A stretch of 51,885 nucleotides of DNA, from assembly GCA_046483165.1 (NCBI GenBank), contig JAWODQ010000043.1, positions 1 through 51,885 on the forward strand, read 5' to 3'. The number at the start of each line of letters is the position of its first letter. Within the stretch, counting starts at the first letter, position 1. The notes beneath the pieces are model-generated. The model had not been told where the DNA came from and made no database searches. It was given only the letters and a program-made list of their open reading frames with translations. Made by a program: the position numbers and the translations under genes. This DNA comes from Bacillota bacterium (GTDB taxonomy: Bacteria; Bacillota; Sulfobacillia; SLMV01). This document shows positions 1 through 51,885 of the stretch, one piece after another.

Positions 1-1328
1 TCTATGGCTTCTCGCAGGTCAATGGCGGCCACATCCACGGGCATGCCGGTCCGAAGCGCCGCGACGAAGGCCGACACGGCTTCGCCGGCGGCCGCCACAG
101 CGCGTTCGTGGCGCGCACTGGTGAGCACCGCTCCCTCGGCTTCGCCTCCCGGCGCGCCGCCGGCCCCCAGGACCAAATTCGCCACCGTCTCCTCCAAGGC
201 ATCGAGTCCCTCTCCGGTCAAAGCGGAGGTACGCACTATGGGGGCATCGGGCATCATCTCGCGGATCTCGGCGAGAGGCACCGCACCTCCCCGCAAATCT
301 GTCTTGTTCACGACGATGACGGTCGCCGGCCCATCATCAAGGCTCGCGACGATGCTGCGATCCTCTTTCGCTAACCCGTTGGAGTCGTCGAGCACCACCA
401 GGATGAGCTCTGCCCGCCGCGCCGCCTCACGGGCTCGCTGCACCCCCAGACGCTCTACATCATCTCCGCTTTCGCGGATACCCGCGGTGTCCACCAGTAT
501 CAACGGGATCCCCCGGAGTATCAACTCTTCCTCCACGGTATCCCGGGTGGTGCCGGGCACGTCCGTCACGATGGCTCGCTCGCGCCCCAATAGGGCGTTC
601 AGAAGCGAGGATTTCCCCACATTCGGCCGACCCAAGATGACCGTACGGACTCCTTCTCGGAAAGGCCTTCCCACCGAAGCCGACTCCCGCAGATTCTCCA
701 GGTGGCCGCCGATGCGGCGCGCCGCGGTGGCGATCTCGGCGATCTGGCGCTCCTCGATGTCCATCTCCGGATAGTCCAAGACGACCTCGATGGATGCCAG
801 AATATCCAGCAATTCCGAACGCAATCGCCGGACTTCGCGTCCGAGATGTCCCTCGAGTTGGTCCAGGGCGAGGCGGGCCGCCGTACGAGAGCGGGCCGCC
901 ACGAGATCCCCGACGGCTTCAGCCTGGGTTAGGTCTATCCGGCCGTTGAGAAAGGCACGACGGGTAAACTCTCCGGGCTCGGCCGGACGCGCGCCGGAGC
1001 GGAATACGGCCTCGAGGATACGACCGACGGGTATGGGGCCGCCGTGGCAGTGGATTTCCAGCACATCTTCACCCGTGTAGCTCCTGGGCCCGGGCATGTA
1101 AAAGCAAAGCACCTCGTCCAGCGCCTCCCCGGCGTCGGGATCTACGGCGAAACCCACCTCCACTCGACGAGGAGACAGGTTTATCTGCCCCATATCGCGC
1201 CCGCGCAACACGACGCTAGTAATACGCATCGTTTCCGGACCACTGACGCGAACGATGGCCACGCCCCCGCGACCGGGCGGTGTAGCCACCGCCGCGATGG
1301 TGTCGTCGCTCAACTCGTTTCCTCGCAT
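1..1328 (-). CDS. mnmE: tRNA modification GTPase MnmE (3' end runs off the window)
   Basis: Not in the ORF track because it has no stop in the window. Manual translation from ATG 1328 (SD GAGGAGG) gives MRGNELSDDTIAAVATPPGRGGV...; the window end reads ...MPVDVAAIDLREAI. Conserved position after jag. Confidence 0.96.
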   Translation of the reverse strand, partial: MRGNELSDDTIAAVATPPGRGGVAIVRVSGPETMRITSVVLRGRDMGQINLSPRRVEVGFAVDPDAGEALDEVLCFYMPGPRSYTGEDVLEIHCHGGPIPVGRILEAVFRSGARPAEPGEFTRRAFLNGRIDLTQAEAVGDLVAARSRTAARLALDQLEGHLGREVRRLRSELLDILASIEVVLDYPEMDIEERQIAEIATAARRIGGHLENLRESASVGRPFREGVRTVILGRPNVGKSSLLNALLGRERAIVTDVPGTTRDTVEEELILRGIPLILVDTAGIRESGDDVERLGVQRAREAARRAELILVVLDDSNGLAKEDRSIVASLDDGPATVIVVNKTDLRGGAVPLAEIREMMPDAPIVRTSALTGEGLDALEETVANLVLGAGGAPGGEAEGAVLTSARHERAVAAAGEAVSAFVAALRTGMPVDVAAIDLREAI

Positions 1329-1365
1329 GGTTTCCTCCTCGTCGCTCGCGACGAAAGAATCGGGG

Positions 1366-1391
1366 AAAAAAAGGGGGACCTCGGGTCCCCT
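1366..1391 (-). terminator. Intrinsic terminator/attenuator between jag and mnmE
   Basis: Minus strand GGGGACC-CGA-GGTCCCC hairpin followed by C and T7. Confidence 0.75.
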
Positions 1392-1429
1392 CGAAGTTTG
1401 CTCTACCCTCGTCGATCGGAAGTGTACCG

Positions 1430-2050
1430 CTACCGACGCGGGTCTATTACCACGAAACGAGAGGGATCGGTGCCCTCGCTGTAAGTCTCGACCCGCTCAT
1501 CGTCTTGCACCGCCAGGTGAGCGATCCGGCGTTCGTGGGGCGGCATGGGATCCAGTCGAACTCTGCGCCCGGTCTCGACCGCACGATCGGCCATTCTACG
1601 GGTCAGTCGCTCCAAATCTTCGCGCCGGCGCTGGCGAAAGTCACCGGCGTCGAGAACTACCGAGCGACGCTCCTGAGACTTGCGTCCCGCGATGACGTTT
1701 ACCAGATACTGCATCGCGTTGAGGGTTTCTCCCCGCCTTCCGATGACGAGACCGAGATCTTCTCCATCGACGCGGGCCTCGATAAACTGCTCTCCGGATT
1801 CCACCGAAACCTCGACCTCGGGGTCTATGTGGGAGAGTATGGTCTCCAGGATTTCCCGCACCAACTCAACCTTGTCGGCATTGACCCGGACGCGCACCCG
1901 CGATTCGCGGTGTCCCAACACCCCGAGGAATCCGCGCGATCCCTCATCGAGCACCTCTACTTCCAGGCGCGAGACGTCCACTCCCAGTTCCCTGGCCGCG
2001 CTCTCGACGGCTTCCTCGACCGTTCGTCCGTGGCGAATGATCGTTTCCAT
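1430..2050 (-). CDS. jag: Jag/EloR (KhpB) RNA-binding protein, KH + R3H
   Basis: Start moved to ATG 2050 (METIIRHGRTVEEAV). Has GLVIGRRGETLNAMQYL (KH) and PHERRIAH (R3H); lies downstream of yidC. Confidence 0.93.
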   Translation of the reverse strand: METIIRHGRTVEEAVESAARELGVDVSRLEVEVLDEGSRGFLGVLGHRESRVRVRVNADKVELVREILETILSHIDPEVEVSVESGEQFIEARVDGEDLGLVIGRRGETLNAMQYLVNVIAGRKSQERRSVVLDAGDFRQRRREDLERLTRRMADRAVETGRRVRLDPMPPHERRIAHLAVQDDERVETYSEGTDPSRFVVIDPRR

Positions 2051-2054
2051 ATGC

Positions 2055-2726
2055 TCAGTCGGCCTCCCCGTCGTCGTTCGCCTCGGCCGCCTCGGCAGCC
2101 TCTTCCTCGCGCTGAAGCACCGCATTTACGATGTATTGCTGCGCCACGCCGAAGGCGTTGGTTACGGTCCAATAAAGCGCGAGACCCGCGGGGAAACTCA
2201 TGGCGATGTAGCCGATAAAAAGCGGCATTCCGTAAACCATGACGCTCTGGCTACTGCCTCCGTCCGCCTGGGCCGTCGAGATCTTCGTCTGCACGAACGT
2301 GGCCAGGGCGGCGATTATCGGAAGAATGTAGAGGGGATCGGGCTCGGCCAGACTGGGAATCCATATGAAGTCGGCCCTGCCGACGAACTCAAATCCCCGA
2401 AGAGCAGAGAACATGGCGAAAATGATCGGCATCTGCAATAGCAGCGGCAAACAACCCGCGAGCGGATTGACCCCATGTTCCTTCCACACGCGGAGCGTCT
2501 CTTCATTTTGCTTGTTGGGATCGTCTTTGTATTTTTCCTTGATTCTTTCGATCTCGGGATTGATCTTCTGCATCTTGGCCGTGGATCGGTTCTGGGAGAT
2601 GGTCAACGGCACCAGCATCAGACGCACGAGTATAGTGAGGATGATGATACCTACGCCGTAATTCCCGGTCAGTTCGCCGAAGAACACGATGCCGTCGCGG
2701 ATGAATTGTACTACAGCTTGCCACAT
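2055..2726 (-). CDS. yidC: Membrane protein insertase YidC/SpoIIIJ (short form)
   Basis: NYGVGIIILTILVRL, GVNPLAGCLPLLLQMP and PAGLALYW motifs; synteny. Confidence 0.95.
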   Translation of the reverse strand: MWQAVVQFIRDGIVFFGELTGNYGVGIIILTILVRLMLVPLTISQNRSTAKMQKINPEIERIKEKYKDDPNKQNEETLRVWKEHGVNPLAGCLPLLLQMPIIFAMFSALRGFEFVGRADFIWIPSLAEPDPLYILPIIAALATFVQTKISTAQADGGSSQSVMVYGMPLFIGYIAMSFPAGLALYWTVTNAFGVAQQYIVNAVLQREEEAAEAAEANDDGEAD

Positions 2727-2735
2727 ACTTTGTCG

Positions 2736-3038
2736 TCACGTCCCCTCGGGAGCCGATCCACAGGCGGCGGACCGCCCCGACATTTCTCTATCTCGCGGTG
2801 GTGTGATGGGGTCTTCGCCGGGTACGGGGTCGTACCCCTGTCCCCCGAAGGGGTGACAGCGCAAGACTCTTCGCACGGCGAGATATCCCCCTCTGAACAC
2901 ACCGAATCGATCAACTGCCGTCCTGGCATACTCCGAGCACGTCGGCCGGAAGCGGCAAGTCGGACCGAAAAGGGGCGACACGTGCTCGCGATACGTATCT
3001 ATTAGGAATACAGCGATCCGCCGTCCCACGACCGTCAC
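2736..3038 (-). CDS. yidD: Membrane protein insertion efficiency factor YidD
   Basis: [10 protein letters not shown] and [14 protein letters not shown] motifs. Confidence 0.95.
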
Positions 3039-3430
3039 AACTCCTCAAATTCTACAGTCACGCGAAAAAAGCCTTCCCGATCCACCGCGCATTTCGCAGT
3101 GTGAAGAAGCAAGTCTCTCATCTCTCGCTGAATTTGTCCCTGAGAAGCCTGGAGGATGCGCCCTCGCGCCACGAAAACGAGATCCGCCCCACCGATGGAT
3201 CCCGGTAGGAGCCGGAAAGCCTCGCGCATGCGTCTCCGGATACGGTTTCTCACCACCGCGCCGCCCAAACGCTTGCCGACGGCAAAGCCCACCCGCGCTC
3301 TCTCGTCGTCCGACGGGTGAACGTAGAGGACCAGGAGCTTGCCCGCCGTGGAGCATCCCCCCTCGAAGACGCGTGCGAACGCCGAACCACCGGGCAATCT
3401 CTGCGCCTTCAAAGTGGACTCACTCCCCAC
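3035..3430 (-). CDS. rnpA: Ribonuclease P protein component
   Basis: [25 protein letters not shown] (RNR motif); lies between rpmH and yidD. Confidence 0.95.
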
Positions 3431-3435
3431 GGCAA

Positions 3436-3567
3436 TCAGACGATGCGCCGACGACCCTTATTTCGACGCCTCTTGATAACGCGCCGGCCAGCCTTTGAAC
3501 TCATGCGGTGGCGGAAGCCATGTCTTCTCGCTGCCCGCCTATTACTGGGATTAAATGTTCGTTTCAC
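3436..3567 (-). CDS. rpmH: 50S ribosomal protein L34 (43 aa)
   Basis: Below the ORF-track length cutoff. Manual translation from GTG 3567 (SD GGAGG): [43 protein letters not shown]. Confidence 0.97.
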
Positions 3568-3676
3568 GACCGTAACCTCCCGGTAGATACTGTCAATTAA
3601 GGCTACTCAGGCCCGCGACCACCCGGCCGGCGGGCCCCAAAAATTGCACGCGGGTATCCCCGCGCAGACAATGGGA

Positions 3677-3706
3677 ATTATATGCGCTGCGGCTCGGAGA
3701 TGTCAA
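3677..3706 (-). promoter_or_regulatory. sigmaA promoter of the rpmH-rnpA-yidD-yidC-jag operon
   Basis: Minus strand TTGACA-18 nt-TATAAT, both hexamers perfect consensus. Confidence 0.85.
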
Positions 3707-4150
3707 CGCTTACGGCCCGCGAGGCTCATCGCGATCACCCGGGGACATCTCCCTCAATTTTTCGGACATATTTCGCCCTCGACCGGAAAGGAAACCCGCC
3801 TCGTAACCTAGAACCAATTGGGGACGAGCCATCTTTTTTGGGAATGCCTTCACGGAACCCACGCCTGCGGCGAACGGTACTTATTCCCGTGGGCTTTTTC
3901 GACCGCGACCGAACAGTTCACCTCGCGGCTTCGACCTCCCGATGAGCGGCCGCCCCTCGGCCGAGTGACGCTTGTTTCGGGAGCAAGGAAGCTCGTAACA
4001 TAGTAGAACGTCGCGAAAAAATTGGCCGGAGTTCGGCCGATAGTAATCCGATGAGCCGGTACCGGCTTTGCGCGGACCGGCTCCGTCGTCGTAGATCACG
4101 ATCCCGGCTCAGACGGCATCGTTCCGTCACCGGTTATGGAGGAATCGCCC

Positions 4151-5554
4151 ATGTCACAGGACGCACATCAGATCTGGCAGGAGGCCCTCGACCGCGTAAG
4201 GAGAGACGTTTTGCGACCCAGCTTCGAAACCTGGCTTCGCAATTCCCGCGCGGTGGGGCTGGATTTGAACCGAGGCCAGCTCACTGTCGCGGTTCCCCAC
4301 GAGTTCGCCCGCACCTGGGTACAGGAAAACTATGCCAGCTCCCTCGAAGAGGCACTGTCCGAAATCGTGGGAGATACCGCCCACCTGGACCTCATCGTAA
4401 CCGAGGAGCCCGACGAGATCTCCGAGGAACAGGTAGAAGACCCCTTGCAGTATGCCGCGGCCGAAGCCGCACAGGCGCCAAAATCCCCGAGACCCGACGA
4501 TCGGAAAGGACCGCAGACATCTTCGAGCGTCCTCAATCAAAGATACACCTTCGCCAACTTCGTGGTGGGCAGTGGCAATCGTTTGGCCCACGCCGCCAGC
4601 CTCGCGGTGGCCCAGGCACCGGCCAAGGCGTACAACCCCCTTTTCATTTACGGGGGCGCGGGACTGGGGAAGACTCACCTGATGCAGGCCATCGCGCACC
4701 GCGTGATGGAGAATTCCCCCCAGGATTCCGTTGTGTACGTTTCCTCGGAGCGCTTCGCCAACGAACTCATCAATTCCATCCGCGATACCAAGACCGTCAA
4801 TTTCCGCAACAGATATCGTAACGTGGACGTACTCCTGGTGGACGATATCCAGTTTCTGGCGGGCAAGGAAAGGACCCAGGAGGAGTTTTTCCACACCTTC
4901 AATGCTCTCCACGAAGCCAACCGGCAAATAGTAATATCGAGCGACCGGCCACCCAAGGAGATACCCACGCTGGAGGAAAGGCTGCGCTCTCGTTTCGAGT
5001 GGGGACTGATTTCGGATATCCAGCCTCCGGATCTCGAAACCCGCATCGCCATCCTGCAAAAGCGGGCCAGCGCGGAGAAACTCAACATACCCGACGAAAT
5101 CCTCCGCTACGTAGCACAACATATTACCTCCAATATTCGCGAGTTGGAGGGGGCTCTCACCCGCCTGGTATTCTTTTCCTCGTTGCGGCAACAGAACATC
5201 GACATGGAACTCGCCGAGGAAGCTCTTCGCGACATAATCCCGGAACAAAACAGCGGCAACACGGTGACGATCAAGGCCATTCAGAAACACGTGTCCCAAA
5301 ACATGGAAATCAGTGTCGCCGAGATAAACGGGCGCCGTCGCACCCAGGCGGTGGCCTACGCGAGACAGGTGGCCATGTATCTCGCCCGCCAACTCACCGA
5401 GGCTTCGCTTCCGCAAATCGGCAAGGAATTTGGGGGCAGAGACCACAGTACCGTAATCCACGCCTGCAACAAGATCAAAGAGAAGGCCGAGGGAGATCCC
5501 TCACTGGCCAAGATGATCGAGCATATGTGTTCCGAGATTAAGGGGCAATATTGA
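4151..5554 (+). CDS. dnaA: Chromosomal replication initiator DnaA
   Basis: YTFANFVVG, YNPLFIYGGAGLGKTHL (Walker A), LLVDDIQF, GRDHSTVIHA. Start set at ATG 4151 after SD GGAGG. Confidence 0.99.
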   Translation: MSQDAHQIWQEALDRVRRDVLRPSFETWLRNSRAVGLDLNRGQLTVAVPHEFARTWVQENYASSLEEALSEIVGDTAHLDLIVTEEPDEISEEQVEDPLQYAAAEAAQAPKSPRPDDRKGPQTSSSVLNQRYTFANFVVGSGNRLAHAASLAVAQAPAKAYNPLFIYGGAGLGKTHLMQAIAHRVMENSPQDSVVYVSSERFANELINSIRDTKTVNFRNRYRNVDVLLVDDIQFLAGKERTQEEFFHTFNALHEANRQIVISSDRPPKEIPTLEERLRSRFEWGLISDIQPPDLETRIAILQKRASAEKLNIPDEILRYVAQHITSNIRELEGALTRLVFFSSLRQQNIDMELAEEALRDIIPEQNSGNTVTIKAIQKHVSQNMEISVAEINGRRRTQAVAYARQVAMYLARQLTEASLPQIGKEFGGRDHSTVIHACNKIKEKAEGDPSLAKMIEHMCSEIKGQY

Positions 5555-5780
5555 GGCTGTGCAAAACCTGGGGGTAACCCCGGGGATAACCTGTAGAAAG
5601 ATCGTGGATAAGTCGTAGGGGTGGATAACGTCGTTGAAACTGTGGAAAGTCGCTCGAGGATGCCAACATCTTTCCCACAGCAACGACGGACACCTCGACA
5701 GTTTAACTCGGAGTTTTCAACATAGTCCACAGCACTACTACTACTGTTACTAAATTATTATCATATAAATAAGTAGTAGA
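5555..5780. other. oriC: oriC: DnaA-box array plus DnaA-trio/AT-rich unwinding element
   Basis: Box-like 9-mers at 5558, 5569, 5581, 5592, 5603, 5620, 5641 (reverse) and 5671, 5714, 5723 (forward). They are followed by GC, then CTA CTA CTA CTG TTA CTA (5735-5752) and an AT-rich run to about 5772. Located between dnaA and dnaN. Confidence 0.92.
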
Positions 5781-5816
5781 AAGCTATCGCCAAATCGAGG
5801 ATGGGAAGGTGTCCCC

Positions 5817-6947
5817 ATGAAGGTAATCACCGATCAATCTCATTTGCACTCGGGACTCCAGATGGCACATCGGGCAATAGCGGGAGGTACCGCTCACCCA
5901 ATTCTCACCGGAGTCCTTCTTACCGCCCAGGAGGGAATTCTGCATCTGTCCGCAACCGACCTCGAAAAGAGTATCGAGGCCGTGATACCCGCGGCGGTCG
6001 AGATGCCGGGATCCCTGGTCTTGCCCGGTCGCGAGTTGAGTGAGATAGTCGGCAGGATACCCGGAGGAGATATTGAAATCAGCGCCCCGGAGGACCGACA
6101 TCAGGCGGTATTATCATGGAGGACGTCCGAGTTTGTGCTAAACGGATATCCACCGGATCAATTTCCCTCCCTACCGACGGCGGATGGGTCGCGCAGCTAT
6201 TCGGTGTCGGCGGACGATCTGTCTCGGGCTCTTTCGAAGACGGTATTCGCTGCCTCGAACGATGACGCGATGCCCATCATCAGCGGAGTCAGACTCCGGG
6301 TGGGGCAGGGACGGATTCAGGCGACCGCCACCGACGGGTACCGAATCGCCGTGGCAGAGATCGAATCGGATTCGGCCGAAGGCGATATCGTAGAAGTAGC
6401 TTTGCCCCGCAAGTCGATATCCGACTTGGTGCGGGTGCTGGCGTCGGCGCTGCCGGAGGAAGATGCAACCCTGGCGATCTCGGAGAATCACGTTTTCTTC
6501 GAGCTTCCGGGAGGTTTGAAATTCTCGACGGTCATCCTCGAGGGTCAGTATCCGGACGTCCTGTCCATGGTACCGGCGCCCGGGGATTACGGAACCAAGG
6601 TCCTTTTCGACCGGGAAGAGTTCGCCGGAGCCACATCCAGGACTTCGCTTCTGGCCGAGGAACACCGGGGAGCCCGCCCCATCCAGATTCACGTAAAGGA
6701 CGACAAGCTGATAATGCGTGCCAGCTCCGCCGAGCTCGGAGAGGCGTACGACGAGATCATGGCGGAAATCGATGGACCGAATGTCGACATACTGTTTCAG
6801 GCTAAGTACCTCACCGAAGGAATTAGAAACATCTCACCCGAGAGAGTCGTATTCAGCCTCGATGATCCCGAGAGCGCCGCGAGACTTCAGGGCGAGGCGG
6901 ATTCGGAATTCTATTACGTCGTGTTGCCCATGAAACCCAGGAGTTGA
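5817..6947 (+). CDS. dnaN: DNA polymerase III beta sliding clamp
   Basis: PILTGVLL, SATDLE, ATDGYRIA, EGQYPD and YYVVLPMK motifs; follows dnaA. Confidence 0.98.
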   Translation: MKVITDQSHLHSGLQMAHRAIAGGTAHPILTGVLLTAQEGILHLSATDLEKSIEAVIPAAVEMPGSLVLPGRELSEIVGRIPGGDIEISAPEDRHQAVLSWRTSEFVLNGYPPDQFPSLPTADGSRSYSVSADDLSRALSKTVFAASNDDAMPIISGVRLRVGQGRIQATATDGYRIAVAEIESDSAEGDIVEVALPRKSISDLVRVLASALPEEDATLAISENHVFFELPGGLKFSTVILEGQYPDVLSMVPAPGDYGTKVLFDREEFAGATSRTSLLAEEHRGARPIQIHVKDDKLIMRASSAELGEAYDEIMAEIDGPNVDILFQAKYLTEGIRNISPERVVFSLDDPESAARLQGEADSEFYYVVLPMKPRS

Positions 6948-6972
6948 AGATAATCGGGAGGGGTTTTTCGCC

Positions 6973-7203
6973 TTGGACGATGTCATCGAGGTAGAAGTAA
7001 ATCTCGACAGGGATCTGCGCCTCGATGCCTTCCTCAAAATCTGCGGTGTCGCCCAGACGGGCGGCATGGCCAAATTGATGATTCAGGACGGTGTCGTGTC
7101 TGTGAACGGTTCGGTCGAATGTCGCCGGGGAAGACGTCTCGCGCCGGGAGACGAGGTAGAGGTGGAGGGTGTGGGTAACTTCAGAGTAGCGGAGGAAAGA
7201 TGA
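6973..7203 (+). CDS. yaaA: S4-domain RNA-binding protein (YaaA family)
   Basis: LRLDAFLKICGVAQTGGMAK...VNG...RRGRRL; lies between dnaN and recF. Confidence 0.9.
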   Translation: MDDVIEVEVNLDRDLRLDAFLKICGVAQTGGMAKLMIQDGVVSVNGSVECRRGRRLAPGDEVEVEGVGNFRVAEER

Positions 7204-8378
7204 CCTCCCCCTCGCGCATTTCGAAGCTTTATCTGCGCAACTATCGCAGCTATTCGGAATTGTTGTTCCAGCCGGATGCCGGGGTAAACTTCCTCCTCGG
7301 CCCCAATGCCGCGGGCAAGACGAATTTGCTCGAGGCCATCCACTACCTGGCCACACTCCGCTCCCCGCGTACCGCCAAAGACGCGGACATGGTGCGCTGG
7401 GGAGAAAAGGCCTTCTACGTCAAAGGCGAGTTTCTTTTCGGAGGACCGCGTCACGCCCTCGAAGTAGGCTACCGAAGTGGTCGCGGGCGCATGCTTCGCG
7501 TGGACGGAGTCCCGGTACGTCGCGTCGCGGACTTCTTGGGCTATGTCAACGCGGTATTTTTCTCGCCGGACGATCTCCGGCTAATAAAGGGCGGTCCCGA
7601 GGAGCGCAGGCGTTTTCTCGATGCCGAGATCGGCCAGGTCCACAGGCGCTATGGATCGGCCATCGACGATTACGGTAAGATCCTGGGACAAAGGAATGAC
7701 GCCCTGAAGAACATAAGATCCCGGCGCTCTTCCTCCACGGAAACCGATCTCCTATTGCAGCCCTGGGACCAACAGCTCGTCGCCACCGGCACTCGAATAG
7801 TGTCGGCACGGATCCAGCATCTGGATCGATGGATGGCTGTGGCCCGCGAGGTCTACTCGGGATTAACCGATGCGCAGGAGAGCCTGGAGGCTTCATATTC
7901 CAGTGACTACGTGGGCGAAGTAACGGTGGGAGAGGGGCCGGAGAAGCTTCCCGATCGCGAAGGGATAGCACGTTCTTTCGCAGAACACCTAAGAAGGCGA
8001 CGGGATGAGGAAATCGAACGCGGTTATACCGTGGTGGGACCGCATCGCGACGATCTCGTCTTCCTGATCGCGGGAAGAGATGCCCGTACCTATGGCTCTC
8101 AGGGCCAGCAGCGTTCGGTCGCGCTGGCGTTGAAGATCTCCGAGGTGACCTGGGTGAGAGAAGAGACTCGACGCGAGCCCATTCTGCTTTTGGATGACGT
8201 GATTTCGGAGCTGGATGAGCGGCGGGCGAGTCGCCTGGCCGGTCTACTCGGAAATGCGGGACAGACGATGATAACTTCCACGCACCTGGATGAGAGAATT
8301 CGCTCGCAGGCGGATCCCACCATTTGGACGGTGAGTGAAGGGGAGGTAACATTGGATGTCCGAGGCCCGGCTGGATGA
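7200..8378 (+). CDS. recF: DNA replication/repair protein RecF
   Basis: GPNAAGKTNLLEAI, GPHRDDL, GSQGQQR and LLLDDVISELD motifs. Confidence 0.98.
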   Translation: MTSPSRISKLYLRNYRSYSELLFQPDAGVNFLLGPNAAGKTNLLEAIHYLATLRSPRTAKDADMVRWGEKAFYVKGEFLFGGPRHALEVGYRSGRGRMLRVDGVPVRRVADFLGYVNAVFFSPDDLRLIKGGPEERRRFLDAEIGQVHRRYGSAIDDYGKILGQRNDALKNIRSRRSSSTETDLLLQPWDQQLVATGTRIVSARIQHLDRWMAVAREVYSGLTDAQESLEASYSSDYVGEVTVGEGPEKLPDREGIARSFAEHLRRRRDEEIERGYTVVGPHRDDLVFLIAGRDARTYGSQGQQRSVALALKISEVTWVREETRREPILLLDDVISELDERRASRLAGLLGNAGQTMITSTHLDERIRSQADPTIWTVSEGEVTLDVRGPAG

Positions 8379-9225
8379 TATTATCGCCAAAATGTTGCAC
8401 CGGCGTCCCGGCCTGCGCCGGCAGCTGGCACATCAGGAGATCTTCGGCCTTTGGCAACGCATCGCGGGAGCGCAGCTGGCCAGATATGTCGCGCCGCTGG
8501 AAGTTCGGGGCCATACCCTGATTCTCGGGGCCAACGGCTCGGTCTGGGCACAGGAAATCCAGACGTTTCGCGACGAGATCTTACGCAGGATTGCCGAGGA
8601 AATCGGGGTCGGAGAGATTCGAGATATCCGGGTGAAGGTAGTGAGCCGGCTGCCCGCTCAATCGGGCCCGGACCGCCCGGGAACTCGAAGGCATGCGACC
8701 TTTACGGCCGACGAGATCCCCGAATCCCTCACGCGCGACGATCGTTCGGCGGCAGAGGTTTTGACGGATCTTCGCCGCGCCCACGAGGATTTGCGCCGCC
8801 GGCGCGCCCATGCGGGATGGCCCCGTTGTGCTCTTTGCGGCGAGCATTTCCCCCCGGAGTTTTCGGGTGAAGAGGAGGACCCGGTCTGTCCCAATTGTAG
8901 GCGGGAACGGGCGGTGGAGAGAAGAAATCGAGCCCTCAGTTTGGTCGAGGAACTTCCCTGGATCAGTGCGGGCGAACTGCATCGAGAGACGGGATTGGAA
9001 GAGGATCGCTGCCGATCTTTGAAGAAGGAACGCGTGGAGTTTTGGTACGCCAGGGTGAAAGATTGCGTCGCGGCGGTCCGAGAAGGTAGGAAACCGTTCG
9101 AAGATTTCCGAAAACGAGTGATGCAAATCCTTATGGCCGAAAGCGGTGCGGCAAATCCGGTATTGGAGCGGCAATCCGTGGCCGATATCCTGGGAGAGGA
9201 AGCCGCCGCGATCTTTTTCGATTAG
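8356..9225 (+). CDS. dciA: DUF721/DciA-family protein with C-terminal Zn-ribbon (CALC...CPNC)
   Basis: N-terminal WQRIAG...L...SVWAQE...ILRRI...IRDIRV pattern of DUF721. Immediately follows and overlaps recF. Confidence 0.75.
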   Translation: MSEARLDDIIAKMLHRRPGLRRQLAHQEIFGLWQRIAGAQLARYVAPLEVRGHTLILGANGSVWAQEIQTFRDEILRRIAEEIGVGEIRDIRVKVVSRLPAQSGPDRPGTRRHATFTADEIPESLTRDDRSAAEVLTDLRRAHEDLRRRRAHAGWPRCALCGEHFPPEFSGEEEDPVCPNCRRERAVERRNRALSLVEELPWISAGELHRETGLEEDRCRSLKKERVEFWYARVKDCVAAVREGRKPFEDFRKRVMQILMAESGAANPVLERQSVADILGEEAAAIFFD

Positions 9226-9253
9226 CCGTGGGCCGGAGGAAAGAGGGATTAGT

Positions 9254-9544
9254 ATGTATCTTCACGTGGGATGGGATGAGGTCGTGACCGCAGATGATGT
9301 CGTTACGATCTGTGACATAGATTGCTGGAACAGTTCCCGGGAGAATCGCGAGATTCTCGAGGCCGCGGAGGCCGAGGGGAAAGTCCGTCGAATCCGACTA
9401 AAGAATGAAGAAGAGGATAAAGAGGTCAGATCGGTGATAGTCTACGGAGACGAAATCTTATTATCCCCGATCACCAGCACGACACTGCAACATCGAGCAA
9501 ACGTTTTGGCGCAGCCCGACGGATTCCATCGCCGTTTGCCGTAG
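9254..9544 (+). CDS. remB: DUF370 extracellular matrix regulator RemB (YaaB)
   Basis: MYLHVG...LSPITSTTLQHR family signature; recF-gyrB position. Start set at ATG 9254. Confidence 0.85.
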   Translation: MYLHVGWDEVVTADDVVTICDIDCWNSSRENREILEAAEAEGKVRRIRLKNEEEDKEVRSVIVYGDEILLSPITSTTLQHRANVLAQPDGFHRRLP

Positions 9545-9590
9545 ATGACCGGTGACGGCGACGGGGTAATCCTCGATGGGAGGGAAAATA

Positions 9591-10421
9591 GTGGAATCGC
9601 AACTCAGAATACTCCGAGCCTTAAGCGGGAGTACCAGACTCCGGCTCATCCGCCTGCTCCTCGCGGAAGAAATCTGTGTGTGTGAACTCGAGCATATCCT
9701 TCAGATATCGCAACCGGCCATATCCCAGCAGCTGCGGATACTCCGAGACGCGGGACTTTTGACCGCACGGCGCGAAGGTAACTGGATTTTCTATCAGGTC
9801 GAAGGACCGGTACTATTGCGGGCGTGGGAATCGGTGAGGGAGACGCTGTTCTCTCCTCTGGGAAGCGATCCCGATACGGAGGGTGATCGCGCCAGATTGC
9901 AGGAAGTCCTGGCGGAACCCTTCCGCAATTGTCCGGATCGGATCAGCAAGGAGGAGGCTCCCACCGAAACCCGGATTCCCATCGACCTTCACTTCGTGTG
10001 TACCGGCAATTCCTGCCGGAGTCAGATGGCGGAATATTTCGCCCGGGCCTTCGCGGATCCTGCGCGACTCCGGGTCGCGAGTTCGGGGGTAAGTCCCTCG
10101 AGAGTTCACCCCCTCACCATCGAGGTCATGGGGGAGCTGGGCATCGATCTCACCGGGGCGGTCTCCGAAAGCACCGACCCCGAACGGTTGCGGGAAGCGG
10201 ATCTGATCGTGACCTTATGCGGGGATGCCCGCGACCGCTGCCCCACGACGCCACCGTCGGTGAAGCGACGTCACTGGGGTGTCCGCGATGCCGCCGCAGT
10301 TGAAGGTGACGAAGAGGAAAAACTGGCCGCCTTTCGTGAGGTGAGAAACGACATCGCGCGTCGAGTTCGAGACCTACTCGGAGAGCTCGATGCACTGGTG
10401 AGATCTGGCCCATCCGACTAG
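9591..10421 (+). CDS. arsR/arsC: ArsR/SmtB repressor fused to a thioredoxin-type arsenate reductase (LMW-PTP fold)
   Basis: N-half has EICVCEL and an HTH (SQPAISQQLRIL...REGNWIFY). C-half has CTGNSCRS P-loop, TLCGDARDRCP and HWGVRD. Start set at GTG 9591 after GGGAGG. Confidence 0.88.
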   Translation: MESQLRILRALSGSTRLRLIRLLLAEEICVCELEHILQISQPAISQQLRILRDAGLLTARREGNWIFYQVEGPVLLRAWESVRETLFSPLGSDPDTEGDRARLQEVLAEPFRNCPDRISKEEAPTETRIPIDLHFVCTGNSCRSQMAEYFARAFADPARLRVASSGVSPSRVHPLTIEVMGELGIDLTGAVSESTDPERLREADLIVTLCGDARDRCPTTPPSVKRRHWGVRDAAAVEGDEEEKLAAFREVRNDIARRVRDLLGELDALVRSGPSD

Positions 10422-10464
10422 CGGCTCACGTACCATTCCACCCTGCCGCTTCGGCTCTCACTAG

Positions 10465-10473
10465 TGGTATAAT
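10465..10473 (+). promoter_or_regulatory. Extended -10 promoter element for gyrB
   Basis: TGGTATAAT about 105 nt upstream of the gyrB start; no good -35. Confidence 0.6.
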
Positions 10474-10530
10474 TGAAGCAGTGTCCGGATTTCGTTATCC
10501 TGTGACATTCATTTCACATGGCTGAATTAG

Positions 10531-12543
<2,013 letters not shown>

Positions 12544-12673
12544 GGGGAAGCGGACCTCGCTTTGAATTTAGTGATACTTATCGGTTGGGGGGACCGTCGC
12601 CAGGTGCGTTCGGTCCCGCCGATGAATGAAGGACCCCGCTCCGCCAACCGTCGGGTCCCATGGAGGTGTGGAT

Positions 12674-15166
12674 TTGGCAGAGTATACCCACGGAAAAATT
12701 CTTAACGTCGGTCTCACCGACGAGATGAAGCAAAGTTATATCGACTACGCCATGAGCGTCATCGTCAATCGAGCGCTCCCCGACGTTCGGGACGGATTGA
12801 AGCCGGTACATCGCCGCATTCTTTACGCTATGCGGAGCATGGGGTTGGCCCCGGACAAGCCGTATCTCAAGTCTGCCCGCGTCGTGGGTGAGGTCATGGG
12901 TAAATATCACCCCCACGGCGATCAGGCAATTTACGATACCATGGTGCGTCTGGCCCAAGATTTCAACATGCGTTACCCCCTGGTGGACGGGCACGGTAAC
13001 TTCGGATCCGTCGACGGCGACTCGGCCGCGGCAATGCGTTATACGGAGGCCCGACTCACCCCCCTGGCCATGGCAATGATGAAGGACCTGGACAAGGACA
13101 CGGTAGATTTCGGCCAGAACTTCGACGACAGTCTCGAAGAGCCCCTCGCCCTACCGGCCCGTTTCCCCAACCTTTTGGTAAACGGCTCGTCGGGCATCGC
13201 GGTGGGGATGGCGACCAACATTCCGCCCCACAACCTGATCGAGGTGTGTGAGGCGGTCATGGCCATGATCGACGAGCCCTCCATCAGCTCCGAGGAGCTA
13301 ATGAAGCGGCATTTGCCCGGCCCGGATTTCCCCACAGGTGCCACGATAGTCGGCCGCGAGGCGATTCGCGATGCGTACACTACCGGTCGCGGGATCATCA
13401 CGATGCGAGCGGTGGCACAAATCGAGACGCTGCCCGGCCACAAGAGCCGCCTGGTCATAACGGAACTACCCTACCAGGTCAACAAGGCTAAACTGGTCGA
13501 AAAGATCGCCGATCTCGTACGAGACAAGGTGCTCTCCGGCGTCACCGACCTGCGCGACGAGAGTGATCGCGAGGGCATGCGCGTCGTGGTGGAGCTTTCC
13601 AGGAACGGCAACCCGCACGTGGTGTTGAATCAGCTTTACAAGCACACGCCCCTGCAGAGCAGTTTCGGCATAATATTGCTCGCCCTGGTGAACGGTCATC
13701 CCAAGGTAATGAGCCTGAGGGATGCCATTTACTACTACCTGGCGCATCAGCGCGAGATCATCGAACGCCGTACCCGATACCTGCTGGAGAAGGCGGAAGA
13801 TCGGGCCCACATACTCGAGGGTTTGCTCACCGCCCTGGACGAGATCGACCGCGTGATCAGTATCATCCGGGCGAGCCAGACGGTGGATTCGGCGCGCGAA
13901 CGGCTCATGGACACTTTCGGCCTTTCCGAGCGCCAGGCCCAGGCCATCCTGGAGATGCGCCTGCAGCGCCTGACGGGGCTCGAGCGAGATAAGGTGCAGG
14001 GAGAATACGATGGTCTCGTGGAGACCATCGCGGACTACCGCGAGATCCTCGCGGACAGGACCCGCGTGGACCAGATCATACGCGACGAGATGGACGATCT
14101 GGTCGAGCAACACGGGGATCCACGCCGTACCAAGATAATCTCCGGCGAGGGAGACCTGCAGATAGAGGATTTGGTGGCGGAAGAGGATATCGTGATAACC
14201 CTCAGCCACCAGGGCTATATCAAGCGGATGCCGGTCAGCACCTATCGCAAGCAGCGTCGCGGAGGTAAAGGCATCCTCGGCATGGGCACTAAAGAGGACG
14301 ATTTCGTCGAGCAAATGTTCATAACAACCACTCATCGGCACCTGCTGTTCTTCACGAGTAGCGGTAAGGTATACGCCCTGAGGGCGCACGAGATTCCCGA
14401 GGGATCGCGTCGTGCCCGCGGCACACCGGTGATCAACCTCATAACCATCGAACCCGGTGAGCGCGTCACCGCAGTCATATCCGTGCGGGACTTCGAAGAG
14501 GGAGGCTACCTCTTCATGTCCACCAGCGAGGGATACGTAAAGAAATCTTCCCTCGAGGATTTCGCCAATATCCGCCGCAGCGGGCTCATCGCGATTTCCC
14601 TGGGCGAGGAGGACGATCTCATAGGTGTCACCCACACCGGGGGAGAAACCGAGATCCTGCTGGTTACGAGATTTGGTCAGGCGATACGTTTCTCCGAGGA
14701 AGACGTGCGACCCATGGGTCGCACCGCCCGCGGGGTAATCGGCATCAAACTCGACGAGGGCGATCGCGTGGTCGGCATGGAAACGGTGGAGCCGAATACC
14801 GACGTGCTCGTGGTGTCGGAGCGCGGCTTCGGCAAGCGCACTCCCATCGACGAATACAAGGTGCAAAAGCGTGCCGGTAAAGGCCTCAAGACCCTCCGGG
14901 TCACGGAGCGGACGGGATGCCTCGTCGGAGTCAAGATCGTGAAGCCGGGAAATGAGATCATGCTGGTTACGGGACAGGGCGTTATACTCAGAACCTCCGT
15001 CGATTCCATATCAGTCCTCAGCCGTAACACCCAGGGCGTCATCATCAATCGTCCCGGCGAGGAAGACAAGGTGGTGTCCTTGGCCCACATGGTCGTGCGG
15101 GAAAATGGTGAGAAGCGCGAGGAGGCGGAGGCCATATCCGAAGACGAGGAGTCCGACGGGGAGTGA
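12674..15166 (+). CDS. gyrA: DNA gyrase subunit A
   Basis: [24 protein letters not shown] (catalytic Tyr), GyrA-box QRRGGKG and acidic tail. Start set at TTG 12674 after GGAGGTG. Confidence 0.99.
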
Positions 15167-15178
15167 GGGAGAGATACC

Positions 15179-16198
15179 GTGAGATCGGGTAAGATATCTC
15201 CGCGAATTCTCAAAGGTTTCGTCCTGAGACACCTCGGCGAACGGCGCGACGAGGTAGTGGTGCCGGCCGCTTTCGGTGAGGATGCCAGCGTACTCGATTT
15301 GGGAGGTTCTCCAGTCGTAGTATCGACGGATCCGATTACCGCGGCGCAGGCCGCCGCAGGTCGCCTCGCGGTCATCGTATCCTGCAACGACGTCGCGGCC
15401 GGAGGGGCGGAACCGGTGGGAGTCCTTTTGACCATCATTCTCCCCGCAGATTCGGAGCCCGAGATCCTGCGCAGGATCATGGGGGAGGCCCACGAGGCGG
15501 CGAAGGAGCTCGGGGTGGCCATCATTGGAGGCCACACCGAGGTCGCCCCCTACGTAACCCAGCCAATCTTGAGTACCACGGTCGTAGGTAAGGGGTTACC
15601 CGATCTTCCATACTGGCCCATCACGAGCTCCGCCGCCCGTCCCGGTGATCGACTGCTGCTGACCAAGGTCGCCGGGGTGGAAGGAAGCGCGATTTTGGCC
15701 ACGGACTTTCGCGACATACTGCTGGAGCGGGGAGTATCCGAGGAATCCCTGGCGGAAGCGGAAGCCATGGGGGAATGGATAAGCGTGGTGCCGGAGGCGC
15801 TGGCCGCGGCCCGGACGGGGGCGCGGGCCATGCACGACGTTACCGAGGGAGGAATCGTCGGCGCCACCTACGAAATCGCTGCCGCGTCGGGCAGGGGAGC
15901 CATTCTCTATGAAGATCGCATACCGATCGCCCAGGTTACCAGGGAGTTCTGTGAGGTCCTGGAGCTCGATCCCCTGCGCCTCATATCCAGCGGGGCATTG
16001 CTGATGGCGACGCCCGAGCCCGATGCGGTGATTCGGGCCCTGGAGGCTATCGACGTCCGGGTGACGGATATCGGCAAGATCACCGACGACGAAGAGCTGG
16101 CCTTAGTGCGTGAACTCCCGGGTGGGGGAGAGGTATGGATGGAACTCACTCCCCCGCAGCGGGACGAATTGTGGCGAGCGGTGGAGATGTACCGCTGA
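15179..16198 (+). CDS. AIR synthase (PurM/HypE-like) family protein
   Basis: GEDASV, STDPIT, NDVAAGGAEP, IIGGHTE and MHDVTEGG motifs. Confidence 0.8.
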   Translation: MRSGKISPRILKGFVLRHLGERRDEVVVPAAFGEDASVLDLGGSPVVVSTDPITAAQAAAGRLAVIVSCNDVAAGGAEPVGVLLTIILPADSEPEILRRIMGEAHEAAKELGVAIIGGHTEVAPYVTQPILSTTVVGKGLPDLPYWPITSSAARPGDRLLLTKVAGVEGSAILATDFRDILLERGVSEESLAEAEAMGEWISVVPEALAAARTGARAMHDVTEGGIVGATYEIAAASGRGAILYEDRIPIAQVTREFCEVLELDPLRLISSGALLMATPEPDAVIRALEAIDVRVTDIGKITDDEELALVRELPGGGEVWMELTPPQRDELWRAVEMYR

Positions 16199-16220
16199 AG
16201 CGCGGCACATCTCCCGGGGC

Positions 16221-16844
16221 TCACTCGTGGAGCCGCCGGTAATAGCTTTGTGCGAGGTATACGGCCGCGAGGGGATTGTGCCCGAGTACGCGGTCCTTGG
16301 CGGCCAGCACGGTGGTCGGGGCATCGGCGTACTTGAAAAAGAGACTGTCGTGCCCCACGCAAAGACCCAGGACGACGTTCATATCGGTACCCTTTTCGTT
16401 CATCAACATGGCCTGCCCGATCGGGTTACACATGGCCTCGAAGTCCGCGTCGGGGTCGAAACGAGATTGCGGTGGGATACCCACATCACCCTTATGTACG
16501 CTGCCGCAGGAGCAAACGGCGGAGACCACTTCAAAGTCTTCTTTCAGCAAGAAGTCGGCCACCACTCGGGCCTCCCTTTTTAAACCGCTACAAAAAGCCA
16601 AACCGAGCCTCTTCGCCTCCAGCCGGTGGGCAAACTCGGCGATCTCCTGGAGCCGGGTCCATTCGCAGTACCCGGTCGTCTCGACGGCGGCGGCGGTCCG
16701 AGCGATGACCCGATTCGATTCGCGCTTGTATTCTTCGAGGGCTTCGGTAAGCCAGTGCCCGTCGTTTTGCGGGCATCCCGCGGGTCGCTCCGCTTCATTA
16801 CCACTGCCGCAGGCCAGGGTTTTACACCAGGCGCAAATGCTCAT
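16221..16844 (-). CDS. DUF1847 Cys-rich putative metal-binding protein
   Basis: TRLQEI, GLAFCSGL, MCNPIGQA, GLCVGHD and KDRVLGHNP motifs. Confidence 0.8.
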   Translation of the reverse strand: MSICAWCKTLACGSGNEAERPAGCPQNDGHWLTEALEEYKRESNRVIARTAAAVETTGYCEWTRLQEIAEFAHRLEAKRLGLAFCSGLKREARVVADFLLKEDFEVVSAVCSCGSVHKGDVGIPPQSRFDPDADFEAMCNPIGQAMLMNEKGTDMNVVLGLCVGHDSLFFKYADAPTTVLAAKDRVLGHNPLAAVYLAQSYYRRLHE

Positions 16845-16925
16845 GACAATCACTCTCCCTCTCGCCTACACTCTTTACTCGAATGTTCTCGATATCCTCC
16901 GTCGATTGTGCCCGCGCCGCGCATA

Positions 16926-16954
16926 TTGCGGTCACCGGGCTCGTGGGGTATTAT
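16926..16954 (+). promoter_or_regulatory. sigmaA promoter for the T-box leader / aldolase-mtnA-serS operon
   Basis: TTGCGG-17 nt-TATTAT, about 30 nt before T-box stem I. Confidence 0.65.
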
Positions 16955-16983
16955 GAGTGCACTCGATCGAAGCGATGGATTTC

Positions 16984-17203
16984 CGATGAACGGGCAGTAC
17001 CGCGAAGAGGGCCACAGAGAGTCGGCGACGGTGGGAAGTCGATGCTCCTTGCTCGGTACCATCCACCCGGGAGGCGTTTCACCGAAGCGTGGAACGATGA
17101 CAACTTGAGACTGCCGGAGTGGATCTCTTATCGGGAGATCAACTGGGGTGGCACCGCGGGCATCTACGGCTCGTCCCTGGGGACGGGCCGATCGTCGTTT
17201 TTT
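16984..17203 (+). ncRNA. T-box riboswitch leader, serine specifier (UCC)
   Basis: GA motif (GATGAA...GGAG), AGTA box 16996, AGAGA 17016, GGTGGGA 17030, specifier TCC 17062-17064 followed by A, stem III 17122-17140, T-box AACTGGGGTGGCACCGCG 17141-17158, terminator stem 17167-17190 and T6 at 17198. Confidence 0.88.
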
Positions 17204-17216
17204 GGGGGCGTTAATC

Positions 17217-17822
17217 GTGCGAAATGACACATTACTTGGGGATCTGGTTCGGATGGGCCGCGAGGCTTACCGCTTGCGCCTAACCCCGGGCACCTCGGGC
17301 AATTTGAGTATCCGGTCGAGGCGAGGATTGATCATCTCGGGTTCCGGCGTTTCCCTCGGGTTTGCCGACAGGAAAGATTACGTGGAGGTGGCCGACAATG
17401 ATGTAAGCGGGGAAAGACGGGCATCCAGCGAGCTGCCGATGCACGCGGCCATCTACCGAAAAGTCCCTGAGGCGCGAGCGATACTGCATTTTCACGGCCC
17501 GTGGATCATCCAGATGGGAACCCGCAAGTGCCCGCATCGCTGGGTACCCGAACCCATGCCTCCGGAGTTTTCGCACCTCGCACCCGAAGGATACATCCCC
17601 CGTGTTCCCGACATGGATCCGGGGTCCGAGGAACTGGCGGAGTCGACGGCTGCCGCACTGCTTTGCGGAAGTCGAGGTGCGATATTGTGCGGACACGGCG
17701 GAGTCGCGTGGGGAGACAGCCCTCGGGATGCGTTGCACTGTGCCGAGGCAATGGAGTCGGCTGGCCGTTCCCATTACCTATACAGATTGATGAGCGTCAT
17801 CGAAGGGAGGGATATGCGGTGA
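17217..17822 (+). CDS. Class II aldolase/adducin-family protein (FucA/Ald2/MtnB-like)
   Basis: GTSGNLS, SSELPMH (catalytic Glu), HFH and GHGG metal ligands. Start set at GTG 17217 just after the T-box terminator. Confidence 0.85.
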   Translation: MRNDTLLGDLVRMGREAYRLRLTPGTSGNLSIRSRRGLIISGSGVSLGFADRKDYVEVADNDVSGERRASSELPMHAAIYRKVPEARAILHFHGPWIIQMGTRKCPHRWVPEPMPPEFSHLAPEGYIPRVPDMDPGSEELAESTAAALLCGSRGAILCGHGGVAWGDSPRDALHCAEAMESAGRSHYLYRLMSVIEGRDMR

Positions 17823-18910
17823 TCACACCGCTACGTTGGGAAGACGGCGGGTTGATGCTGCTGGATCAGAGGAAATTGCCCAAAGAAGAAACGTGGATGC
17901 GTTTGGAAACCGTAGAAGAGGCCGCGCGGGCCATAAGGGACATGGTGGTCAGGGGTGCCCCGGCCATCGGCCTGACCGCAGCCTACGCAATGGCCCTGTC
18001 GGTTCCGGAGGGAGCCGGAACGGAGCCGGATTCAGGGGATGAACTTTCCGGGGTCCTGGATCGCGAGACGCAACAGGTCATGAACGATCTTTTCGAGGCA
18101 GCCAGAATACTGGAGGCATCTCGTCCAACCGCGGCCAATCTGTTTTGGGCCACTCGCCGACAGCTGCGCGTCGCCTCGGATGTGGCGGCCGAAGGAGGCG
18201 ATATCCGACGGGGGCTTTTGCGGGAGGCGCTCCGGATGCACGAGGATGACGTAGAGGGTAATCGGCACATGGGCAAATACGGTGCCGCTCTCCTGCACGA
18301 GGGAGATCGGGTATTGACTCACTGCAATGCCGGTGCCCTCGCGACGGGGGGATACGGGACCGCTTTGGGCGTCATCAGAGCCGCTTTTGAGTCGGGCCTC
18401 AACATCGCCGCCTACGCCACCGAAACGCGTCCCTATCTTCAGGGGGCTCGTCTGACTACATGGGAATTGGTTCGCGACGGCATTCCGGTGAGGCTCTTGG
18501 TGGATAGTGCCGCCGGGTTCCTCATGGCACAGGGAGAAATCGATGTGGTGGTCACCGGTGCGGATCGCATAGCTTCAAACGGTGACGTGGCGAACAAGAT
18601 AGGGACCTATCAGCTGGCCCTGGCGGCCAGGGCCAACGACATCCCGTTTTACGTGGCCGCGCCGATATCTACCCTGGATTTCGAGATACCGGATGGCGAG
18701 GGCATAGAAATCGAGGCGCGCGATGGGGAAGAGATCACCCACTATCGAGGTGAACGAGTGGTGCCCGAGATGGTTGAGGCGGTCAACTACGCCTTCGACG
18801 TCACGCCCGCGGATTTGATCACCGCCATTATCACCGAGCGTGGAGTGGTGCGGCCGCCATTCGCTCGAGGATTGTCGCAACTCATCGAAGGAGATGTTCA
18901 TGATGCTTGA
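17819..18910 (+). CDS. mtnA: S-methyl-5-thioribose-1-phosphate isomerase
   Basis: [64 protein letters not shown] overlap with the upstream stop. Confidence 0.95.
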
Positions 18911-20189
18911 TATGAGATTCATCCGAGAGCATCCGGACCGTGTCAAAGATGCCATCGTCGCCAAAGGGGAGAGCGATGTCGATATAGACCAGCTGCTCGA
19001 GGTCGATGAGCGATGGCGAACCTATCTCGCGGAACTGGAGAGACTGCGTGCCGTGAGGAACGAGACATCCAAGGAGATCGGCCTTCGCAAGCGTAACGGC
19101 GACGACGCCGAGGAAATGATCGCCCAGATGCGCGAGGTCAATGAGGAAATTGACCTCCTGGAAGAACGCACTCAGATGCTGCAACGACAGATCGATACTG
19201 ATCTCGCCCTCATTCCCAATATCCCCCATCCCGACGTCCCCCGTGGAGACGGGGAAGAAGACAACGTGGAAATAGATCGGTGGGGGAATCCGCGGGAGTT
19301 CGCCTTCGAGCCCCAGGCGCACTGGGATCTCGGAGTTTCCCTGGGGATTTTGGATTTCGAACGGGCCACGCGGATTGCCGGCGCGCGCTTTTCCATTCTT
19401 CGCGGTGCCGGAGCACTCCTGGAACGCGCTCTGATATGTTACATGATGGACCTTCACGTCCGAGAACACGGGTACGAAGAAGTAATACCGCCATATTTGG
19501 TCAATCGGGATAGCATGTTCGGGACGGGTCAGCTACCCAAGTTCGAAGACGATGCCTTCCTGGTAGGCCGCCAGGACTACTTCCTCGTGCCCACCGCCGA
19601 AGTGCCGGTGACTAACATGTATCGAGGGGAGATGCTGTCCGGCGAAGATCTCCCCATGAAGTTTGTGGCCTACAGTGCCTGTTTTCGTGCGGAGGCCGGG
19701 GCCGCCGGCAGGGATACGCGCGGCCTGATACGTCAACATCAGTTTAACAAGGTGGAGTTGGTCCAATACACTTTCCCCGAGAACTCGTACGATACCCTGG
19801 AGGAGATGCGAGGGCAGGCCGAAAAGGTATTGCGACGTCTCGAAATTCCCTACCGCGTCCTGAAGATGTGTACCGGAGACATGGGGTTCGCGCAGTCGAA
19901 GAAATATGATCTAGAATTGTGGATGCCGAGCTACGGGGATTACGTCGAGATCTCCTCGATCAGCAACTTCGAAGATTTCCAGGCTCGCCGTGCGGATCTC
20001 CGCTTCCGCCGGGAGAAGGATTCCCGCCCGGAATTTGTACACACCCTGAACGCGAGCGGTCTGGCCGTGGGTCGTACTACGGCGTCCATAATCGAGAATT
20101 ATCAAAATGAAGATGGCTCCGTCACCGTGCCACAGCCACTGCGTCCATACATGAGAGACCTCGAGGTTATCACACCTTCGAAAAAATAG
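18900..20189 (+). CDS. serS: Serine--tRNA ligase
   Basis: [51 protein letters not shown] and [13 protein letters not shown] motifs. Confidence 0.99.
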
Positions 20190-20271
20190 GTTTTCGACGG
20201 ATTAGCGAATTGGTCTGGATACGATGACCGCCCCGAATGTATATTGGTGAATGGGAATGCAAAAGATTTGC

Positions 20272-20362
20272 GGAGGGGTGCCGGAGTCTGGCTGAACGGA
20301 ACGGTCTTGAAAACCGTCGAGGGTTCTGCCCTCCGTGGGTTCGAATCCCACCCCCTCCGCCA
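20272..20362 (+). tRNA. tRNA-Ser(TGA)
   Basis: GGAGGGG/CCCCTCC acceptor stem, ACGGT-CTTGAAA-ACCGT anticodon arm, long variable arm, GGTTCGAATCC, encoded GCCA end. Confidence 0.96.
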
Positions 20363-20387
20363 CCCATCAGGATGCATGGACTTCCAG

Positions 20388-20539
20388 TTGTCCACAGTGA
20401 TATGTACAGGCGTGGCGGGAACTGATGGAGTTATACAGACCCTGAATTGTTGATAAGCAGGGGTGTTATGGGGATAACTAGGGGTGATTGTGGATAACTT
20501 CCCCGGGTATCCCCGGGGTTTTCCACAGGTTGTGAACAA
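20388..20539. repeat. Non-origin DnaA-box cluster
   Basis: TTGTCCACA 20388, TTATACAGA 20431, TGTTGATAA 20448, TGGGGATAA 20469, TGTGGATAA 20489 (perfect), TTTTCCACA 20519 (perfect for TTWTNCACA) and TGTGAACAA 20531. Confidence 0.85.
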
Positions 20540-20570
20540 TGCCTCGTGATTGTTTTTCGTAACGAAAACC

Positions 20571-20599
20571 TTGCACCGCATAGGCGGATATGCTACCAT
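20571..20599 (+). promoter_or_regulatory. sigmaA promoter for tRNA-Ser(GCT)-tRNA-Arg
   Basis: TTGCAC-17 nt-TACCAT with extended TG. Confidence 0.75.
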
Positions 20600-20623
20600 A
20601 CTTAAGCGCCAATAAAGGGATAC

Positions 20624-20716
20624 GGAGGAGTACCCAAGTCAGGCTGAAGGGGCGGGTTTGCTAAACCTGTAGTAGGGTGACAAGCCCTAGCGAGGGTTCG
20701 AATCCCTCCTCCTCCG
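20624..20716 (+). tRNA. tRNA-Ser(GCT), CCA not encoded
   Basis: GGAGGAG/CTCCTCC acceptor stem, CGGGT-TTGCTAA-ACCTG anticodon arm, long variable arm, GAGGGTTCGAATCCCTC, discriminator G. Confidence 0.95.
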
Positions 20717-20728
20717 CACGTTATAGAT

Positions 20729-20802
20729 GCGCCCTTAGCTCAGCGGATCAGAGCGACTGGCTACGGACCAGTAGGCCGGGGGTTCAAATCCTCCAGGGCG
20801 CA
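20729..20802 (+). tRNA. tRNA-Arg(ACG), CCA not encoded
   Basis: GCGCCCT/AGGGCGC acceptor stem, ACTGG-CTACGGA-CCAGT anticodon arm, GGTTCAAATCC. Confidence 0.95.
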
Positions 20803-20811
20803 CAGCAAATT

Positions 20812-20839
20812 GAGGCCCCGTCTTCCGAGATGGGGCCTC
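20812..20839 (+). terminator. Stem-loop after the tRNA pair
   Basis: GAGGCCCCGTCT-TCCG-AGATGGGGCCTC, 12 bp with one G-U pair; no clear U tract. Confidence 0.6.
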
Positions 20840-20973
20840 GAAACGTCTACCCGGTCTCGAGAGCCCGGGGATAGTCTCGGTTGGAACCGATGTTTATGCC
20901 TTCTGTCGGAAGCAGTATTTCCACCCGGGTGGTTGTCGCCATCTCGGATGCTACGGAAGTTGGTGGGCTACTT

Positions 20974-21909
20974 ATGGCCGGGGATTTCGGTATCGGGATA
21001 GAGAGATATCGGGACATATTGGGACGAGATGTCCTGGACTTCGTCGCAAAGCATCTGCGCGAGAATTGGATTGAGTCCGGAGGCGAACGCATCCATCTCG
21101 ATGTCTTTGCCCGCGATGCCGGCTGTCCAACTATCGTGTTCTCGCACGGTTTGGTGGGCTACGGTAGGCTCCTCGCGCCCTACGCGTATAGACTGTACCA
21201 ACTCGGATACAACGTGATACTGCCCGATCTCGCCGGTTACGGGCACAATCGTGGGCTCCGCGGTCATTGGACGTGGGATGCATTGGTCGAAAATCTCACC
21301 GATGCCTGTTGTTACGCGAGGCAATCATTTGAAGGTGACGTCTTTTTGGCGGGAGCCAGTATGGGTGGATCACTCGCCTATCGGGCGCTGTGTAAAGGTG
21401 CACCGGCTCGGGCGATCGCGTGCTATTGCCTTTACGATTTTGGAGACGAGGAGCTGGCGCGAAAATCCTCTCCTTTCGGCTCTTTGCTTCCGCTCATGAA
21501 ACCCTTGGTGGGGCGGCTATCGCGGGTCTTGCCGCGGGTCAGAATACCGATATCGAGGGTATTACACTACGACAAACTCTCGGGCGACCCTGCGTTCAAC
21601 GAACTCCTTAGGACCGATCCGCTGGCAGGCAACAGTCTTAGCCTGCGGGCGATATCCGAGATGTTGAATGCCGCTTTACCGATCGAGTTTGAAGAATTCG
21701 ACCTGGCTCCCATATTGATCCTACAACCCGGTGCCGACGAGATGACCCCTCCACGATTTTCCCGAGAGTCCTACGATCGACTACATACGAGTCGTAAGAA
21801 GTACGTCGAGGTTGAAGGTAGGGGACATTGGATCCTCGATGAAGAGGGAATAGGCATCGTTTGCGTCGAGATGGACAGGTGGTTTGTGGCCGCACGAAAT
21901 GCGGAGTGA
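20974..21909 (+). CDS. Alpha/beta hydrolase (lysophospholipase/monoacylglycerol lipase-like)
   Basis: SHGL, PDLAGYG, nucleophile elbow GASMGG, D and H near the C-terminus. Start uncertain (20881-20974). Confidence 0.8.
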   Translation: MAGDFGIGIERYRDILGRDVLDFVAKHLRENWIESGGERIHLDVFARDAGCPTIVFSHGLVGYGRLLAPYAYRLYQLGYNVILPDLAGYGHNRGLRGHWTWDALVENLTDACCYARQSFEGDVFLAGASMGGSLAYRALCKGAPARAIACYCLYDFGDEELARKSSPFGSLLPLMKPLVGRLSRVLPRVRIPISRVLHYDKLSGDPAFNELLRTDPLAGNSLSLRAISEMLNAALPIEFEEFDLAPILILQPGADEMTPPRFSRESYDRLHTSRKKYVEVEGRGHWILDEEGIGIVCVEMDRWFVAARNAE

Positions 21910-22201
21910 GTCTTATCATAGGTCTTGCAGAGTCCGAATTAGGAGCGCTCCCGGTTAGTGGTGGCTGACAACGGAATCGAAGCATTGTCGCCTATGTCAC
22001 GGCGTAAATGGCGGCAAAATCGTTCACCGTTTCCATATTTGCTCCGGTATACCGATGTAATCTCGATCGTCCTGGCCTATCCTTTGCCTGAGTTTGTACT
22101 CGCCCGGGACTCTCTGAAGGATATGGAAGGTGGACGGGAGAAATCTGTTCCCAGGTGGGTAAACCTCATCACTCAAGATAGCATCAAGAATTGTTCGATG
22201 C

Positions 22202-23560
22202 TTGCCCGACGGAAAGAGGCCGTATTCCGTGCGCCAATGGTGGAGAGATCTAAACAGCAGAGCGTATTTCGTGCCCGTGTTATACAGCACACTGGGCTTT
22301 TTCATAGCCCTGTCGTTCATGTATGTGGATATACTCTACACAGAACGACTGCAATTCTTGCCTGACTTCATCTTCACCTCTCCGGCACTCGCCGACAGCA
22401 TTTTTTCAGCCCTTGTCGGCGCCCTACTAACCATGATAACCGTTTCCTTCTCCACGATCATGGTGGTTCTGACCCTCTATTCAGGACAATTCACGCCGCG
22501 AATTACCCGCGACTTCTTGGAGGGACGAGTGCCGCTTCGAGTCCTGGGGTTGTTCATGGCCTCCTTCATCTATTCCATAGTCTCGTTGTATTCATTGGAC
22601 AAGACGGAGGCCGGACAGATGTTGCTTTCCCCGTTTATGGGAGTTCTGCTCGCCATTGCCTGCCTCGGCTTTTTCGGGTACTTCATCCATCACGTGGCCC
22701 GATCGGTGCAGATCAACTACATAATTGACAGGATCGCCAACGGTATCAGCCGGGCGGTGGAGAACGACATCGCCGAGATTGAGAATAGCGACCATCTCCT
22801 GCGCTACCTGGAAGAGCGGCCCGAAGATCTCTCCGACGATCCGGTCACAGAAATCCCGATAGGGCAGCCCGGTTTCGTAAAGCACATCGATTACGATGCC
22901 CTGGTGGAGCTCGCGCGTCAGAACGGGTTGATGTTCGATTTACGCATGCGTCTGGGTGAGTACCTCGAGGAGGACGATACGGCGGTGGCGGTGCACGTGT
23001 ACAGTGACGGTGATTCCGCGGCGGAATCACTCGAAGATGACGTCCAGGCGGCGATTTCGTGCGGAGCGGAACGAGATACCGCAAGAGATGTCGAGTTCGG
23101 TATCATCAAGTTGGTGGAAGTCGCCCTGCGAGCCATCTCCCCGGGGATTAACGATCCCAACACTGCCATATACTGCATCAGCAAGCTCGGTCCCATACTC
23201 CGCAGAATAGGTCGCGAACTGGAGAACCTATATTACTACGACGAGGATTCGGTCGTGCGCCTTCACGTACAGAATATCCGATTCCGCGACCTGCTTTACT
23301 CTACGTATTATCAGCTCAGGACGTACGGGCAGCACGACATCTCGGTTCTGGCGGAGATGCTGGATTCGGTGGCCGAGATCGCCGACGGTGATCGGAGAGT
23401 GGCCCCGAGTGTCCTTTGGGATGTAGCCGAATATATGCTGTCCGGGATAGATTCGAACGATCTTCCCCAAATGGATAGAAGATATCTCAACGGAAAGATC
23501 CGCGATCTGGCCAGATCACTCCGCGTCGATCCCTCCGAGCTGCTGCTCAAATCCTCATAG
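22202..23560 (+). CDS. DUF2254 membrane protein
   Basis: FSTIMVVLTLYSGQFTPR and RAISPGINDPNTA motifs; N-terminal TM segments. Confidence 0.85.
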   Translation: MPDGKRPYSVRQWWRDLNSRAYFVPVLYSTLGFFIALSFMYVDILYTERLQFLPDFIFTSPALADSIFSALVGALLTMITVSFSTIMVVLTLYSGQFTPRITRDFLEGRVPLRVLGLFMASFIYSIVSLYSLDKTEAGQMLLSPFMGVLLAIACLGFFGYFIHHVARSVQINYIIDRIANGISRAVENDIAEIENSDHLLRYLEERPEDLSDDPVTEIPIGQPGFVKHIDYDALVELARQNGLMFDLRMRLGEYLEEDDTAVAVHVYSDGDSAAESLEDDVQAAISCGAERDTARDVEFGIIKLVEVALRAISPGINDPNTAIYCISKLGPILRRIGRELENLYYYDEDSVVRLHVQNIRFRDLLYSTYYQLRTYGQHDISVLAEMLDSVAEIADGDRRVAPSVLWDVAEYMLSGIDSNDLPQMDRRYLNGKIRDLARSLRVDPSELLLKSS

Positions 23561-23661
23561 TCTTAATCGGCGCGCTCTGGGGGCAATGGGGGGATGCGGC
23601 CCCTCGCGCGTTGGTATGAGCCACATCACCCGTCATTCCCGGATTGTTCCTCAACTTATCG

Positions 23662-24864
23662 CTAGTTGCACCATACCTCTCCGAGGACCCTCAGAGTATT
23701 CCCACCGATGACTTTCGATATGTCGACATCGGAGTATCCGTGTTTGACCAGCCAGCGGACGATATTGGGGAAGCATTCGCTGGGGTTTTCCAACCCCTCG
23801 ACGTATTCTACCTCTTCGAAATCCATATGTGCGTGAGATTTGCCTATGGATAGATGGGATTGGAAGGCGTGATGCAGACCGACGTGATCACCGTACAGGG
23901 TGTCGGGACCGAAGGTGACATGATCTATGCCCAGGAGATCGACGCAGTATTCGAAATGCTCCATGGATGATTCGATGGAATGAGAACGGTGGTCTTGTGT
24001 CAGGGTCGTGTGGGGTGCCGCTTCGATACCGACGAGTCCACCCTTTTGGGCGCAGGCTAGCAGGACTTCATCCGGCATCATGCGTGCCGTGTTCCACAAA
24101 GCGCGAGCGCCGGCGTGACTGATGAAGATGGGATCGTCGCTCGCCTCGATGGTATCAAGAGAGGTCCGGTCCCCGCAGTGGCTGACGTCGATGGCCATAC
24201 CTATCTGGTTCATTCGGCGTACCGCCTCGCGCCCGAAGGTGGTCAATCCACCGTCCCGGGTTTCGCGCAGTCCATCTCCCAGGGCATTGCTTTCGCTGTA
24301 GGTGATCCCCATCATTCGCACGCCCAGGCCGTAGAGGATTTCTAGTCTTTCCAGCTCATTTTCGATGGGTGTTGCCGACTCCAACGTGAGTACCAGGGCG
24401 ACTCGCCCCGTTTGTGCGGCGTACAGTATGTCGTTTACTTCCCGGGCTACGAGGAGAAACTTCTGGTGGTCTACATCACAGGTCCTCATCCCGATGTCGT
24501 GGACGACCTCGGTCCACTTCCATCCGTGCTTTGAGTGTATGAGCGTGGTGCCATCGAACATATTGTCAAATACTGCGTCCAAACCGGAATGGGCCAGGCC
24601 TTCGTAGGCGAGATGCCCTCGTCCGACCTGGGAGTATTCGACGAAGTCTGCCGTCGAGGCGGGATAGACCTGCGGGTGATCGTGCAAAGAGATGACGACG
24701 TTATCGCGGATCAGACCTCGTACCCTCGCCTCCTGCTCTTCGGTAACCTCGACCGGGTGGGAGGGAACGCGTTCCAGTTGCGCCGTCAGCCGGAACCTCC
24801 GGTAGTCGCGAGCTGGATCGAGATATTGATAGGGCAGATAACCGTCATACTTCTTGTCCTTCAT
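23662..24864 (-). CDS. Membrane (renal-type) dipeptidase, peptidase M19
   Basis: SLHDH, GLTTFGREAVRRMN, IDVSH, ISHAG, GIDHV and KVIGGN motifs; SD GGAGG. Confidence 0.88.
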   Translation of the reverse strand: MKDKKYDGYLPYQYLDPARDYRRFRLTAQLERVPSHPVEVTEEQEARVRGLIRDNVVISLHDHPQVYPASTADFVEYSQVGRGHLAYEGLAHSGLDAVFDNMFDGTTLIHSKHGWKWTEVVHDIGMRTCDVDHQKFLLVAREVNDILYAAQTGRVALVLTLESATPIENELERLEILYGLGVRMMGITYSESNALGDGLRETRDGGLTTFGREAVRRMNQIGMAIDVSHCGDRTSLDTIEASDDPIFISHAGARALWNTARMMPDEVLLACAQKGGLVGIEAAPHTTLTQDHRSHSIESSMEHFEYCVDLLGIDHVTFGPDTLYGDHVGLHHAFQSHLSIGKSHAHMDFEEVEYVEGLENPSECFPNIVRWLVKHGYSDVDISKVIGGNTLRVLGEVWCN

Positions 24865-25397
24865 GCCATTTTACCTCCCCGGGTATGGTGCCATCGGCGC
24901 ATCAAGCGGACGTCACAATTCCGCTTCGGTGCTTTACGGCGCCGGCCTGGTTTGAATGGAGTCGCCTCGGGGGTGCGGAAAAACCCCGGACTCTATCGAG
25001 CGGGAGGTGATGTCCGCACGTATTCCCGGTGAACGGAAACTCCTTCGGCGCATTGGAGCATATTCGCCGAACCCATGATGAGTAGGCTCCCTCGCCCTCC
25101 AGGAATCCTCGCGACATCTCCGTGGCCCGTCAAACCGAGAGGAGACATATCACGCTATCAACTCTCATGCTCCGCCGTCCGCCCGGAGCTTAGGATCGGG
25201 GCGGTTTGCGTTCGATGCCCTTTCGCAGAAACTATTCAATGTGCAGCGGCCACATACCTCTTCTCCCGCGGGGCAGGTGGGGTTTCGCCGGTGGAGAATT
25301 GATCGAATAGATAGTTCGCATATCATTCGCAACTCGATCGGAGCAGGAGGAGTAGAAGCAGCGTGAGCCGTGGATCTTCCGTTTGGAGGGAGAGACC

Positions 25398-26747
25398 TTG
25401 AAGATACTGATCAAAGGCGGTTCCGTACATTGCCTCGACGCAGACAACACAGTCCATCGTCCTGGATACGTACTTGTGGACGACGGTCGGATTGCCGCCG
25501 TCGGAGAGGGTCAACCGCGAGGGGAAGTCTCCACCGCGGATGAGATCATCGATGCCGAAGGGATGGCCGTCTTCCCTGGATTCATCAACACCCACTCGCA
25601 CGCCGTTCTCACGGCCCTGCGCGGAAGGGCCGAGGACGTAGATACCATCACTGCCGTGTACGGTTTGATGACACCGATCAACGAAGCCATGACTCCCGAC
25701 GAAAGCTATGCCCTGGCCCGGGGCGGTTTCCTGGAGATGTTGACCACGGGCATCAGCACTGTGGTGGAAAGCTCCACCAACATGGAGGCGGTGGCTCAGG
25801 CTGCCCGCGACATGGGAATACGGAGTTATTTGGTGGCCGGCAAGATCTACGATGCAGTCTTATCGCGCGTTTTGGACGGGGAGTATCATTTCGATCCCTC
25901 CATCGGTGAGCGCACCCTGGCTGAAGCGACGGAGTTCGTCGATCGATGGGAAGGTACGGCCGACGATAGATTGCGCTGCATGCTGGGCCCCCACGCGACG
26001 GACACCTGCAGCCGCGAGCTTTGGGAGAAGGTCGCGGGTTTATCTCGAGAACGCGACCTCGCAGTGACCACCCACGTACTTCAAAACACCCAGGAGAAAG
26101 CCCAGGTAGAGCGCCTGCACGGGGTACTACCCGTAGAACTCTTGCGCGATGTGGGGGTGCTCAACGAACGTCTACTGGCGGCGCACTGCGTCCACATAAC
26201 CGACCGCGAGACGGATATGATGGCCGAAGGCGGCGCCACCCTGGCACATTGCCCCGCCATTTTGGCCCGGCGCGGCAGTACCGGTCCGCTGGTGCCCATG
26301 ATGCAGCGGGGAATTAACGTCGGACTGGGAACCGACAACATGTCCGGGGACATGGTGGAGGCCATGCGTTTCGCCCTCACCGCGGCCCGGATTCGCGAGG
26401 GATCTTCGGACAATCCAAAACCGCATCACATCATGGAAATGGCTGCGGGGGGAGGCGCACGCTCCATCGGTCGTGCCGACGATCTCGGCAGCCTGGAAGT
26501 TGGCAAGATCGCGGACATCACTACGGTTTCCTACGATGTCCCCCACATGACTCCCATATACCCCGATACCGAGATATCCACGCTGGTCCATTGCGGCATG
26601 GGACGAGATGTCTCCTCGGTGATAGTAGATGGACAAATCCTCCTTCGCGACGGGCAGTTCCAGTCGGGAGATGCGCGAGAGATCATGCGAGATGCGCAGG
26701 AGGCCGCCACGAGTGTGCTCGGGCGAATTGGCGTGGAAGTGTCCTAA
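25398..26747 (+). CDS. Metal-dependent amidohydrolase (MtaD/SsnA/TrzA deaminase-like)
   Basis: PGFINTHSH, THV, AAHCVH, GLGTDN and GSLEVGKIAD motifs. Start set at TTG 25398 after GGAGG. Confidence 0.82.
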   Translation: MKILIKGGSVHCLDADNTVHRPGYVLVDDGRIAAVGEGQPRGEVSTADEIIDAEGMAVFPGFINTHSHAVLTALRGRAEDVDTITAVYGLMTPINEAMTPDESYALARGGFLEMLTTGISTVVESSTNMEAVAQAARDMGIRSYLVAGKIYDAVLSRVLDGEYHFDPSIGERTLAEATEFVDRWEGTADDRLRCMLGPHATDTCSRELWEKVAGLSRERDLAVTTHVLQNTQEKAQVERLHGVLPVELLRDVGVLNERLLAAHCVHITDRETDMMAEGGATLAHCPAILARRGSTGPLVPMMQRGINVGLGTDNMSGDMVEAMRFALTAARIREGSSDNPKPHHIMEMAAGGGARSIGRADDLGSLEVGKIADITTVSYDVPHMTPIYPDTEISTLVHCGMGRDVSSVIVDGQILLRDGQFQSGDAREIMRDAQEAATSVLGRIGVEVS

Positions 26748-26753
26748 AGACCG

Positions 26754-26787
26754 CGCGGGTTGAGGGTTCTCTGCCCCTCAACCCGCG
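26754..26787 (+). terminator. 13-bp stem-loop after the amidohydrolase gene
   Basis: CGCGGGTTGAGGG / CCCTCAACCCGCG perfect inverted repeat; no U tract. Confidence 0.6.
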
Positions 26788-27205
26788 AATTGACAAATGA
26801 TGGATACGAAAAGATTTCTTCAGTGGGTTTCCTTCCGGGAAGAAGCCCCGCGCGCGATGTGACCGCGCTAAGACAAATCCCTCCATAAAGGCGATTGTCG
26901 CATTTCGGATTGCTGCCGCTCGGCCTTCTTCCCCCTCCATTAAATCAGGCATATCTTCGCATTTCTCCTCGGGAGACCCGCGCAAATTGACGGGATACCG
27001 AAGAATGATTCGGTATTTGGCACTAATACATCCCGGATTCTTCCCGGGAGTTCTGCATTCGGTGTGCTTGCCTGATTTCGATATTCCACATGTTCCCGAC
27101 AAAAATGTCGATCAGCCCGGGAGGAGAGTGGGCTATCCCGTGGAATTAGTATAAGTCACGGCCGTGAAAACAACGCTACAGAGATAATGAGGAGGGAAAG
27201 ATCTG

Positions 27206-28879
27206 ATGAATAGGAAGCTCGCGATCCTTTTGGCCTTGCTTCTGATTGCCGGTTTGATGGTTGCCGCCTGTGGAGGCGACGAAGCGGCTCCCCCGGACGA
27301 AGCCGAAGCGGATGAGCCAGGGGAGGAAGCCTCCGAAGAGGAAGAAGAAGAGGAAGAGGCGGAGGAGACCAGGGGAGGCAACGTCGTCTTCTCGCACCAG
27401 CAGAAGCACGAGACGGTAGATGCCAACGTATGGACGGGCACCAACACCGCCCGCATCATGCGCCAGATTTACGATCCTTTGGTCTGGCAGCCCGAGCCGG
27501 GAGAGTTCGTCCCCGGATTGGCGGAAGAGTGGGAAATCTCCGAGGATGGTAAGGAGTTCACCTTCTATCTTCGCGACGACGTCGTTTTCCACGATGGTAC
27601 GCCGTTCAACGCCGAGGCGGTCAAGTTTACCTTCGACAGAATCGTCGACCCGGACAGCCGCTCTCTGCAGGTTCCGCGGATAGGTCCCTACGAGAAGACG
27701 GAAGTCATCGACGAGTACACCGTTAAGGTGTTCTTCACCGATCCCTTCCCTCCGTTCTTGAGTAACCTCTCGGAAGTCGCCTTGGCTCCCTGCTCTCCCA
27801 CGGCAGTCGGGGAAAAGGAGCGCGACGAGTATGCTCACTATCCCGTCGCCGCCGGTCCCTTCAAGGTCAAAGACTGGCCGGACGACAACACCATCGTGCT
27901 CGAGCGTTTCGAGGAGTACAATTGGGCTCCGGAATTCATGAACCACCAGGGTCCCGCGTATCTGGAGACCATCACCTATAAGATGATCGAGGAGAATACC
28001 ACTCGTCTCGTGTCCCTGGAGAGCGGGGATGCCAACATGCTCGATGCGCCACCCGCCGACGAGATCGAGCGGCTGGTATCGGGTGACGATTACGAGGTCA
28101 TCACCATCCAGACTCCGGGTATGCCCCTCATATTCCAGCCCAACGTGACCCGCATGCCCACCTCGGAGCTCGAAGTGCGGCGCGCGATCCTGTATGCGGT
28201 CAACCGCCAGCAGGTCGCCGACCTTCTGTCCTTCGGCGTAGACAAACCGGGTAACGGTCCCATCTCCAGCGCCACCTGGACTTACGATCCGGACATCGAG
28301 GATATGTACCCCCACGATCCCGAAAAGGCCAACGAGATCCTGGATGAGGCCGGATGGGAAATGAACGAGGAAACCGGCGTTCGCGAAAAGGACGGAGAAC
28401 CGCTTCGTATCCGCTTCGTGGCCAGCGTGGGCCTCAACACCCAGGCCGGCGAAATCGTGCAGGCCATGTTGGACGAAGTCGGCATCGAGTTCGTAGTGGA
28501 AGGTATGGCTTACGAGGCTACCGTGGTGCGGATGGCCGACAACGACTACGAAATGGGTCGTTTGGGCTACACGCTCTTGGATCCGCACGACGCCTTCTAT
28601 CTCGCATACCACTCGAGCCAGATTGAGGGCGGTGGCCAGTTTAACCGGTCGCGCGTCAGTGATCCCCAGCTCGATGAGTGGATCGAGGAAGGTTCCCAGG
28701 AAGTAGACACCGAGCGGCGCGCCGAGATCTATCGCGAGCTGCAGCATTACATCATGGACCAGGCCTATATTCTCCCGATCAAAGAGTCCTCGCTCACTCA
28801 CGTAATGGACGCCAACGTCAAGGGCTTCGCCGCGGATTCGCTCGGCCGGCCCTGGCTGTACAACGTCTGGGTAGAATAG
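27206..28879 (+). CDS. ABC transporter substrate-binding lipoprotein, family 5 (peptide/glutathione/nickel type)
   Basis: Lipobox VAAC, Glu-rich linker, PGLAEEW...FYLRDDVVFHDGTPFNAEAVKFTF, VRRAILYAVNR. Confidence 0.92.
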   Translation: MNRKLAILLALLLIAGLMVAACGGDEAAPPDEAEADEPGEEASEEEEEEEEAEETRGGNVVFSHQQKHETVDANVWTGTNTARIMRQIYDPLVWQPEPGEFVPGLAEEWEISEDGKEFTFYLRDDVVFHDGTPFNAEAVKFTFDRIVDPDSRSLQVPRIGPYEKTEVIDEYTVKVFFTDPFPPFLSNLSEVALAPCSPTAVGEKERDEYAHYPVAAGPFKVKDWPDDNTIVLERFEEYNWAPEFMNHQGPAYLETITYKMIEENTTRLVSLESGDANMLDAPPADEIERLVSGDDYEVITIQTPGMPLIFQPNVTRMPTSELEVRRAILYAVNRQQVADLLSFGVDKPGNGPISSATWTYDPDIEDMYPHDPEKANEILDEAGWEMNEETGVREKDGEPLRIRFVASVGLNTQAGEIVQAMLDEVGIEFVVEGMAYEATVVRMADNDYEMGRLGYTLLDPHDAFYLAYHSSQIEGGGQFNRSRVSDPQLDEWIEEGSQEVDTERRAEIYRELQHYIMDQAYILPIKESSLTHVMDANVKGFAADSLGRPWLYNVWVE

Positions 28880-28907
28880 GTCTCCAGCGAACGACGTAGC
28901 AAATCGC

Positions 28908-28940
28908 GCACCTGGGGGAGTCGCATCATCCCCCGGGTGC
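28908..28940 (+). promoter_or_regulatory. Intercistronic stem-loop after the binding-protein gene
   Basis: GCACCTGGGGGA / TCCCCCGGGTGC; typical position for stabilising or attenuating SBP mRNA. Confidence 0.55.
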
Positions 28941-29000
28941 TTGCGCCTACCGATGTGATCGCAAACGTTCGTCGGCACCGGTCGAAGGAGGTATCTTACC

Positions 29001-29966
29001 ATACTTATCTATATCCAGAAGCGGATTTTGACCGCCATTCCCGTCCTGATAGGGGTTTCGCTTTTGGTCTTTCTGATGTTGCACGCTTTGCCCGTGGATC
29101 CCGTTAAGTTGATGCTTACGGATCACGCCAGCGGGACGGCGCCCACCGCCGCGGGAACTATGACGGATGAGATGTACGAGAATATGAGGCACCAGCTGGG
29201 GCTGGACCGTCCCCTGCACATCCAGTTCGGAAGCTTCTTGTACGATGCGATACGGGGTGATCTGGGTAGATCCTATCGAAATGACAAAGCGGTATCCCGG
29301 ATGATAGCCGACAACATCGGGCACACGGCGGAATTGGCCTTTGCCGCGATGGGTTTGGCCATAGTGGTCGGCGTATCGCTCGGTATCTTTGCCGCCGTGA
29401 ACCGTGGGACGTGGCGCGATGCGGTGATTATGGCCGTTTCGGTGCTCGGGGTGTCAATGCCGACGTTCTGGTTCGGTCTCGTCCTGATACTGGTCTTCGC
29501 CCTGGGGTTGGGCTGGTTTCCGGCGATGGGTGCGGGGGGCATCAGAGCCCTGGTACTGCCAACGCTGGCCATGGGCCTGCCCACCTCGGCCATCATCGCC
29601 AGATTGACGCGGTCCTCGCTGGTGGAGGTCATGCGACAGGATTATATGACCACCGCCCGGGCTAAGGGATTGCGCGAGATGGTAGTGGTCACCAAGCACG
29701 GTCTCAAAAACGCGCTGATTCCCGTGGTAACCATAATTGGACTGCAATTCGGGGCACTTCTGGGTGGCAGTCTGATTATAGAGACGGTTTTCGGCCGCCC
29801 GGGACTCGGCTATATCGCGGTCAATGCCATCTGGAACAAGGACTTTCCGACCGTACAGGGGATGGTGCTCTTCATGGCGACGGTATACGTCTTCATCAAT
29901 ATCATCGTCGATATCTCCTACGCGTGGTTCGATCCCCGGGTCCGCTACGACGGGGGGAGTAAATGA
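29001..29966 (+). CDS. ABC permease, DppB/OppB-like (apparent ATA start)
   Basis: GLDRPL, GDLGRSY, EAA-like DYMTTARAKGL, LKNALIP and DPRVR motifs. SD AAGGAGGT lies 8 nt before ATA 29001; the ORF-track start is TTG 29028. Confidence 0.9.
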   Translation: MLIYIQKRILTAIPVLIGVSLLVFLMLHALPVDPVKLMLTDHASGTAPTAAGTMTDEMYENMRHQLGLDRPLHIQFGSFLYDAIRGDLGRSYRNDKAVSRMIADNIGHTAELAFAAMGLAIVVGVSLGIFAAVNRGTWRDAVIMAVSVLGVSMPTFWFGLVLILVFALGLGWFPAMGAGGIRALVLPTLAMGLPTSAIIARLTRSSLVEVMRQDYMTTARAKGLREMVVVTKHGLKNALIPVVTIIGLQFGALLGGSLIIETVFGRPGLGYIAVNAIWNKDFPTVQGMVLFMATVYVFINIIVDISYAWFDPRVRYDGGSK

Positions 29967-30853
29967 TGGCAGTTCCAGCTAAGGAGATGGTCGAGGAGCG
30001 GGAACTGGAGGCTTACTCTCCCGCCAAAGACCTGTGGCGCAGGCTGCTGAAAAGCCCCGCCGCGGTGGTCGGTGGTGTGATCTTGATCCTGATCATCCTC
30101 GCCACCATACTCGCAAATTACGTCGCCCCTTACGATCCCAACCAGATCAACGCCCTGGAGGCCTTTCAGGCACCCGGTCGCACGCACCTTATGGGTACGG
30201 ATCACTTCGGACGGGACATGTTGAGCCGGATACTCTTCGGAGGTCGCCTCTCCCTGGCCGTCGGAATTATCGCCGTAAGTATCGCCGCGACCTTCGGGAT
30301 TACCCTGGGAGTTCTTTCGGGATATATGGGTGGCTGGGTGGATTCTCTGATAAGTCGATTGATCGAGGTCATGCTGGCTTTCCCGAGCCTCCTTTTGACC
30401 CTGGGAATAGTGATCATTCTGGGGTCGGGATTGGAAAACCTCATGATAGCGGTGGGGATATCTTCGATTCCGCGGTTCGCGCGCATCGTGCGCGGCACGG
30501 TGATATCCACGAAGGAGAACGCCTATGTTCAGGCGTCGGTCGCGCTGGGGTGTTCCAGCTGGACCATCATGGTGCGCCACATTCTCCCCAACATCATGGC
30601 GCCGATCATCGTCTACGCCACATTGCGCGTGGCTACGGCAATACTGGTCGGAGCCTCGCTTTCCTATCTCGGTATGGGAGCACAGCCGCCGACGGCGGAA
30701 TGGGGTTTGATGTTGTCCGACGGGCGGGAGCACATGCGACGCGCCTGGTGGATAACCACCTTCCCCGGCGTGGCTATAATGCTCACCGTGATGTCGATCA
30801 ACCTGCTCGGTGACGGCCTGAGAGACGCTTTGGATCCGAGGTTGCGTTCCTAG
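29963..30853 (+). CDS. ABC permease, DppC/OppC-like
   Basis: HLMGTDHFGRDMLSR, YVQASVALG, HILPN and GDGLRDALDPR motifs. Confidence 0.93.
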   Translation: MMAVPAKEMVEERELEAYSPAKDLWRRLLKSPAAVVGGVILILIILATILANYVAPYDPNQINALEAFQAPGRTHLMGTDHFGRDMLSRILFGGRLSLAVGIIAVSIAATFGITLGVLSGYMGGWVDSLISRLIEVMLAFPSLLLTLGIVIILGSGLENLMIAVGISSIPRFARIVRGTVISTKENAYVQASVALGCSSWTIMVRHILPNIMAPIIVYATLRVATAILVGASLSYLGMGAQPPTAEWGLMLSDGREHMRRAWWITTFPGVAIMLTVMSINLLGDGLRDALDPRLRS

Positions 30854-30885
30854 CCACGGAGAAGAAACCAAGAGGCCGAAGTAGC

Positions 30886-30917
30886 CGTCGGGGACGCCAA
30901 ACATGGCGTCCCCGACG
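30886..30917. terminator. 14-bp hairpin between convergent genes
   Basis: CGTCGGGGACGCCA-AACA-TGGCGTCCCCGACG. Confidence 0.7.
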
Positions 30918-30942
30918 TTCCTTTCGGGAAGAGTGGCAGCAC

Positions 30943-32730
30943 CTATGCCTCGGACTCTCCAGCGGAGGGGAATGTACCCTGATCGGTGTTTGCCGGATGT
31001 ATTTCCCCCCTCTCAACGAGCTTCAGGAATAGCTCCGTCAATTCGGGGTCGAACTGGCTCCCACAGTGAGATCGCAGTTCTTCGATGGCGTCTTCGAGGG
31101 ACTTCGCCGGGCTGTAGGGGCGCTCGCTGGTCATGGCGTCGAAAGCGTCCACGATGGTCACCAGCCGGGAGAGAAGGGGAATCGCTTCCCCTTTCAGCCC
31201 CGTGGGGTAGCCCGAGCCATCCCACCATTCCTGATGGTGCAGTATTTCCCGGGCCACGGCGGAGAACTCCTCGGTCGCAGAGGCGATCCGATATCCGATT
31301 TCGGGATGCTGTTTCACGATGTTCCATTCGTCTTCGTTCAGGGGACCCGGTTTTCTCAGGATGGCCTCCGGAACTCCGATTTTGCCGATATCGTGAAGCG
31401 ACACCAAAAGCGACAGGCGATTCATCTCGGAAGGGCTCATCCCCATCTCGCGCCCCATCGCGGTGGCGGCGCGGTGCATCCGCGCCGCGTGATCTTCGGT
31501 CTCGTGGCTTTTCGCCCCGAGGGATTTCAATAGCGCCTTCAGGACGGAACTGCGGGCGCTGCTACTTATAGAAAGCTTGTTTTTGTACATCCAGTTCTCC
31601 GCTTCGTGCAATACGTCCGCGATGTCGCGAGAGAAATCTTCTTTGACGGCGGTACCGAGGGCTACGGATATGGGTACATTTTCGTGATCCGAGATGCGCC
31701 TGCACTCGGCCCTGATCCGTCCGCATATGTTCTCGGCCTGTGCGTGTTCCGTCTGGGGAAGTAGGATGACGAATTCGTCCCCGCCCCAGCGGGCGATGAT
31801 ATCTTCGTCGCGGAAATTGTCGCGAAGCACCTCGGCCACCCGTTGGAGGACTACGTCTCCTCTCGCGTGACCCATAGAATCGTTGACCAGCTTCAATCCG
31901 TTTACGTCCACCATGACTATACTCAGGGGGAACTGGCGTTTTACGTCCAGACGGTGACTCTCTTCTTCGAAGAATCGCCGGTTATAGAGGCCGGTGAGCT
32001 CGTCACGATAACTCATCTCTTCCAGGCGACGCTCCGCGCGTTTCCTATCGGTTATCTCCACCATGAATCCCCGAATTGCTACCGGCTCATTTCCTTCCAT
32101 GTCTACGCTCACCTTGTCGCGCAGCCACACCACGCGACCGTCTTTGGCGATGAAACGATACTCGAAGGTGTGTGGTTCCCCTCTGGCGGTGCACTCCATA
32201 CAGTAGGCAGTCGCCCAGCTTTGATCATCGCCATGTAGGTTGTTCACCCAGAAATCGAGGTTCGTCCACTCCTCGGGACGATACCCCAGGATAGTTTCCG
32301 TTTGGGGAGAAACGTAGACCCAACGGTCCGTTGCGATGTCGTATTTCCACAGTATTGCCTCCGCCGATTCCACCAGCAACCGGAATTCGCGTTCACTTTC
32401 CGAAAGTGATTCCAGGGTTTTGGCAAACTCCGTTACGTCCACCAGCATCTCAACCGTACCGTGCAGTCTTCCGTCATGTCGGTCTTCGAAGCTGTGACGA
32501 TGCCACACCCGGCCGTCGGAGGACTGGATGGCGACGCGGGAATCCCCCGACCGGTCTTTCTCTGCCGGATTTCGGGAATTGGAGTCCTCTACCAGGAGTT
32601 CTTCCGCCACGTCGGGTTCCAGCCGATCTGCGGCGGGATTGCGCCATACTATCGCACCTTCGGGCGAGCGATAGATGAGAGGATTCTCCAGCATTTCTGT
32701 GATCCGACCGGCTAGATGGTCCCGGGTCAC
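30943..32730 (-). CDS. PAS-GGDEF-HD-GYP cyclic-di-GMP synthase/phosphodiesterase
   Basis: PAS/PAC (EYRFIAKDGRVVWL), DELTGLYNRR, RDED I-site plus RWGGDEF, LHDIGK, EWWDGSGYP. Start set at GTG 32730 after AAAGGAG. Confidence 0.92.
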   Translation of the reverse strand: MTRDHLAGRITEMLENPLIYRSPEGAIVWRNPAADRLEPDVAEELLVEDSNSRNPAEKDRSGDSRVAIQSSDGRVWHRHSFEDRHDGRLHGTVEMLVDVTEFAKTLESLSESEREFRLLVESAEAILWKYDIATDRWVYVSPQTETILGYRPEEWTNLDFWVNNLHGDDQSWATAYCMECTARGEPHTFEYRFIAKDGRVVWLRDKVSVDMEGNEPVAIRGFMVEITDRKRAERRLEEMSYRDELTGLYNRRFFEEESHRLDVKRQFPLSIVMVDVNGLKLVNDSMGHARGDVVLQRVAEVLRDNFRDEDIIARWGGDEFVILLPQTEHAQAENICGRIRAECRRISDHENVPISVALGTAVKEDFSRDIADVLHEAENWMYKNKLSISSSARSSVLKALLKSLGAKSHETEDHAARMHRAATAMGREMGMSPSEMNRLSLLVSLHDIGKIGVPEAILRKPGPLNEDEWNIVKQHPEIGYRIASATEEFSAVAREILHHQEWWDGSGYPTGLKGEAIPLLSRLVTIVDAFDAMTSERPYSPAKSLEDAIEELRSHCGSQFDPELTELFLKLVERGEIHPANTDQGTFPSAGESEA

Positions 32731-33250
32731 GGCAACTCCTTTCACCACAAACGAGTGTTGGGTTGACTGTAGAGTACAGATAAAATGTCGGGATTTCGAT
32801 ACTCGGTGACACCATGATGTATCGTTTCCCTTACCCGTTACGTAGAAACGTAAACTGCGGTGAGTGGGTGCTGCGGGTCGATGTGTCACCGGGTAAAGAC
32901 CGCCACGCTGGGTTTGTGCATTGGCGTTTTAGGTGATAGGGGTCCGGGGGGGTATGCGTCTCTGGTGGTTCGCATATGTTTTATCGGTAGACGGGGCTAT
33001 CGAGAGCATTGGATCGCACCCGAAAAGCCAATCGGTCATCCGCACGGATGTGGCCGAAGAGGGAGTCCGTAACGACGTCTCCAATTGCAGCAAATCGTCC
33101 GCGGGAGAGCAAAGCCATTATCTTCGTCTCAAAAGCGGATCATAGGGGGCATTAACACCCGGTGTTTTGGACGATACCCCCGGATCACTCCGAGAGAGGG
33201 TTTGAGCGGCGAGCGCGGGAAAAGATACTTAGGAAAGAGGGGGGATAACT

Positions 33251-34864
33251 TTGGACATCAGGACGGATCGCTCCCTATTGGCGACCGAGGGGATGATAAC
33301 GACGGCCCACCCTCGCGCTTCGCTGGCCGGATTGGACGTACTCCGATCCGGTGGTAACGCGATGGATGCCGCCCTGGCTGCCGCCGCGGTAACCAACGTG
33401 GTATTGCCGGCCATGTGTGGTTTGGGGGGCGATCTCTTTCTAATCTATTACGATGCCGAAGATAGGCGTTTTCACGCCATCAACTCCAGTGGAATCGCTC
33501 CTCGTGGGGCGAGCGTCGAGTACTTTCGAGACATAGGTTATGAGAAGATGCCGCTTGAGGGCATTTTGTCCGTCGCCGTTCCCGGTCAGGTGGAGGGATA
33601 CCGACTGGCGCATTCATCCTTCGCCACCCGGGGTCTCGACGAACTGTTCGCCCCGGCAATTAATCTCGCGCACCGAGGCTTCATCGTGACGCCGCAGCTT
33701 CACAATCTAATTGGGGCCAATCGAGAGAAACTGTCCAAGTTCCCCGAAAGTCGCAAGGTTTTTCTGCCCGAAGGGGAAGTCCCTGAAGTTGGGGATATCC
33801 TCATCCAGAACAACCTGGCCCACACGTTCGAGGGACTCCTGCGGGAGGGGCTCGCTTCCTTCTACCGCGGTTTCTTTGCCGAGGCGCTCGAAGGATGTTC
33901 CGATAAGTGGGACGGGCTTTTCGCCGGAGACGAAATGCCAGCCCACAAGGCGCAACTTTACGAACCCCTCAAAGTGGATTACCGAGGATTCGAAGTTCAT
34001 CAGACGGCACCGGTCTCTCAGGGATTTTTGCTCCTGGAGGAACTCAAAATCATCGAGGGTTTCGACCTCCCCGCGTGGGGCACGCAAAGTCCCGATGCTA
34101 TACACGCCATGGTGGAGGCCAAGAAACTGGCCTTCTCCGATCGAAATGCCTTCGTAGGAGATCCCGGATTCGTCGATTTTTCGGTGGAGAAGCTTCTGAC
34201 CGACTCTCACGCTCGAAAGCGGCGCGACGAGATATGCATGGATAGGGCGTCGGAGGACTATCTGCCCGGCGACCCCCACGGCGATACGACATATCTTTGC
34301 GTGGTTGACGGAGAGGGCAATGCCTGCAGTCTCATACACAGTCTATCCATGGCGTTTGGGTCCGGCCTCGCAGTGGAGGGGACGGGAGTGCTCCTGAACA
34401 ATCGCGCCGGTCGGGGCTTCACTCTCGAGGGGGGACACCCCAACTGCATCGCCGGAGGCAAAAAGACCATGCACACCCTCAACTGCTACGCCGTCTCTAA
34501 AGGAGACGATTTGCTCTTCGTTGGCGGTACTCCCGGCGGTGATGGGCAACCGCAATGGAATATGCAGGTCATAAGTCACATCCTCGATGGGGAATTGAGC
34601 CCCCAGGAAGCGGTGGAGGCCCCCCGGTGGCGGAGCTTCCCCGGAACCGACCCGGCCACCTCGGGTGAAGAAATGACACTGCTGAGCGAATCGCGTATAC
34701 CCGAGGGCGTCCGCGAGGAACTAATGCGACGGGGGCATCGCGTGGAAACCCTCGCCCCCTGGGCTGGAGGTGGTAGGGCGCAGGTGATCCTGAAAGATCC
34801 TTCTTCGGGGCTGCTCGTTGCCGGTAGTGATCCCCGCCAGGAAGGTGCGGCGATGGGGCTTTAG
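33251..34864 (+). CDS. ggt: Gamma-glutamyltransferase family protein
   Basis: GGNAMDAA, GLGGDLF, VPGQV, GDTTYLCVVD (autoprocessing Thr), LNNR, GTPGGDGQPQ and GSDPR motifs. Confidence 0.93.
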   Translation: MDIRTDRSLLATEGMITTAHPRASLAGLDVLRSGGNAMDAALAAAAVTNVVLPAMCGLGGDLFLIYYDAEDRRFHAINSSGIAPRGASVEYFRDIGYEKMPLEGILSVAVPGQVEGYRLAHSSFATRGLDELFAPAINLAHRGFIVTPQLHNLIGANREKLSKFPESRKVFLPEGEVPEVGDILIQNNLAHTFEGLLREGLASFYRGFFAEALEGCSDKWDGLFAGDEMPAHKAQLYEPLKVDYRGFEVHQTAPVSQGFLLLEELKIIEGFDLPAWGTQSPDAIHAMVEAKKLAFSDRNAFVGDPGFVDFSVEKLLTDSHARKRRDEICMDRASEDYLPGDPHGDTTYLCVVDGEGNACSLIHSLSMAFGSGLAVEGTGVLLNNRAGRGFTLEGGHPNCIAGGKKTMHTLNCYAVSKGDDLLFVGGTPGGDGQPQWNMQVISHILDGELSPQEAVEAPRWRSFPGTDPATSGEEMTLLSESRIPEGVREELMRRGHRVETLAPWAGGGRAQVILKDPSSGLLVAGSDPRQEGAAMGL

Positions 34865-34877
34865 ACGGTCCAAATAG

Positions 34878-34913
34878 TCCGGGGATCGGCGTGGGGCTTG
34901 CTCGATCCCCGGA
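34878..34913 (+). terminator. 11-bp stem-loop after ggt
   Basis: TCCGGGGATCG / CGATCCCCGGA; no U tract. Confidence 0.5.
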
Positions 34914-35057
34914 TCCTACTGATTGACGAGGAACCCCTTCAGAGATTCTTGTCGCCCCTACCGGCGGCCCGAATGACGTAGCTGCAGGAAACATGGCCCT
35001 CGGATGGAACCCTACGGGAAAGGTCGAAGGATGTGCGGGTGGGAAGGAAGAGTAGCA

Positions 35058-36788
35058 TTGGATGAGCTGTTGAGGTCCGTTTGCCGGGACCGATTGATGG
35101 AGAGAACCGCCGAGATAGCCAGCGAAGTCCGACTTTCCGGCAGTGAAGCGGAACTTCGGGCATTTCGCAGGATCGAGGCAGCACTAGAAGAGATGGGACT
35201 GCGACCGCAGTTGACCTTTCACGATGCCCTAATCAGTTTGCCCGGGGAAGCTCATCTCACCGTATTGCCCGCCAACAGAGAAGTTCCCTGTATCACCCAT
35301 TCCTTCGCGGCCCCCAGTCCGTTGGCCACCGTCGGGGAGGTGCAATACGTTCGCAGTACCGATGAGGCGATGAATCTCACCGGCAAGATCGCTTTGCTCG
35401 ACGGCGTGGCTACTCCGGCCAGCATGGCGTGGGCGGAGGAATGTGGTGCCCTGGGACAGATCTTCGCCAACGACATGACGGAAGATCTTATTCACGAGAT
35501 GACGGTGTCCCCCGTTTGGGGTAGCCCCACTCCCGAAGACATTGAACGACTGCCACAGACCCCGTCGCTGTCCATCAGCCGCGCCGACGGACGTCAGTTG
35601 AAGGAGGAACTCGAGGGGCGCGGAAGTCTTTGGGCGCGGATGAAGACGGAGGTTAGCACAGGTTGGAAGGAGATTCCGCGTCTGGTGGTAGATATCCCCG
35701 CCGCCGGGGTATCGGATTTCGTCCTAGTTTCTGGACATGTGGACTCTTGGCATTACGGTGCCATGGACAATGGTAGCGCCAATGCCACGATGCTGGAGCT
35801 GGCCGAGCTACTGTCGCAAAAGGCCGACGATCTTCTGCGAGGAGTGCGCATAGCCTTCTGGTCCGGCCATTCCCACGGGCGCTATGCGGGGTCCGCCCAT
35901 TATGCCGACGCCAATTGGGGCGAGTTACATCGGCATTGCGTGGTTCACATCAATGTGGATTCCACCGGCGGCCGCGGCGCATCGGTGATAGGTGAAGCCC
36001 CCGTTCTTCCCCAGACGAGGCACGTGGCCTCGGAGGTGATAGAGAAACTGACGGGAGCGGAGTTGAGCGGCAAGCTGCTCGGGAGAGCCGGAGACCATTC
36101 TTTCCTGGGCATGGGAGTACCCGCCCTCTTCATGAATGTATCCGAGCAGCCGGCGTCCTCGGAAGGTGACCAAACGGCATTCTCCTCTCTTTTCGGTGCA
36201 TCCGACTCCTCGGGAGGCAGGGGAGGAGGGTTGGGCTGGTGGTGGCACACTCCACAAGACACCCTGGACAAAGTCGATGGCGATAACCTGGTGCGAGACA
36301 CCAGGATTTATCTCGCGGCCACGTGGCGATTCGCCACGGATCCCATCCTACCCCTGCGGTACTCCGATCTCGCCCTTTGGATGCGTGACAGCGTGACTAC
36401 GGTCGAACGCGATGCTCCCTCCGAGAAACTGCGCGCGATAGGCACCGCGCTGGATACGCTGTGCGAGCTTTTGCGGGACATCGAAGCCGCGGCCGATGAA
36501 GGGGGAGTACCCCGGGACGAGTATAACGAACTCCTGGTACGGCTCGGCCATTACCTGGTGCCCGTCGCGCTAACCGGCGGCGATCCCTTCGATGTCGACC
36601 CGGCGCTACCGCAAAAACCGATTCCGAGCCTCGATGCAACCAGGCGACTTTCTCAGATGCCCCCGGGCTCGGACGAATGGTACTCGCAGCGAATTGCCTC
36701 CGTGAGGGGTCTCAACAGGCTGGAATGGGCCGTATCGAGGGCCTCCGAGATAGTGGGGGAAGGGCTTCGCGGCTCATCGATACACTGA
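35058..36788 (+). CDS. M28-family metallopeptidase with PA-like insert
   Basis: SGHVDSW, GAMDNGSAN, FWSGHSHG, INVDS and WWHTPQDT motifs. Start uncertain (35004-35058). Confidence 0.82.
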   Translation: MDELLRSVCRDRLMERTAEIASEVRLSGSEAELRAFRRIEAALEEMGLRPQLTFHDALISLPGEAHLTVLPANREVPCITHSFAAPSPLATVGEVQYVRSTDEAMNLTGKIALLDGVATPASMAWAEECGALGQIFANDMTEDLIHEMTVSPVWGSPTPEDIERLPQTPSLSISRADGRQLKEELEGRGSLWARMKTEVSTGWKEIPRLVVDIPAAGVSDFVLVSGHVDSWHYGAMDNGSANATMLELAELLSQKADDLLRGVRIAFWSGHSHGRYAGSAHYADANWGELHRHCVVHINVDSTGGRGASVIGEAPVLPQTRHVASEVIEKLTGAELSGKLLGRAGDHSFLGMGVPALFMNVSEQPASSEGDQTAFSSLFGASDSSGGRGGGLGWWWHTPQDTLDKVDGDNLVRDTRIYLAATWRFATDPILPLRYSDLALWMRDSVTTVERDAPSEKLRAIGTALDTLCELLRDIEAAADEGGVPRDEYNELLVRLGHYLVPVALTGGDPFDVDPALPQKPIPSLDATRRLSQMPPGSDEWYSQRIASVRGLNRLEWAVSRASEIVGEGLRGSSIH

Positions 36789-37037
36789 GAAAGCGCAGGG
36801 GATCTCCCGGCAACATTACGTCGGGTAACTTTGTGTCATGTCGCGCAAAGCGGGCTTCGGGAGTGGATTCTATGCTTGCGCCGTTGACCGTATTCCCGTC
36901 CCGAATGTGTCCAGGGGCCTCATTCGGCGAAATATTCGTCCCCGAGGGGTTACGGATCTATCTGAAGGGGCAAACACTTAGTGAATTGCCGGTTCTTTCG
37001 GGAGAGAATGTGAGAACCCGACGGGGAGTGAAGTCAG

Positions 37038-37493
37038 TTGAGGGATGAGGGTCCCGGAGACAATCCGAGGATTATCGTCGATGCGGACGCCTGTCCGCGC
37101 GCCGTGCTGGACATTTGTCACCGGGTGGCCGAGGAGAAGGGGCTTTCCGTCGTAACTGTGGCCAGTTTCGACCACGAAATCGTCTCGGAGTGCCACATCA
37201 TGGTGGATGCCGGCCCGGAAGCGGCCGATCTTCGCATCATGAATATCGTTATGGACGGCGACGTGGTGGTCTCACAGGACTGGGGACTTGCCGCCATGGT
37301 CCTGGCGCGGGGGGCGCATTGCCTGAACCCTTCCGGCCAGGAATACTCCTCGGAGACCATGGACGCGATGCTCGAGTTTCGAGAGGCCATGTCCCGCCAC
37401 CGCAGGCAGGGAGGGAGGACCCGGGGTCCCAAGAAGCGAGAGGAGGACGATGATCTTCGGTTCGAACGGAGAATCCGGGATCTTTTGAACTAA
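37038..37493 (+). CDS. YaiI/YqxD (UPF0178) family protein
   Basis: IIVDADACP, EAADLRI, DVVVSQDWGLAAM and GGRTRGP motifs. Confidence 0.88.
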   Translation: MRDEGPGDNPRIIVDADACPRAVLDICHRVAEEKGLSVVTVASFDHEIVSECHIMVDAGPEAADLRIMNIVMDGDVVVSQDWGLAAMVLARGAHCLNPSGQEYSSETMDAMLEFREAMSRHRRQGGRTRGPKKREEDDDLRFERRIRDLLN

Positions 37494-37526
37494 ACTTTCG
37501 GAAAGATCCAGAGAGGAGACTTTTCG

Positions 37527-38021
37527 ATGGCCCAGGTAGAGCTCAACGCATGTGCGCCCGATTTCACCCTGGAGGATTTTCGGGGTAGTTCGGTCAGTTT
37601 GTCACAGTTCCGCGGGCGAAAACGCGTGGTATTGGTGTTGAATCGGGGATTCGTCTGACCCTTTTGCCGGCGGCACCTGGCGCAGTTGCGCCGGGATTAT
37701 CCGGAATTCGAAGCACGGGACACCCTGGTAGTCTCCGTCGGTCCCGAAGGCGCCCGTGAGTTCCAGGATTACTGGGGGCAACACGACTTACCCTTCGTGG
37801 GCCTGCCAGATCCGGAACATTCCGTTCTCAAACTCTACGGCCAGGAAGTCAATCTCTTCAAATTGGGGCGGCAACCCGCCCAGATGATCATCGATAAGAC
37901 GGGTACGCTGAGATACGTCCACTACGGTCACACCATGGCTGACATACCTTCGAACGAAGAACTGCTGAAAATCCTCGATTCTCTCGAGGACGAATCGGGG
38001 AATGAAAACGGTGGGCCCTGA
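37527..38021 (+). CDS. Peroxiredoxin-like (AhpC/TSA, redoxin) selenoprotein, U44-P-F-C, 164 aa
   Basis: SD GAGGAG, ATG 37527, MAQVELNACAPDFTLEDFRGSSVSLSQFRGRKRVVLVLNRGFV-TGA(37656)-PFCRRHLAQL..., in frame with ORF 37686-38021. Confidence 0.85.
37676..37695 (+). promoter_or_regulatory. Candidate bacterial SECIS hairpin
   Basis: CCUGGCGC-AGUU-GCGCCGGG; the loop starts 25 nt after the UGA and has G at its second position. Confidence 0.6.
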
Positions 38022-38059
38022 AGATCCGAAGATTTCGTCCTGCGGGCTGGGAATCTCCG

Positions 38060-38788
38060 TTACCGGTCGAATACGGATATGAGCAGCCGGACTACCTCCT
38101 CATCGCTCAACGCGACGGGGCCATCCCCGGCCTGTTTGCCGTAATTGCCGAACGCGGAGTGGTTGAGCCCCTCGATCTCGCGGACGATCGCATGCGGCGG
38201 CAGATTTGCCTTCGCCTCTCGATAGTTATCTCGATCGATAATCTCATCCGAGTTTCCCATGATGCTGACTACGGGGCCTTCGCAGTCTCCTACATCGCGG
38301 TCACAATACGATCCGAAAAGATAGAGACCGGCCACCTTATCGGGATGGGCCGCGGCGAAACGACAGGCGGCGATTCCGCCCAGGGAGTGACCGCCCACCC
38401 AGGCGCTATCCACTCCGTGTTCCGCCATCACGGATGCGGCGGCACCGATTCTGAAGATCGCGGCGTTGAAGGGTGGTTTGATGACGTAAACTCGAACCGA
38501 AAGCTCTTCGGCGACTCTCCCCATCTTATGGATATATGCGCGGGGATCAACCAATCCGCCGGGATAGAAGACGATGGGCGTCGAATACTCCGATGAGGCG
38601 GTGGGAGAAATGGCATAATGATCTCCTTCGTCCGTTATGGACACGGCCTCCGACTCCTCGACTTGCGAAAGGAACTCCGAATCCGGCGGATACGTACTGG
38701 CCTCCACGTAAACCCAAAAGCCGGCCAGGGCGATCGAGATGAAAAGGACGACTACCGCTGCCACTTTGAGCGTCTTCGCGGGGATCAT
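38060..38788 (-). CDS. Membrane-anchored alpha/beta hydrolase
   Basis: N-terminal TM segment, FYPGGLV, GGHSLGG and GLNHSAFGNYG motifs. Confidence 0.85.
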   Translation of the reverse strand: MIPAKTLKVAAVVVLFISIALAGFWVYVEASTYPPDSEFLSQVEESEAVSITDEGDHYAISPTASSEYSTPIVFYPGGLVDPRAYIHKMGRVAEELSVRVYVIKPPFNAAIFRIGAAASVMAEHGVDSAWVGGHSLGGIAACRFAAAHPDKVAGLYLFGSYCDRDVGDCEGPVVSIMGNSDEIIDRDNYREAKANLPPHAIVREIEGLNHSAFGNYGKQAGDGPVALSDEEVVRLLISVFDR

Positions 38789-38950
38789 CTCCCTTCCGAG
38801 CTATCCTGTGCGACATCGCTGCGATCGCATAGTGCTCTATACCACCGATCCGGGCAATTGAACCGCTTTCAATCCGAAAGGATCAGAGGAGAGATTTCGG
38901 TAGGAGAGTGGATCGATACTCCATAATGTTGCCGGTGAGGGGTGATCCCG

Positions 38951-39385
38951 GTGAGATTGTAGATAGACGGAGTCGGCATCGAATGCGTGCGGGGTAGCAT
39001 TACCCGCCAGGAGGATCTGGAGGCGGTGGTTAATGCGGCCAACGCTCGGCTGGCTCCCGGGGGCGGGGTCGCCGGGGCGATACATCGTTCCGCCGGTCCC
39101 GGGCTATATCGCGAGTGCCGCGAGCTGGCACCCATCACAACCGGGGAAGCGGTTATCACCGGTGGGCATGCCATGCCCAATCGTTACATCATCCACACCC
39201 TCGGACCGGTGGCGATATCGACCGGAGCCTTCGGGTTTCCCGCGAAAAGGACGGCGGAAATAGCCGTGAACACGATGGTGGGTGTCGTATCCGAACCGTC
39301 GCCGCTGCGGCTGGTCCGATTTGTCTTGTCAGATGAGCACTCGCTTCGCCTATACGAAGATGTCCTGAGCCACCTGGAGGGATAA
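38951..39385 (+). pseudogene. Macrodomain (YmdB-like ADP-ribose hydrolase) pseudogene
   Basis: SD plus GTG 38951, TAG at codon 4 (38960), VVNAAN...GGGVAGAIH motifs, and HTLGPV joined directly to [10 protein letters not shown] (internal in-frame deletion). Confidence 0.8.
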
Positions 39386-39844
39386 TCTCGGCGAGCCGCG
39401 CGAGCGATTCATGATCTTCGCGTGGATATCGCCCGGATCCAGATGCTAACAATGGTCCTGGTGGAGGGGGAAGTGTGTTCATTTGGGCAACTCGGCAGGC
39501 GGACATCGCACCTCGTGTGAATCGGAATTGGGTCGTATCGAGCTGCCCCTTCGAGATGCGAACAGCCCAGATGATACTGTTTGACCAGTCCTACAACCGT
39601 TGCGAAATATCGACCCGGCCCATTCGCCACCCTGAGGCGCCGGGTGATCCTCGCGAATTTCCCACCGCGCTTTCTGGACATTGCCATGCTTAGACGCGTA
39701 CAATCAAGGGCACACGACATATTGGTGATGAAATAGTGGCGATGTGACGAAGAGAAATCGTCGGGTTCGGAGGGAATGGTCTTCGGACTCCTCATAGACA
39801 ATAGCGATTGGATCGAGATTACCACATATTCTGGGGGTCATACG

Positions 39845-40549
39845 ATGAGGCGTCTTTTGACTAAGAAATCCGTCAAGTGGGGAATTGCCGTAGTGTGCGT
39901 CCTCGCCCTGGTGGGCGGTGCTTTCGCCTGGCAGTCGAGGGGTGGTGGCGGCGGATCGGCCACAGGGGAAGTCGTAGCCGAGGTTAATGGTGAAGTGATT
40001 AGGAGCAGCGAGCTGGCCAACGAGATGCAGTATCAGATGGCCATGATGGGAGCCACGGAACAGGATCTGGATGAGCAGATGGAAAACCAGATACGAAACC
40101 AGGTGCTGGATAATATGGTCTCCCGCATCCTCCTGCGCCAGGAGGCGCGAGAGAGGGACGTCGAGGTTCCGCCGGAGCGCGTCGAAGAAGAGCTGGACAC
40201 CGTCATCGAGAACAACTTCGAAGGTGACGAGGAAGCCCTGGACGAGGCCCTGGATGAAAATGATATGACCAAGGATGAGTTACTCGAGGACATCGAGGAA
40301 CAGCTTCGCATGCAAATCTTCATCGAAAACTACACGGCGGATTATCTGGCCGAACGGGATGAAGAAGTGAGCGAAGACGAAATGCGAGCATTGTACGAAC
40401 AGTATAGCGAGCAAATGGAAGATCCTCCGGAATTCGAGGAGATGAAGCCAGATCTTCGCGAGGAGGTACTCCGCTCCCGCGAGGGTGAGGCTTTGAACCA
40501 GCTTCTGGCCGAGTTGCGAGAAGACAGCGACATACAGATTCACCAGTAA
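39845..40549 (+). CDS. SurA N-terminal-domain (PrsA-like) exported chaperone without a PPIase domain
   Basis: N-terminal TM/signal segment, VVAEVNGEVI, QVLDNMVSRILLRQEA; very acidic. Confidence 0.78.
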   Translation: MRRLLTKKSVKWGIAVVCVLALVGGAFAWQSRGGGGGSATGEVVAEVNGEVIRSSELANEMQYQMAMMGATEQDLDEQMENQIRNQVLDNMVSRILLRQEARERDVEVPPERVEEELDTVIENNFEGDEEALDEALDENDMTKDELLEDIEEQLRMQIFIENYTADYLAERDEEVSEDEMRALYEQYSEQMEDPPEFEEMKPDLREEVLRSREGEALNQLLAELREDSDIQIHQ

Positions 40550-40617
40550 GCACCTCGATCGTCGATTAGTGCGTGGGTGTCTCGGGGATGATACTTACGG
40601 CCCAATGGGGACTCATC

Positions 40618-40660
40618 GGAGGTGGGATCTTGGTTTCAACCCACCTCCTCCTCTTTTTCT
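40618..40660 (+). terminator. Probable intrinsic terminator after the SurA-like gene
   Basis: GGAGGTGGG / CCCACCTCC stem followed by a pyrimidine/T-rich tail. Confidence 0.5.
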
Positions 40661-41226
40661 CATCTCCTGCTTTCTGCCCGGGTTGCGATCTCGTGTGAGC
40701 GGGACTCGAAAGCATGGATGACCTTCCTCATTCCTTCTTCCAACTTAGTCGGGACAATTCCAGACTCAGACGCTCTCTTATGTCGCGGAAGATTCTCTCG
40801 AATGGCTTCCGGCTCGGCCCGTCCACGCATGTCGTGATCCCGATGTGGTCACGTTGTCTCGGTCGGATCGATCACTTCTGGTGGTAGATCCCTGCAGGAT
40901 TTCTCAGCGTCCTCGCGGTTCATCGCACGCAAAGTGGGCACGAGACATCGTATCCGCGCAGGAAAGTCACCCCATTTGTGGAACGCCTCTGCAATAGAGG
41001 CGTAAAGAAGTCGCTCATCCGAACGTGTGACAGTGTGGCCGGCCGTTACCGGGGTTTCAGCACAAAGCCGCATCCGGGTAAGATTCTCCCCGGGGTCGCC
41101 GTGCGCGCACGTCCACGGTGGAATCGGACGTCGAGAGTTGTCCACCCCGGGCGGCGAAGGAGTTTTCCTCCGGCGAGTTAGTTGAAGTCGAGATCGGTAG
41201 TAACGTCCCGGGAGAGGAATGATAGT

Positions 41227-42186
41227 GTGGGGAAGTATCTGGTCACCGGTGCCGCGGGATTCGTGGGAGCAAATGTGGTGATGGAGCTCCTGAGAGTTGG
41301 CGAGGAGGTGTTGGCCTGCGACTTCAACGATCCTCCCAGGAGATTACTCGACGAATCTGCCGAGGCCGGCGAGGTATCGTGGCGACAAATGGACGTGAGC
41401 CGAGCTAAGCAGTGGATGGACATTTCTCCGACGGGCGTAGATGCGGTGATACACGCGGCGGCGATCACCAACTCGAGGGGAGATGAATCACCCTCCCGTG
41501 CCGCCGAAGTGAACTTGATGGGAGCGCTCTATGCTGCGGATTGGGCCAGGGCCGGTGGGATCGATCGGTTGGTGTTCACCAGCTCTTCGGCCGTGTATCG
41601 CTACACCGAATTCGGGCGTCCTTTGCGCGAGGATGATCCCGTAGATCCAAGATTCAGCTATGGGCTCTCAAAAGTTGTCGCGGAAAAGTACCTCGACATC
41701 TACCGAAAAGATGCCGGCCTGGCTGTGTGTTCCGTACGTCTGCCTTCCGTATTCGGGCCGTGGGAACGTCCCACGGAGAGTCGCGTATCGATGTCACCGG
41801 TATATCACCTCGTTAGGGCCGCACTCTCGCGGCGCCCCCTGCTCGTCGCCGGAGAGGATGCCGGGCACGATTGGACCTACGCGAAGGATGTCGCCCGCGG
41901 GTTGATCCATCTGGCGCGCCGTCGCGGGGAGCCTCACCTTCTCAATCTCTCGACCGGTTGCCTTACGACCCTGGCGGACATATTGAAAGCTCTGGATGAT
42001 CTGATACCCGATCACCGAATACGGATCACCGATCCCGCCAGGGCGGATTTGGTAATGACTCCGACCAGCGGTGCGCAACCCATGGACATCTCGCGTCTCG
42101 AAGAGACGGGATTCGGAGTCGATACCTCCCTACGAGACGCCTTATCGGATTACATCGAGTGGATCGAGGCTGAAGACTCCGCGTGA
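41227..42186 (+). CDS. NAD-dependent epimerase/dehydratase (extended SDR)
   Basis: LVTGAAGFVG, IHAAA, TSSSAVY, YGLSK and DWTYAKDVA motifs. Confidence 0.88.
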   Translation: MGKYLVTGAAGFVGANVVMELLRVGEEVLACDFNDPPRRLLDESAEAGEVSWRQMDVSRAKQWMDISPTGVDAVIHAAAITNSRGDESPSRAAEVNLMGALYAADWARAGGIDRLVFTSSSAVYRYTEFGRPLREDDPVDPRFSYGLSKVVAEKYLDIYRKDAGLAVCSVRLPSVFGPWERPTESRVSMSPVYHLVRAALSRRPLLVAGEDAGHDWTYAKDVARGLIHLARRRGEPHLLNLSTGCLTTLADILKALDDLIPDHRIRITDPARADLVMTPTSGAQPMDISRLEETGFGVDTSLRDALSDYIEWIEAEDSA

Positions 42187-42258
42187 TTTATCCCGGCCGG
42201 CCATTTTGCCGAACGGGTGCAGACATGAGCATGTAGTGAAACGAGGAGTAAAGGAGAG

Positions 42259-43416
42259 ATGGTGCCACATATGCTGACTTCCGATACGATTCGCGGGCGA
42301 AGAAAGGGATTGTCCCGGGAGATGGAAAACCAAGGGATCGATTGGTTGTATGTCTCGCCGGGATCCGATTTTCGCTATCTCACGGGGCTTACCACCGGAC
42401 GAAGCGAGAGACCGCACGCATTACTCCTCGCTGGCAGTGGGGAGGAGGCGTTGCTTTGTCCCGCCTTCGAAGCGGACTACGTGTCGCGGATGGCGGACGT
42501 GGACGAAATAGTCCCGTGGGAAGAAAACGCCGATCCGTTCCAAACGGTGGCCGATTACTGGAGATCGGTTCGTGAGCCGTTGCGTGTAGCTTTGGGTCCC
42601 CAGTGCAGCTTCGAAGAATACGGAGCCATGGCCGAGACCTGTGGTGCCGTAGAAATCGTGGACGCGAAGCCCCTTATCAAAGGTATGCGGGTTATCAAGT
42701 CGGAGGCGGAGATAGAGATTATGCGTAAGATCACCGCTATCACTGAAAGTGCGCTGGACGACGCGCTATCGGAAGACGTTGCTTTCGGCATGACCGAGTC
42801 GGACCTGGGAGAAAAGCTCGAGAGGCGTGCACTCTCCTACGGAGCCGATTCGGCCAGCTCCACCGTCCTGTCTGGTCCGCATTCTTCTTTTCCGCACGGT
42901 GCCACCGGGTCGCGAGCGTTGGGACAGGACGAGATTTTGCTCATCGATTTCGTAACGACACTCGAAGGTTACCACGCCGACATCACTCGCACGGTGGTAT
43001 TCGGCAGCGTCAGCTCGCGAATGAAGGAAGTGTTTTCCGCAGTTCGCGAGGCCGCCCGGGCGGCCACCGACGCAGTAGTCCCGGGGGTCAAGGCCTCTCG
43101 GATAGATCGCATCGCCCGTAAAATCATGGAAGACGCCGGCCTCAGCGGGGCCTTCGTCCACCGGGTAGGACACGGTCTCGGTTTGGATGTACACGAGGAT
43201 CCCTATCTCGTGGGAAACAATGACGGTGTTACCGCACCGGCCTATTCTCATGTCGAGATACACGACGGTCTTCTGGAAGCGGGAATGCTCATAACGATCG
43301 AGCCCGGGGCATACCTTACGGACCAGTTTGGGATTAGGATCGAGGACGACATACTGGTGACCGAAGATGGTTACGAACGCCTCACCGACAACGTGAGCAA
43401 ATCCCTCATCCTATGA
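42259..43416 (+). CDS. Xaa-Pro peptidase, M24 family
   Basis: RVIKSEAE, IDF...YHADITRT, HRVGHGLGLDVHE, TIEPG and GIRIEDD motifs. Confidence 0.92.
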   Translation: MVPHMLTSDTIRGRRKGLSREMENQGIDWLYVSPGSDFRYLTGLTTGRSERPHALLLAGSGEEALLCPAFEADYVSRMADVDEIVPWEENADPFQTVADYWRSVREPLRVALGPQCSFEEYGAMAETCGAVEIVDAKPLIKGMRVIKSEAEIEIMRKITAITESALDDALSEDVAFGMTESDLGEKLERRALSYGADSASSTVLSGPHSSFPHGATGSRALGQDEILLIDFVTTLEGYHADITRTVVFGSVSSRMKEVFSAVREAARAATDAVVPGVKASRIDRIARKIMEDAGLSGAFVHRVGHGLGLDVHEDPYLVGNNDGVTAPAYSHVEIHDGLLEAGMLITIEPGAYLTDQFGIRIEDDILVTEDGYERLTDNVSKSLIL

Positions 43417-43451
43417 TGCTTCGCCTGCCCAGGTGATCGGGGCGTAACGCA

Positions 43452-43494
43452 AAAGTGGGGCGACGACGGTACGATCCCATCGTCGCCCCACTTT
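43452..43494. terminator. Bidirectional intrinsic terminator
   Basis: AAAGTGGGGCGACGA / TCGTCGCCCCACTTT inverted repeat between convergent genes. Confidence 0.8.
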
Positions 43495-43508
43495 CTTGGC
43501 AGAGAGAT

Positions 43509-44810
43509 CTAGAGGATTTCTCGCCACATCTTCAGATAGCTCTCCTTATCGTAGATGGGTTCGAATTCGCCCGCGATCCTCCTGGCGTGAGTGCCGCCGT
43601 CCCAAAGAAGGTCGACTATCATGCATGCCATCGCCTTGGAGGGTACCACGTATGCCATGTCCGGATCGGTCACCTTGAAGGTGCGCGCGTGGTTTGAGCC
43701 TTCCACCCCGCCGATGTAGGGGTGGATGGCCGGCATAAAGTGACTTATGTCGCCGATGTCGGAGGAACCGCCCATGGACCCGATGCGTTTCACGCTGCCC
43801 TCGCCCACCAACTCCTCGATGTAATCGGCGAAGATATCCTGCATCTCGTCGTTGAGTTCCCGGGGCAGATATCCGGGGATCTCGTCGATGTCGACCTCGG
43901 CTCCGATGGCGTGGGCACCGCCTTCGAGGGCTCGATTGACCTTATTGCTGGCGTCCAGTATGGCCTCCATTTTGCGTCCTCGGACGTAACTTTCGATGAC
44001 GACGTCCGAGGGAACGTTGTTGACCAGGTCCCCACCCTTGGTAATTATGGGGTGTACGCGGATATTGTCCTCATCTTTGAAAGTTTCGCGCTGCGCGTGT
44101 ATGCCCATAAGGCCCAGTAATGCCGCGTTTAGGGCGTTGATTCCCTTGTGAGGATCCGCCCCGGCGTGAGCCTCTTTCCCGATATATCGTATGATCTTGC
44201 CGAGGAAACCGTTACTGCCCTCGGAGATCATGATCCCACGTCCGAGACCCGCGAGGAGGTGGGCCATGACCGTCATGTCGACGTCATCCAAAACTCCCAG
44301 GCGGATGAATTCCTGTTTTCCACCGAAGAACTCGATTTCTCCGTCTTCTCTCAGCTGTCTGCGATAATCGAGTTCCACGTATTCTTCGGCCGGGACGGCC
44401 ATGAGGGCGAGACTGCCTCCCAGATTCTCCATCACACCGCTTCGCATCAGCCCTATGGCGGTTCCGAACATAATGGCCAGCTGGCCGTGATGTCCGCACG
44501 CGTGAACCGCACCGGTGTCCTTGTCCGCCTCCGGGTGCTCGTAGCATATGACCGAGTCGAGCTCGCCCATTACGCCCACCTTGAAGTCGTCGGAAGCTCC
44601 CGCGACGTCGGCACGAACGCCGGTACGTGCGATTCCCGACTCATACTCGAGACCCAGTTCGTCGAAGAACTCCATCACCTTTTCGGCGGTGCGATACTCC
44701 TTGTATCCCAGTTCCGGGTGTGCCCATATATCGTCGGCGAACTCGGTGAGTCTTCCGGCGGAGGCGTCGATGGCCTCCATTACTTTCCTTTTGGCAGTGT
44801 CTTTGTCCAT
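43509..44810 (-). CDS. M20D-family amidohydrolase
   Basis: HPELGYKE, GELD, HACGH, PAEE, GKEAHAG, GGDLVNNVP and GSSDIGD motifs. Confidence 0.88.
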   Translation of the reverse strand: MDKDTAKRKVMEAIDASAGRLTEFADDIWAHPELGYKEYRTAEKVMEFFDELGLEYESGIARTGVRADVAGASDDFKVGVMGELDSVICYEHPEADKDTGAVHACGHHGQLAIMFGTAIGLMRSGVMENLGGSLALMAVPAEEYVELDYRRQLREDGEIEFFGGKQEFIRLGVLDDVDMTVMAHLLAGLGRGIMISEGSNGFLGKIIRYIGKEAHAGADPHKGINALNAALLGLMGIHAQRETFKDEDNIRVHPIITKGGDLVNNVPSDVVIESYVRGRKMEAILDASNKVNRALEGGAHAIGAEVDIDEIPGYLPRELNDEMQDIFADYIEELVGEGSVKRIGSMGGSSDIGDISHFMPAIHPYIGGVEGSNHARTFKVTDPDMAYVVPSKAMACMIVDLLWDGGTHARRIAGEFEPIYDKESYLKMWREIL

Positions 44811-45030
44811 GATTGCGCGACCGTTAAGCCGCTCCCTCCTTCCAAAGGGTGATTTATAACGGGATTCAAACACGTGATCGTCCGACCCACACTTCGTTTC
44901 GTGGGTGAGATCGGAAGTTCGCAGTCAATCTCCGTCTACCTGAGCTGTACTATATGGAAGGCGTCGTTCCTCCACGACCACGGCCAAATGTCTTTAATGA
45001 GGGGAAATTGATGGGTCGTGGCGGCAGAAG

Positions 45031-45082
45031 GAAGAGAAATAGAATCCCCCGGGGAGAAGTCCATCATCTCTCACCGGGGGAT
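45031..45082 (-). terminator. Terminator of the betaine ABC operon
   Basis: ATCCCCCGG / CCGGGGGAT stem followed on the minus strand by a T/C-rich tail. Confidence 0.6.
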
Positions 45083-45104
45083 CTGCGTGGGCATATATGG
45101 GATC

Positions 45105-46379
45105 TTAACTGGTGACATCCTCGGTTCGACGCGATCTGCCGTGTTGGTTGGTGAGGCCGTTCAATATCGCCGATCTCACCACTACTCCCAGGAGACGTCC
45201 ACTTTCGTTGACCACCGGCAGGGGATATTGAGTGGTGGCTCCGATCGGGACCAACTCTTCGAGAGTTCGTTCGGTGTCGATGGTCGGGATGTCCCGTTCG
45301 ACGTAGGGATCTATATCTTCTGCATCCTCATCGAGAGCCTTGAGTGCCGCGTCGGCGGTAATTATCCCGACGAGATGGCGCTGATGATCGACCACGAATA
45401 CGCTTGAGAGACGCTCCAGGCGCATGCGTCTCAGGGCGGTCCTCGGTCCGTCACTCGCGAAGGCCAACGCCTGCGGGTGATCCATGATGTGCTCGGCCTT
45501 TATGACGCCCCAGGGGTTTACTCCTTCGACGAATTCCGCCACGTAGTCGGTCGCGGGATTACGCAGGATGTCCTCGGGAGTCCCGATCTGATGGATGCGC
45601 CCGTCCTTCATTACCGCTATGCGGTCACCGAGCTGTAGCGCCTCGTCGAGGTCGTGAGTGATGAAGACGATCGTCTTGGATAGCTCGCTTTGTAGATCCA
45701 TGAGTTCCTTTTGCATCTCGCGACGGATGAGCGGGTCCAACGCGCTGAAGGGCTCATCCATCAACATGATCTTGGGATCGGTGGCCAAAGCCCGGGCCAA
45801 CCCGACGCGTTGCTGCATTCCGCCGCTCAGTTCGTCGATGCGGCTCTTCGCCCAGTCGCGGAGTCCGACGGCCTCCAGCGTATTCTTGGCCTGCACCATA
45901 CGCTCTTCCTGGGATACACCCCTGACTCGGAGTCCGTAGGCCACGTTTTCCTCGACGTTAAGGTGCGGGAGAAGGCCGAAACTTTGAAATACCATCGAGA
46001 CAGTGTGTAGGCGAAGCTCACGCAATCGCTCGTCGTCCATTTCCACGACATCTTCGCCGTAGATATTGACCTCACCTCGGGTCGGCTGGATCAGGCGGTT
46101 TAGGCAACGCACCAGCGTCGACTTGCCGCTGCCCGAAAGACCCATAACCACGAATACTTCGCCTTCGTTGACCTCGAAGCTGACGTTGTTTACACCCACG
46201 GTTGCGCGCGTCTTCTGCAGGATCTCATCCTTGTCGGCTCCCTCGTTCAGCATTTGCAGGGCACGTTTCTGACGGGGACCAAAAATCTTCGTCAGGCCCT
46301 CCAGGCGGATCGGTTTGACGTCGTCCGCCTGGTCGGTCTGCGGTATCTGTTCAGCATTTGAGTCTTGACCTGGAACCAT
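45105..46379 (-). CDS. opuAA: Glycine betaine/proline ABC ATPase with CBS pair (OpuAA/ProV)
   Basis: MGLSGSGKST, LSGGMQQRVGLARAL, MDEPFSALDPLIR and C-terminal CBS domains. Confidence 0.95.
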   Translation of the reverse strand: MVPGQDSNAEQIPQTDQADDVKPIRLEGLTKIFGPRQKRALQMLNEGADKDEILQKTRATVGVNNVSFEVNEGEVFVVMGLSGSGKSTLVRCLNRLIQPTRGEVNIYGEDVVEMDDERLRELRLHTVSMVFQSFGLLPHLNVEENVAYGLRVRGVSQEERMVQAKNTLEAVGLRDWAKSRIDELSGGMQQRVGLARALATDPKIMLMDEPFSALDPLIRREMQKELMDLQSELSKTIVFITHDLDEALQLGDRIAVMKDGRIHQIGTPEDILRNPATDYVAEFVEGVNPWGVIKAEHIMDHPQALAFASDGPRTALRRMRLERLSSVFVVDHQRHLVGIITADAALKALDEDAEDIDPYVERDIPTIDTERTLEELVPIGATTQYPLPVVNESGRLLGVVVRSAILNGLTNQHGRSRRTEDVTS

Positions 46380-46380
46380 A

Positions 46381-47223
46381 TTAACTCCTCTGTCCAATGC
46401 CCGCGGTGATGCGGTCAATGATGATGGCCATTATCACGATGCTGATACCTCCGGCGAATCCCCGGCCGACTTCGAGTCGGCCTATGGAGCGAAGCACCAC
46501 GTCACCCAGTCCGCCGGCACCGATCATGGAAGCTATGACTACCATGGCCAACGCCATCATGATGGTCTGGTTGACTCCGGCCATGATGGTCGGAAGTGCG
46601 AGGGGCATTTGCACCCACATCAGGATCTGCCATTTGGTCGATCCGAAGGCCCGCGATGCCTCGACTACGGCCTCGGATACCTGGCGGATACCGAGATCCG
46701 TCAATCTTATCACCGGCGGGATGGCGTAGACCAGCGTCGCTATCAGCGCCGGGACGCGGCCGATACCGAAGAGCATCAGGGCCGGAATGAGGTATACGAA
46801 ACTGGGCATGGTTTGCATCAGGTCCAAAACCGGCTTCATCATCGTTTGGAATCCGTCACTTCGCGACATCAAGATTCCGGTGGGAAGTCCAATTGCCGTC
46901 GCGAGCAGTGTGGCGGTGAAGGCCAGGGCGAGGGTCGCCATGGCCTGGGTCCAAAGCCCCAGAGCGCCGATGAAAAGAAATCCCACAATAACACCGACGG
47001 ACAACCGCGGGCCCACCAGCTTGTAGGCTACGAGGGCGACGGCGATGATTACTACCGGCCACGGGAGCCACTGGAGTGCCTGCTCGATTCGCAAAAGCAA
47101 AAGGAAGAGCACGTCGGATATGGCACCGAAGAAGGCAGAGCCTTCGACGGTGAGCCAATCCGCAATGGCGTCGATCCAATTCTCCAGCGGTATCTCGAAC
47201 CAGCTGGGAAACTCTAGCGTCAT
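46381..47223 (-). CDS. opuAB: Glycine betaine/proline ABC permease (OpuAB/ProW)
   Basis: PVLDLMQTMPSFVYLIP and IMAGVNQTIMMALAMVVIASMIGAGGLG motifs. Confidence 0.95.
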   Translation of the reverse strand: MTLEFPSWFEIPLENWIDAIADWLTVEGSAFFGAISDVLFLLLLRIEQALQWLPWPVVIIAVALVAYKLVGPRLSVGVIVGFLFIGALGLWTQAMATLALAFTATLLATAIGLPTGILMSRSDGFQTMMKPVLDLMQTMPSFVYLIPALMLFGIGRVPALIATLVYAIPPVIRLTDLGIRQVSEAVVEASRAFGSTKWQILMWVQMPLALPTIMAGVNQTIMMALAMVVIASMIGAGGLGDVVLRSIGRLEVGRGFAGGISIVIMAIIIDRITAGIGQRS

Positions 47224-47278
47224 CGTCTCAATTCCTCTCGCGAGATTCTTAATCTAGTGGTGGGCCCGCTCCGATTCA

Positions 47279-48391
47279 TTAGAGATCGGCACCCTCTTCT
47301 ATGAGGGCATCTTCGACCTTTTGCTCGACATCCTCGGGGAGCCATTCCCGCCATATGTCTTCGAAGTTTTCGAAGTACCAGATGGCGGCTTCTTCCGCCG
47401 ATGCGTCTTCCGTCTCCATATACGCCGACGTCTGGTTCAGTGGATCGGTGCCGACGTTCATCTTCTCGAGGAATTCGACGACCTCGGGGGCCCGATCCTT
47501 CAGGCCGGAGTAGATGCCCTTGTTGACCGTATGGGTCTGGTAGGCACAGGCCTCGTCGATCTCGCTGGGATCGATCTCGCCGTCGACGGCGCGCTGCAGT
47601 TCCGCCCACACTTCTTCATCGTATTCCGGTTCTTCCAACTTCACGAAGTCGTACTTACCCATCAGCCAGGTCGGCTCCCAGTAATATCCCACCACCGGTT
47701 CGCCTTTCTCGTACGCGCTGACCAGGGCCGAATCCAGCGCCGCGGCACCACCGGAGTCTTTGACGTTGTAGTACTCGGTAAGACCATAGACTTCCATCTT
47801 CACGGTGTTGAACTGAGTGCAGTCCCATTCGTGAATGCTGTTTATGAAGGCACCCTTACTGGAATCCTCGCGGTCCTCGAATACTTCCCAGTAGTCGGCC
47901 AGGTCAAATACCGACTCGAGGTCCGGGGCCATGGGCTCGATGCCGCGTTCCTCGTCACCTTCGATGACGTAGCGCGGTACGTACCAGCCCTGGGTGGCTT
48001 CGTCATAGACGGGGCCCAGATCGATCATGTCTCCAGACTCGGTATTCTCCGTATACCAGTCCATCATGTTAAATCGCCATAGTTCCATGTGGACGTGGGT
48101 TTCGCCGCTCGGCAGGGACTGGTGCAGAACGGGTACGCTGGCGTTCACGATGTCTACCGGGTAATCGTATCCTTCTTCGATGATGAATTGGGCCAGGGCG
48201 TTATTGATCCAAAGCGTCTGGAATTGGGTGTCGGTGAATATGATCGTTTCCTTGTCTCCGGATTCGGCAGGTTCTTCGCCATTTCCTTCTTCGGCGGGTT
48301 CTCCGCTGCCGCACCCGAGGGTGAGGCCGAGGGAGAGCATAACTGCTATCGCTATCAGCATCACTGACCATTTTGATTTGATGGGTAACAT
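47279..48391 (-). CDS. opuAC: Glycine betaine/proline ABC substrate-binding lipoprotein (OpuAC/ProX)
   Basis: Lipobox LTLGC, GWYVPRYV and YYWEPTWLMG motifs; operon context. Confidence 0.88.
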   Translation of the reverse strand: MLPIKSKWSVMLIAIAVMLSLGLTLGCGSGEPAEEGNGEEPAESGDKETIIFTDTQFQTLWINNALAQFIIEEGYDYPVDIVNASVPVLHQSLPSGETHVHMELWRFNMMDWYTENTESGDMIDLGPVYDEATQGWYVPRYVIEGDEERGIEPMAPDLESVFDLADYWEVFEDREDSSKGAFINSIHEWDCTQFNTVKMEVYGLTEYYNVKDSGGAAALDSALVSAYEKGEPVVGYYWEPTWLMGKYDFVKLEEPEYDEEVWAELQRAVDGEIDPSEIDEACAYQTHTVNKGIYSGLKDRAPEVVEFLEKMNVGTDPLNQTSAYMETEDASAEEAAIWYFENFEDIWREWLPEDVEQKVEDALIEEGADL

Positions 48392-48683
48392 CCTTCCCTT
48401 AATTCGCGTCTTCTTTTTGGAGTACGTCCCGTACTCCCGGGGTGAGTTCGGGTGGAACGAGTATCCCAAATCCGCGCCGGGCACTCTCCTGGCACGTCTC
48501 CCACAGCGGTTGAGTCCGCCCGGGAGCCCTAAGCGCGCGGAGAACATCTTCCGAGATTTACTCGGCCGATGTCGGGTGCTCGAATGGAGTAGGTGAAAGA
48601 GATGATGATCTCACCGTGGTACCTTTGCGTGAGATCCGCGCGTCCTGTCGTATACATCGATTCTGATACCGAACTCAACCCGA

Positions 48684-48712
48684 AAGTTAGCACACCAGCC
48701 CCAATGCGTCAA
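48684..48712 (-). promoter_or_regulatory. sigmaA promoter of the betaine ABC operon
   Basis: Minus strand TTGACG-17 nt-TAACTT with extended TG; implies a ~285-nt 5' UTR. Confidence 0.65.
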
Positions 48713-49036
48713 GGCAAGAGCATGCCAGCAAACCTCGAACTGAGACAAATCCAACGCTATTCTGACTCTCACGCTTTATGTCAGACTCTCTATGGGGTTG
48801 ATGGGGTATGTATCCCGGATTGAGTCCAAGACAACTAGATAATGGCTCCGCAAGCGCCGATATGGTTCTATATACCTCATATTAAGACTGGGAACGACTG
48901 CTTTACGAGGCAAAATATGGAATTCCATGATTTCGTCAATGATCTTCTCTCGAAAGGCAGGGAGGAGAGGGAGACTCGGCTAAATGCATCGAGTGCATAC
49001 GATATTCGCTTACGTTGATCGAAAGGGTGAGATGTT

Positions 49037-50224
49037 TTGAAAGTGTTGATTCTCGGAGGTGCCGGCATCCAGGGTTCGGCGGCCGCCCGCGATCTAGTGG
49101 AATCTCGAAAGGATGCGGACATAACCCTCGCGGATCTCGACCGGGATTCCCTCCAGCCCGTTGTGGAATGGCTGGACGATGACCGTGTCGAGGCCGTGCC
49201 CGTCGATGCGGCGGACACAGGTGGTCTGCGTCGTTTCATGGAGGAGCGAGGCTTCGACGTCGTCATTAGCTCGGTTCCCTGGTCCGTGGCCCTTGCGCCC
49301 CTGGAGGCGGCCATAGAGGTGGGGGTAGACTTCATCGATTTCGGCCTCTATCAAAACCGGGAATTTGACGAGCGCTTTTCGGAGTTTTGCAGCCGAGCGC
49401 GCGACGCTCGGGTGACGGTAATCCCGAGCTGTGGGGTAGCCCCGGGGTTGACCAACATGCTCGCCGCCCACGGTGCCGCGCAGCTTGAGAACGTAGATAC
49501 GGTACACATATATGTCGGCGGCATACCCGAGTGCCCCGAACCTCCGTTGCAGTACAAGACCGTGTGGAGTCTGGAGGGAGTTTGGACGCAGTTCTTCGAA
49601 TCCACCCGCGCGATAAGGGACGGTGGGCTAGTAGAATTGGAACCGGGCTCGGAACTGGAGACGCTGAACATCGATGGAGTGGGTGAGCTGGAGGCCGCCC
49701 TCACCGACGGTTTGGGTACCATGCTACATATGTACGACGATCCCATTTTCGAAGGAGTGAATGAAGTATTTGAGAAGACCATGAGGCACCCGGGTCACTA
49801 CGGCAAGGTTTTAACTCTAAAAGAGTGCGGTCTGCTCGACGATGAGCCCATCCGGGTTGGAGAGACGAGCATCTCTCCGCGACGTTTTCTCACCGAGCTC
49901 CTCGGCCCCGAACTCAAGATGCGCGAGGGAGAGCGCGACATGACGGTCATGTCCGTCCGTGTCACCGGCCGTTCTCGGGGACAAAGACGTCGCTTTACCT
50001 TCGATATGGTGGATCGGGCTGACCTCGCCCGGGGCGTACTCAGCATGGGCCGCACCACCGGTTATACGGGTTCCATTTTGGCCGGAATGTTGGTCGACGG
50101 TCTCATAGAGTCTCCCGGTATGGTGCCCCCGGAGCGGCTGGGAGCTGATCTCGACCTCTTCGGGCACATATGGGAGGAATATGCCCGTCGCGGGATCGAT
50201 ATATCGGAGTCGGTCACCGGATGA
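49037..50224 (+). CDS. Saccharopine dehydrogenase-family oxidoreductase (lysine 6-dehydrogenase-like)
   Basis: MKVLILGGAGIQG, GVAPGLTN, YVGGIPECPEPPLQY...SLEG, KTMRHPGH and MGRTTGY motifs. Confidence 0.85.
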   Translation: MKVLILGGAGIQGSAAARDLVESRKDADITLADLDRDSLQPVVEWLDDDRVEAVPVDAADTGGLRRFMEERGFDVVISSVPWSVALAPLEAAIEVGVDFIDFGLYQNREFDERFSEFCSRARDARVTVIPSCGVAPGLTNMLAAHGAAQLENVDTVHIYVGGIPECPEPPLQYKTVWSLEGVWTQFFESTRAIRDGGLVELEPGSELETLNIDGVGELEAALTDGLGTMLHMYDDPIFEGVNEVFEKTMRHPGHYGKVLTLKECGLLDDEPIRVGETSISPRRFLTELLGPELKMREGERDMTVMSVRVTGRSRGQRRRFTFDMVDRADLARGVLSMGRTTGYTGSILAGMLVDGLIESPGMVPPERLGADLDLFGHIWEEYARRGIDISESVTG

Positions 50225-50355
50225 ACATGCGATAGTTACGCAGGCGTTCTCCCCTTTCGATGATTGGGGGAGCGCTCGCGGGAGAATACTAGTAATTAGA
50301 TCGGCGTTTCTTATCGCATCGTCGTATCAATATCGCGGGGCTTCGGAGGTGAATC

Positions 50356-51885
50356 GTGAGCGGACCTAGTGAGAGTCGCAATGAGGCGAGATATGGCGGG
50401 AGATGCCGGGGGGCATCCCCTTTCTCATCCGGCGCCGAAGTGCGCGCCGCAATTGAGACCGCCCGGCAGGTTGCTCCGGGCTGGGGAGCCCGATCCTTCG
50501 ATGCCCGGATGCGGGTACTTAGGCAAATACGCCACGAGATCACCCACAGTACCCCCAGGTTGATCGACGCCATTTGTTCCGATACCGGTAAGGTGCAGCT
50601 CGAGGCACTTATGGCCGACATTTATCCCACCCTGGATATCCTCCACTATTACGAGCGAAACCTCGCCGGGATCCTCAGTCCCGAGCGAAGATCTTCCTTC
50701 CTCGATCCCTTCCGATCCGCCTGGGTGGAGTACTATCCGGTGGGCGTGGTGGCCGTAATAGCTCCCTGGAACTACCCCTTCCAGCTCGCGGTGGTTCCCA
50801 CCATTACTGCCCTGGCGGCGGGAGATACCGTGGTGCTGAAACCCTCCGAGCTGACTCCGCGCGTCGGCGACGAGATCGAGGCCCTCTTTTCTCGCATACC
50901 GGACCTGGGAGCAGGCCAGGTGCAGATAGTGCGCGGGGCGGCCGAGGTGGGTCGAGCCGTGGTGGAAGCCTCACCCGATCTCATATTCTTCACCGGCAGC
51001 CGGGAGACGGGGCAGAAGATAATGGAGTCGGCTGCCGGGGACATAACTCCTCTAATATTGGAACTGGGCGGCAAAGACCCCTTCATCGTATTGGAGGACG
51101 CGGAGCTGGAGCGTGCCGCCGCAGGGGCGGTTTACGCGAGTTTCGCCAACACTGGACAGCTTTGCGTCTCCGCCGAGCGTATCTACGTGCACGAATCCGT
51201 CATCGACCCCTTTTTGCGGCTGGCGAGAGAGGAGACCACTCGGCTTCGGGTGAACCGGGGTCCGCAGGGAGATATCGGTCCCCTCACCCCCGAGGGGGCC
51301 GGGGAGCGGATCCGAGGTCAGATCCGCGACGCGGTGAATAAGGGTGCCCGCATCGTGACGGGCTCAGCCGATGCCATAGATCCGCCTTCGGAGGGGGAAG
51401 TGATGTCTCCCTACATCCTGGCGGATGTCGATCATGGCATGGCCGTAATGACCCGGGAGACTTTCGGTCCCGTGATGCCCGTCATGAGTTTCTCCGATGA
51501 CGAAGAGGCCGTGCGGCTTGCGAATGACAGCGAATACGGGCTGGGCGCGAGCGTATGGACGCGCGATTTTGACCGGGGACGCCGCCTGGCGTCGAGATTG
51601 CGGGTGGGAAGCTGCGGCATAAACGACGTCATCAAGAATGTCGGCGCTCCCGAACTTCCCTTCGGTGGCGTTGGAGGAAGCGGTGTGGGCCGTTATCATG
51701 GGCCCGAGGGCCTACGCAACTTCTCGCACACTCGCTCTGTCGTCATCCATCGACCTATGAGAAAAAGGGAACTCAACTGGTTTCCCTTCTCGCCCGGGGT
51801 TTACCGGAATTTGAGTAGATATCTGAGATATCGCTTCGGCAACCTGTCACTTCGAGAAAAACTCGGCATCCTGCTCGACCAGCTT
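50356..51885 (+). CDS. NAD(P)-dependent aldehyde dehydrogenase (3' end runs off the window)
   Basis: Not in the ORF track because it has no stop in the window. SD GGAGGTG plus GTG 50356; PVGVVAVIAPWNYP, LKPSE, FTGS, LELGGKDP, NTGQLCVS (catalytic Cys), ETFGPV and PFGG motifs. Confidence 0.93.
   Translation, partial: MSGPSESRNEARYGGRCRGASPFSSGAEVRAAIETARQVAPGWGARSFDARMRVLRQIRHEITHSTPRLIDAICSDTGKVQLEALMADIYPTLDILHYYERNLAGILSPERRSSFLDPFRSAWVEYYPVGVVAVIAPWNYPFQLAVVPTITALAAGDTVVLKPSELTPRVGDEIEALFSRIPDLGAGQVQIVRGAAEVGRAVVEASPDLIFFTGSRETGQKIMESAAGDITPLILELGGKDPFIVLEDAELERAAAGAVYASFANTGQLCVSAERIYVHESVIDPFLRLAREETTRLRVNRGPQGDIGPLTPEGAGERIRGQIRDAVNKGARIVTGSADAIDPPSEGEVMSPYILADVDHGMAVMTRETFGPVMPVMSFSDDEEAVRLANDSEYGLGASVWTRDFDRGRRLASRLRVGSCGINDVIKNVGAPELPFGGVGGSGVGRYHGPEGLRNFSHTRSVVIHRPMRKRELNWFPFSPGVYRNLSRYLRYRFGNLSLREKLGILLDQL

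Follow-up and report, generated by a model that had tools for sequence, protein, structure and literature searches.

T-box control of serS is widespread: the part of the survey by Wels et al. (2008, PMC2494555) that deals with this gene gives it for at least 29 of 34 Firmicutes. The locus described here resembles such leaders (Rfam RF00230) in RNA architecture, Ser specifier, predicted transcription antitermination and serS cargo, but it has at least one SAM by-product salvage gene between leader and serS, its leader scores below the gathering threshold, and the U tract begins only after a 7-nt spacer. A Ser T-box governing a non-synthetase gene, as would partly be the case here, has been described for serA of Paenibacillus polymyxa, where, according to the passages on that leader, the terminator and its T run are needed for regulation (PMC8002221). 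In the same passages, however, the cargo is cognate serine biosynthesis and the specifier is AGC, whereas the extra cargo here has no evident serine tie. A synthetase gene that does not come first has precedents as well, since Wels et al. (2008, PMC2494555) point out that the tRNA ligase genes for cysteine and asparagine frequently occupy the second position of their T-box operon. As in those operons, the synthetase gene here lies downstream of another gene behind a single leader. The first gene of the Cys and Asn operons is usually related to the amino acid, e.g. cysE, whereas the first genes of the present locus are not amino-acid-related.

The genes ahead of serS recall the DHAP shunt, for which the sections on E. 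coli in two reports name MtnP or MtnK, MtnA and Ald2 (PMC12632272, PMC10986504), and a section on Bacillus thuringiensis names DrdK/DrdI/DrdA (PMC6079011). A phosphorylase, an MtnA-type isomerase and a FucA-like class II aldolase are also present here, as an enzyme set known from genes, but they are distributed over two loci, mtnP with ahcY and aldolase-mtnA with serS, and the latter has a tRNA-sensing leader, as opposed to the MtnR/CRP control given for E. coli in the same sections (PMC12632272, PMC10986504). Sekowska et al. (2018, PMC6302742) make no mention of serS, seryl, T-box, serine or synteny, and Beaudoin et al. (2018, PMC6079011) none of serS, seryl, T-box or riboswitch. More generally, our literature search found no paper tying a T-box or serS to mtnA or mtnP; comparative T-box surveys may list such operons. 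In Bacillus, mtn genes are under SAM-riboswitch (S-box) control. The mtnA gene studied here is riboswitch-led too, but the signal would be the charging of tRNA-Ser, not SAM.

The leader was found by a permissive scan of positions 16850-17260 of the window, the window being the whole stretch of 51,885 nucleotides that was analysed (Table 1). Its score is below the RF00230 gathering score of 93, and a scan of the entire window at the gathering threshold returned three tRNAs only and no T-box. In the source genome as a whole, 12 T-box matches including this one were detected, 6 of them below the gathering threshold, and homologous leaders occupy the equivalent position in 7 loci of the same family and in one locus of another family. 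The preliminary description had recognized a complete T-box leader with a Ser specifier UCC and a bulge UGGCACC; the Infernal alignment runs over the full length of the model, agrees on specifier and bulge, and calls no other amino acid.

Table 1. Features of the T-box leader, the operon behind it and the adjacent tRNA genes, with positions in the window
Feature	Position	Strand	Basis
Promoter-like element, TTGCGG (16926-16931), 17 nt, TATTAT (16949-16954)	16926..16954	+	read from the sequence; putative
T-box leader (Rfam RF00230)	16977..17181	+	permissive scan of 16850-17260; full length 1-219, 77.8 bits, E 2.6e-17
Stem I with GA (K-turn) base, AGAGA bulge, GGUGGGAA distal loop	16983..17074	+	cmscan alignment to consensus
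Specifier UCC (Ser), 17062-17064, then purine A17065	17062..17065	+	cmscan alignment
Antiterminator with T-box bulge UGGCACC 17149-17155, C17152 facing the tRNA discriminator	17145..17178	+	cmscan alignment
Terminator, 10-bp stem 17167-17190, 7-nt spacer, U6 17198-17203	17167..17203	+	MFE folds, -19.5 kcal/mol
Class II (FucA/DrdA-like) aldolase, 201 aa, GTG start	17217..17822	+	PF00596, 121 bits
mtnA, S-methyl-5-thioribose-1-phosphate isomerase, 363 aa, GTG start	17819..18910	+	TIGR00512, 425 bits vs cut-off 279
serS, seryl-tRNA synthetase, 429 aa, ATG start	18900..20189	+	TIGR00414, 535 bits vs cut-off 302
tRNA-Ser(UGA), tRNA-Ser(GCU), tRNA-Arg(ACG), 3' of serS	20272..20803	+	ARAGORN, Rfam

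According to the cmscan alignment, Stem I comprises the GA/K-turn base, a specifier codon followed by a purine, an AG bulge and the distal loop, with the usual AGUA/GAA S-turn letters partly absorbed into the helix. The combination of UCC and a purine stands at the aligned position in all 32 related leaders collected. The conserved T-box sequence GGGGUGGCACCGCGGG (17145-17160) includes the UGGN bulge, and the bulge base that faces the discriminator is C in 24 of these leaders and U in 5 (a simple pattern failed on the other 3), either of which pairs with G73. A tRNA-Ser(GGA) with G73, encoded on another contig of the genome (C130), matches both the anticodon and the discriminator requirement, and among Ser codons UCC is used most often (33%). 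Both tRNA-Ser genes of the window, those for tRNA-Ser(UGA) and tRNA-Ser(GCU), end in G73, as had been noted before. The promoter-like element upstream of the leader was not called by a consensus promoter scan because its first hexamer matches in 3 of 6 positions; TTGnnn / TAACAT-like elements precede the leaders of two family members.

The antiterminator alone folds with -11.2 kcal/mol, and the strand 17167-17178 is common to antiterminator and terminator, which makes the two folds mutually exclusive. The displacement of the U tract that had been pointed out earlier is real, with the terminator stem ending at 17190 and U6 beginning after a spacer of 7 nt, at 17198, and a small second hairpin (17182-17196) abuts the U run. 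In nine related leaders that were checked, the U run adjoins the stem in 7, is interrupted in one (L015) and is separated from the stem by a window-like spacer in another (L014). The distance between stem and U tract suggests that termination, and hence regulation, may be weak in the source genome, where the terminator would then be leaky.

Gene calls reproduce the order aldolase, mtnA, serS behind the leader with the overlapping stops and starts previously described, by 4 nt (GTGA) between aldolase and mtnA and by 11 nt between mtnA and serS, and the three genes constitute one translationally coupled unit. A Shine-Dalgarno sequence, GGGGG, precedes the aldolase gene at 17204-17208, and serS carries one of its own. 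A single copy of serS was found in the genome by tblastn, and the aldolase gene is the genome's only PF00596 gene. Separate promoters for the aldolase/mtnA genes or for serS, which had been named as evidence that would speak against a common operon, did not show up in a scan of the + strand inside aldolase and mtnA, where no promoter-like site was called; this is weak evidence, as the scan was so stringent that it missed even the presumed promoter of the leader. The RNA libraries lend some faint support to joint transcription: one contig covers 16972-17308 and thereby crosses the terminator, and a second one (18873-19023) bridges the mtnA stop and the serS start, both at low depth (2-6) and with DNA carry-over possible. 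This material consists of four runs and of assembled contigs throughout, which yield no transcript starts, ends or levels; the aldolase/mtnA junction is outside the contig cover, and uncovered stretches are uninformative. One contig that skips 17119-17182, present as one record, was taken as an assembly or strain oddity.

Compared with profiles of PDB structures, the aldolase scores 126 bits with FucA and 110 with DrdA (6BTD). All 12 sequences compared share its residues E72, H91, H93 and H160, the counterparts in the alignment of FucA E73, H92, H94 and H155, and none of the NCBIfam equivalogs reached its cut-off with the aldolase. An assignment as MtnB appears unlikely, given a TIGR03328 score of 59 bits versus 137, confined to the N-terminal half, and only 63 bits with human MtnB (4M6R). 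Judged by sequence, the enzyme looks like the FucA/DrdA type and not like MtnB. An MtnP (TIGR01694, 278 bits versus 274.85) is encoded beside ahcY on contig C16; MtnN, MtnK, a RuBisCO-like protein (PF00016) and ARD (PF03079) were not found in this 94% complete genome. Its genes do not make up the set of universal (aerobic) methionine salvage with MtnB, but they do include those of the DHAP shunt, with MtnP as the MTA phosphorylase, MtnA as the isomerase and a class II aldolase that has the Glu and the three His of FucA. The earlier suggestion that MtnA and the class II aldolase are DHAP-shunt components is strengthened by the closeness of the aldolase to FucA/DrdA and by the presence of MtnP, and the three proteins fit a complete enzyme set for the processing of MTA/5'-deoxyadenosine, the predicted substrates.

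The preliminary description had offered two explanations for the unusual gene order, an undescribed link or an insertion of both genes between leader and serS, and had proposed a look at synteny. We found mtnA and serS adjacent in at least 86 of 137 genomes of the source genome's class, belonging to at least 37 of 51 families; these are lower bounds, counted from the matches listed, with 15 + 2 further matches outside the count. Within the class, adjacency persists at 45-60% protein identity. Among 83 mtnA loci from other lineages, which are loci of other phyla, about 50% identical, collected by searches with the MtnA protein and an MtnA alignment, none has serS within 4 kb, and the link between mtnA and serS is therefore lineage-specific rather than general. 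Of 40 loci sampled from other families (42 had been chosen; G087 of f45 and G094 of f46 were left out), 22 showed a T-box upstream of mtnA; the 18 others, which keep mtnA-serS, showed none within about 2.5 kb upstream. What lies between leader and mtnA depends on the lineage: nothing, mtnP (by NCBIfam), LUD-mtnP or an aldolase gene. In the source genome's own family (f1), 6 of 11 relatives show the complete series of T-box, aldolase, mtnA and serS. Three loci are truncated, ahead of serS, ahead of the leader and within mtnA respectively, and in two relatives T-box-mtnA-serS lacks the aldolase.

Since the gene between leader and mtnA varies, the aldolase gene appears to be a lineage-specific addition, and the only one: the insertion explanation holds for it, in line with the two relatives that lack it, but fails for mtnA. 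Likewise, the synteny check showed mtnA-serS kept class-wide and the aldolase not always in between. The mtnA-serS arrangement with its Ser T-box is no isolated insertion; conservation of the pairing extends over an entire class of uncultured anaerobic bacteria, where it is widespread and, going by the genome comparison, old. In 10 genomes where mtnA and serS lie apart, a T-box precedes serS in 4 and mtnA in none. The other 6 yielded no T-box ahead of serS, and none of the 10 yielded any Rfam element, SAM riboswitches included, in the 2 kb before mtnA. T-box control is thus not universal in the class, given its absence from these 6 split genomes and from 18 of the 40 adjacent loci.

From the RNA motifs, gene identities, overlaps and conservation, we infer a T-box riboswitch that acts by transcription termination and has tRNA-Ser(GGA) as its specific ligand. 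The anticodon of the uncharged tRNA would pair with UCC of Stem I and its free NCCA end with UGGC in the T-box bulge, whereby the antiterminator would be held and RNA polymerase could read on into aldolase-mtnA-serS. Charged tRNA would be unable to hold the antiterminator, so that the terminator would form. The selected target would be serS, the only copy in the genome, with mtnA as its long-standing operon partner across the class, often together with mtnP. In the source genome's family, a FucA/DrdA-like aldolase would have been added ahead of mtnA, and this enzyme, MtnA and the MtnP encoded beside ahcY on another contig may together process 5'-methylthioadenosine and 5'-deoxyadenosine in a DHAP shunt. 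As the salvage genes share the Ser T-box operon with serS, they would be expressed in step with seryl-tRNA demand. We regard it as probable that Ser T-box antitermination acts here with serS as its selected target, the salvage genes coming along in growth-coupled expression with no dedicated serine signal; for the salvage genes themselves, growth-coupled housekeeping expression is most likely.

The charging of tRNA-Ser could also be a deliberate input to SAM by-product salvage that spares serine when it is short, a possibility that we take seriously but consider rather unlikely. It would explain why mtnA and serS have stayed neighbours (at least 86 of 137 genomes, at least 37 of 51 families) at protein identities of 45-60%, a divergence at which gene order is usually lost, and why the genes repeatedly recruited between leader and mtnA, mtnP and the aldolase, belong to the same pathway; the lack of any Rfam element in the 2 kb before mtnA in 10 of 10 split genomes also points in this direction. 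De novo methionine costs serine twice, for C1 via serine hydroxymethyltransferase and for the sulfur carrier via cysteine, and by textbook pathways serine would be spared if the methylthio group and DHAP were recovered from MTA. It is harder to reconcile with a deliberate input that serS is within 4 kb of mtnA in 0 of 83 loci of other lineages, that the operon persists with no detectable T-box in 18 of 40 loci, and that the flux of MTA and 5'-deoxyadenosine is small compared with serine demand. That tRNA-Ser charging would be a selected input to MtnP/MtnA/aldolase recycling, and hence a serine-sparing device, in the whole anaerobic Bacillota class seems to us a shade more doubtful still.

The displaced U tract raises another alternative, which we judge improbable: the replacement of the proximal U run would have left the terminator ineffective, the leader a relic and the operon constitutive in the source genome. 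The 7-nt GC-containing spacer before U6 also occurs in the closest relative (L014), and the U run adjoins the stem in 7 of 8 other related leaders and is interrupted in L015; moreover, passages on the P. polymyxa serA T-box report constitutive expression upon alteration of the terminator T run (PMC8002221). Yet Stem I, specifier, bulge and terminator stem are intact and conserved between the source genome and L014, and the second small hairpin abuts the U run. The RNA-library contig that crosses the terminator agrees with a relic, but a working switch would yield such a read-through contig as well. A very improbable arrangement would have serS driven from its own promoter inside mtnA, the T-box acting mainly on the salvage genes; it has no direct support, non-consensus promoters being beyond the reach of our scan, and it conflicts with the 11-nt overlap of the serS start with mtnA, with serS having its own Shine-Dalgarno sequence. 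A Ser leader with no serine-related cargo would in addition lack a rationale, and where the two genes are split, it is serS that has the Ser T-box (4 of 10 genomes), mtnA in no case (0 of 10). Ser T-box antitermination aimed at serS, with the salvage genes in the same transcript, is the account that we prefer.

The cargo of a T-box normally guides the inference of function, on the assumption that it lies within the pathway of the cognate amino acid. With a Ser T-box conserved before MTA/5'-deoxyadenosine salvage genes, annotation by riboswitch specificity would mislead there. If the coupling were adaptive, it would link serine supply to SAM by-product recycling in anaerobes, and if tRNA-Ser charging were a selected input, one-carbon and sulfur economy would be tied to translation, with T-box cargo outside the cognate pathway. 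If not adaptive, the operon would be a clear example of genes that have long hitch-hiked on an essential synthetase gene. Against regarding the salvage genes as passengers, conservation over at least 37 families argues for a selected link. Natural variants provide ready comparisons: leaders placed directly before mtnA or separated from it by mtnP, LUD-mtnP or an aldolase gene, and U tracts in canonical or displaced position. Downstream of the operon, serS has a tRNA-Ser(UGA) gene behind it in 10 of 11 related loci.

The operon opens with a T-box leader complete in all its parts, as the preliminary description had proposed. A permissive Rfam scan of 16850-17260 matches RF00230 over its full length (model 1-219; 77.8 bits, E 2.6e-17), and the cmscan alignment places a GA motif, an AGAGA bulge and a GGUGGGAA distal loop in Stem I, UCC followed by A at the specifier position, and UGGCACC as the T-box bulge. 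Scanned at gathering thresholds, the whole window yielded three tRNAs alone and no T-box; the leader scores below the RF00230 gathering score of 93. Six of the 12 T-box matches in this genome of 59% G+C (the operon leader being one of the 12) fall under that score, so a sub-threshold score is usual there. The genome has a tRNA-Ser(GGA) gene with discriminator G73, which both tRNA-Ser genes of the window also carry, as had been noted, and UCC is its commonest serine codon (33%, long ORFs).

Features of the operon and its surroundings
Feature	Position	Strand	Details
DUF1847 gene	16221-16853	-	PF08901, 195 bits
Presumed leader promoter	16926-16954	+	TTGCGG-17-TATTAT
T-box leader (RF00230 match)	16977-17181	+	
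Specifier	17062-17064	+	UCC
Antiterminator	17145-17178	+	-11.2 kcal/mol folded alone
T-box bulge	17149-17155	+	UGGCACC
Terminator stem	17167-17190	+	10 bp, -19.5 kcal/mol
U tract	17198-17203	+	U6
Aldolase	17217 (GTG)-17822	+	PF00596, 121 bits; GGGGG at 17204-17208 precedes start
mtnA	17819 (GTG)-18910	+	TIGR00512, 425 bits vs cut-off 279
serS	18900 (ATG)-20189	+	TIGR00414, 535 bits
Promoter-like site	20216-20245		between serS and tRNAs
tRNA-Ser(UGA), tRNA-Ser(GCU), tRNA-Arg(ACG)	20272-20803		after serS

The profile matches uphold the proposed gene order with overlapping stops and starts: mtnA starts within a GTGA shared with the aldolase stop, and the serS ATG precedes the mtnA stop by 11 nt. 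Each gene is present in one copy (assembly 94% complete, 137 contigs), and no NCBIfam equivalog reached its cut-off with the aldolase. A consensus promoter scan of the + strand (16873-19743) returned no site and missed the presumed leader promoter as well, so the absence of internal promoter sites is a weak negative. Wherever its details were checked, the preliminary description proved correct. The DUF1847 gene, divergent from the leader, recurs as a neighbour in three family loci (L014, L015, L018).

Uncharged tRNA-Ser(GGA) would stabilise the antiterminator as in the standard T-box mechanism; antiterminator and terminator stem have the segment 17167-17178 in common. The leader departs from this standard in its terminator tail, where 7 nt separate the stem from the U tract, as previously remarked. 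Among nine related leaders with tails compared, the U run adjoins the stem in seven (L017-L021, L196, L197), the tail of L015 reads UUUUGUCGUUU, and L014, the closest relative, is arranged like the window, GAUCGUCG separating the stem from a distal U run. In PMC8002221, a changed T run in the Paenibacillus polymyxa serA T-box terminator gave constitutive expression. Taken with the displaced U run, this suggests that termination may be weaker in this genome.

Four metatranscriptome runs were compared, as contigs, with 16850-20400. One contig (run X10, record 1; 16972-17308) leads from the leader start across the terminator into the aldolase gene, another (run X11, record 11; 18873-19023) reaches from within mtnA past its stop codon into serS, covering the serS start, and further pieces lie within aldolase, mtnA and serS, at a depth of 2-6. 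These contigs, for which DNA carry-over is a possible source, lend weak support to transcription and read-through. A contig of run X9 joins 17118 to 17183 and misses 64 nt (17119-17182), in which Stem III and the greater part of the antiterminator lie; this junction, found in one record with 30 letters on its short side, probably reflects an artefact of the assembly or of the strain.

A relative of the aldolase is present in 32 of 41 genomes (40 relatives and the genome itself). Gene order, determined by tblastn at 30 loci including the window's own, is kept as aldolase-mtnA-serS in ten loci of other genomes, seven in the same family (f1) and three in other families, and one more f1 locus is cut after mtnA. 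In 8/15 loci scanned with Rfam, a T-box precedes the aldolase (seven from f1, one from family f10). Two f1 genomes of genus g2 (G005 and G009) lack the aldolase and have the T-box directly 5' of mtnA-serS; the aldolase has thus been inserted into an older T-box-mtnA-serS unit. The earlier suggestion that genes had been inserted between leader and serS thus holds for the aldolase and fails for mtnA; likewise, aldolase-mtnA lies between T-box and serS in six of 11 f1 relatives but not invariably, mtnA standing alone in G005 and G009 and other families varying. An HFHGPW motif is conserved in the f1 aldolases, which also have an insertion near RWVPxxxPPEF (aldolase alignment A1, columns about 101-135) that is not seen in the mtnA-adjacent aldolases of other families (30-36% identity). 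The difference suggests a distinct subfamily or a separate recruitment.

A survey of the class, an uncultured anaerobic Bacillota class, shows how widespread the serine T-box/mtnA-serS arrangement is. MtnA and SerS are each found in 142 of 151 genomes and, among the matches listed, serS follows mtnA on the same strand in at least 86 of the 137 genomes with both (gaps -13 to 331 nt), spanning at least 37 of 51 families. Around 83 mtnA loci of other lineages, used as a control, serS was within 4 kb in none and a class II aldolase in three. Sampling of families other than f1, with one or two loci from each, gave 40 upstream regions. Rfam places a T-box on the same strand as mtnA in 20 of them, and an nhmmer profile of collected leaders added two (22/40). 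The T-box stands directly 5' of mtnA in nine loci, and the order is T-box-mtnP-mtnA in eight, T-box-LUD-mtnP-mtnA in three, and T-box ... LUD-mtnA and T-box-aldolase-mtnA in one each. Where no T-box was found, mtnA is preceded by mtnP (nine), mtnP-aldolase (one), aldolase (five) or none of mtnP, LUD and aldolase (three). The upstream gene of 267-270 aa is MtnP (NF005876 and TIGR01694 above cut-offs), and that of about 200-220 aa carries a LUD domain (PF02589, 168 bits in locus L152). The LUD-domain gene recurs as first gene of T-box-mtnP-mtnA-serS operons in several families (L141, L146, L152, L157, L163, L165).

The specifier is UCC in all ten cmscan alignments inspected (register ambiguous in one), and the alignment of 32 collected leaders has UCC plus a purine 5' of the closing helix in every one. 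At the bulge position, 24 of these have C and five have U, both of which pair with G73; a simple pattern left the other three unmatched. Ten genomes have mtnA and serS at separate places: in four of them a T-box lies 5' of serS, and in none was an Rfam element found in the 2 kb 5' of mtnA.

MtnP is encoded on contig C16 (TIGR01694, 278 bits; cut-off 274.85) in the order MarR-family regulator - mtnP - ahcY, downstream of ndk (L126, G000:C16:25226-28942), so the SAM by-product genes are divided between two loci. Searches of this 94% complete assembly turned up no MtnN, MtnK, RuBisCO-like protein or ARD, and the operon aldolase is its only PF00596 gene. Compared with the PDB, a profile built from 12 aldolases matched E. 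coli FucA (1DZW and related entries) and 6VOP ('Aldolase') at 126 bits each, 6BTD, which is DrdA according to PMC6079011, at 110 bits, and human MtnB (4M6R) at 63 bits. Four residues of the aldolases (E72, H91, H93, H160) never vary and correspond in the alignment to FucA E73, H92, H94 and H155. Judged by sequence, MtnP, MtnA and the operon aldolase form a DHAP-shunt enzyme set of predicted substrate specificity.

Neither the leader RNA nor its mechanism is out of the ordinary; the conserved salvage cargo between the serine T-box and serS is, as far as the literature search reaches, unreported and unexplained. That search returned no published link of a T-box or serS with mtnA or mtnP, and this operon content is not mentioned in the salvage-pathway papers PMC6302742 and PMC6079011; Vitreschak et al. 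(2008) or the supplements of Wels et al. (2008) may list it. Because of the operon anatomy, we infer that the salvage genes are co-regulated with serS. They probably do no more than ride with this housekeeping gene under its serine T-box: the mtnA-serS link is limited to the class (0/83 loci elsewhere) and persists without a detectable T-box in 18/40 loci, and the T-box accompanies serS where the two genes are apart. That the coupling spares serine and was selected for its own sake appears rather unlikely to us; retention of the pair in at least 37/51 families (among the matches listed) speaks for it, as does the fact that the genes recruited beside the pair always belong to the same pathway.

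The tRNA genes behind serS are also shared with relatives: tRNA-Ser(UGA) lies 3' of serS in 10 of 11 related loci (L199-L207 among them). No terminator-like site was found between serS and the first tRNA in the window. The full trio is present in 6/11 of the related loci, and three more end at a contig edge.
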